Source: Spirochaetaceae bacterium
GTDB taxonomy: Bacteria > Spirochaetota > Spirochaetia > DSM-2461
Assembly: GCA_051531975.1 (NCBI GenBank)
Contig: JAOPTT010000009.1
Coordinates: forward strand, 416,001-480,000
Length of the DNA stretch: 64,000 bases
Direction of reading: 5' to 3'
The first letter of the stretch is position 1. Each line of letters opens with the position of its first letter. A program made the position numbers and the translations under genes. The notes below the pieces were generated by a model, which was not told the origin of the DNA, ran no database searches, and saw only the letters and a list, made by a program, of their open reading frames with translations. Positions 1 through 64,000 of the stretch are shown here, one piece after another.

Positions 1-836
1 GTAAGTTCCATATCATCATTTAATTTAGTGACATCACTAAAAGTGAACCATTTTTTCCGTATTCTATATTTATCATTTTCACTTAAAGAATCTAGTACTT
101 TGTTGAATATTGAGACTAATTCAGGCCACTCATTATTTAAAGAGAAACAGAGATCATATGGTTCATCAATAGGAAAAGCAACTTCAATTAGTCCACCCAT
201 ACCAATCATAGAAGCTACGTAGAATGCAGTTTCATCTAAAATGGTATAATCCACTTCATTATTTACAACCATTCGAATCATATCGTAAATATCTTTTACA
301 TATTGAATATCTACATCTTTATCTATGCCTTTTATGATATTGATAAAAAACTCATTTCCTATTTGTACTGAGGCTCTATGATCGATAAGATCTTCAATTT
401 TAGTAAATTTATCGGAGTTACCTTTTTTTACAATTACAACAGGCTGTATCGTAACATAAGAGCTTGACTGGTTATAATATTTTTCACGTTCGGTATTATA
501 AGTTTTGCTTGTGGTACTTAGACCATCAAACTCTCTATTACGGGATCTATTTTGTATGTCCTTCCAATTACCTAATTCAAAATTTATATTTAGTCCGGTT
601 TTATTAGTAATTATTTCAGTAATTTCAGCGTCAAAACCACCTATGGAACCATCTATATTTTGAATTAAAAAAGGTTCAAAAGACAAGCTTCCACCTAACT
701 TTATTTGTGGATGTTCAAAGATGAATTGACGCTCTTTTTTTGTTAGAGTTATATTAGTTTCTAGGCTAAAAAGCGGTAGTGTTGGCAGGCACAATATTGT
801 AGATGTATATATAAGAAACAAGAAACTTTTTAACAC
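1..836 (-). CDS. N-terminal part of a BvgS/EvgS-like protein with periplasmic PBP2 (SBP family 3) domain(s), probably a sensor; runs off the left edge; not in ORF track
   Basis: Manual translation from GTG 836 (AAGG upstream): VLKSFLFLIYTSTILCLPTLPLFSLETNITLTKKERQFIFEHPQIKLGGSLSFEPFLIQNIDGSIGGFDAEI..., matching the 'LTxxExxxIxxHPxIxxG' start of PBP2 sensor domains; frame stays open to the edge, where '...RIRKKWF...DDMELT' suggests a second domain beginning. Confidence 0.7.
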   Translation of the reverse strand, partial: MLKSFLFLIYTSTILCLPTLPLFSLETNITLTKKERQFIFEHPQIKLGGSLSFEPFLIQNIDGSIGGFDAEITEIITNKTGLNINFELGNWKDIQNRSRNREFDGLSTTSKTYNTEREKYYNQSSSYVTIQPVVIVKKGNSDKFTKIEDLIDHRASVQIGNEFFINIIKGIDKDVDIQYVKDIYDMIRMVVNNEVDYTILDETAFYVASMIGMGGLIEVAFPIDEPYDLCFSLNNEWPELVSIFNKVLDSLSENDKYRIRKKWFTFSDVTKLNDDMEL

Positions 837-989
837 TAATATCAACCTTAGTTTATTAAGTATATATTTATTGTAGGGCTTAATTTAGTGTAAGTCCAGT
901 TTTTATAATAGGTTCAACCTGGTAATGAAACCTAGTAATCCTATTTCAATATATTTGAAATTATATTAAATCAGACTATAATATATAAT

Positions 990-2489
990 ATGGAAATAGA
1001 AGATTCAGATTACAAGAAGATAAAAGAAAAATATAACCCTTTTATACCACCACTAAAAAAGATGATTAAAAGATCTGGGTTTATAAATTATCTATTCTTT
1101 CATAGATCAAAAATAATCAAGTGGAATAATAATTCTGATCTAATACTTTTTAAATATTTAGGTCTTAAAGTAATGTTAGCAGAAGATTTTAAAAATAGGT
1201 TAGACATGATCTTCTATAACGATCTTTTTAAACTTTCTAATCATTTGAATATTTTAATAGCTCGTGGTTGGAAAATGAATTTTATCTCAATACAAGATTA
1301 TAATATTCTTATTAACTTTAAAAATCTTTATGATAGATTTTATCAGGTCGCCAGATCTGGAGACATTATTAAGCAAGATTTTTTAAATTTAGAGAGGGCT
1401 TATATAAAAATAATCTATAGACAGTCCTATATTGATGCTGTTATATCAGTTTTTGAGAAATATCTAATCACAAATAATAATCTATATATTGATCAGCCAG
1501 AAAAATATGATGTTTTAATGAATGGTCTAAAACATCTTTTTGCTAAAAGCTCTCTACCACACTCTCTACGGGAGCTTATTCTAGCCTATAATATTACAAG
1601 TCTTCAGGGATTTTACCGGTGGGGAGAACTATTTCCACCAATATCTACAGAGGTTGTTCAGAGCGAGTGGTATAACTGCGATAGAGAGGTATATACCAAT
1701 CTTATAAACTATTACAAAGAGATTAAAAAGAGTACAAAATCTTTAACTAAAGATAGGAATAAATTATTAAGACTAAAAAATAATTGTGTTATTGATAAGG
1801 ATATAGCTCCACCAATACTTGTTAATTTTTATGAGAGAGAAAATCATAATTGGGAATTAGATAATTCAAGTTATTATTTGCAGTTTTTAGTTATTGTTGG
1901 GGATATAACTAAGCATTTTGATCAGTTTATTCTTGAAGAGTGGGAGATGATGAATGAGAGAGAGGAGTTAATTAAGCAGAGGTTAATAAGAGACGACGAG
2001 TTGCCTTCACTTCATAGAAAACTTAAAAGAGAAGTTGATATGGCATTTGTAATTTTTAATGCAGATACAGGCCAGACTATCTCTGTAACTGAATATAGGT
2101 CAGATTCTAATCCAATATCACTGATAAAATCAGAACAACAAAAGAATCTATTTTCTTATTTTGAAGTAATACTTGATACTCTTTATGATATATCATTTGG
2201 AATCCTGGGCTATGGGGATCTTGCCATAGAATCTGGTTATACTAAAAATTCATATCTTAATTTTATGTTGGTATCCCCAGAGTTATGGATGGGAAAACCT
2301 ATCTTCTCAATTTTTAATTATTATGTAGAACTAATATGGACGATTTGTGGTTATTTTAATCATAAAGATTTTAAATATTTAGATGAGAATTTAGTAGAAA
2401 TTGAAACGAAGTTACAAGAGATGGAATCTGAAATGAATAGAATTGATACATTTAAAATATTAGATAAAACGGTTGCAGTAGAAAAATGA
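990..2489 (+). CDS. Hypothetical soluble protein, 499 aa
   Basis: Long ORF with no motif I recognise; ATGA overlap with the next gene. Confidence 0.6.
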   Translation: MEIEDSDYKKIKEKYNPFIPPLKKMIKRSGFINYLFFHRSKIIKWNNNSDLILFKYLGLKVMLAEDFKNRLDMIFYNDLFKLSNHLNILIARGWKMNFISIQDYNILINFKNLYDRFYQVARSGDIIKQDFLNLERAYIKIIYRQSYIDAVISVFEKYLITNNNLYIDQPEKYDVLMNGLKHLFAKSSLPHSLRELILAYNITSLQGFYRWGELFPPISTEVVQSEWYNCDREVYTNLINYYKEIKKSTKSLTKDRNKLLRLKNNCVIDKDIAPPILVNFYERENHNWELDNSSYYLQFLVIVGDITKHFDQFILEEWEMMNEREELIKQRLIRDDELPSLHRKLKREVDMAFVIFNADTGQTISVTEYRSDSNPISLIKSEQQKNLFSYFEVILDTLYDISFGILGYGDLAIESGYTKNSYLNFMLVSPELWMGKPIFSIFNYYVELIWTICGYFNHKDFKYLDENLVEIETKLQEMESEMNRIDTFKILDKTVAVEK

Positions 2490-2875
2490 AAGATTATATA
2501 TTAAGTAGTCAGTACTATTTTATTAAAGTTTTAATTATTGACGAAGTTCTATACACAAAGCGAAATCTGTCAAAAGAGTTTCGAGATATAGGTTGTTTTG
2601 TTTTTTCAGCTAATAGTGGAGCAGATGCTATAGATAAAATTAAAAAGTACAAACCAGATATTATAACAATAAACCGTGACCTAACCGATATGACAATGGA
2701 ATGCCTAATAAACCAAGTTTTAACTTTTGTTAGTAGAGCTTCTACTAAAATAATATTAGTGACTACTAAAAAAGATGACCAGCCTAAACTACCCCCATAT
2801 ATTGATGGTTTTATCAGTCTTCCAATATCAAAGCAAGATCTAGAAAACCTTGTTAATAGGAATTGTTATCGGTAA
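2486..2875 (+). CDS. Single-domain receiver (CheY-like), atypical/pseudo-receiver
   Basis: KVLIIDE...ANSGADAIDKIKKYKPDIITINRDL...KIILVT; phosphoacceptor position appears to be N and the conserved Lys position L (FISLP). Confidence 0.75.
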   Translation: MKDYILSSQYYFIKVLIIDEVLYTKRNLSKEFRDIGCFVFSANSGADAIDKIKKYKPDIITINRDLTDMTMECLINQVLTFVSRASTKIILVTTKKDDQPKLPPYIDGFISLPISKQDLENLVNRNCYR

Positions 2876-3105
2876 AGGCTAGAAATATAGGTTAAATATT
2901 CGTCAAAAATACGAAAAAAATAAAATAAATTGTGTTTGTAGATAAAACCCCCTATAATTTCATATTAGGAACTCAATATAAAGAGTCTTTTAACATTATT
3001 CATTATAGTTATGCTATTACTTGCTTTAGATTAACTATTGATGAAAAAAAGATAACTCTAGATTTATCATTAGTTATCTATCTTTAGTAGGGATAAAATT
3101 GAATT

Positions 3106-3939
3106 ATGGAAAACAGAGGATTTTTTAGTAAAGGAATTATAGAATTAAAAGAATCTAATTATAAAAGTATTGAGGATATTACATTTTCAAAACTTTTGTT
3201 TTTAGTATTAAACAGACAGATTGGGATAGAGAAGTCAATAATAATAGATTTTACCCCCTCTTTTCCAATCTCTCTTAAACCTGAATATCAATATGAAATT
3301 TTTATTTCAAAACATCTAAAATATTTTAAGGATTTTTTAACAGAAATGGGTCTAGAAAGCATTTCATATTCAAATATTGACTTTGAATTACCTGAAGATG
3401 ATACTACAAAAATCGTTAAAAATGTAAAAAAGACATTACTATTATCGGCATTTAGTTTTTATAAACTAATTGACTCCTATGTTAATAAACATGTAAATAG
3501 TTCCTACCTAATTCATCAATTGCATGACAATACGGTATGCGAATCACAACATATTGTTGATAAGAGTGGATTGGCCTTTCCAGACTATTATGAGCCACTA
3601 TCAGGTGAGCTTTTTAATGAAAAACTAAATGACTTTAATTACGAATTATCTCTAGTATATAAAAATTATACATTAACCGATAAAGGTGAACTTATAAAAA
3701 AAGAGTTTATAAAAAAAGCTGTTTACGATTGCATTAACTGTAATCTATGTAATAAAAATTGTCCTTTAAATATCTATCCACAATTCTATTATCACTATTT
3801 AGAAGCCGATTTTATTGAGGATGTAGAAAAGCTTCTTATCACAAAATGTAATACCTGTGGAATATGTTCATTTGTATGCCCATCTAATATTCCAATTACC
3901 CAAAAGATATCAGAATATTTGAATGAGAGGGAGGAGTAA
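3106..3939 (+). CDS. Truncated RnfC/NqrA-like subunit with C-terminal 2x[4Fe-4S] domain
   Basis: CINCNLCNKNCP and CNTCGICSFVCPSNIP as in the RnfC C-terminus; only 277 aa; first gene of an rnf/nqr-like operon. Confidence 0.75.
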   Translation: MENRGFFSKGIIELKESNYKSIEDITFSKLLFLVLNRQIGIEKSIIIDFTPSFPISLKPEYQYEIFISKHLKYFKDFLTEMGLESISYSNIDFELPEDDTTKIVKNVKKTLLLSAFSFYKLIDSYVNKHVNSSYLIHQLHDNTVCESQHIVDKSGLAFPDYYEPLSGELFNEKLNDFNYELSLVYKNYTLTDKGELIKKEFIKKAVYDCINCNLCNKNCPLNIYPQFYYHYLEADFIEDVEKLLITKCNTCGICSFVCPSNIPITQKISEYLNEREE

Positions 3940-4853
3940 TGGATATACATAAAAGAAACGATCTATTGCTAATAAGTAGCTTGGCTTTATTAAACGTTGG
4001 GTCATTATTAAAATATGGATATAAAAGAATCGTTTTAATATCAATAATAATTATTATAGCTAAACTATTTGAAATAGTTGTGAGGGGCATTACAAAAAGT
4101 AATCGAAATTTCTCACCAATATGGATCTTACTTATATCCCCTCTGATATTACCTCCACTACTACCGACGTATATGGTTGTTAGTTCAGTAATTTTTGGTT
4201 TATTAATTGGAGTAGTTTTTTTTGGAGGAGAAGGTCGAGAAATAATATCGCCTATTGCTCTTATTTGGGGTTTTGCAGCACTAAGTTTTCCTGTTATATA
4301 TAATCAGAGTTGGGTATTCCCATTTCCAGGTATATCTCTAGATATCTCTAGGGATTTAGCAACCATGCCACTATTTGAAAACCATATTGAGTTTGTTAAA
4401 ACTTCTAATATAGATATCTATAATTTTCTTACAGGTAATATCCCGGGAACTCCAGGATCTGCAATACCAATATTGATTATTATAATTGGTATTATATTTG
4501 CTATATTTAAAATAATAGATCTGAAGCTTTGTCTTACATTTATTATTTCAACTATTCTAATATCAACATTTATAGTTTATGGAAGTTTTGTAGATTCTTT
4601 AAAATATCTGCTTTCTGGAAATTTCCTTCTAGTGGCTTTTATTATTTTACCTTTAAAAAAACATGGACCTAAAACAACTGGTGGAAGTTATATTATTGGG
4701 ATTTTAGGTGCAATACTTCTTTTAACCATAAATAGATTCTCAAGTTATTTTGATGGTTCACTGTTTACTGTTTTGATTCTTAATATATTCATTCCTATTA
4801 TTGATGATGCTGTTCTTAAATTTAAAGTGATCAAGAGGGGGAAATATGCTTAA
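3939..4853 (+). CDS. RnfD/NqrB family membrane subunit (divergent)
   Basis: Polytopic; LILPPLLP, FFGGEG..ISP, FLTGNIPGTPG, PKTTGG, ILNIFIPIID; operon position. Confidence 0.8.
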   Translation: MDIHKRNDLLLISSLALLNVGSLLKYGYKRIVLISIIIIIAKLFEIVVRGITKSNRNFSPIWILLISPLILPPLLPTYMVVSSVIFGLLIGVVFFGGEGREIISPIALIWGFAALSFPVIYNQSWVFPFPGISLDISRDLATMPLFENHIEFVKTSNIDIYNFLTGNIPGTPGSAIPILIIIIGIIFAIFKIIDLKLCLTFIISTILISTFIVYGSFVDSLKYLLSGNFLLVAFIILPLKKHGPKTTGGSYIIGILGAILLLTINRFSSYFDGSLFTVLILNIFIPIIDDAVLKFKVIKRGKYA

Positions 4854-5433
4854 AGATCTAAAAATGATTCTGTTTCTTGTAATACTCTCTTCTACTTCTA
4901 TTTTACTTTTGGCATATGTTAATACTATTTATTTAGGTTTTGAAGGGGAAAGATCATTAGATCTATATAGACTCATTATGGATAAATATCAAATTTCCTA
5001 CGGTGATGATGTATTGGATACTTTTAGCAGTAATTTTAATATAATAACCAGAGGGGATAGAAAATATTTTGTTTCTCAAACTAATAGATCAGGTTCTGTT
5101 GTTTTAGTAAGAGAAGGCCCTGGTTTATGGAGTATATTAGAACTTCTGATTATTGTTCAAAGTGATCTTAAATCTCTAGAATCGATTACAGTATTATCCC
5201 AGGGAGAGACTCCTGGTCTTGGTGGGAGAGTTACCGAGAGGGAATTTTTGGATCAATTCGAAAATATTTTAGTTAGACCCCAATTATCCATTGTTAAAAG
5301 AGCAAAAAAAGATAATGAAGTTGATGCAATTTCTGGAGCTACAGCTACAAGTAAAGGTGTCGAAGATATAATAAACATTGCCATTTCATTTTTAGACAAA
5401 GATATTAGGGAGGAACTAAATGTCCCAGAATAA
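4846..5433 (+). CDS. RnfG/NqrC family FMN-binding subunit
   Basis: N-terminal TM, GPGLWS, GETPGLGG, VDAISGATATSKGV (intact SGAT flavinylation motif). Confidence 0.9.
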   Translation: MLKDLKMILFLVILSSTSILLLAYVNTIYLGFEGERSLDLYRLIMDKYQISYGDDVLDTFSSNFNIITRGDRKYFVSQTNRSGSVVLVREGPGLWSILELLIIVQSDLKSLESITVLSQGETPGLGGRVTEREFLDQFENILVRPQLSIVKRAKKDNEVDAISGATATSKGVEDIINIAISFLDKDIREELNVPE

Positions 5434-6028
5434 AGTTGATATACTAAAGGATGGTATTTGGGCTAATAATCCAATTTTTAGAATGGCCTTAGGTCTGTGT
5501 TCTACTTTAGCTGTTACTAATTTACTTTTAAATACACTTATTATGGCAGCTGCTGTAACAGTAACATTGATTTTAAACTCAATAATAGTTTCTGCTTTAA
5601 GAAATATAATCCCTGAAAAGATAAGAATGATTAGTTATATGATTATTACTTCAGCACTGGTAATAATTATAGATATGGTTATTAAGATCTACTACCCGGA
5701 GATTAGTAAACAACTAGGACCATATGTTGCCCTAATTATTACTAACTGTATTATTATGGGTAGAGCAGAGGCTTTCGCAATAAATAATGGAGTGGTAGAT
5801 AGCTTTTTAGATGCAGTTTCTATAGGTATTGGGTACTCTTTATCTCTAATTGCCTTAGCGATTGTTCGGGAACTTTTAGGATTTGGAACACTTCTTGGAT
5901 ACACAGTAACCAAGGATCTTTTTGCTCCATTTAATCTTCTAAGTATTCCTCCCGGAGCCTTTTTTATGCTGGGAATATTTATTTTAATTGTTAATACTAT
6001 AACTAATAGAAAAGGAGGCCAGGAATGA
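5420..6028 (+). CDS. RnfE/NqrD family membrane subunit
   Basis: NNPIFRMALGLCSTLAVT, LIITNCIIMGRAEAFA, PPGAFF; both conserved Cys present. Confidence 0.93.
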   Translation: MSQNKVDILKDGIWANNPIFRMALGLCSTLAVTNLLLNTLIMAAAVTVTLILNSIIVSALRNIIPEKIRMISYMIITSALVIIIDMVIKIYYPEISKQLGPYVALIITNCIIMGRAEAFAINNGVVDSFLDAVSIGIGYSLSLIALAIVRELLGFGTLLGYTVTKDLFAPFNLLSIPPGAFFMLGIFILIVNTITNRKGGQE

Positions 6029-6600
6029 ATTTTTTACTGATTCTTTTTGTTTCAATGATTACTGGGAATATAGCATTAACCTACTTTTTAGGAATGTGTC
6101 CTTTTGTTTCAATGTCAAAAAAAATTGAAGTTGCTACTGGTATGGGATTAGCTGTTACACTTGTTATGGTGATTACAGCTGGAGCCAACTATTTAATAAA
6201 TACTTACATCCTAAAACCAATGGGTCTTGAGTTTTTAAGCTTTCTTGTTTTTATAGTTACAATTGCAACACTAGTTCAAATATTAGAGATCTATATAGAT
6301 CGGTATGCACCTCTTCTTTATGCATCATTTGGTATATTTTTACCTCTAATAACTGTTAACTGCTCAATTTTAGGTGTCTCTTTATTAATGAACCTACGAT
6401 CTTATACCTTAGCAGAGACACTTGTGTTTTCTTTAGGTTCTGGTCTTGGTTGGTTATTAGCTATTATTACAATGGGAGCTTTAAGAAGAAGGTTGGCATT
6501 TTCAACCCCACTTAAAGGTTTTGGCGATACTGGTATTACTGCAATTTTGGCAGGTATAATGGCTATGGCTTTTATGGGATTTTCGGGGGTAGGTAGATGA
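6025..6600 (+). CDS. RnfA/NqrE family membrane subunit
   Basis: NIALTYFLGMCPF, GMGLAVTLVM, GIFLPLITVNCSILG, AGIMAMAFMGFSG; both conserved Cys present. Confidence 0.93.
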   Translation: MNFLLILFVSMITGNIALTYFLGMCPFVSMSKKIEVATGMGLAVTLVMVITAGANYLINTYILKPMGLEFLSFLVFIVTIATLVQILEIYIDRYAPLLYASFGIFLPLITVNCSILGVSLLMNLRSYTLAETLVFSLGSGLGWLLAIITMGALRRRLAFSTPLKGFGDTGITAILAGIMAMAFMGFSGVGR

Positions 6601-7670
6601 TTCTAAATGCTCTTCTTTTTATAAATATATTTTCTGTTGTTATATGTTTAATAATTATCTTCTTAGATAGGGTTATATCAAATTATGGTATTTTAAAGGT
6701 AAATATAAACGACGAAGAGACTTTTGAAGTTAATGGTGGGAAACCCCTTTCTAAAGAGCTTATACATAATAAAATACTTATTCCTTCAGCATGTGGTGGT
6801 AAGGGAACCTGTGGCTTTTGTAAGTTAAGGGTTGTAGAAGGTGGAGGAACTGTTTTACCTCTAGAGAGGACTATCTTAGATAGAAAAGAGATCTCTAATG
6901 GTTTTAGGCTTTCTTGTCAGGTAAAAGTTCGAGAGGACTTAAAAATATATATTCCAGACGAGTATTTTAATATAAAAGAGTATAATGCCATTGTTACAAC
7001 TTCTGATATGGTAACATCTGATATTAAAAAAATAAATTTAAAATTACTTGAACCAACGGATATAACTTTTAAACCAGGGCAGTATGTCCAGGTCCACTTC
7101 GGAGTTGGAAAAAACAGTGAAATTAGAGCATACTCAATATCTTCTAGCCCTGATGTTCACGATAGTGTTGAACTTAATATTAAAAAAATACCGGAAGGTT
7201 TAGGTTCTGGATTTCTACATAAATTAAAAGTTAATGATAAAATTACTATTTCAGGTCCATATGGAGACTTCTACCTTAAAGAATCAAAGGCAAAAATAAT
7301 ATGTGTCTCTGGAGGAGTTGGATTAGCACCATTAAAATCTATTGCAGCATATTGGGAGAATAATTGTCCAGATAGGATAATTGACTTTTATTATGGAGCA
7401 AGAACAATAGCAGACTTATATGATCATGAACTCTTTCTTGATTATGAAAGAAAATATGAGAACTTTAATTATTACCCTGCATTGTCAGATGCAGATGATA
7501 ATTGGACTGGTGCTACAGGTTTTATTCATAACATTATTAAACAACATCTTGATACTGATGGAGAAAAAGAAGGTTATCTTTGTGGTCCACCAATTATGAT
7601 AGATGCATCTATAAAAGTATTAATAGAAAAGGGAGTCCACATTGAAAAGATCTGGTATGACAAGTTTTAA
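6597..7670 (+). CDS. nqrF: NqrF-like NADH-oxidising subunit (TM anchor, [2Fe-2S], FAD/NAD-binding FNR domain)
   Basis: N-terminal TM; IPSACGGKGTCGFC...RLSCQVKV; RAYSISS; ISGPYGDF; GGVGLAP; YLCGPPIMI; terminal YDKF. Confidence 0.88.
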   Translation: MILNALLFINIFSVVICLIIIFLDRVISNYGILKVNINDEETFEVNGGKPLSKELIHNKILIPSACGGKGTCGFCKLRVVEGGGTVLPLERTILDRKEISNGFRLSCQVKVREDLKIYIPDEYFNIKEYNAIVTTSDMVTSDIKKINLKLLEPTDITFKPGQYVQVHFGVGKNSEIRAYSISSSPDVHDSVELNIKKIPEGLGSGFLHKLKVNDKITISGPYGDFYLKESKAKIICVSGGVGLAPLKSIAAYWENNCPDRIIDFYYGARTIADLYDHELFLDYERKYENFNYYPALSDADDNWTGATGFIHNIIKQHLDTDGEKEGYLCGPPIMIDASIKVLIEKGVHIEKIWYDKF

Positions 7671-8988
7671 AATAACTAAGTATATAATCTTTATTGTAGC
7701 TATACTATTTTTTAATAGTTGCTTAGTTAAAAAAAATCCAACACTACTTATCGGTACATCAAATGCTAAAGTAAGCGAGGAGACAAGAACATGTCTTGAG
7801 TGTCATACCGAGGAGATGCCTGGTATTGTAAATCAGTGGGAAGATGGTTCCCATGGTAAGGAAGGTATCGGGTGTTTTGAATGTCATGGTGCAGAACCTA
7901 CCGATGTAGATGCAATGGAACATAATGGTTTTACTATTGCTATTATTGTTTCTCCTGCGGATTGTGGAGTATGCCATGAGTTAGAGGCATCTCAATTTTT
8001 AAGCTCACATCACTCTAAAGCTGGTGAAGTTTTAGGTTCTTTGGATAACTACTTAGGTGAAATTGTTGAGGGTGGTCCTGCATCAATTTCAGGATGCCAA
8101 GCCTGTCACGGTTCCTATGTTGAGGTTGAAGAAAATGGTGAACTTAGTGCTGCTACATGGCCAAACTTTGGTGTAGGTCGGGTTAATCCTGATGGTACTT
8201 CTGGTTCCTGTGCATCTTGTCACTCAAGGCATTCAATGAAAAAATCTCAAGCAAGAGACCCTGATACATGTGGTAAATGTCACCTTGGTCCAGATCATCC
8301 TCAGATAGAGATATATAGAAGTTCTAAACATGGGATGATGTACCTAAATAACAAGGATGATATGAACATGGATAGCGATCAGTGGATACCGGGAGAAGAT
8401 TATAACGCAGCTCCAACCTGTGCAACCTGTCATCTATCAGAAACTAAAAATCTTCCTGTTACTCATGATATTGGTAGCAGACTTTCGGTAAATATAAGGG
8501 CACCGATCTCTTTCCCTACAGAAAATGCTGAGGAAAAACGTGATAGTATGAAGGATGTTTGTCTAAGTTGTCATGGAACTGATTTTGTTGATAACTTTTA
8601 TAAACAGTACGATGCTGGAATTGACCTATATAATAATAAGTTTGCAATACCTGCAACAGAAGTCATGAATGAACTAAAAGCAGATGGACTAGTTGATCCT
8701 ATTCAGTTTAATGAAGAGATTGAGTGGGCATATTGGCATCTATGGCATCATGAAGGTCGAAGAGCAAGAAATGGATATGCAATGTTAAGTCCTGATTATG
8801 TTCAATGGCATGGAATGTATGAGGTAGCTGAACGATTTTACTTTGAACTTTTACCTGAAGCAGAGCACTATAAACCTGGTATAATGGATGAAATAATGTC
8901 TAGACCAGAACATCGATGGTTTAGTGGTGATCTTGATGAATCAACACGAGAGGAAGTAAAAAGAATTGAGACACAAAAATATAAATAG
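7642..8988 (+). CDS. Octaheme cytochrome c of the hydroxylamine oxidoreductase (HAO) family, probable lipoprotein (alternative start ATG 7657)
   Basis: Eight CxxCH motifs (CLECH, CFECH, CGVCH, CQACH, CASCH, CGKCH, CATCH, CLSCH); HAO hallmarks CHLGPDHPQIEIYRSSKHG, APTCATCH, WHHEGRRAR; N-terminal hydrophobic stretch ending FFNSC. Confidence 0.92.
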   Translation: MKRSGMTSFKITKYIIFIVAILFFNSCLVKKNPTLLIGTSNAKVSEETRTCLECHTEEMPGIVNQWEDGSHGKEGIGCFECHGAEPTDVDAMEHNGFTIAIIVSPADCGVCHELEASQFLSSHHSKAGEVLGSLDNYLGEIVEGGPASISGCQACHGSYVEVEENGELSAATWPNFGVGRVNPDGTSGSCASCHSRHSMKKSQARDPDTCGKCHLGPDHPQIEIYRSSKHGMMYLNNKDDMNMDSDQWIPGEDYNAAPTCATCHLSETKNLPVTHDIGSRLSVNIRAPISFPTENAEEKRDSMKDVCLSCHGTDFVDNFYKQYDAGIDLYNNKFAIPATEVMNELKADGLVDPIQFNEEIEWAYWHLWHHEGRRARNGYAMLSPDYVQWHGMYEVAERFYFELLPEAEHYKPGIMDEIMSRPEHRWFSGDLDESTREEVKRIETQKYK

Positions 8989-9913
8989 ACTGTTTAGTGC
9001 TTTAGCTTCAATGAAGCTAGCACTTATTTTACTCATCGTAATAGCAGTAATCTCTGGATTATCAACGTTTGTAATCCAGGGTGAAAGTAATGAGTATTAT
9101 ATCGAAAATTATCCTCTTTTGGGATCTCTGTTTATTAAAATTGGATTTACTAATTTTTTTAGATCCATGTTTTTTATAGCACTTATGGGACTGTTTTTTA
9201 TCAATCTTTCAATGTGTACTATTAAAAGATTATATAAAGAAATAACAGGGGCAATTAAATTAAGACTAGGGCCTGATTTTATTCATATCGGATTATTAAT
9301 TCTTATCGTTGGTGGTAGCATTAACGTTCTTTTAGAACAAGAAGCATCTGTTATGTTATCCATTGGAGATGAGATCTCTGTAGGTGATTATATAGTAACA
9401 CTAAATGACTTCGAGTTTCTTAAGTATGAAAATGGTGCCCCAAAAGATTGGATATCTAATTTAACTATAAAAAAAACTGATGGGGAAATCGTTAGGGATA
9501 ACTTTGAAATAGAGGTTAATAAACCAGTTCGATTTAGTGGTTTTAGTATTTTCCAAAGTAGATATAACGTTATTAATTTTGCCCAGTTAGAATCAGAAGA
9601 TAAACAAATTCATATTGTAAAAAGTGGCTACATGTTTGATAGTAGGGGAAAAAGATATATTTTAGACGATGTAGAACCTGGTAAAAGTGCACTTTTTCAA
9701 GTTGTTGATGAGGAAAACCATACTGATTACTACAGGTATAATATTGGAAGTATTTTAGGTGGATTTAAAGTTCTTGATACTTCGAGGGAGTTGTCTTCAG
9801 GGTTATTAATTAAAAGGGAACCGGCATATATTATGAATTATATTGCACTTGTTTTAATGTTAGCTGGTTTTTTAATCGCATATATACAAAAAATTGGAGT
9901 TAAAGAGAAATGA
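8966..9913 (+). CDS. resB: Cytochrome c biogenesis protein ResB/CcsB (System II)
   Basis: LASMKLALILL, F...F..LMGLFFINLSMCT, GPDFIHIGLLILIVG, IEVNKPVRFSGFSIFQS. Confidence 0.88.
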   Translation: MRHKNINRLFSALASMKLALILLIVIAVISGLSTFVIQGESNEYYIENYPLLGSLFIKIGFTNFFRSMFFIALMGLFFINLSMCTIKRLYKEITGAIKLRLGPDFIHIGLLILIVGGSINVLLEQEASVMLSIGDEISVGDYIVTLNDFEFLKYENGAPKDWISNLTIKKTDGEIVRDNFEIEVNKPVRFSGFSIFQSRYNVINFAQLESEDKQIHIVKSGYMFDSRGKRYILDDVEPGKSALFQVVDEENHTDYYRYNIGSILGGFKVLDTSRELSSGLLIKREPAYIMNYIALVLMLAGFLIAYIQKIGVKEK

Positions 9914-10680
9914 TATTACAAATTGCAACAATAATACTTATACCACTAGTAATATTTCAGATGGTTACTGTTTTTAGAGGTAAAACAGAAAAACTAACAA
10001 CACCTATTGTTCTATTATCTGGAGTACTTATTTTAATTACGTTAATAATTCGTTCTTTTCAAATAGGTTTTCCCGCTCTAACAAATACATTTGAAGCACT
10101 GCTATTTTTTGCATGTTCAATACTTATAGTACTAGGGATATATGGAATTAAGTCCAAAGGTAACAATGTTATAAATTTTGGTTCTACTATTGTTGCATTA
10201 ATTTTTCTTTTAATGAGTTCATCCCCATTAACTACTAATGAATTAAATCCTCCAATTCCTGCACTTCAATCAAATTGGTTATTATTACATGTTAGTTTTT
10301 CATTTATTGGGCAAGCTTTTTTTGTAGTATCGTTTATTGCTGCAATTGCATCTTTAGTAAGTAAAACCAAGGTAGAATATTATAGAAAGTTGGTATTAAA
10401 CAGCATTATTATAGGTTATCCAATTTATACAGCCGGAGCTATTATTTTTGGAGCTATATGGGCATCCTACGCATGGGGATCTTTCTGGAGCTGGGACCCT
10501 AAAGAGACTTGGGCACTTATTACATGGTTTGTATATACCATTATATTACATGGTCGAAAAACCAAATATGTCACTGAAGTTCGATTATCCTGGTTATCTA
10601 TTATAGGTTTTGCAGTCTCGTTATTTACGTTTTTTGGGGTAAATTATCTACTGTCTAGTCTACATAGTTATGCTGGTTAA
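9910..10680 (+). CDS. ccsA: Cytochrome c biogenesis heme-attachment protein CcsA/ResC (System II)
   Basis: PALQSNWLLLHV, WWD motif GAIWASYAWGSFWSWDPKETWALITW, terminal SLHSYA. Confidence 0.95.
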   Translation: MILQIATIILIPLVIFQMVTVFRGKTEKLTTPIVLLSGVLILITLIIRSFQIGFPALTNTFEALLFFACSILIVLGIYGIKSKGNNVINFGSTIVALIFLLMSSSPLTTNELNPPIPALQSNWLLLHVSFSFIGQAFFVVSFIAAIASLVSKTKVEYYRKLVLNSIIIGYPIYTAGAIIFGAIWASYAWGSFWSWDPKETWALITWFVYTIILHGRKTKYVTEVRLSWLSIIGFAVSLFTFFGVNYLLSSLHSYAG

Positions 10681-10714
10681 ACTTTAATTTTTAATACAAC
10701 GCAGATTTCATTTT

Positions 10715-10755
10715 AAAAAAAAGAGTCAATGTATAAGCCTATACATTGACTTTTT
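10715..10755 (+). terminator. Intrinsic (probably bidirectional) terminator ending the redox operon
   Basis: Perfect 12-bp stem AGTCAATGTATA (10724-10735)/TATACATTGACT (10740-10751), 4-nt loop, A-tract before and T-tract after. Confidence 0.7.
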
Positions 10756-10797
10756 AATATAGCAACGTTATTCTTGTTATAGGGTAGGGGGGTATAC
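10746..10797 (+). promoter_or_regulatory. sigma70 promoter of csoR-copA plus probable CsoR operator
   Basis: TTGACT (10746-51), 17 bp, TATTCT (10769-74); G-tract site TATAGGGTAGGGGGGTATA just before the csoR start resembles CsoR-family G/C-tract operators. Confidence 0.6.
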
Positions 10798-10800
10798 TAT

Positions 10801-11097
10801 ATGGCAGAGAAAACAGTAATCAGAAAGGCTCATCATACATATAAAGATAAACAAAAAATGATAAATAGAATGAGCCGGATTGAAGGACAGATAAGGGGTA
10901 TATCAAAAATGATAGAAGAAGATGTCTATTGTGACGATATATTGCATCAGTTTAAAAGTGTTGAATCAGCGATTAAAGGTGTTAAATCCCAACTATTAGA
11001 AGCACATATGAAAAGCTGTGTTGTGAATCAGATACAAAATGGAAGAGTTGAAGTTATAGATGAACTTCTAAATACCATTAATCAAATGAGTAAGTAG
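10801..11097 (+). CDS. csoR: Copper-sensing repressor CsoR
   Basis: RMSRIEGQIRGISKMIEEDVYCDDILHQ...LLEAHMKSC: Cys-His-Cys Cu(I) ligands; upstream of copA. Confidence 0.92.
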   Translation: MAEKTVIRKAHHTYKDKQKMINRMSRIEGQIRGISKMIEEDVYCDDILHQFKSVESAIKGVKSQLLEAHMKSCVVNQIQNGRVEVIDELLNTINQMSK

Positions 11098-11108
11098 GTA
11101 GGTAGGAT

Positions 11109-13541
11109 ATGGAAATTATACAACTTAATATACAAGGTATGACCTGTGCATCATGTGTTGCACATGTAGAAAAAGGGATTAAAAAAACTACTGGCATCGA
11201 TATGGCCAGTGTAAATTTAGCTACAGAAAAAGCTACAATTAGCTATGATCCAGATAAAACCAATGTAGACGATATAGTTAAAAGTGTTTTTAATGCTGGT
11301 TATAGTGCCAACATTCCAAATAAAGATAACGAAGACGAAGAAGCAAAAGAAAAAAGTAAACAATTAAAAAGACTAAGAAATCAAACAATAATTTCAGCTT
11401 GTCTGAGTGCACCCTTAGTGTTAGCAATGTTTGCTGGAATATTCAAAATTGAAGCATTAATGTTTTTACATATTCCACTAGTACAGTTTCTTTTAGCAAC
11501 TCCAGTACAGTTCTGGATTGGTGCAAAGTTTTACAAAGGTGGTTGGAAGTCGATTAAAGCAGGTAGTCCTGGGATGGATGTTTTAGTTGCTCTTGGTACG
11601 TCGTCAGCATACTTTTTTAGTATTTTTAACGGCTTTATAGCAAAAAATATAGGTATTGAGACAAATGGGCTCTATTTTGAAGCTTCTGCAATAATTATTA
11701 CTCTAGTTTTATTAGGTAAATATTTAGAGAGTAATGCTAAGGGTAAAACTTCAGAAGCTATTAAAAAGTTGATGGGTCTACAACCTAAATTTGCAAGTAT
11801 TGTAAAAGACGGAGAAGTAATTGAGGTACCAATAGCAGATGTTGTCCCTGGTGATATTGTTTTTATTAAACCTGGGGAGAGAATCCCAGTTGACGGTTTA
11901 GTTACTGATGGTAGTACAGCAATAGATGAGAGTACAATAACAGGTGAAAGTATGCCTGTGGAAAAAAGAGAAGGGGATAAGGTTGTTAGTGGAACTATAA
12001 ATAGTTACGGCTCTATTAAGTTCAAAGCAGAACATGTAGGTAAAGACTCAGTACTTTCTAGAATTATAGCAATTGTAGAAGAAGCTCAAGGTTCTAAAGC
12101 TCCTATTCAGAAACTTGCTGATAAAGTGGCGTCAATTTTTGTTCCTGTTGTATTGATAATTGCTGCAGTTACATTTTTAATATGGTGGTTAATAATAGGT
12201 TCTTTAACAACTGCAATAATATCTGCTGTAGCTGTATTAGTCATCGCTTGTCCATGTGCCTTAGGTCTAGCTACTCCAACAGCAATTATGGTTGGAACTG
12301 GTAAAGGTGCCGAAAGGGGTATACTAATTAAAAATGGCGAGATACTGCAATCTGCTGGTAAGATTACAACAATAATATTGGATAAAACTGGTACAGTAAC
12401 ATTAGGTAAACCAGAAATGCAGGACATATATCCATTAAATGGTAGTCTGGATAAAGATGGTATTTTACAGTTAGCTGGAAGTTTAGAGCAAAACTCTGAA
12501 CACCCTTTAGCAAAAGCAGTTGTAGATGCTGCAAAAGATAAAAAATTAGAATTACAAACTGTAGAGAACTTTATATCAATACCTGGGAAGGGTATTTCCG
12601 CAACCTATCAAAATATAGAATATCTAATTGGAACAGAGAAACTAATGGAAGAAAATAGTATTCCAACCGTTGCCTATATAGAAAAAAAGTCAGAGCTTGA
12701 ATCTATGGGTAATACTGTAGTTATTCTCGCAACTAAAACTGATGTAATAGCACTCATAACTATAGCAGATAGTATAAAAGAGACCTCAAAAGAAGGTGTT
12801 CAGTTATTAGAAGATTTAGGTCTAAATGTATACATGATAACTGGGGACAATAAAAGAACTGCACTATCAATTGCAAAAAAGGCTGGAATAACTAAGGTTT
12901 TAGCAGAAGTTCTACCTGAAGGTAAAGCAAACGAAGTTACTAAACTGCAAGAAAAAGGTGAAGTAGTTGCAATGGTTGGAGATGGTGTTAATGATGCGCC
13001 AGCCTTAGCAGTTGCAAATACTGGAATTGCAATGGGTCACGGTTCAGATATTGCAATGGAGTCTGCAGATATAACATTAATGCGTGGGGACTTAAGGGAG
13101 ATAGCAGCAGCTATTTTGCTCTCTAGAAAAACTATGACTAAAATTAAGCAGAACCTATTTTGGGCATTTTTCTATAACTCCATTGGTATCCCTTTTGCTG
13201 CTTTAGGTTTTTTAAACCCAATAATTGCAGGTGCTGCCATGGCTTTTAGTTCCGTATCTGTTGTTTCTAACTCACTTAGTCTAAGAAATTTTAAAATGAA
13301 AAAGTCGCCGAAACAAGATACTGAGTCTAATAATAACAGTGTAACAATCACAGTAAATGGTATGAGTTGTGGTAAATGTAAAGCAAATGTGGAAAACACA
13401 TCTAAGGCGTTAGATATTGTTAAAGATGCAGTTGTAGACTTAGAAAAAAAAGAGGCTGTTATTACATTTAATGATAATAACGATATGGATATTGATAGAG
13501 TTAAACTAGCAATTAAAGAGGCTGGTTTTAGCCCTGTGTAA
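11109..13541 (+). CDS. copA: Cu(I)-exporting P1B-type ATPase with N- and C-terminal HMA domains
   Basis: GMTCASC, TGES, ACPCALGLATP, DKTGT, SEHPL, GDGVNDAP, YN and MxxSS Cu+ signatures, C-terminal GMSCGKC. Confidence 0.95.
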   Translation: MEIIQLNIQGMTCASCVAHVEKGIKKTTGIDMASVNLATEKATISYDPDKTNVDDIVKSVFNAGYSANIPNKDNEDEEAKEKSKQLKRLRNQTIISACLSAPLVLAMFAGIFKIEALMFLHIPLVQFLLATPVQFWIGAKFYKGGWKSIKAGSPGMDVLVALGTSSAYFFSIFNGFIAKNIGIETNGLYFEASAIIITLVLLGKYLESNAKGKTSEAIKKLMGLQPKFASIVKDGEVIEVPIADVVPGDIVFIKPGERIPVDGLVTDGSTAIDESTITGESMPVEKREGDKVVSGTINSYGSIKFKAEHVGKDSVLSRIIAIVEEAQGSKAPIQKLADKVASIFVPVVLIIAAVTFLIWWLIIGSLTTAIISAVAVLVIACPCALGLATPTAIMVGTGKGAERGILIKNGEILQSAGKITTIILDKTGTVTLGKPEMQDIYPLNGSLDKDGILQLAGSLEQNSEHPLAKAVVDAAKDKKLELQTVENFISIPGKGISATYQNIEYLIGTEKLMEENSIPTVAYIEKKSELESMGNTVVILATKTDVIALITIADSIKETSKEGVQLLEDLGLNVYMITGDNKRTALSIAKKAGITKVLAEVLPEGKANEVTKLQEKGEVVAMVGDGVNDAPALAVANTGIAMGHGSDIAMESADITLMRGDLREIAAAILLSRKTMTKIKQNLFWAFFYNSIGIPFAALGFLNPIIAGAAMAFSSVSVVSNSLSLRNFKMKKSPKQDTESNNNSVTITVNGMSCGKCKANVENTSKALDIVKDAVVDLEKKEAVITFNDNNDMDIDRVKLAIKEAGFSPV

Positions 13542-13554
13542 ATGGGAGTATCAT

Positions 13555-13686
13555 ATGAAAATCTTAAGATTAAATATTAAAAGAAAGTGGCTGAATTATT
13601 TAACTAGATTAGAAAAGGTTAATAAAAAGCTTTATGGATCTGGTAGACTAGAATGCTGTGATTTAAATAAAAAGAGAGAAATATAA
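13555..13686 (+). CDS. Small basic 43-aa protein with LECC motif (LDCC-motif putative metal-binding family); not in ORF track
   Basis: GGGAG SD then MKILRLNIKRKWLNYLTRLEKVNKKLYGSGRLECCDLNKKREI*; directly after copA. Confidence 0.7.
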   Translation: MKILRLNIKRKWLNYLTRLEKVNKKLYGSGRLECCDLNKKREI

Positions 13687-13753
13687 AATACATTAGGTTT
13701 ACATTTCGTTTATATCTAAATGTTATATTAAAATTCTAGATAAGGAGTATAAA

Positions 13754-14005
13754 ATGTATAATTTATTTGGACGATTTTGTAATGGGTTCTCCTGGTTTGG
13801 AAGAACTCCAGTTGGAGGTTATATTATGATGGGTATAGGACTAATTTTAGTAATAGTTTTAATTTATTTTATATTTAAGAATAGGTCTATTTCTAATAAT
13901 TCAGAAGTAGATAGCCCTTTGAATCTTCTTAAAAAAAGGTTCGTAAATGGGGATATTGATGAGGCTGAATATTTAAAGAAAAAAGATATTCTAGAAGGAA
14001 AATAA
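13754..14005 (+). CDS. SHOCT-domain small membrane protein
   Basis: One TM then SPLNLLKKRFVNGDIDEAEYLKKK; AAGGAG SD. Confidence 0.85.
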   Translation: MYNLFGRFCNGFSWFGRTPVGGYIMMGIGLILVIVLIYFIFKNRSISNNSEVDSPLNLLKKRFVNGDIDEAEYLKKKDILEGK

Positions 14006-14013
14006 TAATACAT

Positions 14014-14045
14014 TATCCCCTTTGTAGTAATACTACTGGGGGATA
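14014..14045. terminator. Hairpin between convergent SHOCT and arsJ genes
   Basis: TATCCCC/GGGGATA outer stem with inner GTAGT/ACTAC stem. Confidence 0.55.
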
Positions 14046-14062
14046 GATTTTTATAGGAAGTT

Positions 14063-15259
14063 TTATTTTAATTTTTTTGTTATTAAATAACTAAAAACTA
14101 AGAAGACTCCTGAACCTATAAGTGCCCATAATATTCCACCAAGCTGGTATAATAACCCGGATAGAAGTGTCCCCAATAATCTGCCTGTAGCATTAGCCAT
14201 ATAATAAAATCCTACGTTGGCTGCGGCTTTATCACCCTTTGAATAATCTAGAACTAAAAATGAGTGTATTGATGAATTTAGGGCAAATACAAAACCAAAT
14301 ATAATAAGTCCAATAGTAACAGTGTAAGTCGTAAATATATTAAAACCAAATAGCAGTGTAATAATTATCATTACAGCGGTTAATAGAAGGGAAACAATAG
14401 ATGCAATTTTACCTGTTGGAGCCAAACCTTTTGTCCATTTTCTTAAAATTGAAGGTGCTAAACTTTGTATAATTCCATAACCTATAACCCAACTAGCCAT
14501 AAATGCCCCAACCTGGGAGTGGCTCCATTTAAAATAAACAGAAAAATAGACAGGTAGTGCTACAACAAACCAAATATCCCTAGATGCAAATAGAAATACT
14601 CTAGCACCTGAAAGTAACTTTAATGAGTTTGGTATATCAAATAAACTTTTAAAATTAACCTTACTTTTTGTCTCCCCAATGTTGTTTGGTAGAAATGATA
14701 AAGAAAGAGTTAATACTATTATTATTAACAGACTTAATATCCATAATCCATATTTAAAGCCAACGGTTTGTAGTAAATAACCACCTACAAAAAATCCAAG
14801 ACCTTTTATCGCATTTTTAGATCCGGTTAATATCGATACAAGTTTAAATAATTTAGAGCTTTCATCCTTAGGAACAAGAAACTTAACAGCTGTTTTAGAA
14901 CTCATTTTTGTTAGATCTTTAGACATTCCAGATATAGCCTGAATTATCATAACAAATGGTATTGCTAGGGCTGGTGCCCAGTTACTATTCATAAAGGATA
15001 GAGATATTAATGCAATTGGTTGTATTGCTAATCCTGATATTAAAGTAAATTTAAGTCCTTTTGTTTGGGCCAACCATCCACCTAATAAGTTAGTAATAAT
15101 TCCAAATATTTCATAAAAAAGAAATAGAAATGCCAATGTGACAGGGGAGTACCCAAGGTTGTTAAAATATAGTAGTACTAACATTCGTAGGGCACCATCT
15201 GTTAACATAAACATCCAGTAAGACCCTGTAACTATTCCGTAAGCTCCTAATTTTTTCAT
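14063..15259 (-). CDS. arsJ: Organoarsenical efflux MFS transporter ArsJ
   Basis: [78 protein letters not shown]; coupled to a GAPDH. Confidence 0.93.
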
Positions 15260-16257
15260 ATAGCCAATGATATTTTAGAGCAAAAGTCAGCCATTCTGTT
15301 TACATACCCAATTTCGTTGTCGTACCAGGCCAAAATCTTAATTTGTGTTTTATTAATAACCATAGTTGACAAGCCATCAATAATAGATGATCTAATATCA
15401 TCTTTATAATCTACCGATACCAACGGTCTATCTTCAAAGCCTAATATATCTTTTAAATATGTGCCCGATGCTTCTTTTAACAGAGCATTAACTTCAGTTA
15501 CATCTGTCTCTCGATTAACCTCAAAAACACAGTCAGTTAAAGATGCGTTTAACATTGGAACTCTAACTGCAAGACCATTTAATTTACCTTCTAGTTCAGG
15601 GTAGATCATGGTAATTGCTGTTGCAGAACCTGTTGTCGTAGGTATTAAAGACAAACTACAAGCTCTAGCTCTTCTTAAATCTTTATGCGGAGCATCAATA
15701 ATTGTTTGAGTATTTGTTATGTCATGAATTGTAGTCATACACCCATGTTTTATCCCTAACTGCTCGTTAATTACTTTAACTACAGGTGCTAAACAGTTTG
15801 TAGTACACGATGCTGATGTTACTAAATTATGTTTAGAAGGATCATATAAATCATCATTAATTCCATATACAACATTTAGTGCTCTACCTTTAACAGGAGC
15901 TGATACTAATACTGTGTTAACCCCATTATCATAATATGGCTGTAGTGATTCTTCATCTTTAAAAACACCACTACATTCAACAACTATATCTATACCTTGC
16001 ACATCAATTTCTGCTGGGGTAGAACAATTACTAAATCGAATATTTTGTCCTTCAACAATTATAGAACCGGAGGATGAAGAAATCTCTTTTTTCCATATTC
16101 CATGGATAGAATCAAACTCCAATAGATGTGCAGCAGTTTCAGCTCCACCTTGTAGTTCGTTTATAGCAACTATATCAAACTCAGGATTATCAAATCCAGC
16201 CCTAAAAAATAGCCTTCCCATTCTTCCAAACCCATTAATAAGTACTTTTTTAGACAT
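15256..16257 (-). CDS. ArsJ-associated glyceraldehyde-3-phosphate dehydrogenase (likely start ATG 16257)
   Basis: [41 protein letters not shown] before MSKKV; 4-bp overlap with arsJ. Confidence 0.92.
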
Positions 16258-16473
16258 AACAATCCTCCATATATAACTACTTTTACATTTTAACAAATAG
16301 TAATCAATAAATGAAGGAATTGTTAACACAAATCTAACATAACCATATAAAACTACTTAGAAATATATTAGTGAAATTATGATTAGAAGATTGATATTCA
16401 TTAAATCCTACTAAACCAGTATGAATACTTGTAAAATTACTTTCCACGAACTATATTTATTAAGAGGTGTATC

Positions 16474-18549
16474 TTGAAGTCTTTAACCAAAAAAATAATT
16501 TCATTTTTTGCTATCATTGCAATTTTACCAATACTGTTTATTTCAATATTTTCATATGTGATTAATCTAAATCAATTGGACCATCTAATTAAAGAGAATC
16601 TTACATTTGTTGCTGAATCAAAGCAGGTACTGTTAACAAATAAATTAGAGAGTTATTTACGTCTTGCAGAGTTTATTATTAATACAAATGCCCTAAAAGC
16701 TGGAGATGTTAGAGAATCATGGGATACGCTTTATAGATTTCAAAATCAAAATTGGGGACTATTTCATCACATCTTCATTACAGATACTAATGGAGTTGTT
16801 ATAGTCACTCCCGACCATAAAGATAATATTTCGTATGATAGTGATGCTCATAGTGGGCACTTGGGACATAATATATCAAGCAATCCATATTTTAAAAAAT
16901 CCTTACTTGAACCAGTAATAACTGACTTTTTTGGTTTTGAAGAGTCTACTCATTACCATCAACTTTTATTATATCCAGTAAAAAATAATAGGGGGGAGGT
17001 GGTCTCTGTTTTAGTTTTTGAGATTGATATTAATAACCTAATTTCTAATGAAAATAGTGAAGAAACAAATTATTATAAAACTTCATTAGCGTCACTAACA
17101 GGAGAGTTGATTGTAAATAATAAAGAAGATAGAGGAAATATAAAATATGATATAAATAATATTACCGAGTCGATTAACAAACATCATTTTTATACCAGTT
17201 ATACTGATAATACAAACATAGATCAGTTAGCCCTATTACACCATGAAGAAGAATTTCCATGGGTTCTTATTACGGAGATTCCAAAGGATATTGCACATAA
17301 ATCTCTAAACACTAATAGGTTTATGTTACTTACCCAGATTATTCTATTTTTGTTTATAGCTATAGCCATAGTTTTTATGATTAGAAAACTAATTAAAATC
17401 CCATTGGAAAAAGTAACTAATGCGATAAATACATTGTCCGGAGGAGATCTTAAGGAAATTGAACTAAATATAACTAGTAATGACGAATTAGGAATATTAG
17501 CCAATTCATATAATATTTTAAGAAAAAACTTATATAAATTAATTAATAATCTAGATAGTGTCATAATTTCTTCTGTAAGTATTGGGGATACATTAAAGGT
17601 TGCAGGAGACAGTGTTGGAGAAAAAATTAAGAATGCATCAAGTTCTTCTGATGAAATTCATGATAAAATGAGTTCACTAAATGTACAAATAAAAGAGTCT
17701 TCAAATATAATTCAGAAGATATATAAGTCGTCAGTTAATGTATCACAAATTGTTGACGAACAAAGTTGTAGTCTAAAAACCTCTTCAAATGTGGTTGATG
17801 AAATAACAAATTCAATAAAATCCATAGATAAAGTATCAATAGAGAGGCAAAAAGATTCGGTTGAACTAAATTTGAAAGCTGAAAATAGTACCCAGACACT
17901 TAATAGTAGTGTCAAAAATATAAATGCAGTTGCTGATAGTTCTAATGAAATGTTGGATTTTATTTCTGTTATTAATAAAATTTCTAGACAGACTAATTTA
18001 TTATCTATGAATGCTGCAATAGAAGCAGCACATGCTGGGGAGTCTGGTTTAGGGTTCAGTGTTGTTGCTGAAGAGATTAGAAAATTATCAGAGCAAACAT
18101 CAAATAATTCAAAACAAATTAGCATTAAACTTAAGCAGGAGATTAAGGATATTCAAGTATCTGCGGATTTAACAAAAAAGGTTGGATTTATATATTCAGA
18201 TATAGTCAAAGGTATATCTCAAATTACAAAATCATTTGAGGAAGTAAGAAGTGGAGCAAATAGTTTAAATATTAATAGTGACTCTATTGTTGATAATATA
18301 TTAAATATTGTTACACTAAATAGTCAAATAAAAGAAATATCTTCGGATGTGAATATTAATACTGGGATATTAAATACTAATCTAGAAGAGCTAGCAACTA
18401 TTTCCACAGATTCAGAAATTAGTATGGAAAAGTTCAAAGTCACCATGTATGATACCCTTGAGGGTTTGAATACTATAAATTCAGTTATAGATCAAAATAG
18501 TAAAAACATTAAATCTCTTAAAAGTGAAATTAACAGGTTTAAACTTTAA
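16474..18549 (+). CDS. Methyl-accepting chemotaxis protein with dCache-like periplasmic domain and HAMP
   Basis: Two TMs, [50 protein letters not shown]. Confidence 0.92.
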
Positions 18550-18631
18550 TATAATTAACACTATCTATTTTTTATGAAGCCTAGTGGAGATGGTAAAACA
18601 ATCATTCGTTCTCGCAATTGCATATCAAGAT

Positions 18632-18668
18632 TAATATCTATACGGCTGAAAAAGCCATATAGATATTA
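18632..18668. terminator. Hairpin between convergent genes
   Basis: TAATATCTATA/TATAGATATTA plus GGCT/AGCC stem with GAAAA loop. Confidence 0.55.
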
Positions 18669-18686
18669 CTAATGTATACTATAGCT

Positions 18687-19361
18687 TTAAAAGCTGAATG
18701 ATCCGCCAAGACCAATTGATAATCCTCTCATCATTAATTCAGCATCACTCTCATATTCAAGGCCAGAGTCGACCTGTGATATACTAGAATACTCACCTAC
18801 TAAATTAAGCTGATGCCATATATTTCTATATGTTACTGATACATCTACACTGATATCCCCGATCTTTACGCCTATGCTTCCACCAGCAAGATAACCATAT
18901 CCAACTGAATTTTCATATTCTAGAGAGTCATCTTCAAATACTGCCTGTGAATCAGTTGTAGATAGATCTTTCTCTATATTTCCCTCTATAGGTCTTAGAG
19001 TTAAGTTGTAATTTACAGCTCCTCCAGCAAATGCTTCGATATACAGAGGACCAATTGGAATATGAGCCTTTAACATAACGTATGGCATAATAGAGTCTGA
19101 GTAGAACCAAGGGTGTTCAGCTTCAGCTTCATCATCGACCATTAATCCATAGTTGGTATTATATGTAACTCCGATTGGAAGTGAAAAAACACTACCAAGA
19201 CCTAATTCAAATTCTAAACTCTGCTCCATTGAAACACTACCGTCACCTAAAAGGTATAGAGATTCTGGTACAAAAACAGAGAATCCTGTTCCTGCAGACT
19301 GGGACCAGGCTAAAACTGAAATAAATATAAGTAAAAAACTTGTTATCATTATTTTCTTCAT
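18687..19361 (-). CDS. Putative small outer-membrane beta-barrel protein
   Basis: Signal peptide (..VLAWS), alternating beta-strand pattern, C-terminal GLSIGLGGSFSF ending in Phe. Confidence 0.6.
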   Translation of the reverse strand: MKKIMITSFLLIFISVLAWSQSAGTGFSVFVPESLYLLGDGSVSMEQSLEFELGLGSVFSLPIGVTYNTNYGLMVDDEAEAEHPWFYSDSIMPYVMLKAHIPIGPLYIEAFAGGAVNYNLTLRPIEGNIEKDLSTTDSQAVFEDDSLEYENSVGYGYLAGGSIGVKIGDISVDVSVTYRNIWHQLNLVGEYSSISQVDSGLEYESDAELMMRGLSIGLGGSFSF

Positions 19362-19515
19362 GTGAACTCCTAAATAGTTCTATATTTTACGTTATATTAC
19401 TAAATTATCCAAGACCTTCCCCATTGAACTTCTAGATATAAGCTTAAAATATAGCCTAAATAGATATAGGTATATGGGCATTTTTGATAAGCTATATTAG
19501 TTTAATAGAGATCTG

Positions 19516-20130
19516 CTATGTTACCATAAACAAATATGAATATATTAAATCCCCAAGTTCTTCCAAATAAACTCTTTGCTCTTCAATAGGTTTGTTTAGA
19601 ATAAAATATATTGTTTCCTCTATAGTATTATTTAATAGGGTTAGTTTAATATTTGTATTTTTGCCTTTAATTGAAATATTTAAATAATTAAATAACATAG
19701 TAATTGATTCTAATAATTCCAAATATAATTTTTCTTTGAGCTCTTTTACTTTAGGCTCCTGTATTAATAGAATTCCAGCTTCTCGATAAAACAATTGACT
19801 ATGCTGATGTATGTTTAGTTGATAATTTAATATAAAGCTGATTAGTTCTTTGTTATTAAGTCCTTTCAATTTCTCCATTTCATTATTATCAAAAACTATT
19901 CTTGATAAAATTCTAAACTCTTTTTCAAAAACATATAAATACAAGTTCAATTTATCATCAAAATAATTATAGAAAGTTCCTAGACCTATCCCAGCTTCTT
20001 TACAAATAGTTCTTAGATCACAATCTTTATAGCCTAAAGTTTGAAAAAGTTTTAAACCTGCTATGTATAAACGCTCTTGTGTATGAAGGAATTTTTGTTT
20101 TCTAATTGATATTTTATTAGCCATATACAT
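19516..20130 (-). CDS. TetR/AcrR family regulator (probable start ATG 20124)
   Basis: AGLKLFQTLGY..CDLRTICKEAGIGLGTFYNYFDDK HTH. Confidence 0.92.
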   Translation of the reverse strand: MYMANKISIRKQKFLHTQERLYIAGLKLFQTLGYKDCDLRTICKEAGIGLGTFYNYFDDKLNLYLYVFEKEFRILSRIVFDNNEMEKLKGLNNKELISFILNYQLNIHQHSQLFYREAGILLIQEPKVKELKEKLYLELLESITMLFNYLNISIKGKNTNIKLTLLNNTIEETIYFILNKPIEEQRVYLEELGDLIYSYLFMVT

Positions 20131-20165
20131 ATCTTATATAGAATGACTTTAAGGGTCAATAATTA

Positions 20166-20237
20166 TGAACGGTTGTTCTGTTTTCTATTGACTAATAATA
20201 AGAATTTAAATAATGTAAATGGGTGAACGCTTGTTCA
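20166..20237. promoter_or_regulatory. Two palindromic operators in the tetR/CPBP divergent region, flanking a sigma70 promoter
   Basis: TGAACggttGTTCt (20166-79) and TGAACgcttGTTCA (20224-37); TTGACT (20188-93), 17 bp, TAATGT (20211-16). Confidence 0.6.
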
Positions 20238-20257
20238 TTATTTATATTGGAGAGCTT

Positions 20258-20998
20258 ATGACAGAACTATTTGATTATCTTATACGAATATCACCAGGGT
20301 TTTTAATGGCGATTATTCTTTTGTTTTTACTAAAAAGAAAATCACCATTATTACATCTTATGATATTTATTTTCCTATTTATTTTTACCCGGGATGCAAT
20401 GACACCGCTTAATCTATGGAGTTTTGGTACGGAGGGATTTTTTTGGCTAAGGTTTACAAATAACTGGATAGTTATACTAACTTCAGGATTTAGTAGTTTA
20501 GTTATAATTTACTTAATGAACATTGTTTCACCAGAATTAAAAAGTGTTATTGTTTGGCAAAAAAATAATAAAATGGTAGGTGTTCTAATAGGAATTACAT
20601 CAGCCATAATTGTTACATTACCACTTATAATTATTCAAATTAATATACCTATAGAATTACGAGGAGGGGTAGTCAGTAGATCCCAAATTCCATTATTACT
20701 ATTTTTAGCGTTAACTGGAAATTTTTACGAAGAAGTTCTATTTAGAGGGTTTTTACAAGGTTGGTTAGAAGCAAAGTTGATGATATCAAAATATAAATCT
20801 GCTATATTATCTGGTTTTTTCTTTGGATTTGGGCATCTCTTTTTAGCATTTACTGTCACAGATATTGGGTGGCAAATAATTATTTTTGCAACGTGGGAAG
20901 GTTGTATTGCAGGATTGGTAAGATCTAAATACGGTGTAATTCCAGCAACACTAACTCATGGTTTAGCTATATTTATATTATCATCAGGTTTAATATAG
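20258..20998 (+). CDS. CPBP (Abi/CAAX) family intramembrane glutamic protease (ORF track start 20219; likelier ATG 20258)
   Basis: EEVLFRG, FGFGH, TLTHG motifs; polytopic; GGAG SD before MTELF. Confidence 0.88.
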   Translation: MTELFDYLIRISPGFLMAIILLFLLKRKSPLLHLMIFIFLFIFTRDAMTPLNLWSFGTEGFFWLRFTNNWIVILTSGFSSLVIIYLMNIVSPELKSVIVWQKNNKMVGVLIGITSAIIVTLPLIIIQINIPIELRGGVVSRSQIPLLLFLALTGNFYEEVLFRGFLQGWLEAKLMISKYKSAILSGFFFGFGHLFLAFTVTDIGWQIIIFATWEGCIAGLVRSKYGVIPATLTHGLAIFILSSGLI

Positions 20999-21049
20999 AT
21001 ATAATACACATACCCTGATTAAACTTTCTGTTTCCTGAATTTAAAGTCA

Positions 21050-23617
21050 TTAGTCACTATTATGATGTGGAAATGTTATATCGAACTCTGTAAACTCCCC
21101 TATAGTACTTTTACACTCTATAGACCCTTCAAGATTCATATTTATCAGGTTAAAGACTATATGCATTCCAAGCCCACATCCTCCATTCATCCTATTTGTT
21201 GTAAAAAATGGTTCATATATTTTGTTCATATTCTCTTTAGATATACCTCGACCTGAGTCCTTATACTTGATGATGATATTTTTATTATCCTTTGTTATAT
21301 TAATCTCAATTATTCCTGACTGAACAGAATCAAAACCATGTATAAGGCTGTTTTTAATCAGATTGGTGATAACCTGATATAATGCTCCAGGGTAACTGTT
21401 TACTAAATAATCTTCTTTTGAGTTAACGACTATTTTATGATCCGTATGTTTGTAAATTGAGTAAATGCTTAATAAAATTTCATGCATATATGATTTAATA
21501 TGAAACCGTCTTTTTTCCTCACTTGTTTGATCAACAGCCACCTGCTTAAAACTTTTAATAAGATCGGAAGCCCTTACCATACTGGAAAGTATTAATTTGG
21601 AACTTTCTGAACATAATGTTAAAAATTGTTTCAATTCAGTCTTTGAAATATGCTCTTGGTTTAATAAAGATACAAAACGCTCAGTTTCAAGTTCTAGGTG
21701 TGAAGCACTAGTTACACCAATACCAACAGGAGTATTAATTTCATGTGCTACACCGGCCACCAATCCTCCAAGGGATGCCATCTTCTCTGATTCAATAAGT
21801 TGTGTTTGGGTATCTTTTAATCTGTTAAGTGAGAGTTCCAGTTTCTTTGTTCTCTCCTCCACCAACTCTTCTAGGTGATATTTATGTTCCTTTAGTTCAC
21901 TATTTAACATAAATAATTCACTGTTTTTTCTAATAATTTCATTTTCCTGTTTTTTTAATTCAGAGATGTCGTAGGCAAAACCTAAATAGCCGTTTATGAC
22001 ATTATTATTGTCCCTTAGTGCAGTGATAATTAAGTTGCTTAGAATATGCTCCCCATTTTTTTTAACATAGGTCCACTCGCGTTCTTCGTAACCATACTCC
22101 CTAGTTTTAAGAGTAAAAACATCAAATCCCTCAACCTTTTTGTTATATTCTAGACTTAGTTCATCCCCCCTTTTTATTATTTCTTCTTTCAAATGAAGCT
22201 CTGAAGGTCTTATTTTGCCAACAATGTCAGAAGACTTATAACCTAGAATTTTCTCCGCTCCAGAATTAAATACTGTTATGATTCCATCAAGATCTGTAGC
22301 AATTATTATAGTTTTAAATGAATAATCAAATATGCTTTTTAATTTATTATGAGAAACAATTATTGATGAAATCATAGTGTTTATAGTATTTCTTAAATTA
22401 TTAAACTCGGTGGTTCTCATTTTCGGTACAGGATTTAATGGAATCCCACTCTCATTTGTTAAACTTATTGATTTAATAAGTCTAAATAACGGTTTAGTAA
22501 TTCCTTTGGATAATATTATTGATAAATAGATAATTATTAAAATAGAGATAATAACCACTATGGAAATAAAAATAATTAAACTGTAGATAGGTTTTGACAG
22601 ATCATCCTGGTAAACTGTTGAAGCAATATACCATCCTAGGGGCTCATAATATGATACATAGGAAGTCTTTCTAAATTTATACTGCCCTTCACTACCTGGT
22701 TTATCCCATAAATATGTTAAATATTTTGTTTCTGACTTAGAAGCATCTTTTAATTCTTCAACTAAAGATAAACCTGTTTCAGGATCTTTAAGATTATTGA
22801 GATTTGTACCTCTTAGATTAGGATGTAACAATGCATCACCATTTTCATTAAATATAAAAAAATATCCATGTTCACCTACTTTAAGATTGGATATGGTATC
22901 ATTTAGTTCTTCAATTACAGTATCAAGCCTATGGTCAGCTTCTTTTTTTATGTCGTCTATATATAATCCGGTTCCTATTATCCAGTTCCAGGGCTTAAAT
23001 ATCTTTACATAGGATACTTTTGGCTGTATCTCTGTCAAACCGGTGGGTGTAGGTTTTGGCCATAAATAATCTACATAACCTTCATCCTGTTTTTCAGTGA
23101 TATCTACAAACGCTTTAAAAAGATTTTCATCTACACCTAATGCACAGTTAAATATAGGATCATCTAGAATTGTACCATCTAGTTCTGGGAGTGTAGGGTG
23201 CATTATCATTTTTGGAAATGGCTTACCTGTATCATTTATCCAAAAATAACCTACATTATCTAGATATCTAGTGTTTTTAATCCTATCTATTGATCTGTTT
23301 TTAGCTTCGTCTAGTGTAAGTAATCCCATTTTGTATTCATCATAATAACTTTGAACAACTGTAGAAATCAGGTTCACATTAGTATTTAGTTCAATTTGTC
23401 GCTGTTTAAGAGTATTCTCTTCATGAAACAGGATACTTTGATGTTGTGTAATAAGGTGATAATTTAAAGCCTCGAGCAGATCTATCGCATTTTTTTCATA
23501 GGATTTAGATAACTCTATTGATGCCTTAAACCCAAATATAACAGCTATAATAAGGGTAAATGATATAAATAGTATAGAGAAAAATATCATTATTTTAGAT
23601 CTGATTGAATTCAGCAC
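21050..23617 (-). CDS. Sensor histidine kinase: tandem Cache_2-type domains, HAMP, PAS, HisKA, HATPase
   Basis: YFWIND..MIMHP and YFFIF..LLHP Cache motifs, IATDLDGIITVFNSGAEKILGY PAS, LVAGVAHEINTP, NLIKNS, DSGRGI, EPFFTT, GCGLGM. Confidence 0.92.
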   Translation of the reverse strand: MLNSIRSKIMIFFSILFISFTLIIAVIFGFKASIELSKSYEKNAIDLLEALNYHLITQHQSILFHEENTLKQRQIELNTNVNLISTVVQSYYDEYKMGLLTLDEAKNRSIDRIKNTRYLDNVGYFWINDTGKPFPKMIMHPTLPELDGTILDDPIFNCALGVDENLFKAFVDITEKQDEGYVDYLWPKPTPTGLTEIQPKVSYVKIFKPWNWIIGTGLYIDDIKKEADHRLDTVIEELNDTISNLKVGEHGYFFIFNENGDALLHPNLRGTNLNNLKDPETGLSLVEELKDASKSETKYLTYLWDKPGSEGQYKFRKTSYVSYYEPLGWYIASTVYQDDLSKPIYSLIIFISIVVIISILIIIYLSIILSKGITKPLFRLIKSISLTNESGIPLNPVPKMRTTEFNNLRNTINTMISSIIVSHNKLKSIFDYSFKTIIIATDLDGIITVFNSGAEKILGYKSSDIVGKIRPSELHLKEEIIKRGDELSLEYNKKVEGFDVFTLKTREYGYEEREWTYVKKNGEHILSNLIITALRDNNNVINGYLGFAYDISELKKQENEIIRKNSELFMLNSELKEHKYHLEELVEERTKKLELSLNRLKDTQTQLIESEKMASLGGLVAGVAHEINTPVGIGVTSASHLELETERFVSLLNQEHISKTELKQFLTLCSESSKLILSSMVRASDLIKSFKQVAVDQTSEEKRRFHIKSYMHEILLSIYSIYKHTDHKIVVNSKEDYLVNSYPGALYQVITNLIKNSLIHGFDSVQSGIIEINITKDNKNIIIKYKDSGRGISKENMNKIYEPFFTTNRMNGGCGLGMHIVFNLINMNLEGSIECKSTIGEFTEFDITFPHHNSD

Positions 23618-23766
23618 TAATAATCCTCCAATTAAATTCTAATACACATCACCATAAAATAACAGATAAATGTACAAAACAAAATCTAAACTTGAGGTAA
23701 GTAAGTCCTTTTGTGAAGATTATATTATGAACCAACATAAAGAATTTATATGGTTTTATAAATAAT

Positions 23767-23788
23767 GTCTAAATAGTCCTATTCAGAC
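23767..23788. promoter_or_regulatory. Palindrome upstream of the ABC operon, candidate regulator site
   Basis: GTCTAAATAG-TC-CTATTCAGAC, 9/10 inverted match, about 60 bp before ATG 23846. Confidence 0.35.
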
Positions 23789-23845
23789 GATTTATCTAGC
23801 TTAATACTCTAAATTTCTAAATATGTAGAGCATTAAGGAGAAATA

Positions 23846-24544
23846 ATGGCTGTTCAAGATGTAGTTATATCAATAGATAAGTTAAATAAAATTTATGAGT
23901 CCCCAGCGGGTCTACTAAAAGCAAACAATGAAATTTCATTAAGTATTAATAAGGGTGATTTTATAGCAGTAGTTGGAAAATCAGGTAGTGGAAAAACTAC
24001 ACTGATAAATTGTATAACTGGTATAGACGATGTTAGTTCTGGAAAGATAAGTATAAATGGTATTGATATTGGATCTCTTAAACAAAAAGAGTTATCAAAA
24101 TGGAGAGGCTTAAACGTTGGAGTTATATTCCAGTTTTTTCAACTGTTGCCAACTTTAACAATTCTTGAAAATGTTATGTTACCAATGGAACTTTGTGATA
24201 ATAAATTACCTAAGGAGAGAAAAGAGACTGCACTAGTTCTATTAGATAAAGTAGGTATAAAAGATCAGGCAAACAAATTCCCTGCATATCTATCTGGTGG
24301 ACAAAAACAGAGAGCTGCAATTGCAAGAGCATTAGTTAATGACCCAACAATAATCTGCGCAGACGAACCGACAGGTAATCTTGATAGTGAAACATCAGAT
24401 AATATACTAGATATATTCACATCATTAGCAAAAGAGGGTAAAACAATTTTAATGGTTACCCACGAAAGGGACATTAGTAAACATGTTAATAGAGAAATAG
24501 CTCTAGTCGATGGAAAAGTTATCTCCGATAGGAGATTAAGCTAA
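23846..24544 (+). CDS. ABC ATP-binding protein, LolD/MacB family
   Basis: GKSGSGKT, LSGGQKQRAAIARAL, ADEPTGNLD, MVTHE. Confidence 0.95.
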   Translation: MAVQDVVISIDKLNKIYESPAGLLKANNEISLSINKGDFIAVVGKSGSGKTTLINCITGIDDVSSGKISINGIDIGSLKQKELSKWRGLNVGVIFQFFQLLPTLTILENVMLPMELCDNKLPKERKETALVLLDKVGIKDQANKFPAYLSGGQKQRAAIARALVNDPTIICADEPTGNLDSETSDNILDIFTSLAKEGKTILMVTHERDISKHVNREIALVDGKVISDRRLS

Positions 24545-26916
24545 TGTTGTCTATTAAAACTAAAAAGGTAGTTGGTGATCTAAAAACATATAAAAGTCGT
24601 TATATATTAATGACACTTGCATTATCAATTAGCCTTTTTGCTGTAACAACACTACTTTCAAGTTATTCTATATTAACAAGAGAAATAGCTAAGAATTATT
24701 TAAGTACAAACCCTGCTCATATAACATTTGAAATAGATGTAATGACTTTAGAACAATTAAAAAAACTTGAAAATATTAACTATGTAGATACCGTAGAGTT
24801 ACGAGATGCTTTTTTGTTTCAAGTTCAAAATAGTAAAGATGATTGGGTAGGATTAAGAACCTTTGTAATTCAAGATTTTGAGAATATGAAACTAGCAAAA
24901 ATATTTAAAGAGTCAGGATCATGGCCTCCTAAAACTGGAGAAGTGCTTATAGAAAGGACAGTACCTGAGTTACTTGGTAAAAATATAGGTTCTAACATTA
25001 GAGTAAAAAACTTAAATGGTGATGTTAAAGAACTTATTGTTTCAGGAACTATTCATGATCCTAGTCTATCTCCTTCATCCCAGGAGCAAACTGGGTACGC
25101 ATATATAACAATAAATACCCTAAAGTATATTACTGGGGATTCAACACTCCACGACTTAAAAATAACTTTAAAAGGCGAAGACTTTACTCATCAGGAAATA
25201 AAAGATAAAAGTTTAGATATCGTAAGTTATTTGTCTGAAGAAAATATCTCTGTTTCTGAAGTATTAGTTCCCCCTCCCTATAGGCATCCACATCAGGGAC
25301 AGATCGAGTCGATACTTAGTCTATTTATATTCTTTGGTTTTTTAGCAATACTTTTAAGTGCTATTTTAACCTCGGAAATGGTCTCTACGCTTATGGAAAA
25401 AGAGATACGGCAGATTGGTATATTGAAAACTATTGGGGCAAAAACATCCCAGGTCTTTACGATTTATTTAAGCTGTATTTTTATAGTGTGCTTAATATCC
25501 ATATTTCTTGGAATTATTCCAGGTGTTGTTATTGGAAAAGGTTTTTCAGCTTTAATAAGTGGATTATTAAACTTTAAGCTGTATTCGTTAAATATTCCGG
25601 TTTGGGTATATGTTACTTTAATAGTTTCAGGTCTTTTAATACCCCTAACTATCTGTTTAATACCCCTAATATCAGCAAGTAGAATGTCAATTAAAAAAGC
25701 AATAACTAGTAACGGTATTAGCACAGTAAATGTAAAAAATAGGGAAAATAAGAAAAGTATACTACCATCTTTTATCCAGATGTCTTTACGGAATACTTTT
25801 AGAAAAAAAGGAAGGCTGTTTTTATCATTGTTATTATTGTCTGTTGCAGGTGCTGTATTTATGACATCAAAAAATGTGACTAAGGCCTGGGATTATAAAA
25901 TTGAAAATTCATTAAGTGGTAGGACATGGGACTTAGATCTGAAACTTATAGGTTTAGAAGATAAAAACAGGGTTATAAATCTATTAGAAAATATACCTCA
26001 ACTTTCAAGTATTGAACCCGTTTTAGTTTCAACTATTTCTGTTTATACAAAAAATGCTATTAAAATTAGTGAAACATATCCTGATGGAGGACATGGTGTG
26101 TTTTATCTTAAATCATTAGTTCAGGGTTCAGAACTTTTTAATTTCAAAATCTTAGAGGGAAGTTGGCTAACTGGAACAGACTACAATACTATCGTATTAA
26201 ATCAGAAAGCTCGTGAATTATTCCCTAACTCAAAAATAGGAGAAAGCATATCTATTTATAATAACAATCAAATTTTAAAATATAGACTTGTAGGGGTAAT
26301 AGAAGAGATTGGACCAGCTACTTCATATGTTACATCTGCAAATATAATTAGGGCAAACTCATTTTTAATTAACTACAATAATTCTCTAGATATTTCAGAG
26401 GAAGTTCTTATTTTGGAAATTGAAAAGAGATTAAGAGAAAATGATATAAAGATTCTTCTTCAAATACCAGAATCAACATTTAGAGATGCAATAAATGGAC
26501 ATATTTTTATTATAATTTATTCTCTTTTTGCCATGGGCATAATTTTGGCTATAGTTGGAATACTTGGTCTCTCTTCATCCATAACATCAAATGTTTTGGA
26601 AAGAAAAAGTGAGTTTGGAATACTTAAAACCATTGGTGCTTCTAATAGCAAAATACTAATTATAGTTTTAATAGAAGCCACTTTAATTACATTTTTAAGT
26701 ATTATTTGTGGAATTATTATCTCATTACCACTTTCGTATAACGTTGGACAAAGTTTAGGTCAAATGGCTTTTAATACACCACTAGATCTTTATCTATCAG
26801 TAAAAGGAACCATAAATTGGTCAATACTAATTATAGTTAGTAGTTTCATTGCATCTCTATTTCCAGCATTAACTGCTGTAGAAATGACTGTAAAAGAAAC
26901 ACTGGCTTGTGAATAA
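24544..26916 (+). CDS. FtsX/MacB-type ABC permease (duplicated periplasmic+FtsX modules)
   Basis: RQIGILKTIGA and ERKSEFGILKTIGA repeats, two large periplasmic loops. Confidence 0.9.
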   Translation: MLSIKTKKVVGDLKTYKSRYILMTLALSISLFAVTTLLSSYSILTREIAKNYLSTNPAHITFEIDVMTLEQLKKLENINYVDTVELRDAFLFQVQNSKDDWVGLRTFVIQDFENMKLAKIFKESGSWPPKTGEVLIERTVPELLGKNIGSNIRVKNLNGDVKELIVSGTIHDPSLSPSSQEQTGYAYITINTLKYITGDSTLHDLKITLKGEDFTHQEIKDKSLDIVSYLSEENISVSEVLVPPPYRHPHQGQIESILSLFIFFGFLAILLSAILTSEMVSTLMEKEIRQIGILKTIGAKTSQVFTIYLSCIFIVCLISIFLGIIPGVVIGKGFSALISGLLNFKLYSLNIPVWVYVTLIVSGLLIPLTICLIPLISASRMSIKKAITSNGISTVNVKNRENKKSILPSFIQMSLRNTFRKKGRLFLSLLLLSVAGAVFMTSKNVTKAWDYKIENSLSGRTWDLDLKLIGLEDKNRVINLLENIPQLSSIEPVLVSTISVYTKNAIKISETYPDGGHGVFYLKSLVQGSELFNFKILEGSWLTGTDYNTIVLNQKARELFPNSKIGESISIYNNNQILKYRLVGVIEEIGPATSYVTSANIIRANSFLINYNNSLDISEEVLILEIEKRLRENDIKILLQIPESTFRDAINGHIFIIIYSLFAMGIILAIVGILGLSSSITSNVLERKSEFGILKTIGASNSKILIIVLIEATLITFLSIICGIIISLPLSYNVGQSLGQMAFNTPLDLYLSVKGTINWSILIIVSSFIASLFPALTAVEMTVKETLACE

Positions 26917-26929
26917 AAAGGAGAATAAT

Positions 26930-27052
26930 ATGTCAAAGAAAATTTTAACAAGAGTTTTAGTTATTACTGTAGTTTTAGTAATAGGAATGTTTTTAACACA
27001 TAATATAGTACAGGGTAATTTTACTACATGGATAAGTAATCTACACTCATAA
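26930..27052 (+). CDS. Unannotated 40-aa single-TM peptide at the end of the ABC operon
   Basis: AAGGAG SD; MSKKILTRVLVITVVLVIGMFLTHNIVQGNFTTWISNLHS*. Confidence 0.65.
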   Translation: MSKKILTRVLVITVVLVIGMFLTHNIVQGNFTTWISNLHS

Positions 27053-27071
27053 TATAATTTCAGGGATCTTT

Positions 27072-28172
27072 CTAGGTCCCTGTATTTAGAAACTTTTTAT
27101 ATTCAAAGGGCGTTTTACCTGTCAATTTTTTAAATACAGCATTAAATGTAGGTTTAGAGTTAAAACCAGAATCAAGGGCTATATCTAATAAATTACTGTT
27201 ATTATACTCTTGTTTATTCATAAGACTAATTACATGCTCAACTCTATAATGATTTATAAAATTATAGAAGTTCTTATTTAATAGATTGTTTAATACCCAC
27301 GATATTTCGTTTCGACTATAACCTAAGGTTTTAGTTAAATCGTTTAATGTTAGATTTGGATTCAGAAATTTTTTGTCATTGATCATAGAATCTTCTAATA
27401 TTTTTTTTAACTCTTTTGATTCAATATTACTAATCTGCCTTACTTTAGATTTTACTGGAAGTATTATCTTATCTTTTCTTTTTAATGCATTAAAACCTAT
27501 GTACCATATAATTATTACAAAAAATAGGGACAATATTGTCTTAATAAATACAAGAGCCTCAAAATGTAATAGTACTACTAATAAAACTAGGTAACTTATA
27601 CATAATATATAAGAAATATTCAGTACAACTTTATTCCATTTTAGGTCGAAGCCATCAAAACATGAAAAGTCTTCTTCTAGTTTTAGACTAGTTACAGTAA
27701 TAATATTTTTAGAAAAATGCATATATATAAACGATTGTATTATTAATATTATCCATAAAGAGACAGAGCTAAATTGAACCATCTTATCGCCTGAAATATA
27801 CCTAGGAAAGAGAGTTGTTAAATACAATATAATTAATAATGCTGGTATGAAGTGTAATAAATCCAGTTTTTTTAGCTTAAACTCTCCACTTAAATGGTTT
27901 TTTATATAGATGTAAATTGCAGGCATTAATACATATTGTATAGGTTCGCTAAGACCAAAGGATTTCCAACTAAAACTATTCCCAACAATTAGATTAAGAT
28001 GAGGATGAACTAGGTTTATAGTACAAAGAAATATTATAAATCCAAGAAATTTATTTTCACCATTTATAGAGCCTTTTTTATTAAAGAGTTGAACCGATAT
28101 CAATGTTCCAATAAAAAAACCACCACCAAGTAGTAGTAACAAAATATTTGAAATCATAAAACAAAATATCAT
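27072..28172 (-). CDS. Membrane-embedded AraC-family regulator (multi-TM N-terminus)
   Basis: Several hydrophobic segments; FLNPNLTLNDL...NFYNFINHYRVE...IALDSGFNSKPTFNAVFKKLTGKTP. Confidence 0.9.
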   Translation of the reverse strand: MIFCFMISNILLLLLGGGFFIGTLISVQLFNKKGSINGENKFLGFIIFLCTINLVHPHLNLIVGNSFSWKSFGLSEPIQYVLMPAIYIYIKNHLSGEFKLKKLDLLHFIPALLIILYLTTLFPRYISGDKMVQFSSVSLWIILIIQSFIYMHFSKNIITVTSLKLEEDFSCFDGFDLKWNKVVLNISYILCISYLVLLVVLLHFEALVFIKTILSLFFVIIIWYIGFNALKRKDKIILPVKSKVRQISNIESKELKKILEDSMINDKKFLNPNLTLNDLTKTLGYSRNEISWVLNNLLNKNFYNFINHYRVEHVISLMNKQEYNNSNLLDIALDSGFNSKPTFNAVFKKLTGKTPFEYKKFLNTGT

Positions 28173-28254
28173 AGTTTATATAGCAATTACAATAAAAGCT
28201 TCTTAAACTTTGATATTAAGTATTATGATATTTCTCAAATAATCTAATACTTAG

Positions 28255-28569
28255 CTATTTTACCCAAAGTATTACAAAAAACAGAGTTATTATAACACTG
28301 CTTAGTACTGTACCCCAAATAAGGAAATTAAGATTCTTTTTAAGTGTAAATCTATAATCTTTTTTGTGAAATAGAAATGTAAGGGCATAAAAAAGTACTA
28401 TTGTAAAAATACCCTGTGTTACCCAATGATGACCAGTCATTATAGCCATAACATCATGTAGCCCACTAAAAGACTCTTTAAGCACAACTAATATTGCAGT
28501 AGTTATAGCTGTAATAAAAAAAGATAAACTATATCCTGAAAATGATTTGTCCATAACATTATTTCCCAT
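28255..28569 (-). CDS. Hypothetical 3-TM membrane protein with GHHW motif
   Basis: LVVLKE..GLHDVMAIMTGHHWVTQG; 2-bp gap to upstream gene. Confidence 0.65.
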   Translation of the reverse strand: MGNNVMDKSFSGYSLSFFITAITTAILVVLKESFSGLHDVMAIMTGHHWVTQGIFTIVLFYALTFLFHKKDYRFTLKKNLNFLIWGTVLSSVIITLFFVILWVK

Positions 28570-28571
28570 TC

Positions 28572-29036
28572 TTATAAGCCTCCATCTGTAACTGCTTTAA
28601 CTACCCCAGTAATTATACTTCCAAAATAACCCATGAATAATCCAAGAATTGTTATTAAAAGAGCTGTTGTTATTACTATTTTTTTAGAATCTTTGCCTTT
28701 AAGAAAATCACTATTTTTTACAAATGGTGGTAACATTAAAGCTAATAATATTAATATTAAAAAAATATGTTCTTTAGTTTCCATTATAATACCATGGGCC
28801 CAAGCCTTTTCGCTCGCTTTAATTATAGCCTTATGTCCTCCATAGTGAAGTACATATAATAATCCACCAAAAAGATATGAAAAACAGATTGAAACAGTAG
28901 ATATACAACTTATAATAAAGATGTTTTTATTACTTTTTTGTTTTACTTTAAATACCTTAATGATTACAAATAATGCTAAAACTATTCCTAGCGTAGCAAA
29001 TAAAACGTGAAGTGTTGTTGATGAAATATCAAACAC
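28572..29036 (-). CDS. Hypothetical 4-TM His-containing membrane protein (GTG start)
   Basis: AGGAGG SD; LHVLFATLG, YVLHYGGHK, WAHGIIMETKEHIF. Confidence 0.7.
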   Translation of the reverse strand: MFDISSTTLHVLFATLGIVLALFVIIKVFKVKQKSNKNIFIISCISTVSICFSYLFGGLLYVLHYGGHKAIIKASEKAWAHGIIMETKEHIFLILILLALMLPPFVKNSDFLKGKDSKKIVITTALLITILGLFMGYFGSIITGVVKAVTDGGL

Positions 29037-29256
29037 TATTATCCTCCTAGATAATTATTACTCTAAAATTAGTATAGGCCATATTATGTCCCCTAACAAA
29101 TATTTTAGTATAAAGTTAGTCGAAATCATCTGTTTTCAGAAATTATGACTAATAAAATACAAAAGAAGATATAATTGTTTGAGTCTATGAGTTTAATTTA
29201 TTATTATAAACTATTACTCCACCAAAAGAAAAAGTGAATTCAATAGGAGAACTAAA

Positions 29257-29703
29257 ATGAACGATAAAAAACTAATTAAAACCAAGATTGTTAATTGTGA
29301 TATAGATTTAATTTGGTGGAAATGGACAACTCACCAGGGTTTAAAAACTTTCTTTGGTGCATATAATGAAATTGAATTAAAGATAGATGGTAAATATGAA
29401 ATATTTTTTTTGATGGATAATCCTGTTGGGGAAAAGGGTGGGGAAGGGAATAAAATATTAAGTTATCTACCTAATAAAATGCTATCCTTTACTTGGAATG
29501 CTCCACCAGAATATAGTTTTGTGCGGAATCATTTACATAAAACATGGGTAGTCGTAGAATTTAAAGAGATAGATACCCACAAAATAGAAATCTGTTTAAC
29601 TCACTTAGGTTGGCTTGATGGGAATGAATGGGAAGAAGTATTTAACTATTTTGATAACGCATGGGAGCGAGTGCTGGAATCATTAAATCAGAGTTGTAAT
29701 TAG
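29257..29703 (+). CDS. SRPBCC/AHSA1-like domain protein
   Basis: IWWKWTTHQGLKTFF, LSFTWNAPP, TWVVVEF, LTHLGW, YFDNAWERVL. Confidence 0.85.
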   Translation: MNDKKLIKTKIVNCDIDLIWWKWTTHQGLKTFFGAYNEIELKIDGKYEIFFLMDNPVGEKGGEGNKILSYLPNKMLSFTWNAPPEYSFVRNHLHKTWVVVEFKEIDTHKIEICLTHLGWLDGNEWEEVFNYFDNAWERVLESLNQSCN

Positions 29704-29782
29704 TTTTAGTGAACCTTTTACCTGATATTGAAATAGTAACAAGTAATACTGTAATATACGAAATGGATATATTAATAATACA

Positions 29783-30586
29783 ATGATGAAAGATATAAAA
29801 TTTTTAGCAAAAGAAAAAAGAGGATTTACAACAGAAGTTGAAAATAATCTTTTTAAGAATAAAAATAACATCGAATTATTATCTCTATTAAAGTCAACTA
29901 AACCAAAAGAAAGAACTTCATCTGCAACAATATTAGGGAAGAGGAAATTTGAAGAATCTATAATTCCATTGTGTCAGCAACTTAAAAATGAAAAGGCCTT
30001 GTATTCAAAGATTGCTATTCAGAATGCTTTATCAAATATAGGCGAAGCTGCAATGCCTGAATTGATTAAACTAATTGGAAACATCGGGGAAAATCAGCAT
30101 AAAGAATTACCTAAAACAATATTTGGGAAATGGAACTACCCTTGTGCCAGAGATATAGCTATAAGAACAATATGTAAAATAGGTAGTCCTGCATTAAGTT
30201 ATCTACAAAAGGCGTTTGAAAATGAAAAAATAAGATTAGAGGTCATAGATAGTATTGGTCATATTTCTTTTTATTCAAAAGATAGAACATCTTTTAATTT
30301 ATTGATTAATAGTTTGTATAATAACAATGATCCTTTAATTAAATGGAAATTAATTAGGGCATTAAGTGCATTCCCAGGTAGTAAAACTGAACAAATTTTA
30401 TTAAATATTTTAGGAAATAGCCAAGAGCCAGAATTTAGATGGGAGTCTATTAGGAGTTTAGGATTAATATGCAAGAATATTCCTGAAGAGTTATTAATAG
30501 CAAATAATGATGAGGATGAGAATGTAAGGAATATGGTATCTTTGACAATTATTAAAATAAGTAACAATAAGGAGCTTTTAAATTAA
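29783..30586 (+). CDS. HEAT-repeat protein
   Basis: Repeated helical units (ERTSSATILG, AIQNALSNIG, RWESIRSLG, DEDENVR). Confidence 0.75.
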   Translation: MMKDIKFLAKEKRGFTTEVENNLFKNKNNIELLSLLKSTKPKERTSSATILGKRKFEESIIPLCQQLKNEKALYSKIAIQNALSNIGEAAMPELIKLIGNIGENQHKELPKTIFGKWNYPCARDIAIRTICKIGSPALSYLQKAFENEKIRLEVIDSIGHISFYSKDRTSFNLLINSLYNNNDPLIKWKLIRALSAFPGSKTEQILLNILGNSQEPEFRWESIRSLGLICKNIPEELLIANNDEDENVRNMVSLTIIKISNNKELLN

Positions 30587-30603
30587 AAATCCCCTTATTC
30601 AGA

Positions 30604-32439
30604 TTAAACATCAGATATTTTAAATTTAGTAATTTCACTATCAAGTTCGTTTGATACAACATCAAGGTTTTCTGACAGAGATTCTATCCCTGACATGGAA
30701 TCAAATATTGTCTTAATTCCCAGTTGGATTTCAGTTATGGCAATGGACACAACCTGTGATATCTGTTTTACGTTCTCCATAGATTCGGATACTGTTTCAG
30801 AATTATTAACAATCTCATTTGATTCATCTTTTACAATCCCTGATATATCATGGAGTTTACCAATAGATTCCAAAATCATATTACTACCAATAGAGAGTTC
30901 TTCTGTACTGGCTGATATTTCACTTAGCGCCTGGGTTACTTCAACTACAACTTTATTTATCTCATCAAAAGCCAGTTTAGTCTCTCTACCTGAGTCTACA
31001 GCTTTATGAATGTTATCAGCTACCTCTTTAATAGTTCCTGTTATTGCATCAACTGAATTTTTTGAAGAGTCGGCTAACTTACCTATTTCTCCGGAAACAA
31101 CTGCAAATCCTTTTCCAGCATCTCCAGCATGGGCTGCTTCAATTGCTGCATTCATTGAGAGAAGATTTGTTTGAGCTGCTATTCCATCTATAAGTTCGAC
31201 CATCTCGTTTATTTTACCTAACGACCTGTCTATATCATCAATTATATTTACAGTATTTTCTAACTTACTGCTACCCTCTTTAGCAGTTTCAACCAGTTTC
31301 TCAACAGCCTTCTGTTTCTCAGTTGCTATATTGGAAACACTTTTAATAGAAGCAGTCATCTCTGTAATTGCAGATGTTGATTCCTCTTCCATCTCAATCT
31401 GTTTAAAAAACGACTCTTTAAATGTTTTAGTATTTTCATTAATTCTTTCAACGGCGCTATTAGAGGTTTTTATACTTGAATCCAGATAATCCACCTGCTT
31501 TTTTATATTATCTATATTTGCAGAGATCTCTACAACAGAGCTACTACAGTTATCACTATTTGTAACAAGTGTATCCTTAATTATTCTATTATTACTTGAA
31601 AGGTCGGTAATCTTATGTAATATCGAGCTTAATGAGTCGGCAAAATTATTAAAGTTGACTGATAAAATATAGGTTTCATTTTTATTATGAGCAGCATTTT
31701 TTTCACTAATATTAACTCTTTCTGTAATATCTCCAGAGGCCATTTTTTGTGTAAGATCTACAATATCTTTAATAGGGTTGGAGATAGAACTTGAAATTAA
31801 AAATCCAAAAATAATTCCTAGAATAATCCCAACAATTACTGTAATAATTGATAGTTTCATGGAATTCAGGGAGGAGACCCTGATATAGGCAAAAGCTTCA
31901 TCTAGCTGTAATAGATTTTCAGCTATTAAGCTGTTTATATTTGAAGAAAACTGTTCATTGGTATCTTTAGATTTTTTCATGAACATGTTTCCAACCATGG
32001 AACCTGTACGCATATAGGCTTGGGTCATTAGAACTCCACGATCTCTATAATCTTTAAAATCAACTTCAAGCAGTTCAATATTTGCTAATAACTGGCTAAC
32101 AACTTCTGTCTGGTCTTTTTTGTTTAAAATAATTTTAACATCAGATAAATTTTTGAGTCCATTTTGGTACCACTCATCAATTTGTGGTATAAAATTATCG
32201 TTTACTCCCTTTTTGTTTTCAGAAGCTGATGTTCTTAATAAAATAACACTTATCTGATCAACAGATTTACCAAAATCCATAAAGGCCAATGTAGTTTCTA
32301 GGTTATCTTCTTTTATTTCTATTAAAGTCCTGTTTATTATGTTTCCCGACCTAATTGATATAAAGGAGACAGCACTAAGTAACATTAAAATTAATATGAA
32401 CGAGCCCAGGATTCTGGTCTTAATCTGCATTTTTATCAT
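30604..32439 (-). CDS. Methyl-accepting chemotaxis protein with helical-bundle-type periplasmic domain and HAMP
   Basis: Two TMs; [34 protein letters not shown]. Confidence 0.92.
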
Positions 32440-32448
32440 AATTGCTTC

Positions 32449-33027
32449 CTATAGTTTTGCCATATCCACACCAATTGTAATGGCTCCAATAACTTTATTT
32501 GTTGAGGCGTCAACTATTGGTAACGACACCTGAACCAGGTAATCCCCAGTACTCTCATCAAGTTCTATCTCATCAATAAAAACAGCTCCAGCACCACCGT
32601 TATAGGAATTCTTAAATTTTCCTTCGTCACCTTGCCAAAAGTCGGAAGTAAGATCCGATAATGCAACATTACAACCCTGGAAATCCATTATAAATATTTC
32701 TGAATAAAGATTTTTACTTTGACTTTTTATACCCTTTAAGAACATGGATGCGGCATTATTTGAATATTGACCCTGAAAACTAGTATCCCCTGCTCTCCAT
32801 TTATTATCCTGTGCAAGGATCTCAGCTTCAGTTCGACCTGAATTTTTTACATTTGCATCTTTAATGGCATTTACAATAATGGGACTATTAATCCATTTTT
32901 GAAATTCATTCTCAACAAGATCTTTTATTGGTTCATAATCCTGGCTTTTACTAGAATAATCATATGGATTACAGAAGATTTGGAATGAAGCCAATAATAA
33001 TACAACTAACATGGTTTTGTTTTTCAT
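32449..33027 (-). CDS. Secreted stand-alone PDC/Cache-like sensor-domain protein
   Basis: Signal peptide; YSEIFIMDFQGCNVA..TSDFWQGDEGKF..VFIDEIELDEST..VQVSLPIVD..VIGAITIGV; 9 bp upstream of the MCP. Confidence 0.7.
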   Translation of the reverse strand: MKNKTMLVVLLLASFQIFCNPYDYSSKSQDYEPIKDLVENEFQKWINSPIIVNAIKDANVKNSGRTEAEILAQDNKWRAGDTSFQGQYSNNAASMFLKGIKSQSKNLYSEIFIMDFQGCNVALSDLTSDFWQGDEGKFKNSYNGGAGAVFIDEIELDESTGDYLVQVSLPIVDASTNKVIGAITIGVDMAKL

Positions 33028-33154
33028 TTTTTACTCCTTAACTCTTATATTTAATTATAGAATTTAGTTTAATAGATTACCAATTTTTTACGATATAATG
33101 ATTTTAGACAGTTTCTTTAATTTGATAACAATAATTATATTTGAAGGATCAAAA

Positions 33155-33763
33155 ATGAGAAAATTAATTTATTTAATCTTAGTTTTACTAGCAGTTTCAG
33201 TCACTTTGTCTGCTGGGGACTTAATAGTAAATAATGATAATATCGTTAAGAATTTTGATATTGAGAATGATAATAGCTTAGAAATAACTCTACAGGTTAA
33301 AGATGGTTTTTTAGTTCTTTATTTAACTGGATACATAGATACATATAATTCGACTATTTTCCAAGTTCGTGTCGAAAAGGCTGTGAATGCTGGTTTTAAC
33401 AATTTAATATTTTAATGTAGTGGTTTAGAATACATTTCTAGTACAGGTGTCGGTTCATTTATTAGATCTTTACAATTAGTTACAGGTAAAAGTGGTGATT
33501 TAGTCCTTGTAGATATACAACCAGAAGTTCTGATAGTTTTTCAAGAATTAGGTATAGACAAAAATTTTAATATTCAAAATAACTTGGATAAAGCAGTAGA
33601 TTCTTTTAGTCATGAAATAACAGAAAAAATAGGGTTCCCCAAAATATTTAATTGCCCAATATGTTCTAAAAAGTTAAAAGCATCTAAACCTGGTAGATTC
33701 AGATGTAGTAAATGTAAGACAATTATTGCTATAGATAAAAATGGTCAGGTATTTTTAGATTAA
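33155..33763 (+). pseudogene. Spirochaete-type anti-sigma factor antagonist (STAS + C-terminal Zn ribbon) interrupted by an in-frame TAA at 33413-33415
   Basis: Reading through the stop gives LYLTGYIDTYNS..VEKAVNAGFNNLIF*CSGLEYISSTGVGSF...FPKIFNCPICSKKLKASKPGRFRCSKCKTIIAIDKNGQVFLD*. Confidence 0.85.
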
Positions 33764-33887
33764 AGATGATCATGTTATTATCCGAAGTTAAAGTAATTAA
33801 CAGACGTTTAAATACTGTAACCTGAGGGAACTATCTTTTTATTATGTTTGCAAAAGATCTCCTAATAAATAGTTTATTTTTGAACGA

Positions 33888-33927
33888 GAGATTACACTTG
33901 GTGACTTAAATCGCCAAGGATAATCTC
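33888..33927. terminator. Long hairpin between convergent STAS and sugar-ABC transcripts
   Basis: GAGATTA..CTTGGTGA / TCGCCAAG..TAATCTC. Confidence 0.5.
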
Positions 33928-34029
33928 CTACATTTGTTTTATCTATATTGCTCTATACTTTTTAATACAGATTCTACTTCATCTGCAGTTTCAAAATTAA
34001 TCATTAAATGCATTCCATCTGGGTCAAAA

Positions 34030-34869
34030 TTACCCTTTAACAGAGCCTGCAGTAGACTCCATGTGTATTTTATTTTGAAAAAACAGATATAAAATAAGTG
34101 GAATCAGTGCTGATAGAAGTATTGCTGCTGAAAGTGTTGGAATTGGAATACCATGCTCACCTTTCATAACTGCAAGGCCTAAAGATAGAGGTCTCATTTT
34201 TGGATCCTGTATTAACAATAAAGAAAATGGTAGTTCAGTCCACATTGCAAGAGAACCAACAATTCCAATTGTACCAATCATAGGCGTTGCAATAGGCATC
34301 ATTATTTTAAAAAGTTGCTGGAAAACATTAGCTCCATCGATCCTAGCTGATTCAATTAATGATCTTGGAATTGTTGAATAATAAGTAGACATTATATAAG
34401 TTCCAAATGGGGCAAAATACGCAACCCAAACCAGAACTAATCCTATATACGAATTCATTAATCCCATCTTTGAACAGATTCGATATACCTGTGCAGCTAT
34501 AACCATTTGTGGAAATATCTGAAAAAATAGTATGAATGAGAAAATTGTTAATTTATAACGGAATCTAAGCATTCCTAAAGCGAAACCTGCAGCATTACAT
34601 ACTACAAAATATAGTGCCATACCAAGGATCACAGAAATTGTAGAATTCAGCATATATCTTTGAATGTTAAGGTTTCTAAATACATAAGAATAATTTGACC
34701 ATATCCATTTAACTGGCATAGCATTTTTACTTAAAGCATACTCCGTTGGTGATTTAAAACTAGATACTAACGTAAATAGTAGAGGATATAGACTAATAAA
34801 TGTCACAAATATAAGAAATAGATAGACTGCGACTTTCGCTGGATTTATTTTCTTTGTAGATTGTATCAT
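34030..34869 (-). CDS. Carbohydrate ABC transporter permease (MalG-like; likely start ATG 34869)
   Basis: IPRSLIESARIDGAN EAA-like loop; terminal GSVKG; ATGA overlap with upstream permease. Confidence 0.92.
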   Translation of the reverse strand: MIQSTKKINPAKVAVYLFLIFVTFISLYPLLFTLVSSFKSPTEYALSKNAMPVKWIWSNYSYVFRNLNIQRYMLNSTISVILGMALYFVVCNAAGFALGMLRFRYKLTIFSFILFFQIFPQMVIAAQVYRICSKMGLMNSYIGLVLVWVAYFAPFGTYIMSTYYSTIPRSLIESARIDGANVFQQLFKIMMPIATPMIGTIGIVGSLAMWTELPFSLLLIQDPKMRPLSLGLAVMKGEHGIPIPTLSAAILLSALIPLILYLFFQNKIHMESTAGSVKG

Positions 34870-35762
34870 TTTAATTGATCCCCCTTTTTTATAACTTGAA
34901 TTTGAACTGCAGCAATTATTGAGCACATTATAAAAAGTATTACTGCCCAACTTGATGCATAACCCATCTTAAATGCCTGAAAACCAAGTTTGTAAATACC
35001 AAATTCAAGAGTATAAGTAGCAAACCCTGGACCACCATAAGTTAAGGTATAAATAAAACTGTACATTCGGGCAAATACTTCTATAAAAGATAAAACTAGG
35101 AAAAACTGAATCGAGAAACTAATACTTGGAACAGTTATATGAAAAAATTTCTGCCACCAACTTGCACCATCAATTCCCGCTGCATCATATAAACCTGTAT
35201 CTATACTGCTCATTGCTGCAAGAAAATAGATGCAACCAAAACCTAATTTTGAAAATACGACAAATAATATAGCTACAATGTGTATTGCTGTTTTTGAATG
35301 ACCTAAAATATTAATTTGGTTAGCATTTTCCACTCCCAAAACTTTAAGCATTTCAATTAGTGGTCCTGATTGGCTTAAAATTATACTAAATAGAGTTCCA
35401 AGAATTACATAGCCTAATATGGTTGGAATATAGATTACCGATCGAAAGAATGTCCAACCTTTAAATCCTTCCCTTAAAATAGCAGATATTAATAGTGGTA
35501 GAAAAACTCCTAGCGGAATATATAAAACAAGAACGCTTAAGTTTCTAATAGAAGACCAAAACTTTTCATCTTGAAATATAATTGCAAAGTTTTTTAATCC
35601 AACCCATTCCACTGCTCCAAAACCTTTCCATTTAGTAAAACTATAATAAAAGTTGGCCAATACTGGAAATACAATAAAAACAAGCATGAGTATTAGTAAA
35701 GGTAGAAGGAGTACATAGGCATCTCTCTGTTCTTGTTTCTTCATTAATTTTCTTTTATACAT
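34866..35762 (-). CDS. Carbohydrate ABC transporter permease (MalF-like)
   Basis: YYSFTKWKG..WVGLKNF, LYDAAGIDGASWWQKFFHITVP, GYASSWAVILF. Confidence 0.93.
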   Translation of the reverse strand: MYKRKLMKKQEQRDAYVLLLPLLILMLVFIVFPVLANFYYSFTKWKGFGAVEWVGLKNFAIIFQDEKFWSSIRNLSVLVLYIPLGVFLPLLISAILREGFKGWTFFRSVIYIPTILGYVILGTLFSIILSQSGPLIEMLKVLGVENANQINILGHSKTAIHIVAILFVVFSKLGFGCIYFLAAMSSIDTGLYDAAGIDGASWWQKFFHITVPSISFSIQFFLVLSFIEVFARMYSFIYTLTYGGPGFATYTLEFGIYKLGFQAFKMGYASSWAVILFIMCSIIAAVQIQVIKKGDQLK

Positions 35763-35778
35763 TTTATGTTCCTCCTAT

Positions 35779-35806
35779 AAAATGACAGGAGTGTATACTC
35801 CTGTCA
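35779..35806 (-). terminator. Stem-loop after the SBP gene (attenuator/mRNA stabiliser)
   Basis: Perfect 10-bp stem TGACAGGAGT/ACTCCTGTCA, 4-nt loop, followed by TTTT on the minus strand, just before the permease SD. Confidence 0.7.
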
Positions 35807-35821
35807 AAAATAAAACTAAAA

Positions 35822-37126
35822 TTAAAGGTTTTGTTTATATGCTTTTTGAATTTTCTCTATAAATTCATTAAGTGTTAATTCATCGATTACAAAGAACATT
35901 TGTAAATAATTATAATACTCTGTAGCAAAACCAGTACTTAATTGGTTATAGAAATCTGGAACTGCATTTGTACTCATAGAAGTTACAATTTGTGCAAGTG
36001 ATTCATTTTCAATTGGTAAGTTTTTATTAGGTACAATTGCACCAGTCCTACTTAAGAATATTTTTGCAGATTCACCATGAACATATTCTTTTAAATATTC
36101 CACAGCAACTTCAGGATTTTTTGAGTTCTTTAAAACTGAAAATCCAATTCCAGCTCCTTGACTACTCTGTCGATCTGAATACTTTGCTTTAGGAGTATTC
36201 AGACTTGCAATATAACCAAGATTATCATACCCAAAAGAGTCTCCAAAATCTTTCCAATGTGCTATATCTGATGTTAGACCAAAGAAGAAACCACCTTCAC
36301 CTGTTTTAAACAGTTCAATTCCATCCATAAAATATGGCATAGTTGCATTTTCTACATTTACATAGCCCATTGTGAAAAGAGTTTTAAGCATTCGAGTAGC
36401 TTCAATAAAAGTTTCATCAGTAAAATTAGCACGACCGTCTTTAAATCCAGCTAGCTCGTCACCATAAAAATTAGACAATAGAACTCTATAAGCAAAATCA
36501 ACACCATAGGGTGCTCCACTATTACCCATTACAATTGGAGGTATCCCAGCTGCTTTAAGTTTTTCACAGGCATCAAGAAAGTCATCCCAGTCTCTTAGAT
36601 CAGTAGAAGGATCAATTCCTGCTTTTGTTAAATTAGCTTTATTTACATATATACCCATACCCTGTGCAGTTAAAGGTACAATCTTAATGTTCTTATCGCT
36701 CTCATTTGTTGAAGAACTAGCAGCCCAAGCAGAATCAGACATATCGTCTTTCCAGTCAGCAATATAAGAATCTAAAGGTAATAGAAACTCGTCCATATTC
36801 CAAATTCTTTGATCTGTGTGCACCATTATTATATCTGGACCAACACCTGATGCCATTGAAGCAGCCAATATCTCATAATAATTATCATGTGGTTGTGCTA
36901 CATGAATTAATTCAACATTAGGGTGTTTAGCCATGTAAAGTGCATCCATATCTTTTAAAGCAGAACCGGCTACTTCCTCGCTGTATTTAAAATCCCATAC
37001 AGTTAATTGTACTTTCTCGTCCTTTACTTCCATCTCTTCTTTCTGACCTTCAGCAAAGATAGAGAGGCAACTGAGCATCATTGTAAATAATAATGTAATA
37101 ATTCTTTTGTTTTTAAACATATTCAT
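35822..37126 (-). CDS. Carbohydrate ABC transporter solute-binding protein (SBP family 1)
   Basis: Signal ..SIFAEGQKE, LTVWDF, GPDII, IYVNKANLTKAGIDP..WDDFLDACEKLKAAG. Confidence 0.92.
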   Translation of the reverse strand: MNMFKNKRIITLLFTMMLSCLSIFAEGQKEEMEVKDEKVQLTVWDFKYSEEVAGSALKDMDALYMAKHPNVELIHVAQPHDNYYEILAASMASGVGPDIIMVHTDQRIWNMDEFLLPLDSYIADWKDDMSDSAWAASSSTNESDKNIKIVPLTAQGMGIYVNKANLTKAGIDPSTDLRDWDDFLDACEKLKAAGIPPIVMGNSGAPYGVDFAYRVLLSNFYGDELAGFKDGRANFTDETFIEATRMLKTLFTMGYVNVENATMPYFMDGIELFKTGEGGFFFGLTSDIAHWKDFGDSFGYDNLGYIASLNTPKAKYSDRQSSQGAGIGFSVLKNSKNPEVAVEYLKEYVHGESAKIFLSRTGAIVPNKNLPIENESLAQIVTSMSTNAVPDFYNQLSTGFATEYYNYLQMFFVIDELTLNEFIEKIQKAYKQNL

Positions 37127-37257
37127 TCCTCCGTTTAGATTTAATTCATTGTCATGGGGGAATGAAAGATCGGTATACTGTCATAATATTGAAAGAGTAA
37201 TGATTTGTGTTATTAGGTAGTCTCAGATTATGTAATAAGTATCAAATGCTGTGAAAG

Positions 37258-38529
37258 TTAGTATAATAATAACTCTTCATGTATTTTTTTTAGGTAGTCA
37301 TCTAGATTTATTTCACGGGAATTGAATAAAAGATCATCAAGTCGGTATTGTAATTCTGTTATATAATGTGAAGGTACAAATACCTCAGGGTCAGTACCTG
37401 AATAGTTTAGCGTATTATATATTTCCTTTAATACAGGGTATTCATTAAGTGGCAGTATGCTATCATTTAATGGAATAAGCATTCCTAAATCTTGTGTGAG
37501 GATCTTCTGACTTTTTTGAGAAAAAAGGTGTTCCAAATATTTATAAGCAGCTTCTTTATTTTTAGAAGTACGATTAATCCCAACCAAAACACCGGCGGGT
37601 TGAATTAGTTGTATACCTGGCCGTTTCATTAAAGGATGTATTAAATTAGGAAAATACCCTACATTTCCTGAACCAAGAGAATCAGTAAAGGTTTTCCAAT
37701 GTGAAGTATCTGATATAAGACCAAGAATCATTGCACTATTACTATCAGAGAATGAGTTGGAAGCATAATTGAAATATGGTTTATATATTCCATTATTATC
37801 AAAAAAGTTATTCTCACGGATTTCAATAATCATTTCCATTAAAGTACGAAATCGATTTGTGGTAAATCCCTGTCCCTGATGATAAAACCTCTGGATTTCA
37901 TCTTCAGTAAAAAAGGCCGATATAAGACTTCTTCTAAGAAACTCAGTGGTAATTGGACGGTTGTTTCCTGTTGCTATTGGATTAATCCCATTTTTTTTAA
38001 GAGCCTCGCAAGTCTCTAGGAAATCATCCCAATTAGCAGGTGGTTTCTCCGGATCTAAACCTGCTTTTATAAATAACTCTTTGTTGTAATACCATCCAAA
38101 GCCCTGAAATGTGAGGGGTAAAACTTTTAGAGTTCCCATTTCCTTACGAAAGTAGTCCAGTGATGATTTTTTTAAAGATATATCTGTACTATTTATAAAA
38201 TGATCAAGAGGTTCTAGATATTGCTGATTTTCTGTCAGTTCTGGTCCCATATGTAACCACATAATATCCGGACCTGTTCCAGCCAATAAAGCTGATCTTA
38301 ATGCGGGAATATACTCCTGATCAAAAAAGCCTTTATGAATTAATTCTATACCATTATTATCTACTTTAAATAGATTATCTATTCTGTTAATTGCTATTTT
38401 AGTTTTAGAATCTGTATATTTAAAATCCCATATAGTTAGTCCTGTATCTGCAGTCAGGGAGACGCATCCAAAAATTAAATAGGTCATGATATATATAATC
38501 TTAAAGTAGAATCTAATAGGATATTTCAC
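37258..38529 (-). CDS. Second SBP family 1 protein, possibly sensory
   Basis: LTIWDF, GTGPDIMW, YYNKELFIKAGLDPEKPPANWDDFLETCEALK; GTG start with GGAG SD. Confidence 0.88.
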   Translation of the reverse strand: MKYPIRFYFKIIYIMTYLIFGCVSLTADTGLTIWDFKYTDSKTKIAINRIDNLFKVDNNGIELIHKGFFDQEYIPALRSALLAGTGPDIMWLHMGPELTENQQYLEPLDHFINSTDISLKKSSLDYFRKEMGTLKVLPLTFQGFGWYYNKELFIKAGLDPEKPPANWDDFLETCEALKKNGINPIATGNNRPITTEFLRRSLISAFFTEDEIQRFYHQGQGFTTNRFRTLMEMIIEIRENNFFDNNGIYKPYFNYASNSFSDSNSAMILGLISDTSHWKTFTDSLGSGNVGYFPNLIHPLMKRPGIQLIQPAGVLVGINRTSKNKEAAYKYLEHLFSQKSQKILTQDLGMLIPLNDSILPLNEYPVLKEIYNTLNYSGTDPEVFVPSHYITELQYRLDDLLFNSREINLDDYLKKIHEELLLY

Positions 38530-38551
38530 ATCTCCATGATAAACTGTTTCA

Positions 38552-40465
38552 ATGATTAAGATCTACAGTTTTTCCAGAACATTTTTGGCTGCTATTATAA
38601 TTCTCTGCCTTTTGGTCACAGTAATGGTTTATTACAATATTCAATCAACTAAAGTACAAAAACTAGCACTTAAATCAATGACTTTACTATCAGACTGGAA
38701 TAAATTAGAGAATCGGACAAATCGTATTTTACTAAGCCGCTTCACTGTTACTGATAAATTAACTCATCCACTTATTGAAACATGGAACATAGAATATGAA
38801 GAATTTTCTGAGTCTCTAGAAGAGTTAAGTACAAATAGACAGATTAGTCGCTGGAATCAATTAGAGAAGCAAATAAGTGGAGCTACTCGGGTCTGGAATT
38901 ATACAAGGGTTCAGTTAAATAATGCAAATAATTATCTTAATAAAATAATTCAGAGTGGTCTTGGTGAAAAAGTTATGGTAAATGGATTTTTGCATACCAT
39001 GTACAAGTTACGGATGGATAAACAACTCACTAATAGTGAGATTTTCCTCCTCGATGATACTTTGTTTGCACTTGAGTCTCTTGATAATGCCACAGATGAG
39101 TTCGATATATTATTTAGTGAAATAGTAAATGATTTGAAGGAAACAGGGGAGCTATATCTAAATAGAATACGGTTTATTATTTTTGGTTTTTTCAGCATGG
39201 CAATTATAACTCTAACTCTATCTGTATTAATAAATAGGCAATTAAAAAGAGCTCAAGAAAATAGATCTTTATATTTAAAACGTCAAAAAGAGTCACTTTT
39301 ATTAGGTATCTGTGAAAATAGTAGTTTTGAAAATATGGATCAATTTAATAACAAAAGTAAGGATTTAGGAATAGAATTATCTCTTGAAAAGCCTATTCTA
39401 CCTATACTATTACAAATTGATGATTATTCTAGATTTTCACACAACCTTAATATCGGTGAACAGAATAAGGTAATAGAAAATTTGACCAAAAGTTTGGGTT
39501 TATTCCTGGTTAATGAGAACATGATAAGTGAAACATTTATATATAGAAAAGATCTCATTGTTATACTGTCAAATCCCCCTTTTTTAGAAGAGAATGATAA
39601 ATTTCTAGAAAAAATGAAATCTAATCATGATTTGTTAATTAGAAAAAGTATGTGGTCTTTTACAATGACTGTTGGATCTATTAATAATGAAGTTATAGAT
39701 TTGGATAATGATTTTAAAGATATTCTTGAAATATCTGAATACAGATTTCTCTTAGGTAAGGGAGCTTATATAACTTCAGGTTCATCAAAGTTAATAAGCC
39801 ATAAGAAATTTAACTATCCTAAAGATAAAGAGCGATTATTTAAAGAATCTATCAACTCCCTGGGATTAGATTCTACATTAAAAATCCTAGATGAGATTAT
39901 AGATTATGGTTCAGCATATGGACCAAGGAATATGAGACGGCTATTTCTTAGGTTAACAGCAGCTCTTACCTCAACCGTGGAAGATCTAGAACAAAAATAT
40001 CATATTTCGACTATCAATGAAGTAATACCAATGATACTTCAAGTCCAAAACCCAGAGAATGTTAGTGGGGTAAGGGATATTCTGGTGGAAATTATAAAAC
40101 AGATTATTAATTCCTGTCTTAATCAAAAAGAAGATAAACATGATCAAAATGTAATACAGATCAGAGAAATGATATTTAATGAGATGAAAGACTTAAATCT
40201 TTGTGCTGATAGCATCGCAGATAAATTCAATCTTACAACATCCTATATAAATCGCCTTTTTAAACAACATAATTCATATAGTATTGCTGGTTATATTAAT
40301 AAAGTCCGTCTTGATTGTAGTGAAGAGTTATTAAGATGTACTGATAAAAACGTATCAGAGATTTCAGAACTGTCGGGATTTGCCAGTTCTGGGACATTTT
40401 TCCGTCTATTTAAAAAAAAGTATGGCCGTACTCCAAAAGAATACCAGAGAGAGATTAAGCTTTAA
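38552..40465 (+). CDS. Transmembrane AraC-family regulator (TM-periplasmic domain-TM-cytoplasmic domain-AraC HTH)
   Basis: Two hydrophobic segments flanking a ~180-aa loop; C-terminal YINRLFK...VSEISELSGFASSGTFFRLFKKKYGRTPKEY. Confidence 0.85.
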   Translation: MIKIYSFSRTFLAAIIILCLLVTVMVYYNIQSTKVQKLALKSMTLLSDWNKLENRTNRILLSRFTVTDKLTHPLIETWNIEYEEFSESLEELSTNRQISRWNQLEKQISGATRVWNYTRVQLNNANNYLNKIIQSGLGEKVMVNGFLHTMYKLRMDKQLTNSEIFLLDDTLFALESLDNATDEFDILFSEIVNDLKETGELYLNRIRFIIFGFFSMAIITLTLSVLINRQLKRAQENRSLYLKRQKESLLLGICENSSFENMDQFNNKSKDLGIELSLEKPILPILLQIDDYSRFSHNLNIGEQNKVIENLTKSLGLFLVNENMISETFIYRKDLIVILSNPPFLEENDKFLEKMKSNHDLLIRKSMWSFTMTVGSINNEVIDLDNDFKDILEISEYRFLLGKGAYITSGSSKLISHKKFNYPKDKERLFKESINSLGLDSTLKILDEIIDYGSAYGPRNMRRLFLRLTAALTSTVEDLEQKYHISTINEVIPMILQVQNPENVSGVRDILVEIIKQIINSCLNQKEDKHDQNVIQIREMIFNEMKDLNLCADSIADKFNLTTSYINRLFKQHNSYSIAGYINKVRLDCSEELLRCTDKNVSEISELSGFASSGTFFRLFKKKYGRTPKEYQREIKL

Positions 40466-40466
40466 A

Positions 40467-41327
40467 CTAACTTCTTTTTCTAGTAAATGATGGAGTACAA
40501 GTATATTTTCTCTTGTAAATTCTAGCAAAATAATTACTATTACAAAAACCTGTTAACTCGGGAATTGTTGTAATAGGTAGGTTAGTTTCTTTTAACAAAA
40601 AATTCGCCTTTTCAAGTCGTAGCTCTGTAATGTATTCAATAAGTGTAGTTCCTGTATAAGATTTAAATATTCTGCAAAAATGCTGATTACTCATATTTGA
40701 TAATGTAGCCATATCGTTTATTGTAATTTTTTCGCTATAATGATTAGAAATGTATTTAACTACTGATTTCATTTTAATAACTACCATATTTTCTTTTGGA
40801 GATAATTCTTTTTCTAGATTCTTGAATGTTCGTTTTATATTTGTAAAGAACTTACATATTTCCATTTTAAGCAGCAGTTCAAATCCAATGTTTCTTCTAT
40901 TATTCTCCACAATAATATTTTCAATTAATTGTCTAAATTCTAGATAAGTTTGGCTATTAGAATCGATATATATTGGGGTCTGTATCATCTTGGTTATAAA
41001 TGGAGTGACTATAGTATTAAAATGTTTATCATTTTTCATAGAATCAAAAAGGGATGAACCAACTACCATAGCGTAATATTCCGCAGTTTTATCGGCTATA
41101 TAGCAGTGGAGAGAATCCGGTGGAATAAACAATATATCACCCTTATTACACTGTATTACATCACCATCAATATAAACCGAACAAGACCCCTTTTTTAGAA
41201 AAAATATCTCACTGTGATTATGCCAGTGTGCAGGGGTATCTAAGTTTTTAATTAAAAATAGTTTAAAAGGAAAATCTTCACTTTCCAATCTAGGTTTTTC
41301 ATGGTTTCCAATTCTAACAAAATCCAT
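40467..41327 (-). CDS. AraC-family regulator with cupin sensor domain
   Basis: PAHWHNHSEIFF, GDILFIPPDSLH, HFCRIFK, GFCNSNYFARIYKR; divergent from GH31. Confidence 0.92.
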   Translation of the reverse strand: MDFVRIGNHEKPRLESEDFPFKLFLIKNLDTPAHWHNHSEIFFLKKGSCSVYIDGDVIQCNKGDILFIPPDSLHCYIADKTAEYYAMVVGSSLFDSMKNDKHFNTIVTPFITKMIQTPIYIDSNSQTYLEFRQLIENIIVENNRRNIGFELLLKMEICKFFTNIKRTFKNLEKELSPKENMVVIKMKSVVKYISNHYSEKITINDMATLSNMSNQHFCRIFKSYTGTTLIEYITELRLEKANFLLKETNLPITTIPELTGFCNSNYFARIYKRKYTCTPSFTRKRS

Positions 41328-41441
41328 ATGGTTTCCTTTAACATTTCTAGGTGTATGTTCAGATAAGACATATATAAGTTCATATTATATATATTATACT
41401 AGAATATTATCTTTTACTATCTATGTATTATTCATATTAGA

Positions 41442-43883
41442 TTGTTAAAGGAGTTTTCAGTGTTAGTGGTTAACAAAGGTCCCCAGAGTGTAATAACTAA
41501 AATAATTAAAACAGATAGTAGCTTAATTTTGTATTCAGATGCAGGGAATATGAAGCTAGAACCTAAGTCAGATAATATTATACGAATTATATATACATTA
41601 GAAGATTCCTTTAACGATCAACAAAGCCCAGGGACTGTTGAAATACCAGAATTTAAATTTTGGTCTTATAGTGAAACTGAATTAGACATCATTGTATACA
41701 CAGCACTTATACAACTTGTCATAAATAAAAAAACAAGTGCATTCACCTACTATAATAGCAATGGTGAATTGTTAACTAAAGAGTCAAAAGTAGGTGGAAA
41801 GCAACTTATACCTTATAATGCATATAGATCAAACCTCGATAAAAACAGCATAATTGAAAAAATAGAAACACCTGATGGTATTAAGGAAGTGATAATAGAT
41901 TCTGAAAAAGAGTTTTATAAAAAGCTTAATCATACACGTTTAACATTTGAATGGGCTGATGATGAAGCCCTTTATGGTATGGGTCAACACGAAGAAGGTA
42001 TATTAAACTTACGTGGTTATAGGAAATATATACATCAAGCAAATATGAAAATTGCAATTCCATTTTTTGTCTCAACTAATGGGTACGGAATATTGATGGA
42101 TACTTATTCCCCTGTAATCTTTAATGATAATGAATATGGCTCCTATCTCTACAGTGAGGCTGTTGAAGATCTCGATTTCTATTTTATCCTGGGTGATACA
42201 TTTGATAATATTATTAGTGGTTATCGGTATATAACTGGTAGTGCGACAATGTTACCAAAGTGGGCATTTGGTTATTTTCAATCTTTAGAAAGATATGAAA
42301 CTCAGGAAGAGATCATAAAAACTGTTCAGGAATATCAAAAAAGAGAAGTCCCACTGGATTGTATAGTTCTTGACTGGCAATACTGGGATGAAGGAATGTG
42401 GGGACAAAAATCTTTTAATGAAGAACGTTTCCCAGATCCTAAGAAGATGACAAATACACTTCATAGTATTGGTGTGCATCTAATGATTTCAATGTGGCCA
42501 ATTATGTTTAATAAGTCTGAAAATTATAATGAAATGAAGAATGTTGGTGGACTGTTCCAGCATTCAGAAATATACAATGCTTTTAATTCCGATGCTCGAG
42601 ATCTTTACTGGAAACAAGCAAATAGTGGACTCTTTTCCAAAGGTATTGATGCCTGGTGGTGTGATGCTAGTGAACCTTTTTCTCCTGAATGGAATAACCC
42701 TATTAAGCCAGAACCGGATCAAAATTATATGGAATATCATAATACTGCAAAAAATTATATTAACGAAGAATATACAAATGCTTATCCTCTTTTCCATGCT
42801 AAAACAATATTTGATGGCCAAAAAAGTACTACGGTCGAAAAACGTGTAATTAATCTTACTAGAAGTGGATACACCGGGCAACAGAGGTATGGAACAATTT
42901 TATGGTCTGGGGATATTAGTGCAAACTGGAAGACTTTAAAAAATCAAATCCCCGAAGGTTTAAATATCAGTGCCTCGGGGATGCCATATTGGACGTTAGA
43001 CATTGGAGGTTTTTTTGTAAAGCAAGGAGATATGTGGTTTTGGGATGGTGATTATGAGGATGGGTGTGAAGATTTAGGTTATCGTGAATTATATACAAGA
43101 TGGTTACAGTTAGGAACTTTTCTACCAATTTTTCGCTCTCATGGTACAGATACCCGACGAGAAATCTGGAACTTTGGGGAAAAGGGGGAACTCTTTTACG
43201 ATACTATTCATAAGTTCATAAATTTAAGGTATGAACTGTTACCATATATATATTCTATGGCCGGTATGGTTACTTTACGGGATTATACTATTATGCGTCT
43301 ATTAGCTTTTGAGTTTAATAATGATCCCGCTGTATATAATATCAGCGATCAGTATATGTTTGGACATGAACTTATGATCTGTCCTGTTACAGAACCTATG
43401 TACTATGTTTCTAATTCCACACCTCTTACTGGAGTTAATCAAACAAGAGAAGTTTATTTACCACTAGATTGTGACTGGTATAATTTCTGGACACTTGAGA
43501 AACATAAAGGAGGTAAATACATTACAGCAAAAGCACCATTAGACATAATGCCAATATTTGTTAGAAGTGGATCTATTATTCCTATGGTAGAAGTCTCAGT
43601 AAATAGTGCTTCAAGTTGTGATAAAGAGATAAAACTGAATATATATCCAGGAGCTGACGCTTCATACAGCTTCTACCAAGATGACGCTGATAATTATAAT
43701 TACGAAAAAGGGGAATATTCCATAATAGATATGTTTTGGAATGATAAAGACGAAACATTAACAATTGGAAATAGGACAGGGTCTTTCAAGACTATGGAAA
43801 AAGAGATATTAATGACAATAGTAATATTAGGTAAGGTTACTTCGACATTGACATATAGAGGCCGTGAAATTGTCTATAAGTAA
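41442..43883 (+). CDS. Glycoside hydrolase family 31, alpha-xylosidase-like
   Basis: LPKWAFGYFQS, PLDCIVLDWQYW, nucleophile AWWCDASEP, acid/base LWSGDI, YTRWLQLGTFLPIFRSHG. Confidence 0.9.
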   Translation: MLKEFSVLVVNKGPQSVITKIIKTDSSLILYSDAGNMKLEPKSDNIIRIIYTLEDSFNDQQSPGTVEIPEFKFWSYSETELDIIVYTALIQLVINKKTSAFTYYNSNGELLTKESKVGGKQLIPYNAYRSNLDKNSIIEKIETPDGIKEVIIDSEKEFYKKLNHTRLTFEWADDEALYGMGQHEEGILNLRGYRKYIHQANMKIAIPFFVSTNGYGILMDTYSPVIFNDNEYGSYLYSEAVEDLDFYFILGDTFDNIISGYRYITGSATMLPKWAFGYFQSLERYETQEEIIKTVQEYQKREVPLDCIVLDWQYWDEGMWGQKSFNEERFPDPKKMTNTLHSIGVHLMISMWPIMFNKSENYNEMKNVGGLFQHSEIYNAFNSDARDLYWKQANSGLFSKGIDAWWCDASEPFSPEWNNPIKPEPDQNYMEYHNTAKNYINEEYTNAYPLFHAKTIFDGQKSTTVEKRVINLTRSGYTGQQRYGTILWSGDISANWKTLKNQIPEGLNISASGMPYWTLDIGGFFVKQGDMWFWDGDYEDGCEDLGYRELYTRWLQLGTFLPIFRSHGTDTRREIWNFGEKGELFYDTIHKFINLRYELLPYIYSMAGMVTLRDYTIMRLLAFEFNNDPAVYNISDQYMFGHELMICPVTEPMYYVSNSTPLTGVNQTREVYLPLDCDWYNFWTLEKHKGGKYITAKAPLDIMPIFVRSGSIIPMVEVSVNSASSCDKEIKLNIYPGADASYSFYQDDADNYNYEKGEYSIIDMFWNDKDETLTIGNRTGSFKTMEKEILMTIVILGKVTSTLTYRGREIVYK

Positions 43884-44014
43884 TTAAAGGTAATTATTCA
43901 AAATGATGACATACCTAAAGAAAGTTATAAAATTACCTAAATAGGTATATAAACAGACTATTTAGCATTTACAAACCCCACTAATAGTAATTATTATTAG
44001 TAGGGAAGTATTAA

Positions 44015-45025
44015 ATGTCAGAAACTATAAAATTTTACCGCATACAGGTTAAAAATACTATTCTCAAAAAATTGAATGCAAGAAGTAACCTTCGGGGTTT
44101 GATTCAAACTCTATCAATACTTCTTGTTTATCTATTAACAACAATGGTTAGTCTATATTTTTTCATAGTGGAAGAGTGGATATTCATGTTTATTGCATTA
44201 TACATTCATTCTATATTTAGTAATTTCCTAGGTGAGGAGTCATCAGTACACGAGCTTAGTCATAAAACACCATTTAAAACTAAATGGCTTAATGAATCTT
44301 TTTATAATCTGTTTTGTTTCCTTACATGGAATAATCCGATTCATTTTAGAAAGAGTCATAAACGTCATCATCAATTTACACTGTTCCAAGGCAAGGATAA
44401 AGAAGCTGTTCTTAAACCTCCAGCATTTAATATACTAGATTATATTAGCTGGTTTTTGTTTGATTGGAAAAAGTTTAAATGTCTTATGATATGTAACCTT
44501 GCCTTATTATTAGGCAGAGATCAAACTGACTTTTTTTCATGGGATCCACATTTTAATAAAGATAACACCAATAGAAAAAAGATGATAAACTGGGCAAGAT
44601 TTCAATTTATTGGACATCTTATACTTATATGCCTTTTTATATATTTGGATCTTTTTGTATTAATATATACAGTATCTTGTAGTTACTTCTTTGTAACATT
44701 TCTCAGTAATTCATGTGTTGTCTCACAGCACACTGGGCTTGGGTCAAATATTCCCGATTTCAGGTTATCCTGCCATACCATTATCTTTAATCCGTTTATG
44801 GCATTCTTTTATTGGAATATGAATTACCACATTGAACATCATATGCATGCTTCAGTCCCGTTTTACAATCTAAAGAACCTTCACAAAGAACTAGCTCATG
44901 ATATGCCTACACCTGTTCAGGGATACGGGACAGGTATCAAAAACATTTTAGGATATGTTAAAAAGCAAAAAACTGATCCTGATTGTGTCTATACTCCTGA
45001 ATTACCCACAAGAAAAGAGAGTTAA
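44015..45025 (+). CDS. Membrane fatty-acid desaturase/hydroxylase superfamily protein
   Basis: Three His boxes HELSH, HKRHH, HIEHH followed by VPFYNLKNLH; TM segments. Confidence 0.85.
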   Translation: MSETIKFYRIQVKNTILKKLNARSNLRGLIQTLSILLVYLLTTMVSLYFFIVEEWIFMFIALYIHSIFSNFLGEESSVHELSHKTPFKTKWLNESFYNLFCFLTWNNPIHFRKSHKRHHQFTLFQGKDKEAVLKPPAFNILDYISWFLFDWKKFKCLMICNLALLLGRDQTDFFSWDPHFNKDNTNRKKMINWARFQFIGHLILICLFIYLDLFVLIYTVSCSYFFVTFLSNSCVVSQHTGLGSNIPDFRLSCHTIIFNPFMAFFYWNMNYHIEHHMHASVPFYNLKNLHKELAHDMPTPVQGYGTGIKNILGYVKKQKTDPDCVYTPELPTRKES

Positions 45026-45141
45026 ATGTCAAAATATTCATATTTTATGTTTATAGAATGTATTTACATCGTATTAAGTTTGCTTCCATTAATAATAATT
45101 GTTATAATCTATAGTGTAGGTTTAAATATTAACCTATACAT

Positions 45142-45873
45142 TTGGAGTTTGTTATGAGAAATAGTTTTTTACGATATATAATCGTTTTATCTATATTTAT
45201 GATCTCTTCAGTAATCTTTGCACAGACAAAGAAGATTGAAGTTACTGCAATTGAGGGGTCAGCTTTTACTAACTACGCCTATGAAGTATTAAAAGAAGCT
45301 TATTCTAGAATTGATATGGAATTAACAATAACAGGATTACCTGCAAAAAGATCCTTAATTGTATCTAATTCAGGTGTCGATGCCGATGGAGAACTTTTTC
45401 GAATTAGTGGTATTGAAAAAACTTATACAAATTTAATGCCGATAGAGATACCGCTAATATTGTCTGAATGGCAGGTTTATTCCATGAATTATGATTTTGA
45501 TGTAAAAGGTTGGCACAGTTTAAAACAATATACCATTGGAGTTCGCCGGGGTATTGCCACAACTGATAATGGCACAGAAGGAATGGACACTCAAAAGGTA
45601 AATAGTAACGAACAACTATTTAGTATGTTAAAATATAACAGGGTTGATGTTGTTGTATTATCAAAAATTAATGCAGTAAAAGTATTACGGAATTTCCTGG
45701 ATCTTGATGTTAAATTGCTAAATAAACCGGTTCAAGTTATACCTGTTTACCATTATCTGCATAAAAAAAACAGAGATATTATTCCAACACTTACTGCAGC
45801 TATGAAACAGATGGAAGATGAAGGTATAATAAAACAAATCCTCGAAAAACATTGGTCATTATTAACACAATAA
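45142..45873 (+). CDS. Periplasmic substrate-binding protein, family 3-like (likely start ATG 45154)
   Basis: Signal peptide; LKEAYSRI, LPAKRSL, DGELFRI, LFSMLKYNRVDVVV, YHYLHKKN. Confidence 0.8.
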   Translation: MEFVMRNSFLRYIIVLSIFMISSVIFAQTKKIEVTAIEGSAFTNYAYEVLKEAYSRIDMELTITGLPAKRSLIVSNSGVDADGELFRISGIEKTYTNLMPIEIPLILSEWQVYSMNYDFDVKGWHSLKQYTIGVRRGIATTDNGTEGMDTQKVNSNEQLFSMLKYNRVDVVVLSKINAVKVLRNFLDLDVKLLNKPVQVIPVYHYLHKKNRDIIPTLTAAMKQMEDEGIIKQILEKHWSLLTQ

Positions 45874-46028
45874 GTATTTGCAAAGCAACTTAATAATTAA
45901 CAAATGAGGATTAAACGAAACTAAGAATAATATTTTTTCCGAAGTTCATGGAACTACAAGAATCCCTATAAAAGTTAGCTAACAGAAGCATTCTAATTAA
46001 GTAGAATCCCATATTCACCAAATATTAT

Positions 46029-47183
46029 ATGATATTATTTAATTTTTTTTGTACATCTTTTGAATTAGTTAAAGTAATGTATTATAATTTTAATATGAAG
46101 CTTAATTCCTTAAAAATAACTACAACTATAATAATATTGATTTCAGTAATTTTACCATCAATAATTGTCTCACAATATCTTCTATCATCTATTAGAAAGA
46201 CGATAAAAAAAGAAGCTTATAACGAAGTTTCAAGGGTCAGAGATGAGAAAATAAATCAAATAAAAGATTTTTACTTTCAGGAATTCCATGATATTGAAAA
46301 AATTATCTCATACATATCTATAACTGGAGATGATATTAATAATAAGGATATGAAATACCTGCTTGATTTCCAACCTAATATTAAACAGGTAGTTCTTTAT
46401 GATTATAATTTTAAACCACTTATAAATGTAAGCAGAGAGGGGTTCCTCAAATTAGATTCAATATCTGAGCAAATAAGAATTACATTACAAAAGAATTTTT
46501 ATTTTTCAAAATATTTTCTTAAGAATATCGTACTTCCTGACAATAGTAGTGAATTAGCTTTTTTCTATAAAGATATTATTACAGACCAATATCTATCGAT
46601 GAGCCTAGAATACAGTTATTTAGATAAGTATATTAAAGAAATCGGACCGATAATTATAGACATTTACAATGATAATAGTCAGATCGTTTCATCGTCTAGG
46701 GAAGAGTATGACTCAAGAAAAGTTATTAATAACCCTATAGTTGAGAAAATGAAATTAGGTTTAAGTGAAAATGTACTGTATAAAAGATATTACCAGAGTT
46801 ATAGTCACATTGATATTGGAGGAGAAAGTCTATATGTAAATGTTTCAATCCCAAAATCCTTTGTAGAAAATAAGTCCAAGTACCTAAATACCTATTTAAT
46901 TATAATTTACTTTATATATCTACTGTTTTCGTTACTTATTAGTTCACTTTTGGTTAGATTTTTCTATTCAATAAAAGAGTCCGAAATAAGATCCGAAATA
47001 TTCTCAAATCGTTTCAGTTTTTTTTATAGATTAAAAAACTCATTAAGTTATATTGATAAGAAGTTTGTCGAAGTTCAAAGACTTAATAAGGCTATTAATT
47101 ATTTTAAAAACGATATCTCAATAATACTTCAGGATATACCTAATAAGAGTGAAGATGATGAAGAAACAGAGCTGGATAAATAA
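46029..47183 (+). CDS. Membrane protein with Cache-like periplasmic domain and short cytoplasmic tail (likely start near MKLNSL)
   Basis: TM, ~240-aa loop (IDIYNDNSQIVSS), TM, ~70-aa tail with no kinase/MCP motif; overlaps next gene. Confidence 0.55.
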   Translation: MILFNFFCTSFELVKVMYYNFNMKLNSLKITTTIIILISVILPSIIVSQYLLSSIRKTIKKEAYNEVSRVRDEKINQIKDFYFQEFHDIEKIISYISITGDDINNKDMKYLLDFQPNIKQVVLYDYNFKPLINVSREGFLKLDSISEQIRITLQKNFYFSKYFLKNIVLPDNSSELAFFYKDIITDQYLSMSLEYSYLDKYIKEIGPIIIDIYNDNSQIVSSSREEYDSRKVINNPIVEKMKLGLSENVLYKRYYQSYSHIDIGGESLYVNVSIPKSFVENKSKYLNTYLIIIYFIYLLFSLLISSLLVRFFYSIKESEIRSEIFSNRFSFFYRLKNSLSYIDKKFVEVQRLNKAINYFKNDISIILQDIPNKSEDDEETELDK

Positions 47184-50100
47184 AAACTTCTATATTTATA
47201 GATATGATCTATTTTCTCTATTAATAGTTTTCTCATTAATTGCTTGGTTTTTCAGTCCAATGTTACAACAGGGGCATATTGTTTTTAGTGATCTTGATTT
47301 TCCATTAGATTCAAAAAGGTATTTAGAAGAGATACTTGGATTATGGAATAATAAATGGAATACACCAACAATTCTAAATCTTCCAAGGATTTTTTCTATT
47401 GCAATACCATACTTCTTTTCAACCTTAAATGGACACAGCGGTACGGTTCTTATTAAGACGTTTATATTAATGAATATTTATATAAGTAGCTTCACTATAT
47501 ATCTATTTGCTAAATCAATTTTAAGAATATATCTTGGGCCCAAAAATACTCTGTTTAAGCTTATTGCTATATCAACTGGATCTTTATTTTATGCAATTAA
47601 TCCGTGGGTTATATATAGAATCCAACACATATATCTCCTGTGTGGGTATAGTCTACTTCCATTAGCCTTAATGCTATTTTTAAAAATATTTGATCCTAAG
47701 TTTCAAGAAGTTGTAATTCCAAATTATTCAGTATTTAGGATTAAGCTATATAGAAAAAATATCGTTCATATTGGTGTATTAGCTATAACAATATCAGTTA
47801 TGTCTGCGGCTATTCACTACTTTTTTTATACACTAATTTTATTTGCTTTGTTATGGGTTCTACTTTTAGTAAAACAAATTCTACTTAATAGATGGGCAGG
47901 ATCATATTTAAAAAGGGCTATAACATATAATTTTTTCTTAAAAGGTTTTCTATTAGGAATAATAACTTTAATTTTTTGTTATTATTGGTTTTCTGTATAT
48001 CTTGGAAGTATTCTAATTGATGCTCAGTCATCACAGAATAATATAAATGTAGTTGATACGCTTGCACTTTTTAGCAGGTTTAGTTCCATCGATAAGTCAT
48101 TATTAATGATCAGTTACTGGTGGCCAATGTTTGATCTATCAACACTTAATATTCAATTTTATATTGGTGGTATCATACTTCTTCTTGTTATAGGTATTGG
48201 AGTTTTCTTTTACATTAGAAAAAACCATTTACTGCTTTTTCTTTTTATACTAACTGCTCTTTTTTTACTTTTTAGTACAGGTACTACATTGCCTTATTTT
48301 GGAGAATTATTTATTAAACTGGTAATGGATGTTCCTTTTTTTGGTAATCTATTCAGAGATCCTAATAAACTAATAGGAATAGTAGCTATTGGTTACAGTA
48401 TCTTTCTCATTTTTGGTGTAGAAAAAATATTTAGTATTAATATAAAAGGGGTAAATTTAAGTTATTTTATTAAAAGTACACTGTTTCTTGTAATTATAGC
48501 CTCATTTATATTATATATATCACCATTTAGAGAGAGATTTATAAACGGATTTTATTATCCAGTTAACGTTCCAAATGAATATACCGAAGTACAAAAAGAA
48601 TTTATACCAAGTGATAAAAGAGTCTTAAATTTCCCTGTTTCTGGTAATATGTTACAGACCAGTACCGGGTTTACAACATTAGATTGGAACAATAATCCCG
48701 ATGATTTTGGTGAAGATAAAGCTACTGCCGATTTCTCTATTTATCAATCTACAAAAAATACAATCTTCCATCATGAAGGTTCTGATACAAGCATTAGTTA
48801 TTATATAAACTTTCTACAATATATACTTGATCGGGGGTTAACCCAAGACTTTGGATCATATTTAGAACCGCTGGGGGTTGATGAGTTCGCATATGGAACA
48901 GGTTTTTTAGGTCAAAATTATCGACAAAGTTTTAACCTAGATGTTTTAAATTTTCAGAAAGATATCTCTCTACATTATAAAAATAGATACTTCAGTTTAT
49001 ACCAATTAGATAATACACCAGAGGTTGAAGGTGATGTTGATAGCATTTTATATACATCTAAGGGATTTCATTCTATATCATCTATATCCCTTATACCTGG
49101 CTTTACATACGAGAAAATGGGTATTGTTTATAATTCACAGAGAAAGGGGAATCCACTACTTAATATTCGTAATAGTGATTTAATTGAGACTACAACATTT
49201 GATGAACTTTTATTGGCCTCGTTACCTGAAAAATATTACTTATCTCCTGCAAAATATGTACGGAATGGTAACCCATTTTTAGGTTGGTCACAGTCTGCAA
49301 TACATACCTCGGACTGGCTTTGGCATCTTCAATCCCAAAACATAAAACCTTTAAGATTTGATATGAGTTTTCAGTCTGGACTAGCCCTATCTTTTTCCTC
49401 AATTAAGCTGGATATACCAGTTCATAAAAAAAGTAGAGTAAAGGGTAAAGAATATATTGATTTTGAGACATTTCTCTATGAGGGATATAATTTTACAACT
49501 GATAATAACTCAGCAATAGAAATTGAGACTTATCCTCTATCGATAGATCGAGAGTTACCTCTTGTACACGGGATAATTTCAAAAGGGCAAAATTATAACA
49601 TATGGCAGGTTGCTAAAAGTGGCTATATGCCTGCAGAACCTGAAGTTCCTTATCAGTTTTTTTTAACAATATCTGGTAAAGGTACAAACAAGATGCATCT
49701 TAAGGCAAAATTCTATAATAGTCATAATGAAGAAGTTGGGACTGCTTATATTTTGACTCCTGAAAACAGTGTCAATTTTGAATATTTTAATTTTTTCGGT
49801 GAATATATTACACCAAAAGATACGGCATTTGTAAGAATAGATATTCTCAGTTTTAGTAGACCCGAGCAGAATACCCATTGGTGGATACATGATTTCTCAA
49901 TTATAGAACTATCAGAATATAGTGCACCTAATAGGATAACTATAGATTATACACCAGATAATAAGGATGAACTTATACCTTTTGTAAGGATGTTTTTCTC
50001 CCCTGAGGGAGGTGAAGTTTCGATTTCATTAGGAGATAAAGAGACTTTAATAAATACTAAGAAGTATGATTTTAGTGGTTTCTTGTGGCAGAGACTGGAA

Positions 50101-51615
50101 AGTTTTAAACATTTAGGCAATTCATTTCCAGTTATAATCGAAAATAAAGGTGGTTTTAATGGAATAAACGAGATTGTTTTGATACCAAAATCACAGTATC
50201 TGCAGGAGTCATTTATACTTAATGAAGCCATATCAAAATCAAGAAATTTAATATCTTTAGAATCAGAATATGACTTTGACTATATAGGAAGCATACAAAC
50301 ACAACGTAATTATACAAATCTAAGTATGGGTCGGGCTCGGACATCTTTTAATGGAACTTTATCTAATAAAATCGATCTACTTAAAGATGGAAGTTACTAT
50401 TTAACAATGTATCTTGGTGGTGAAGAGAATCTAAGTAATTTTGATATATCTCTAAATGGCATTGATAGCGATGGTAACTTTAAGAAAAAGATCTCAATTT
50501 CAAAAACTGAAACAGAAAACATCGGAGTAATTTTAGAGAATAAAGATTCGGTTAATGGAAGTTATTTCAAAGCTGTTTCGGATTTTCCAGGACTAATACC
50601 AAATCTTCAAAAATATACAATAATTACAGATCCATTACCTAAAGGAAGCTATGAATTAAACATAGATCTTAAATACACTGGTAAATCATTAATCGATATC
50701 AGTAAAATGAAATATTTTAATCCAAAAGAGGTTGTTGTTCCAGATTTTAAAGAACCTGTAGATCTAGATGGGTATAGTGATTGTATTTTTATTACAAGGG
50801 ATATGATAAGGCACAATTTAAGTAAAGATTTCTTGGGGATTGAATATGACCCAACCTGTAGTGCTGATTGGTATATATCATCATCTCCAAAAGTCCTAGT
50901 TAAAAGTGGAGAGGAGTATATTATTAGTTTTAATATGAAGTCGGAAAAACTTAATAGTAGACATACAAAAATACTATATTTAAATGATCTAGATCAGGTT
51001 ATTAAAACTGATTTTATACCTGAAGTAGAAGAAAGGTTTAAAAGAAACTGGAATTCATACCAGTATATTTCAAAAGCCCCTGATAATGCAAAAAGTTTAA
51101 TGTTTCATATCTGGGGTCGAGGAGACAAAAAAGAACAATCATCTTCAAGTATTAAGAACCTATCACTATACCCGTATAAAAATCTCCCATTACTAGACAG
51201 AATGTATATTAGTATGGAACCGTTAGAGACACTTTTTAAGGATATAAAAAGTGATTCTGTATATGCGTCAATAAAGAGTTCTCCAACAATGCGTAAGTTT
51301 GAAAGCAAATATAATAATAATGAAATATCTGCATTTAAATTTGATATTAGCCCACACCCCATATGGGCATTAAATATAAATGGAAATGAAACAATTTCAG
51401 ATACAAATTTAAATGGTTTAAGGGCATTATATTTTACTAAAGATAGTGGAGTAGCTAAAGTTGAGCCAAGATTGAAAACACACTATATCTTGGGGTTTGT
51501 TTTATGGCCTATTGGTTTTTTTATACTTTTTTACTTATATGTTTATGCAAAAAAAAGAGAATCCCTCATTGTATTATTTAGAAGGATTCTCAATAAATTA
51601 TTTAATAAAGAGTAA
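47149..51615 (+). CDS. Very large GT-C-like membrane glycosyltransferase (AftD/YfhO-like architecture) with putative carbohydrate-binding beta-sandwich domains
   Basis: TM1 followed by acidic HIVFSDLDFP loop, GSLFYAINPW, many TMs in the first ~460 aa, LFRDPNK, long beta-rich extracytoplasmic region with two CBM-like stretches, C-terminal TM. Confidence 0.65.
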   Translation: MKMMKKQSWINKNFYIYRYDLFSLLIVFSLIAWFFSPMLQQGHIVFSDLDFPLDSKRYLEEILGLWNNKWNTPTILNLPRIFSIAIPYFFSTLNGHSGTVLIKTFILMNIYISSFTIYLFAKSILRIYLGPKNTLFKLIAISTGSLFYAINPWVIYRIQHIYLLCGYSLLPLALMLFLKIFDPKFQEVVIPNYSVFRIKLYRKNIVHIGVLAITISVMSAAIHYFFYTLILFALLWVLLLVKQILLNRWAGSYLKRAITYNFFLKGFLLGIITLIFCYYWFSVYLGSILIDAQSSQNNINVVDTLALFSRFSSIDKSLLMISYWWPMFDLSTLNIQFYIGGIILLLVIGIGVFFYIRKNHLLLFLFILTALFLLFSTGTTLPYFGELFIKLVMDVPFFGNLFRDPNKLIGIVAIGYSIFLIFGVEKIFSINIKGVNLSYFIKSTLFLVIIASFILYISPFRERFINGFYYPVNVPNEYTEVQKEFIPSDKRVLNFPVSGNMLQTSTGFTTLDWNNNPDDFGEDKATADFSIYQSTKNTIFHHEGSDTSISYYINFLQYILDRGLTQDFGSYLEPLGVDEFAYGTGFLGQNYRQSFNLDVLNFQKDISLHYKNRYFSLYQLDNTPEVEGDVDSILYTSKGFHSISSISLIPGFTYEKMGIVYNSQRKGNPLLNIRNSDLIETTTFDELLLASLPEKYYLSPAKYVRNGNPFLGWSQSAIHTSDWLWHLQSQNIKPLRFDMSFQSGLALSFSSIKLDIPVHKKSRVKGKEYIDFETFLYEGYNFTTDNNSAIEIETYPLSIDRELPLVHGIISKGQNYNIWQVAKSGYMPAEPEVPYQFFLTISGKGTNKMHLKAKFYNSHNEEVGTAYILTPENSVNFEYFNFFGEYITPKDTAFVRIDILSFSRPEQNTHWWIHDFSIIELSEYSAPNRITIDYTPDNKDELIPFVRMFFSPEGGEVSISLGDKETLINTKKYDFSGFLWQRLESFKHLGNSFPVIIENKGGFNGINEIVLIPKSQYLQESFILNEAISKSRNLISLESEYDFDYIGSIQTQRNYTNLSMGRARTSFNGTLSNKIDLLKDGSYYLTMYLGGEENLSNFDISLNGIDSDGNFKKKISISKTETENIGVILENKDSVNGSYFKAVSDFPGLIPNLQKYTIITDPLPKGSYELNIDLKYTGKSLIDISKMKYFNPKEVVVPDFKEPVDLDGYSDCIFITRDMIRHNLSKDFLGIEYDPTCSADWYISSSPKVLVKSGEEYIISFNMKSEKLNSRHTKILYLNDLDQVIKTDFIPEVEERFKRNWNSYQYISKAPDNAKSLMFHIWGRGDKKEQSSSSIKNLSLYPYKNLPLLDRMYISMEPLETLFKDIKSDSVYASIKSSPTMRKFESKYNNNEISAFKFDISPHPIWALNINGNETISDTNLNGLRALYFTKDSGVAKVEPRLKTHYILGFVLWPIGFFILFYLYVYAKKRESLIVLFRRILNKLFNKE

Positions 51616-53574
51616 TGTATGATTTATATTTCCATTTAAGTCTAGAAACCAATCACTGTCTGATAAACCATCACTATCAACCCAGCTATCATAATTAGTA
51701 TACACCTGGTTTATCTCTACATCATCTTTAGGGTATTTGAAGCTTGAAGGTAAATTAAGCGCCCAAGGACGATTATTTACAGTTTTATAGCTATCACCGT
51801 CAATTACTGTACTATAATCACTAGTTAAAACACTATTGTCATCGACGGAATTAAAATAATCAATATGCACAAGATCTGTTGGAGCTTTCCCAGGTAGGTG
51901 AACTTCCCTTCCTCTCTCTCCATTACTCATAATAAACGGGTTATATGGAGGGTAACCAAGATCGTTTCTAGTTACAGGATCTGTAAACTCAACAGTAATA
52001 ACCATTTCAGTTCCAACATTCTCTACAAAATGTTGTTGTGCTGATTCAAAAATTCCAATTACAGCTTTAGATTGACGTTTTTCAGTTCCATTATTATCTC
52101 TTTTTATATATCCTCTTGAGAATTCTCCTCCTGTTGTATTTGCTATGTTATCAGGACTTAAACCTAGTTCTATAGCAAATCCATTATTCATACTAGCTAG
52201 CATTCCTTGTATTAAGAACCAAGCCTTTATTGATACTACATCACCTGCTGAATTTTTATACTCTTCTATTCTTATATCGATTACTAAATCGTTAAAATCA
52301 TAATCACCCATATGTGGCCAAAGATCCTCATACGCTAGTGTTCCATAATTACCTTCTGAAGGGTAGTAGTCTATTGCTGATAAATTACTATTATTAGGAA
52401 AGCTATCTAATGTATCAATTATTCCATCTCCATCACTATCTATTGTAGGACTATCTTCAGGTACTACTATACCATCCTTATCTATTGCAGTAATTGGGTT
52501 AGACTCTACAGAAAATATTGCGTCATTGAAGTCGTTATCACCATATGGTCTTTCAAGGTCTTCAAAAGATATAATAACTCTTTCATCAAATGCTATCTGA
52601 ACAACATGTTGATTATTAGGACTTTCTTCTTTATTTAATTCATCTATAGAGTAGAATGTATTATTACCATTTCCAACACTTGAGTCCGATTCAAAGCCAT
52701 TTGCAACAAGTGCCCAGGCTATTGTTGTTCCAGCAGAAAAATCACCAATCTTTACAGTATCACCTGAAGTTAAACCACCACCACTTCCACTATATGAAAC
52801 ATTTGGATAAATTATTGTAAGATCACTTTTTTCTATAGTACTTGGAATTCCACTATTAGTTTGATATGTAAAAAATAGTAGTACATTTTTATATCCTGCA
52901 CCTTCATGGACAAAAGTTACAAAGACTTCACCATCTTCGACAATACTTATATTAGTAATAGCACCATCAGAAAGATATTGAGGGTTATTTTCAGGAACAG
53001 GCTGATTTTCTGGAAGAACTGAGTTTAATACAGTTAAAAAATCTGATGTAAACAGTTCATTACTAAGAATATAATCGGGAACACCACTATTATCCCAGCT
53101 TCCTAAAGTTTGATAAGCACTATCTTGTTTTGATTTTGGTTTTCCTCTGGAAAAATATGTAGCATTATTTAAATCTTTGGAAAAATATGTATATTTTATC
53201 TCACCATTTATCAAAGGAACCACGATAGATTGTGGAAGACCAATATAATCTGTTTTTAGAACTATTTCGGTTACATATGCTGGTATCGTTGTTGTTGTAG
53301 TTATCTTACCATTTCTATTAGAAATAACTGAAAGTCTTTTTTGCGTATCAAAATATATATTTATAGGTACGCTGCTAAAAACAGTATCTATATCAAATGA
53401 AACTAGATTTGATGTTTCATAATTAAATTTTTCATTTTCAACAATAATGATATCATTATCATCACCAATATTATCTTCAATAATTTCTTCAAAGTTATCA
53501 TCTATTTGCTCAAAAAACGGGTTTTCACAAGATAAAGAAATTATTATTGTTATTAAAATCGCTATATATTTCAT
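51598..53574 (-). CDS. LruC-domain lipoprotein (DUF4114/DUF4842-like); likely start ATG 53574
   Basis: GGAGG SD; MKYIAILITIIISLSC lipobox; TFVHEGAGYKN, SFEDLERPYGDNDFND, DSDGDGIIDTLDSFP, TLAYEDLWPHMGDYDFNDLV, PPYNPFI, EVHLPGKAPT, PWALNLP. Confidence 0.88.
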   Translation of the reverse strand: MKYIAILITIIISLSCENPFFEQIDDNFEEIIEDNIGDDNDIIIVENEKFNYETSNLVSFDIDTVFSSVPINIYFDTQKRLSVISNRNGKITTTTTIPAYVTEIVLKTDYIGLPQSIVVPLINGEIKYTYFSKDLNNATYFSRGKPKSKQDSAYQTLGSWDNSGVPDYILSNELFTSDFLTVLNSVLPENQPVPENNPQYLSDGAITNISIVEDGEVFVTFVHEGAGYKNVLLFFTYQTNSGIPSTIEKSDLTIIYPNVSYSGSGGGLTSGDTVKIGDFSAGTTIAWALVANGFESDSSVGNGNNTFYSIDELNKEESPNNQHVVQIAFDERVIISFEDLERPYGDNDFNDAIFSVESNPITAIDKDGIVVPEDSPTIDSDGDGIIDTLDSFPNNSNLSAIDYYPSEGNYGTLAYEDLWPHMGDYDFNDLVIDIRIEEYKNSAGDVVSIKAWFLIQGMLASMNNGFAIELGLSPDNIANTTGGEFSRGYIKRDNNGTEKRQSKAVIGIFESAQQHFVENVGTEMVITVEFTDPVTRNDLGYPPYNPFIMSNGERGREVHLPGKAPTDLVHIDYFNSVDDNSVLTSDYSTVIDGDSYKTVNNRPWALNLPSSFKYPKDDVEINQVYTNYDSWVDSDGLSDSDWFLDLNGNINHTLLFIK

Positions 53575-53598
53575 ACTAGCCTCCGCATATAAATAATA

Positions 53599-53615
53599 TG
53601 CACAAACCGTACCAA
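53599..53615 (-). promoter_or_regulatory. sigma54 (-24/-12) promoter of the LruC gene
   Basis: Minus strand TTGGTACGGTTTGTGCA: GG-N10-GC spacing, close to TGGCACG-N4-TTGCA; sits between the activator stop (53618) and the LruC SD. Confidence 0.75.
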
Positions 53616-53617
53616 GT

Positions 53618-54988
53618 TTACGAAATATTATGCTTATCCATCTTGTAATAGAGTTGTCTTCTAGAAACCCCAAGTTCCTCTGCAACAATTGATTTATTAA
53701 ATCGATTCTTTTTTAAGCATTTTTTTATTAACTGTATCTCTAAGTAATCAATATTTTCTTGGAGATTAAATGAATCTATTTCTTTGTGACTCTTAGCTGT
53801 ATTTGAGTTTAAACTGGATAGTGGAATATCATCTACAGTAATTGTAGTTGATTCACACATTGCAAAGGATCGGGCAATAATATTTTCTAGTTCCCTAATA
53901 TTTCCTGGAAAATCAAAACTTTGCAATTTTTTAACTGCATCTTTATTAATCGTAACTTCTTTCTCATACTCATTATTAAAGTTACGTAAAAAGGTATCGA
54001 TTAGGATGGGAACATCATCTATACGTTCCCTTAATGGTGGAATCTCTATTGGAATAATATTTAATCTATAATATAAATCTTCTCTAAATTCGCCATTAGA
54101 AATAAGTTTAGAAAGGTTTCTATTTGTTGCAGTAATTATTCTTGCATCAGAAAATAGTTTTTCAGTCCCTCCTACTCTTTCAAAAGAACCATCTTGCAAT
54201 ACCCTAAGAAGTTTTACCTGTAGACTAATATCCATATCTCCAATTTCATCAAGAAAAAGTGTTCCTTGATTAGCTAATTCAAAACGACCTTTTTTACTAG
54301 TTATAGCCCCTGTGAAGGCCCCTTTTTCGTAACCAAACATCTCACTTTCTAAAAGGGTAGAAACAATTCCAGCACTATTGGTTTTAATATACGATCTGTT
54401 TTGCCTACTACTTCCGTAGTGTATCTGGTCAGCAATTATCTCTTTACCTGTACCACTCTCGCCTAATATTAGCACAGGGAAATTACTATTCTGAGCTGTT
54501 TTTATCATTTTATGAACACTTAACATTGAATTACTAGAGGCAACAAAATCCTTTGTAATAGTTAAAATCGAGACTCTTTTCTCTAGCAAAGAAATTTTAA
54601 ACTCATTACTTATAATAGTGAACAGTTGATTGAGTTTTAATATCAATTCTTCTAGTATTATAGGTTTAGATATATAGTCATAGACCCCTTTTTTAATAAA
54701 AGAGATTGCATTTGTAACGCTTCCACTACCAGTTATAACTATAATGTATGGAGGATGTTCATATTTAAGTAGAATATCGATTAATACACTACCACCTTTT
54801 TTAGGCATTTTTAAATCAACTAATACAATATCAAATTTTATAAGATTTAGTTCGGTTATTGCACTATCTACAGAAGATACACATTTTAGAAATATTTCGT
54901 CCCATATTTCTGATCTTCTTAAACCACGCTCTAAGGAGTTTAAATACGATGTTTCATCGTCAACAATTAGTATACTTTTTTTTATCAT
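53618..54988 (-). CDS. NtrC-family sigma54-dependent response regulator (REC-AAA+-HTH)
   Basis: ILIVDDE, VLVDLKMP, GESGTGKE, ESEMFGYEKGAFTGA, LFLDEIG, FREDLYYRLN, PGNIRELEN, Fis-type HTH. Confidence 0.95.
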   Translation of the reverse strand: MIKKSILIVDDETSYLNSLERGLRRSEIWDEIFLKCVSSVDSAITELNLIKFDIVLVDLKMPKKGGSVLIDILLKYEHPPYIIVITGSGSVTNAISFIKKGVYDYISKPIILEELILKLNQLFTIISNEFKISLLEKRVSILTITKDFVASSNSMLSVHKMIKTAQNSNFPVLILGESGTGKEIIADQIHYGSSRQNRSYIKTNSAGIVSTLLESEMFGYEKGAFTGAITSKKGRFELANQGTLFLDEIGDMDISLQVKLLRVLQDGSFERVGGTEKLFSDARIITATNRNLSKLISNGEFREDLYYRLNIIPIEIPPLRERIDDVPILIDTFLRNFNNEYEKEVTINKDAVKKLQSFDFPGNIRELENIIARSFAMCESTTITVDDIPLSSLNSNTAKSHKEIDSFNLQENIDYLEIQLIKKCLKKNRFNKSIVAEELGVSRRQLYYKMDKHNIS

Positions 54989-55081
54989 AAATTTGTTTTC
55001 CTAATATTAATAGTATATGATTAATTGATAATATACAAATTTTGCACACTTTGAGTTAATCTTTTCTCATAAGGAAATAAA

Positions 55082-56281
55082 ATGAAAATTAAAGAAAAAG
55101 TTATCTATCCATTTCTTGATATTCTTTTAAATGGTTTTAATTATGGTTTTCATGTTTACACTAGTTGGTATTTAATAAAAAGATCCTACGCTGTTCTAAA
55201 CGCCTATTTAGCCCTTGTTTCACTTCTTATGGTTATTGGAATAGCACTTCAGAGTTACAATGCAAAACTCTCAGCAGGGGTTAAGATTTCCGGAACAGAT
55301 TTAAAATTAGTAAATCCTTTTATTATTATGGGAATTCCATCAATTCTTTTAATCATATTTTCACCTATTATTGTCCCATTCCTAAAAGGAGATTTTTTAT
55401 CTTTAATTATAATCTCTATACTTCTTATTTTGCACTCGGTTTTAAGTAGTGGCCGAGGGTTAATGCAGGGGCAGGGAAGCTTCCTAAAACTTAATGTTAG
55501 TTTCTATATTGAAGTTATAGTTAAGATTGCTTTTTTAATAATATTTATGCCTAGGTTTCCTAATATTTATATCCCACTTCTTTCTATATTATTAGGTTAT
55601 ACCATAGCCCTGGTGCACCTTAAGTTTTATGTTGTTACTCTTAAAATTAGAAAACTTCAACTAATGGGTGTTAAAAGCTTTTTGAAAAATAAAAAGATTG
55701 TTGTTTTCATTTTGAGTCAGTTTTTCATCTATAGTTATTTCTCAATGGATATGATTCTAGTTAATGGATTACATCAGGAATTCGCACCTATATACGCGAT
55801 AGTCCAAAAATTGGGTATGATCCAGTTTTTTGTTGGAAGTAGTTTAATGGCAGTTTTTTTACCTGAACTTGCGGATAATAGTATTGATAATTATGAATTT
55901 GAGAGAAGGTGGAAACGATTTCTTATTATACTAGTTATAGTATTAGCTTTCTTTCAGATATTCTATAACACTGTTTTCAAAATGATACTTCCATATATGT
56001 TTGGTGAACAATATCTTTCAGCAGGAGACTGGGTTCCATATGGAGGGGTGATATTTGCACTTTTAGTAATAATTAATTTCTTTATCATTACACTATTGGC
56101 CAAAAATAGCAGGATCTTTAATGTTGTTTTATTTGCTGGACTAGTTTTAGTGTCAGTTGGCATCATAATTGCAAGATCTATTAGTGAGGTACTGCTAATT
56201 GAAGGTATCGTGTATTTTGTTATCGCTCTAAGCTTATATGGAGTTATACTTAAGGAGAAAAAGAGATGGAATATAATTTAA
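55082..56281 (+). CDS. Oligosaccharide flippase (Wzx/MOP superfamily)-like protein
   Basis: About 12 TMs; NGFNYGFH, RGLMQGQGSF, SMDMILV; first gene of a glycosyltransferase operon. Confidence 0.72.
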   Translation: MKIKEKVIYPFLDILLNGFNYGFHVYTSWYLIKRSYAVLNAYLALVSLLMVIGIALQSYNAKLSAGVKISGTDLKLVNPFIIMGIPSILLIIFSPIIVPFLKGDFLSLIIISILLILHSVLSSGRGLMQGQGSFLKLNVSFYIEVIVKIAFLIIFMPRFPNIYIPLLSILLGYTIALVHLKFYVVTLKIRKLQLMGVKSFLKNKKIVVFILSQFFIYSYFSMDMILVNGLHQEFAPIYAIVQKLGMIQFFVGSSLMAVFLPELADNSIDNYEFERRWKRFLIILVIVLAFFQIFYNTVFKMILPYMFGEQYLSAGDWVPYGGVIFALLVIINFFIITLLAKNSRIFNVVLFAGLVLVSVGIIIARSISEVLLIEGIVYFVIALSLYGVILKEKKRWNII

Positions 56282-57426
56282 AAAAAAGTGATCTAAAAAC
56301 AATATTATTTTTATCATGGAGAGATATTAAAGCACCTAAAATGGGTGGAGCTGAAATTTTTACCCACGAAATGCTTAAAAGAATGGATAAAAAGAACTAT
56401 AGAATATTACACTATTCACCTCTATTCAAGGATTGTACCGAAGAGGAAGAAATCGATGGTATTCTTTATATTAGAAGTGGTTCTATTTTTACAGTTATAT
56501 CTAAAGCAGTAAATTTTTATAAACAAAACAGAGATAAAATTGATTATGTAGTTAATCAGTGTAATACACATCGGTTTTTTACAAAGTTCTGGGTTGAAAA
56601 GAGTAAAAGGATTTTTTTCATTCATCAGTTAACTAGGAAAATATGGTTTTACCATACAAAGTTTCCATTTAGCTTAATTGGTTATTTATTAGAGAAACCT
56701 CTATTAAAGCTAAATAAAAAAGATCTAACAATTACTGTTAGTGATTCTACAAAAAAGGATCTTGAAGCTATAGGTTTTTCTCCAGATAAGATCTCTATAC
56801 TTCCTGAAGGTCTTAGTTTTACTCCTTGGAGTATCGATGATTTTAAAAAGAAAGAAGAAAATCCTACTTTTATCTATGTAGGGCGTTTTGCAAAATATAA
56901 AGGGATAGACGATGCTATTAAAGCATTTTCATTAGTAAAAGCAAATTACCCAGAAGCTAAACTTTGGATTGTTGGTAAAATCAATGTTGACTATATGGAG
57001 AAGCAACTTAATCCTTTATGTCGTGATTGCGGACTATCTGTTTCTACAGATAATTTACAAGGAGATGTTGAGTATAAAGGCTTTGTGACAGAAGAAGAAA
57101 AACTAAACTTAATGAGCCGCGCTCACCTTCTTATATTTCCTTCAATTAGAGAAGGATGGGGATTAACAATTTCAGAAGCAGCAGCAGTAGGGACACCTAG
57201 TCTTGTATATAATGCTTCAGGTACAAGAGATGCTGTTCAACATGGAGAGAGTGGTTACATGGTCGATATCGGTAATATTCAAGGGCTAAGGGATTCGATG
57301 CAGGAGTCAATTACTTTGACCCAAGAATACAATGATATACGATTTAAAGCTTATGAGTTAAGTAAAACTCTTCATTGGGATAATACAGCTATTAAATTTA
57401 AAGAGTTTTGTGATAGAGAGTTGTAG
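56266..57426 (+). CDS. Glycosyltransferase family 4
   Basis: WRDIKAPKMGGAE, TVSDSTKKDL, YVGRFAKYKG, PSIREGWGLTISEAAAVGTP. Confidence 0.93.
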   Translation: MEYNLKKSDLKTILFLSWRDIKAPKMGGAEIFTHEMLKRMDKKNYRILHYSPLFKDCTEEEEIDGILYIRSGSIFTVISKAVNFYKQNRDKIDYVVNQCNTHRFFTKFWVEKSKRIFFIHQLTRKIWFYHTKFPFSLIGYLLEKPLLKLNKKDLTITVSDSTKKDLEAIGFSPDKISILPEGLSFTPWSIDDFKKKEENPTFIYVGRFAKYKGIDDAIKAFSLVKANYPEAKLWIVGKINVDYMEKQLNPLCRDCGLSVSTDNLQGDVEYKGFVTEEEKLNLMSRAHLLIFPSIREGWGLTISEAAAVGTPSLVYNASGTRDAVQHGESGYMVDIGNIQGLRDSMQESITLTQEYNDIRFKAYELSKTLHWDNTAIKFKEFCDREL

Positions 57427-57435
57427 GAGATTAAA

Positions 57436-58314
57436 ATGAATAATTTAGTATCTATAGTAATAACTACGTATAACAACAAATTAAAGGTAGACGAAGCCAT
57501 ATTAAGTTCAGTACATCAGAGCCATAAAAACCTTAATATTATTGTTGTTGATGACGGATCAATTGATGGCACCCCTGAACACTTAACATCTCTTGCTGAA
57601 GAACATTCTGGGTTAAAATTAATTCTTAAAGAGCACGGAGAGAGAGGATTAGCTCGGGAAGCAGGTATAAAACTTTCAATGGAATTAGGTAGTGATTATC
57701 TGTTTTTTATGGATGATGATATGATTCTAGACTATCAGTTAGTAGAACTATGCCTTAAGTATTTTACATCTTATGAGAATTTAGGAGCTTTAGTAATACC
57801 TGAGAGACCATATTCAACTTATACAAATTTCTACAGTAAAGTAAAAGTATTTGAAAGGTCTATTATTAATAATGCAGGTAGGACCCTAGGGAAAAACTCA
57901 ATTGAGGCTGCACGGTTTTGGAAGATGAATGCATATAACCAATCAGGTGGGCTAAATCCCACAGAGATATCATTCGAGGAGACTCAACCAACAATAAGAT
58001 ATAGGGATAATGGTGGATATATTTTAAGAGCAGTTGATACATTTCTACGTCATGATGAAAAAGAAGCAACATTTAAAGGGATAATTTCCAAAAAATATTA
58101 CTACTTTAACTTAATGAATAAGACTTTCGAGTCAGAAGATAAAGGTTTTTTAAAGGCTCTAAGTAGATGGTATTTTTTTAGACCCGTACTATATAGAGCA
58201 GGTAATATACTTAGAGCTCTTAGGCATCCCATATTAGCTATGGGCATGTTTTTTATGTATGTTTGCCTAAGTTTTACTGGCGTTGTTGCACTACTTAGAA
58301 AGCCTAGACTTTAA
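57436..58314 (+). CDS. Glycosyltransferase family 2
   Basis: VSIVITTYN, IVVDDGSIDGT, FFMDDDM, C-terminal hydrophobic segment. Confidence 0.9.
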   Translation: MNNLVSIVITTYNNKLKVDEAILSSVHQSHKNLNIIVVDDGSIDGTPEHLTSLAEEHSGLKLILKEHGERGLAREAGIKLSMELGSDYLFFMDDDMILDYQLVELCLKYFTSYENLGALVIPERPYSTYTNFYSKVKVFERSIINNAGRTLGKNSIEAARFWKMNAYNQSGGLNPTEISFEETQPTIRYRDNGGYILRAVDTFLRHDEKEATFKGIISKKYYYFNLMNKTFESEDKGFLKALSRWYFFRPVLYRAGNILRALRHPILAMGMFFMYVCLSFTGVVALLRKPRL

Positions 58315-58686
58315 ATAAGCTGCGTAATCAATTGATTCATTTATAATCTTGATTGCATCAGCTTCAAGTTTCCAGGGTTTGGTTATAAATCTATATACTT
58401 CACCACTATTCATTGCGTGTAATATTGTTGTTACATCAGCATAACCTGTAAGCATAACACGTACACTTCCAGGGGAGCACTCTTTTGATTTCTGTAGCAA
58501 CTCAAAACCATTCATTTCTGGCATTAGAATATCAGATATAATAACATCAGGTTTTCTTAAATTTATTTCCTTTAAAGCATCAATAGCACTTGTAAAGTAA
58601 AAACCATTAAAATCTTCATTCCTAAAAGCTCTTTTTATACTATTTAATACACTTTGTTCATCATCTATAAAAAATACTTCATTCAT
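58291..58686 (-). CDS. Single-domain response regulator
   Basis: FIDDE, IISDILMPEMNG, MLTGYAD, YRFITKPW. Confidence 0.92.
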   Translation of the reverse strand: MNEVFFIDDEQSVLNSIKRAFRNEDFNGFYFTSAIDALKEINLRKPDVIISDILMPEMNGFELLQKSKECSPGSVRVMLTGYADVTTILHAMNSGEVYRFITKPWKLEADAIKIINESIDYAAYLKSRLSK

Positions 58687-59789
58687 ATTTTACCTCTATT
58701 TTGTTTTGGAATTGAAAAAATTGCCTTTATAAACATTAGTGAATCTTTAATAATATTTATGTGTGAACCCTCTCTGTCATAACAAGTAACTGGAAGTTGT
58801 AAAACTCTAAACCTATATTTTTTCGCTAAATATAACATTTCTAAGTCTGCTGCTAATCCATTTTGTATATGCATATTATTAAGCAAAGTCTTAGCAACAG
58901 AACTTCGCATTCCCTTTAATCCTGTTTGTGAGTCTTTAACTCCATATGGTAACAACCCCTTAGTTAAAAAACGTTTTACAAAACTCATAAGTCTTCTTAT
59001 TGGTTTTCGATCCTCTGCAGTTTGGTCCTTAGTTCCAACAATAAAATCATAATAACCATCCTGGAGTATATTAATCATCTTTGATACATCTTCCATAATA
59101 AATGAATCATCACCATCGAGAAAAAAGATATATTCCGCATCTACATTTTTAATTCCCTCAATGTAAGTACCAGCTTTACGGGTATTAACAATTAGGTTAT
59201 GAGCAGAAAACAAAGGGCTCTTTTCAACTATATTGATCTCTTCATTTTTAGAGCTTACCATTTTGTTTAGAAGATTCAATGTGTCATCTTTACTTCCATC
59301 ATTTACAAAATATATTGATGAGTTAATAAATGAGTTTTCAATTAATCCTTGTAATTTTTTTGTTTGATTTAAAATATTCTGAAATCTTTGTTCTTCGTCA
59401 AATACTGAAACAATAATAGCTATGTCATGTTTCTTCCAAGGATATTCTGGGTGAATGAGACTTTGACTATTAAGTAAAACTGAAGCTTTAAATCTATCCC
59501 TATATTCTAAAACTCTTGTAGCACCTAACCCATTTACATGTTTCAATATTTTAGTATTTGTAGAGTTAGGATAATTAACCAATAATAAAATAGGTATAGA
59601 ACTATCCTTACTTCTAATTTCATTTGCAATACTAATAGAATCATCTTGATCAAATAAATCAATAATGACTAATAGCAGATTCTCAATAATATATGTTTTA
59701 TCCAAAAAGGTAGCTTTGTAATATCCTAATATTGATTCATACTCAATTGATCTTTTTTGGTCGCTGTAAACTCCAATTGCCTCGGTCAT
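58683..59789 (-). CDS. Degenerate receiver domain fused to a polyprenyl/dolichyl-phosphate glycosyltransferase (DPM/DPG-synthase-like GT2)
   Basis: N-term LLLVIIDL..SISIANEIRSKDSSIPILLLV; C-term IIVSVFDEEQRF, FVNDGSKDDT, FLDGDDS, DSQTGLKG, AADLEMLYLAKK. Confidence 0.75.
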   Translation of the reverse strand: MTEAIGVYSDQKRSIEYESILGYYKATFLDKTYIIENLLLVIIDLFDQDDSISIANEIRSKDSSIPILLLVNYPNSTNTKILKHVNGLGATRVLEYRDRFKASVLLNSQSLIHPEYPWKKHDIAIIVSVFDEEQRFQNILNQTKKLQGLIENSFINSSIYFVNDGSKDDTLNLLNKMVSSKNEEINIVEKSPLFSAHNLIVNTRKAGTYIEGIKNVDAEYIFFLDGDDSFIMEDVSKMINILQDGYYDFIVGTKDQTAEDRKPIRRLMSFVKRFLTKGLLPYGVKDSQTGLKGMRSSVAKTLLNNMHIQNGLAADLEMLYLAKKYRFRVLQLPVTCYDREGSHINIIKDSLMFIKAIFSIPKQNRGKI

Positions 59790-59840
59790 AATCTCTCCTT
59801 TTATAAATTATATTTCTTTTTATATCTTAAATATTAAAAT

Positions 59841-61043
59841 CTAAAAAATTATTTGTTGTAGCTTTAATACTAACTGAAATCCTAAGTCTCTAGTTTGGAT
59901 TTCTTCTATAACAGAAAATCCCTCTGGTTTTAGTACAGATATGTAAATTTCAAAAAGAGTATCTTCTGACCAAAGATTTTTCCACTTTAACCCACCTGAA
60001 AATATAGTTCCAATAAATGAGTCTTCTCTATCTTCAATGTCATATGTTTTAGCAGTAAAATGTGATGATGCACTTAACCAAATGTTAATATTATCTTTAT
60101 CCCATGATTGATTAAGTCCAATACTATTTAATCCGTAAATATTACCAGCCTCTTGATAGAGGTAGTTAAAATGAGAGCCATAATGAAATTCAAGATTCTT
60201 ATTATCAATAGATGTAAAGTTATAGTTATCTGTTATTTCGTCATTACTAGTTAGATGTGCACCAAGAATTTTCGTCTTAAAATTGAAATAATTAATTGAA
60301 ACTTCTTCCCTTATAGCCCATGTAGAGACTTCATCACGGTACGCTAATCCAACAAAAGTATTAGCCTCTACAAAATCTAAATTTATATTATGATTAACTG
60401 ATGGGTATATGGAATTAAAAAAATTAGAGTCCTGATACTCTATAGGGAGCCTAAACAAAACTTTGTTACTTTGTAAGTTTAGATCAATTCCTAATAAGTT
60501 AATTATTAAATTGTCATCATTATATTTTTCACTATTAAAATCGTATGAACCATCATCATTATAAGTATTAAATAAGCTATAAAAAATTCCTGAATAAAAG
60601 ACATCTAAAATATCAGATTTATAACCTAATTCACCCTGACCTGTTGTAACTGTTGTTCCAAATCCAAAGGGCAACGATGCATTATATTTCCCAAACTTTA
60701 TATAAAGTGGGGAGTCTTTATAATATCCTTGATAAAATGTATCTGCTTTTAATTGACCACTAAGTTCTCCATCTTTTCCAAAACTACCATCTAGACTGCC
60801 AAGAGAACCAAAAAGTTCTATATTTAATAAAAGTATATTTCGGTTATCAGTCCATATAAATTGTGCAGTTAAAGATGTTAATAATTTAGAAATAGGAGTA
60901 TTGTCAATTTCATTACCATCGTCATCATATATTAAATTAACTTCATCATAATTCTCATAAATTAATGCTGGTATACCACCAATTTGAACTTCAGAATATA
61001 ATCTTAAAGGAATTAATAATAATAAAATAATGATTTTTTTCAT
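59841..61043 (-). CDS. Putative outer-membrane beta-barrel protein
   Basis: Signal peptide MKKIIILLLLIPLRLYS; aromatic/Gly-rich alternating strands; ends LVLKLQQIIF. Confidence 0.55.
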   Translation of the reverse strand: MKKIIILLLLIPLRLYSEVQIGGIPALIYENYDEVNLIYDDDGNEIDNTPISKLLTSLTAQFIWTDNRNILLLNIELFGSLGSLDGSFGKDGELSGQLKADTFYQGYYKDSPLYIKFGKYNASLPFGFGTTVTTGQGELGYKSDILDVFYSGIFYSLFNTYNDDGSYDFNSEKYNDDNLIINLLGIDLNLQSNKVLFRLPIEYQDSNFFNSIYPSVNHNINLDFVEANTFVGLAYRDEVSTWAIREEVSINYFNFKTKILGAHLTSNDEITDNYNFTSIDNKNLEFHYGSHFNYLYQEAGNIYGLNSIGLNQSWDKDNINIWLSASSHFTAKTYDIEDREDSFIGTIFSGGLKWKNLWSEDTLFEIYISVLKPEGFSVIEEIQTRDLGFQLVLKLQQIIF

Positions 61044-62194
61044 TATTTATCAATCTCAATTGTTAATATTGTAATATCATCATCTATCTCTTCTGTTAGA
61101 TGACGATCATAAATAGATTTTAGGATCTTGGTATGATTTGAAAGATCATTTATATTTTCCTGGAGAATATTAATTAAATCATCTTCTGTATAAATCTCAG
61201 AACTATTTCCTGAAGGATATATACCGTCAGAACAGATAAAGATTTTTGAAGAAGGTTTAATTTCTATTGTTTCATTTGTGTAACTATTATCCTTTTCAAT
61301 TCCAAGTACGATATTATTATTTTCTATAATTGAAACACTATTATTATTAAGTATTATTGGTCTAGGCTGTCCAGAATTTGTGCAAGTACAGAGTTTATTG
61401 TCCAGATCAATGTATAGACATGTTAATGTTACAAAAAGCCCCGGATAAGGTTTTAAATAATCATAGAGTCTATTATTAAGCCATTGTGTAAACTTAATAG
61501 TTGAAAAGCTGTCGGTTTGAATATTTTTGAAATATTCAAAAGGAATTATTGATTTTAAAGCCATGGAGATAAATGCAGGTTGTATTCCGTGACCTGAGAC
61601 ATCCCCTAAAAGAACCACAATTTTCGTCTCTGATAATTTAAAAATATCATAGTAGTCACCACTGACACCAGTACTTATACAAGGTTGGTAAGTTACATTT
61701 ATTGTAATAGGAAGATCTTTTTTTATAGCATTATCCATAATAGTCTTTTGAAAATCCCTAGCCAAATGAAGCTCTCTTTTTATCTTCTCTTTTAATTCCC
61801 TATTCTCTTTTTTTATTAGAAAGTGATTCATTGCCTTTTTAATCTCTTCTTGCAATTCAATGTTTTGCCATGGTTTTCCAATGAAAGAAAATATCTGAGA
61901 TTTAATCATTTTCTCCATATCTTTCAAGTCCGAATGACCTGAGAGTATAATTGGGACAATATCTGGATATTTGTTTTGAATAATTGATATAAGTTCATTA
62001 CCGTTTAAATCAGGCATTCTTTGGTCAGATACAATGACACCAATTTCTTTTGAATAACTTTTTAGCTCCCTAATAGCATCTTTTGCGGAAGTTACCATAA
62101 TCGCTGTTATCCCTTCATCCCTAAACCAATTCTTTAGGCTTCTATTAATAGAGGTTAGAACATTTTTATCATCATCAATAAATAGTATATACAT
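61043..62194 (-). CDS. Response regulator with PP2C/SpoIIE (RsbU-like) phosphatase output
   Basis: FIDDD, VSDQRMP, KPW; ELHLARDFQ, VSGDYYD, GDVSGHG, CSDGI, DDDITIL. Confidence 0.92.
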   Translation of the reverse strand: MYILFIDDDKNVLTSINRSLKNWFRDEGITAIMVTSAKDAIRELKSYSKEIGVIVSDQRMPDLNGNELISIIQNKYPDIVPIILSGHSDLKDMEKMIKSQIFSFIGKPWQNIELQEEIKKAMNHFLIKKENRELKEKIKRELHLARDFQKTIMDNAIKKDLPITINVTYQPCISTGVSGDYYDIFKLSETKIVVLLGDVSGHGIQPAFISMALKSIIPFEYFKNIQTDSFSTIKFTQWLNNRLYDYLKPYPGLFVTLTCLYIDLDNKLCTCTNSGQPRPIILNNNSVSIIENNNIVLGIEKDNSYTNETIEIKPSSKIFICSDGIYPSGNSSEIYTEDDLINILQENINDLSNHTKILKSIYDRHLTEEIDDDITILTIEIDK

Positions 62195-62199
62195 CTGTA

Positions 62200-62961
62200 T
62201 TATCCTTCTATTCTTTCAAAAAGAATTAAAAACTTATATGGGTCTGATGGTCTTAATAATCTAATAAATATAACATAGTTATGTTCGGATATTTTTAACT
62301 CAAAATCTTTTTGATCTGCATTATTATGTGCCCCTGATTCTATATTTTTATACATTTCTTTAGAAATTATAGTTGTAATGTGATCCCCTATTACAAAGTT
62401 TTTTTCTAGCTCTTCTTTTGCATATTTATTAAAATTATCGATTATACCTTTCTCATTAATTGCTATTATTGAAATATTCACTTCATCGATAACTTGTTTA
62501 TCAAGAACAAGACTTGAATCTCTAAAGGATAACTTCATCTTAAGTCGGCGATTTTCTTCTAAAATTTGCTCAATATACTTTTTCTTTTTTACTTCAGATT
62601 CCCATTTCCCAATAGCCTGATTAATACAATCTAGCATCTCATCATAATTCCAAGGTTTGGAAATAAATCTAAATATTTCACCTTGGTTAATCGCATTTAT
62701 AATAGTTTCACTATCAGCGTATCCAGATAAAATAATTCGAATTGTAGCTGGGTAGAGAGTTTTTACTTGTTTCATTAACTCTAAACCATTCATTTCCGGC
62801 ATTCTTTCATCTGACAAAATGACTTTATAATTTCCCGCTTTAAGTAGTTCAAGAGCTTCATTCCCACTGTTACAGGTATCAATAGTAAATTTTTCTTTTC
62901 TAAACTGTCTTTTTATTGAGGATAATATCTCTTTTTCATCATCAACAAACAATATTTCCAT
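62200..62961 (-). CDS. Response regulator with coiled coil and C-terminal PAS-like domain
   Basis: FVDDE, LSDERMPEMNG, ILSGYAD, FRFISKPW; SIIAINEKGIIDNFNKYA. Confidence 0.85.
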   Translation of the reverse strand: MEILFVDDEKEILSSIKRQFRKEKFTIDTCNSGNEALELLKAGNYKVILSDERMPEMNGLELMKQVKTLYPATIRIILSGYADSETIINAINQGEIFRFISKPWNYDEMLDCINQAIGKWESEVKKKKYIEQILEENRRLKMKLSFRDSSLVLDKQVIDEVNISIIAINEKGIIDNFNKYAKEELEKNFVIGDHITTIISKEMYKNIESGAHNNADQKDFELKISEHNYVIFIRLLRPSDPYKFLILFERIEG

Positions 62962-63059
62962 TATTACCCCATAATGTAATTTTTATTTATTTCATCTTAT
63001 ATTTCAAGCAATTTATTTTTGTATTTGTATTTTTCTCACAGTTAAATAATAATTATATT

Positions 63060-64000
63060 ATGAAAAGTTTATTGAAAAAAATTACAATTTTATCTTTTTT
63101 TTTAATTCCACTGTTTGATTTAATATCTGAAACAAATGAATCATATAAAATATACTTAAATGCAGATATGAGTGGTTCTAAATTATCAGGGGAAGCAATC
63201 GAGATGGGAATTAATGTCGCATTATCCGAGGTGAACTATACAATAGGTGATCGCAAAATTGAACTTGTAATTAAAGATCATCATGGGAATAGTAGGCGTA
63301 GTTTAAAATATCTCGAAGAGTTTGCATCAGATGAGAATGCATTAGTTACATATACTGGGCTCCACTCATCTGCAATTATCAACAATTTTGATTATATAAA
63401 TAAAAATGGAATACCAATATTAAATCCATGGGCTGCAGCTGGTCCTATAAGTAGGAGTATTGATAGTCTTGGTAGAAATTGGATATTTAGATTATCAGTC
63501 GATGATACTAAAGCAGGAGAGGTTATTACTTCATATTCCCTCGATGTTGAGAAGTTTAAAAATCCTATTTTGTTACTTGAAAACACACCATGGGGTAAAT
63601 CAAATTATAAAAATATGAGAAAAGCTATAACATCAAGGGGTTTCAGAGATCCTGAAGTAATATGGTTTTCTTGGGGAATTAAAGAGATAGGTAGCAAACA
63701 AATTCTAAGTGATATATATAGTAAAAATAATGATGTTATTTTTTTTGTTGGTAATTCACCAGAGGGGATCGTCTTTTCTAGAGCGATGTCTCAGAGAGAA
63801 GAAAATAAAAGAATTCCGATAAGGAGTCATTGGGGTATTACTGGAGGGAATTTTTTTGAGAGTTTAGGTTCTAATATTATAACTAATAAAATAGATCTTA
63901 AATTTATCCAAACCTCATTCTCGTTTTTGGATAAACCTGGAACAGATTTCTCTATTAATGTTTTTAAAAATATAAAAAAACAATTTTCAAATATCAAAGA
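63060..64000 (+). CDS. Type-1 periplasmic binding protein (branched-chain amino acid/LivJ-like fold), runs off right edge; not in ORF track
   Basis: From ATG 63060: MKSLLKKITILSFFLIPLF...SGEAIEMGINVAL...KDHHGNSRRS...GLHSS...PWAAAGPI...NWIFRLSVDD...WGKSN...SHWGITGG; no stop before the edge. Confidence 0.8.
   Translation, partial: MKSLLKKITILSFFLIPLFDLISETNESYKIYLNADMSGSKLSGEAIEMGINVALSEVNYTIGDRKIELVIKDHHGNSRRSLKYLEEFASDENALVTYTGLHSSAIINNFDYINKNGIPILNPWAAAGPISRSIDSLGRNWIFRLSVDDTKAGEVITSYSLDVEKFKNPILLLENTPWGKSNYKNMRKAITSRGFRDPEVIWFSWGIKEIGSKQILSDIYSKNNDVIFFVGNSPEGIVFSRAMSQREENKRIPIRSHWGITGGNFFESLGSNIITNKIDLKFIQTSFSFLDKPGTDFSINVFKNIKKQFSNIK

Follow-up and report, generated by a model that had tools for sequence, protein, structure and literature searches.

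The window, the 64,000-nucleotide stretch of DNA analyzed here at its full length, carries a nine-gene operon in which genes for six Nqr/Rnf-type subunits (A' to F') are followed by genes for an octaheme cytochrome c of the HAO family and for its maturation. The pairing of a short nqrF with the HAO gene is conserved among relatives. On balance, we favor a path in which NADH electrons reach the HAO by way of F', D'/E' and the FMN that C' carries in the periplasm, without a quinone. If this is true, the operon would provide a self-sufficient, NADH-fed and quinone-independent conduit leading out of the cytoplasm to an octaheme reductase in the periplasm.

The ORF list confirmed nine open reading frames on the plus strand from 3106 to 10680, exactly where a sequence-only reading of this DNA had placed them:

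2876..3105, plus strand: upstream intergenic region, 230 nt, presumed promoter/operator
3106..3939, plus strand: A', slimmed RnfC/NqrA homologue, 277 aa (Pfam Fer4, structure comparison)
3939..4853, plus strand: B', NqrB/RnfD-family membrane subunit, 304 aa (PF03116, E 1e-35)
4846..5433, plus strand: C', NqrC/RnfG-like, 195 aa (PF04205, E 7.6e-15)
5420..6028, plus strand: D', NqrD/RnfE-like (PF02508, E 1.6e-55)
6025..6600, plus strand: E', NqrE/RnfA-like (PF02508, E 4.7e-49)
6597..7670, plus strand: F', short NqrF, 357 aa (Fer2, FAD_binding_6 and NAD_binding_1)
7642..8988, plus strand: epsilon-Hao-type octaheme cytochrome c (PF13447, eight CxxCH)
8966..9913, plus strand: short ResB/CcsB, System II cytochrome c biogenesis (PF05140, E 1.1e-33)
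9910..10680, plus strand: CcsA, System II heme handling/lyase (PF01578, Cytochrom_C_asm, E 2.5e-37)
10724..10751, both strands: 12-bp hairpin between an A-run and a T-run, resembling a terminator

Every junction had been described as overlapping, and the overlaps measured at all eight bear this out; the genes are translationally coupled. A' and B' meet in a TAATG (3937-3941), ATGA junctions lie at 6025, 6597 and 9910, and the remaining overlaps are 8, 14, 29 and 23 nt, with TTG starts taken at 7642 and 8966. Ahead of each of the nine starts lies a GGAGG-like stretch rich in purines. The intergenic region upstream of A' contains nested inverted repeats (3005-3085); no promoter was assigned because the promoter scan performed no better than shuffles (47 found vs. 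a shuffle mean of 45.4). The single closing terminator, earlier put at 10724-10755, was recovered as the 12-bp hairpin at 10724-10751. TTTTT follows it on the plus strand, yet the scanner reported it on the minus strand, and it is thus regarded as two-way.

The gene content earlier read as rnfC'-rnfD'-rnfG-rnfE-rnfA-nqrF-HAO-resB-ccsA stands, and only the naming is corrected, to a plain nqrA-F order. The family assignments of the nine genes agree that the operon lacks NapC, NrfH, NrfD and any small cytochrome. The reported absence of rnfB holds within the operon but not genome-wide, where rnfB sits in a separate canonical rnfCDGEAB operon.

Conservation of the linkage between nqrF and the HAO gene

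Synteny across genomes showed that the nqrF-HAO-resB linkage was kept: the short nqrF was directly before the HAO gene in all 19 relatives with readable upstream DNA, and ResB follows the HAO in relatives. Twenty-four metagenome loci had an NqrF at least 50% identical to F'; the HAO gene was directly downstream in 16, and the contig ended 0-579 nt past nqrF in the other eight. An HAO was also present at one locus with a 47% identical F (L122); the other 55 loci, all with F under 50% identity, had none. Among species-representative genomes, the D'E'F'-HAO arrangement was found at all four orthologous HAO loci with upstream DNA, and locus L013 has it as well. In the HAO tree (99 rows), the 19 linked HAOs and L212, whose contig starts at the HAO, formed one clade (SH-aLRT 99), and the other 79 were unlinked. 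The subunit phylogeny against Rnf and Nqr gave a matching picture, with the HAO-linked modules as one 14-row clade (SH-aLRT 99) in the NqrD+E tree (62 rows). Given the adjacency in 19 of 19 relatives and the single clade in each tree, the linkage is conserved, of single origin and beyond chance.

The cassette was absent from all three genomes of the same genus and present in 5 of 36 from the same family, a patchy spread that fits its earlier description as portable. Its recurrence in scattered anaerobes suggests quinone-free disposal of NADH electrons outside the cytoplasm. No description of the linkage was found in the literature. Outside the linked clade, HAO family members stand alone or adjoin either a nine-heme/cytochrome b fusion or a NapC/NirT tetraheme protein (e.g., L035, Pfam E 1e-52). 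The Nqr-like module thus stands where the usual donor would.

Related modules in the sister lineage have other neighbors. At L124, downstream of a similar module come genes for a lipoprotein carrying an FSGAT motif and for a signal-peptide-bearing MsrA, and at L125 the module lies beside a hexaheme lipoprotein.

Subunits A' to F' and the proposed electron path

The description of the module as an Rnf/Nqr hybrid proved apt, as it is a real intermediate: none of the six subunits reached the curated cut-off of an Rnf or Nqr model. Judged by sequence, it is a distinct Nqr variant. The cofactor sites of the proposed path are intact. F' combines a transmembrane helix and a 2Fe-2S ferredoxin domain with domains for FAD and NAD(H) (nqrF TIGR01941, 278.7 bits vs. 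a cut-off of 295); it lacks about 37 residues of Vibrio cholerae NqrF (chain residues 172-208) and belongs to a large family of short-NqrF homologues of 356-365 aa. It would oxidize NADH, passing electrons from FAD to the 2Fe-2S center. Electrons would then traverse the membrane through a Cys4-ligated center between D' (NqrD NF006777, 210 bits vs. 235) and E' (nqrE TIGR01940, 196.6 bits vs. 247.6), two Rnf-Nqr family proteins that each have both cluster-ligating cysteines, aligned with RnfE of 9eri and NqrE of 7xk3, respectively. At the periplasmic face they would arrive at the covalently bound FMN of C', which has an N-terminal transmembrane helix, an FMN_bind domain and a flavinylation motif (D160-A-I-S-G-A-T166) that all 15 aligned homologues retain, with DxxSGA[TS] in 11 of 11 clade members. 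NqrC models scored best for C' (75.7 bits), and its flavinylation would fall to the single ApbE encoded in the genome.

B' belongs to the NQR2_RnfD_RnfE family and aligns to residues 132-407 of V. cholerae NqrB, without the N-terminal region of about 130 residues. When checked against canonical NqrB/RnfD, it lacked the flavinylation Thr, the GE[TS]S motif and the TDP motif. The position of the flavinylated Thr is Glu in the window and Asp in L106, L110, L115 and L213. The flavinylation motif was missing in 10 of 10 HAO-linked B' sequences and present as [ST]xATP[LM] in all 28 clearly aligned non-HAO B sequences. With this site lost, the normal return through the NqrB/RnfD FMN would be broken at B', and electrons would instead go from the FMN of C' to the lipid-anchored octaheme cytochrome. 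We infer both this FMN-to-heme hand-off and the direction of electron flow. The quinone-independent NqrF-D/E-C wire proposed in the sequence-only reading gains partial support from the conserved linkage, the intact sites of F', D', E' and C', the loss in B' and the lack of another donor, and leaves the clusters of A' unexplained.

The genome (5.46 Mb, 98.5% complete) bears on an alternative in which the genes are merely co-regulated, the complex being a NADH:(mena)quinone oxidoreductase like Na+-NQR and the HAO being fed from quinol by another route. The D'/E' group falls on the Nqr side of the NqrD+E tree with the canonical NQR of Agarivorans, and the genome contains cydAB and one weak MenA-like prenyltransferase gene, so some quinone use may occur. 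Against this, MenD was not over the cut-off and MqnA was not found in the genome profile search, all six subunits fall short of the Nqr cut-offs, and B' has lost the N-terminal region, FMN Thr and both motifs of NqrB. The operon encodes no NapC, NrfH, CymA or NrfD, the HAO is the only ORF with at least four CxxCH and the only multiheme cytochrome c found in the genome, and no alternative path for electrons to the cytochrome was visible there. We regard co-regulation alone as unlikely.

A' contains two CxxCxxCxxxCP motifs (C209..P220 and C248..P259). Pfam Fer4 families match residues 187-262 only, an RnfC-like C-terminal 2x[4Fe-4S] region; the rnfC model TIGR01945 gave 52.8 bits vs. a cut-off of 246, and the family/domain search detected no NADH/FMN domain. 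Along its entire length, the AlphaFold model (pLDDT 85.3) could be aligned with chains of RnfC (Z 11.9-13.3) and of NqrA (Z 9.7-10.1). All seven HAO-clade sequences and all four sister sequences retained the eight cluster cysteines (11 of 11 for both 4Fe-4S motifs). A purely outward wire gives these conserved cytoplasmic clusters nothing to do, and they count against it. They would have a role if NADH electrons mainly looped back to A' and on to a cytoplasmic acceptor, leaving the HAO as a side branch or electron buffer. That acceptor could be, e.g., an erythrin-like diiron protein serving in detoxification of peroxide, O2 or NO. An nqrF-hao spacer of 396-517 nt occurs at about 17 of 23 related loci. 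In the four examined (L102, L106, L115 and L213) it contains a cytoplasmic diiron erythrin-like ORF, which hints at an additional cytoplasmic acceptor. However, the window and five other loci have no room for such an ORF, all 19 clade members with readable DNA carry the HAO, and B' lacks the FMN site that the return path needs. A mainly cytoplasmic function appears improbable.

Also counting against the wire, outward flow combined with proton consumption in the periplasm runs down the membrane potential if it is not accompanied by ion pumping, and the subunit implicated in such pumping is the degenerate B'.

The octaheme cytochrome and its proposed chemistry

The cytochrome has eight CxxCH motifs (C51, C78, C108, C152, C190, C210, C260 and C307). 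It had been described as membrane-anchored, which holds in the form of a predicted lipoprotein (lipobox FFNSC, Cys27) and not of a helix anchor. Its best solved relative was 4qo5 (E 2e-49 with the single sequence, 2e-71 with a profile), which we take to be the Ignicoccus hospitalis octaheme protein (PDB title "Hypothetical multiheme protein"), and its nearest solved relatives are all HAO-family enzymes. An M381-x7-W389 signature, found in 12 of 12 HAOs compared and described for epsilon-Hao (PMC8940962), replaces the cross-linking Tyr. Tested Tyr-less HAOs are reported to reduce nitrite, NO and hydroxylamine, with negligible oxidative activity (PMC8042395). The signature and these activities together place the HAO of the window, as a predicted enzyme, in the reductive type. 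ResB and CcsA of the same operon would mature it; CcsA (TIGR03144, 182.4 bits vs. a cut-off of 187.6) is the single PF01578 gene, and no second cytochrome c maturation system was found in the genome.

The substrate of the cytochrome, which we infer by analogy from relatives only, would be a small nitrogen oxide (nitrite, NO or hydroxylamine), with ammonium as the probable product. No nitrate reductase was found in the genome, where FdhA is the sole molybdopterin enzyme, so nitrite would need an outside source. The same wire could instead serve sulfite, metal ions, an extracellular acceptor or a periplasmic electron relay, given that multiheme folds are promiscuous and the cytochrome has weaker Pfam matches to MtrC/MtrF-like and c554 families; the missing nitrate reductase also fits. 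This other chemistry has little probability in our view, as the HAO-family active-site-region residues D218-H219 and Y254 are invariant, the epsilon-Hao signature is present, the nearest solved relatives all belong to the HAO family, and the tested Tyr-less enzymes reduce nitrite, NO and hydroxylamine. Reverse operation, with the HAO oxidizing hydroxylamine or a similar compound and an ion gradient driving electrons uphill to NAD+, draws on the reversibility in principle of Rnf/Nqr-type machines, which is established for Rnf (PMC12174285). The Trp in place of the Tyr that marks oxidative HAOs, the negligible oxidative activity of Tyr-less enzymes and the degeneration of B', implicated in ion coupling, make it very improbable.

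Comparison with known systems

The module resembles Na+-NQR in its A-F gene order, in an NqrF with a transmembrane helix, 2Fe-2S, FAD and NADH sites, in the Cys4 center of NqrD/E and the flavinylation motif of NqrC, and in that D'/E' group with Nqr rather than Rnf. It differs in the two 4Fe-4S motifs of A', where NqrA has none; in a B' of Rnf size from which the covalent-FMN Thr, GE[TS]S, TDP and the NqrB N-terminal region are missing; in an F' about 50 aa shorter; and in six subunits below the curated cut-offs. Moreover, the operon here runs on into cytochrome and maturation genes, and a quinone site is not evident. With Rnf (RnfCDGEAB) it shares a homologous membrane core and an A' that is structurally closest to RnfC, with RnfC-type Fe-S motifs, but it has no RnfB, NADH enters via NqrF, and A' has no detected NADH/FMN domain. 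Methanosarcina acetivorans encodes a multiheme cytochrome (MmcA) alongside an Rnf-type complex (PMC12174285); the cytochrome here is an HAO-family enzyme and not MmcA.

The NqrA-less nqrBCDEF systems of Clostridium ultunense and Pseudothermotoga lettingae are similar in their short NqrF, their Rnf-sized NqrB and an acceptor reported as unknown or not quinone (PMC5924567), and they fall in the same larger module clade. They have neither an A subunit nor a cytochrome and keep the NqrB flavinylation motif (28/28), whereas in the window module A' is present, B' is degenerate and the proposed acceptor is encoded within the operon. The cytochrome matches epsilon-Hao and reductive HAOs (Campylobacterota HaoA; Kuenenia HAOr, Kustc0458; 4qo5) in its eight CxxCH, its HAO fold family and the Trp and Met-8 that replace the cross-linking Tyr. 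Among the relatives examined, the partner is a NapC/NirT tetraheme protein, a heme-rich cytochrome b fusion or none, and a diheme cytochrome is described for Kustc0458 (PMC8042395); in the window the neighbor is an Nqr-like complex.

Meheust et al. (2021; eLife, PMC8238504) proposed that partial NQR/RNF systems carry electrons in one direction only, with cytosolic NAD(P)H as the source and an extracytosolic FMN domain as the destination, and the window locus shares this idea with their "NQR/RNF-like" system. That system is described as a single protein, NqrB/RnfD fused to a NAD-binding domain, mainly in Actinobacteria and CPR and with iron transporters in some examples (PMC8238504). The window locus has separate A-F subunits, and the operational rule of that study, NqrF present in the cluster, would count it as plain NQR (PMC8238504).

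Operon structure and flanking genes

The window's genome (5.46 Mb, ~31% G+C, 29 contigs) is 98.5% complete. Listing of the ORFs in the window returned nine plus-strand ORFs at exactly the coordinates assigned in the sequence-only reading. Its statement that every junction overlaps was also upheld: TAATG spans 3937-3941, ATGA lies at 6025, 6597 and 9910, and at the other junctions the genes share 8-29 nt. Each of the nine starts is preceded by a GGAGG-like stretch, and together with the overlaps this is the pattern of translational coupling. The ~7.6 kb cassette brings together a donor module, an acceptor enzyme and a maturation system.

Features of the operon region (window positions)
990-2875: 499-aa ORF and 129-aa receiver-only response regulator, overlapping by 4 nt, directly upstream of the operon
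230 nt before the nine-gene block: upstream gap
3106-10680, plus strand: operon of nine genes, A'-B'-C'-D'-E'-F'-HAO-ResB-CcsA, where A' to F' are Nqr/Rnf-type subunits
7642-8988, plus strand: HAO, an epsilon-Hao-type octaheme cytochrome
10724-10751: 12-bp hairpin between an A-run and a T-run, closing the nine-gene block
10801-13541: CsoR/RicR-type metal-sensing repressor and CopA copper-exporting P-type ATPase (two HMA domains), 3' of the terminator

The 499-aa ORF and the response regulator lie outside the conserved cassette in annotated relatives, and the downstream repressor and ATPase, an ordinary copper-efflux pair, are likewise not part of it. The 499-aa ORF matched no Pfam family, and its single NCBIfam match was weak, below cut-off and not credible. 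A promoter scan of the operon region gave no excess over shuffled sequences, and an Rfam search of 2700-11000 returned zero families at gathering score. Nested imperfect inverted repeats at 3005-3085 (for example, AAAAAAAGATAACT / AGTTATCTATCTTT, 14 nt apart), 20-100 nt upstream of the first gene, could be a candidate operator or chance in AT-rich DNA. Metatranscriptome contigs from the same sample cover only 8198-8392 (6 differences), 9157-9307 and 9334-9484 of the operon, bridge no junction and may reflect DNA carry-over.

Subunits, cytochrome and return path

Pfam and NCBIfam identify six Nqr/Rnf-type subunits, which follow the order nqrA to nqrF; each of them scores under the curated thresholds for Rnf and Nqr alike. 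NCBIfam Nqr scores (bits/cut-off) were 278.7/295 for nqrF, 210/235 for NqrD, 196.6/247.6 for nqrE, 75.7/255 for NqrC, 61.5/414 for NqrB and 30/450 for NqrA. F', a short NqrF (357 aa), combines a TM helix with 2Fe-2S, FAD and NAD domains; it shares 32% identity with a canonical NqrF, lacks ~37 residues present in V. cholerae NqrF and has many homologues of 356-365 aa. D' and E' retain all four Cys that hold the intramembrane centre, and C' retains the flavinylation motif DAISGAT, including Thr166.

A' is 277 aa long and is recognisable by sequence only in its last 70 residues, which carry two CxxCxxCxxxCP motifs and are closest to the RnfC C-terminus. These motifs are invariant across 19 aligned sequences, and all eight cluster Cys are kept in 11/11 sequences. 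An NADH/FMN domain was not detected in A' (PF01512 and PF13375, no match; rnfC, 52.8 bits vs. 246). The AlphaFold model (pLDDT 85.3) matched RnfC chains over its whole length (Z 11.9-13.3, 248-260 residues) and also NqrA chains (Z 9.7-10.1), which together made up the top nine Foldseek matches. A' combines a cofactor-poor NqrA body with RnfC clusters.

Electrons in Nqr and Rnf move outward to the periplasmic FMN of NqrC/RnfG and return via the FMN of NqrB/RnfD, as described from solved complexes (PMC8238504). B' covers only residues 132-407 of V. cholerae NqrB. When aligned with canonical NqrB and RnfD, the flavinylated Thr is replaced by Glu in B' and by Asp in four relatives, and B' has likewise lost GE[TS]S and TDP. 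Among 42 B sequences, the flavinylation motif is absent from all ten that belong to HAO-linked modules (those with a short nqrF just upstream of a HAO gene) and [ST]xATP[LM] is kept in 28 from other modules; three sister-group sequences were ambiguous and one was misaligned. The path is intact in its outward half and broken in its return half, exactly in the clade whose modules adjoin a gene for a periplasmic heme enzyme.

The cytochrome has eight CxxCH motifs and a lipobox with Cys27. Its best solved relative is 4qo5 (E 2e-49 with the single sequence, 2e-71 with a family profile), followed by classical HAOs. The sequence marks of a reductive (epsilon-type) HAO are present, namely the eight CxxCH, HAO-family homology and a Trp with Met eight residues before it (M381-x7-W389), and the cross-linking Tyr is absent. 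M-x7-W is described as the signature of epsilon-Hao, standing in for the Tyr that forms the cross-link in oxidative HAOs (PMC8940962, citing Haase et al., 2017), and the Tyr-less HAOs tested reduce nitrite, NO and hydroxylamine (PMC8042395). By analogy with such characterised enzymes, we infer that the window HAO would act as a nitrite/hydroxylamine reductase. ResB (PF05140, 117.2 bits) and CcsA (PF01578, 129 bits) both score above the Pfam cut-offs, and CcsB TIGR03144 matched at 182.4 bits, just below its cut-off of 187.6. A Trp-rich WGSFWSWDPKETW stretch, a motif of System II, is also visible. Together, ResB and CcsA make up a System II maturation pair.

Conservation of the linkage and related loci

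The HAO family is large (>7870 matches), and among 80 species-representative HAO loci only L013, from a Spirochaetia MAG, has the D'E'F' genes directly before HAO. Other loci have a NapC/NirT tetraheme gene right after HAO (six gammaproteobacterial loci) or a nine-heme/cytochrome b fusion (five loci), and the rest have unrelated neighbours. Rnf genes in a further locus, L022, were rejected as HAO-linked; they lie ~7 kb away on the opposite strand and are of the Rnf type without NqrF.

A scan of metagenomes with a short-NqrF alignment gave 80 loci, which were screened by tblastn. In 24 of them NqrF is at least 50% identical to F'; HAO lies directly downstream in 16, and the other eight are contigs that end 0-579 nt past nqrF. 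One locus with a 47% identical NqrF also has HAO, and the remaining 55 loci have none (0/55). HAO is followed by ResB and CcsA in L106, L111, L112 and L115, and by ResB in L105, where the contig ends. Within the window's family, matches were found in 5 of 36 genomes and in none of three from the same genus, and the module precedes HAO in all four orthologous loci that have upstream DNA. The nqrF-HAO linkage is conserved across genomes. A corresponding scan with an A' alignment gave 594 pattern matches with none confirmed, because A' evolves too fast for the method. Word search found three A' homologues, and ~9 full-length representatives were present among 2631 profile matches, most of which cover the Fe-S part only.

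The 19 linked HAOs and that of L212, a contig starting at HAO, form one clade in a 99-row HAO tree (SH-aLRT 99), and in a 62-row, Rnf-rooted NqrD+NqrE tree the HAO-linked modules form one 14-row clade (SH-aLRT 99). Sister to the latter is a small group likewise equipped with Fe-S A' subunits. A 36-row A-less nqrBCDEF clade, which includes the canonical Agarivorans NQR on a long branch, is separate from the HAO-linked clade. Both trees come from quick searches without bootstraps and give the window a rather long branch; they agree, and they point to a linkage that arose once.

Two related loci showed individual peculiarities. The HAO orthologue of genome G456 (contig C148, L214:2239-3307) is split by a frameshift into two neighbouring parts (query 85-223 and 225-442), which marks either a pseudogene or an assembly error within an otherwise complete cassette. 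A NirD/L-type siroheme decarboxylase-like gene (AsnC_trans_reg2 and NirdL-like HTH) is found just upstream of the cassette at L106:4939-5991, where it may supply heme through the alternative pathway; this domain gave only a sub-threshold match in the window's genome.

A spacer of 396-517 nt separates nqrF and hao in ~17 of 23 related loci, as judged from tblastn boundaries. In the four loci examined it holds an ORF of ~150 aa that resembles diiron rubrerythrin/erythrin (E, ExxH, E, ExxH) and has no signal peptide; there is no room for it in the window, L105, L110, L122, L130 or L210.

Diiron ORFs between nqrF and hao
L106:11046-11507
L115:11064-11507
L102:11064-11498
L213:1251-1721

Two metagenome loci of the sister group join the module to other exported proteins. 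The module at L124:2294-8468 has an Fe-S A'; after it come genes for a 152-aa lipoprotein, which carries the flavinylation-type motif FSGAT, and for MsrA with a signal peptide. The module at L125:5029-12727 has a 699-aa Fe-S A' and adjoins a hexaheme lipoprotein, with an erythrin-like gene on the opposite strand. The operon at L133:928-7036, on another metagenome contig, encodes a full-length RnfC (RnfC_N, Complex1_51K and 2x4Fe-4S) and RnfD/G/E/A-like proteins; a short NqrF takes the place of RnfB, and a gene for a Rex-like regulator comes next. In the D+E tree this module lies on the Nqr side, close to its base, and it is a possible Rnf-to-Nqr intermediate.

Proposed electron flow and comparison with known systems

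The window HAO is the only ORF in its genome with at least four CxxCH, and the operon's CcsA is the sole PF01578 gene. A 3-CxxCH ORF on contig C14 was rejected as a second multiheme cytochrome; it is antisense inside a 934-aa ORF and had no family match. The genome has one ApbE gene, Hcp and HemB. Searches of the genome found no canonical Nqr, no MqnA and no nitrate reductase, formate dehydrogenase being the sole molybdopterin enzyme. MenD scored 55.7 bits vs. 244, and one UbiA-family gene was weakly MenA-like (105 bits vs. MenA-type cut-offs of 102-555; TIGR00751, 58.6 vs. 102).

Two further Rnf-type loci are present, a canonical rnfCDGEAB and an odd cluster without rnfC. The latter (contig C6, ~369100-374700; L010:4112-9724) consists of a short cydA (384 aa), cydB, rnfD, rnfG, rnfE, rnfA and a 116-aa rnfB fragment. 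With its terminal oxidase tied firmly to a partial Rnf, this cluster is a counterpart of the HAO case. Three Rnf/Nqr-type loci also occur in the Spirochaetia MAG of L013.

In the proposed path, electrons would pass from NADH to F' (FAD, then 2Fe-2S) and the D'/E' centre, and from there to the periplasmic FMN of C'. The hemes of the HAO lipoprotein would take them over and reduce nitrite, NO or hydroxylamine. Such an outward wire fits a genome with no other donor, a module that sits where relatives encode a NapC-type donor, and a cassette that brings its own maturation genes and has a patchy, transfer-like distribution. The sister loci L124 and L125 support this general logic. The quinone-independent NADH-to-HAO path first put forward in the sequence-only reading is the best supported on these gene comparisons, and we regard it as somewhat probable. 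The outward wire assigns no task to the A' clusters, though their eight Cys are kept. A cytoplasmic branch of electron flow is possible because the diiron ORF lies in the nqrF-hao spacer of relatives. Unless ions are pumped, an outward wire that consumes protons in the periplasm would run down the membrane potential, and it would then serve as a sink or for detoxification instead of supplying energy.

More tentatively, the cassette may be the clearest member of an undescribed 'outward-facing' Nqr class. In this class the semicircular Nqr/Rnf electron loop would be cut at NqrB, and the periplasmic FMN of NqrC would pass electrons straight to terminal reductases that are lipoproteins: epsilon-Hao in the window, and in the sisters an exported MsrA or a hexaheme cytochrome. 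Such a class would provide horizontally mobile, NADH-driven respiration or detoxification of nitrite, NO or hydroxylamine to anaerobes without quinones or other cytochromes, and A', with its NqrA-like body and RnfC-like clusters, would be a living RnfC-to-NqrA intermediate. The class would also point to the kind of acceptor used by the widespread Nqr-like complexes of anaerobes.

To our knowledge, the electron supply of Tyr-less HAOs in organisms without NrfH or NapC is unknown. In some anoxic systems, Tyr-less hao genes rank with the most abundant genes of the nitrogen cycle (PMC8940962), and Nqr-like complexes of strict anaerobes are described as widespread, with an unknown acceptor (PMC5924567). 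Since one cassette encodes donor, acceptor and maturation, both questions are directly testable by heterologous expression. If the NADH-to-HAO path is correct, fermenters could have a quinone-free means of reoxidising NADH, with nitrite, NO or hydroxylamine as the acceptor, and sediments would contain an unrecognised route of ammonification or detoxification. The operon would also offer natural intermediates for the origin of Na+-NQR from Rnf.

No account of an Nqr-like operon linked to an HAO-family gene turned up in our literature search, whose scope did not extend to subscription journals or to the gene-cluster lists in the supplement of PMC8238504 (where operons of this kind may be entered as 'NQR'). 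An Rnf complex with an attached multiheme cytochrome is known from Methanosarcina (PMC12174285). The 'NQR/RNF-like' class of Meheust et al. (2021) is defined by one protein that fuses NqrB/RnfD (PF03116) to an NAD-binding domain (PF00175) (PMC8238504); membership was rejected, as the cassette has the two domains on different proteins, PF03116 alone on B' and PF00175 on F'. A-less nqrBCDEF operons with an unknown acceptor have been noted in genome papers (PMC5924567). They share the short NqrF with the cassette but lack A and keep the NqrB motif, whereas the cassette has A' and has lost the motif in B'.

Rnf operons include the RnfB polyferredoxin, which is not among the nine ORFs and is encoded only in a separate operon on contig C18. 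RnfC has an NADH/FMN part (Complex1_51K) and two 4Fe-4S clusters, whereas A' has the Fe-S part by sequence and matches the RnfC fold over its whole length. Reyes-Prieto et al. (2014) proposed that NqrA descends from RnfC, which gave up its NAD, FMN and Fe-S sites once RnfB had been lost and NqrF acquired (PMC4014512). In terms of this scheme, A' has lost the NAD/FMN part and kept the Fe-S part, and A' and L133 look like surviving intermediate states.

Na+-NQR has an NqrA without redox cofactors, unlike A' with its two CxxCxxCxxxCP motifs, and its NqrB binds FMN covalently through the Thr of the SGAT motif, which is missing from B'. The NqrC flavinylation motif, the NqrD/E Cys and the 2Fe-2S, FAD and NADH domains of NqrF are all present, as in Na+-NQR. 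The cassette is real, conserved and of single origin, a novel combination of known kinds of parts. By defining features it lies outside Na+-NQR, Rnf, A-less nqrBCDEF and the 'NQR/RNF-like' systems, and in function it would correspond to the opening half of Na+-NQR, joined to an epsilon-Hao.
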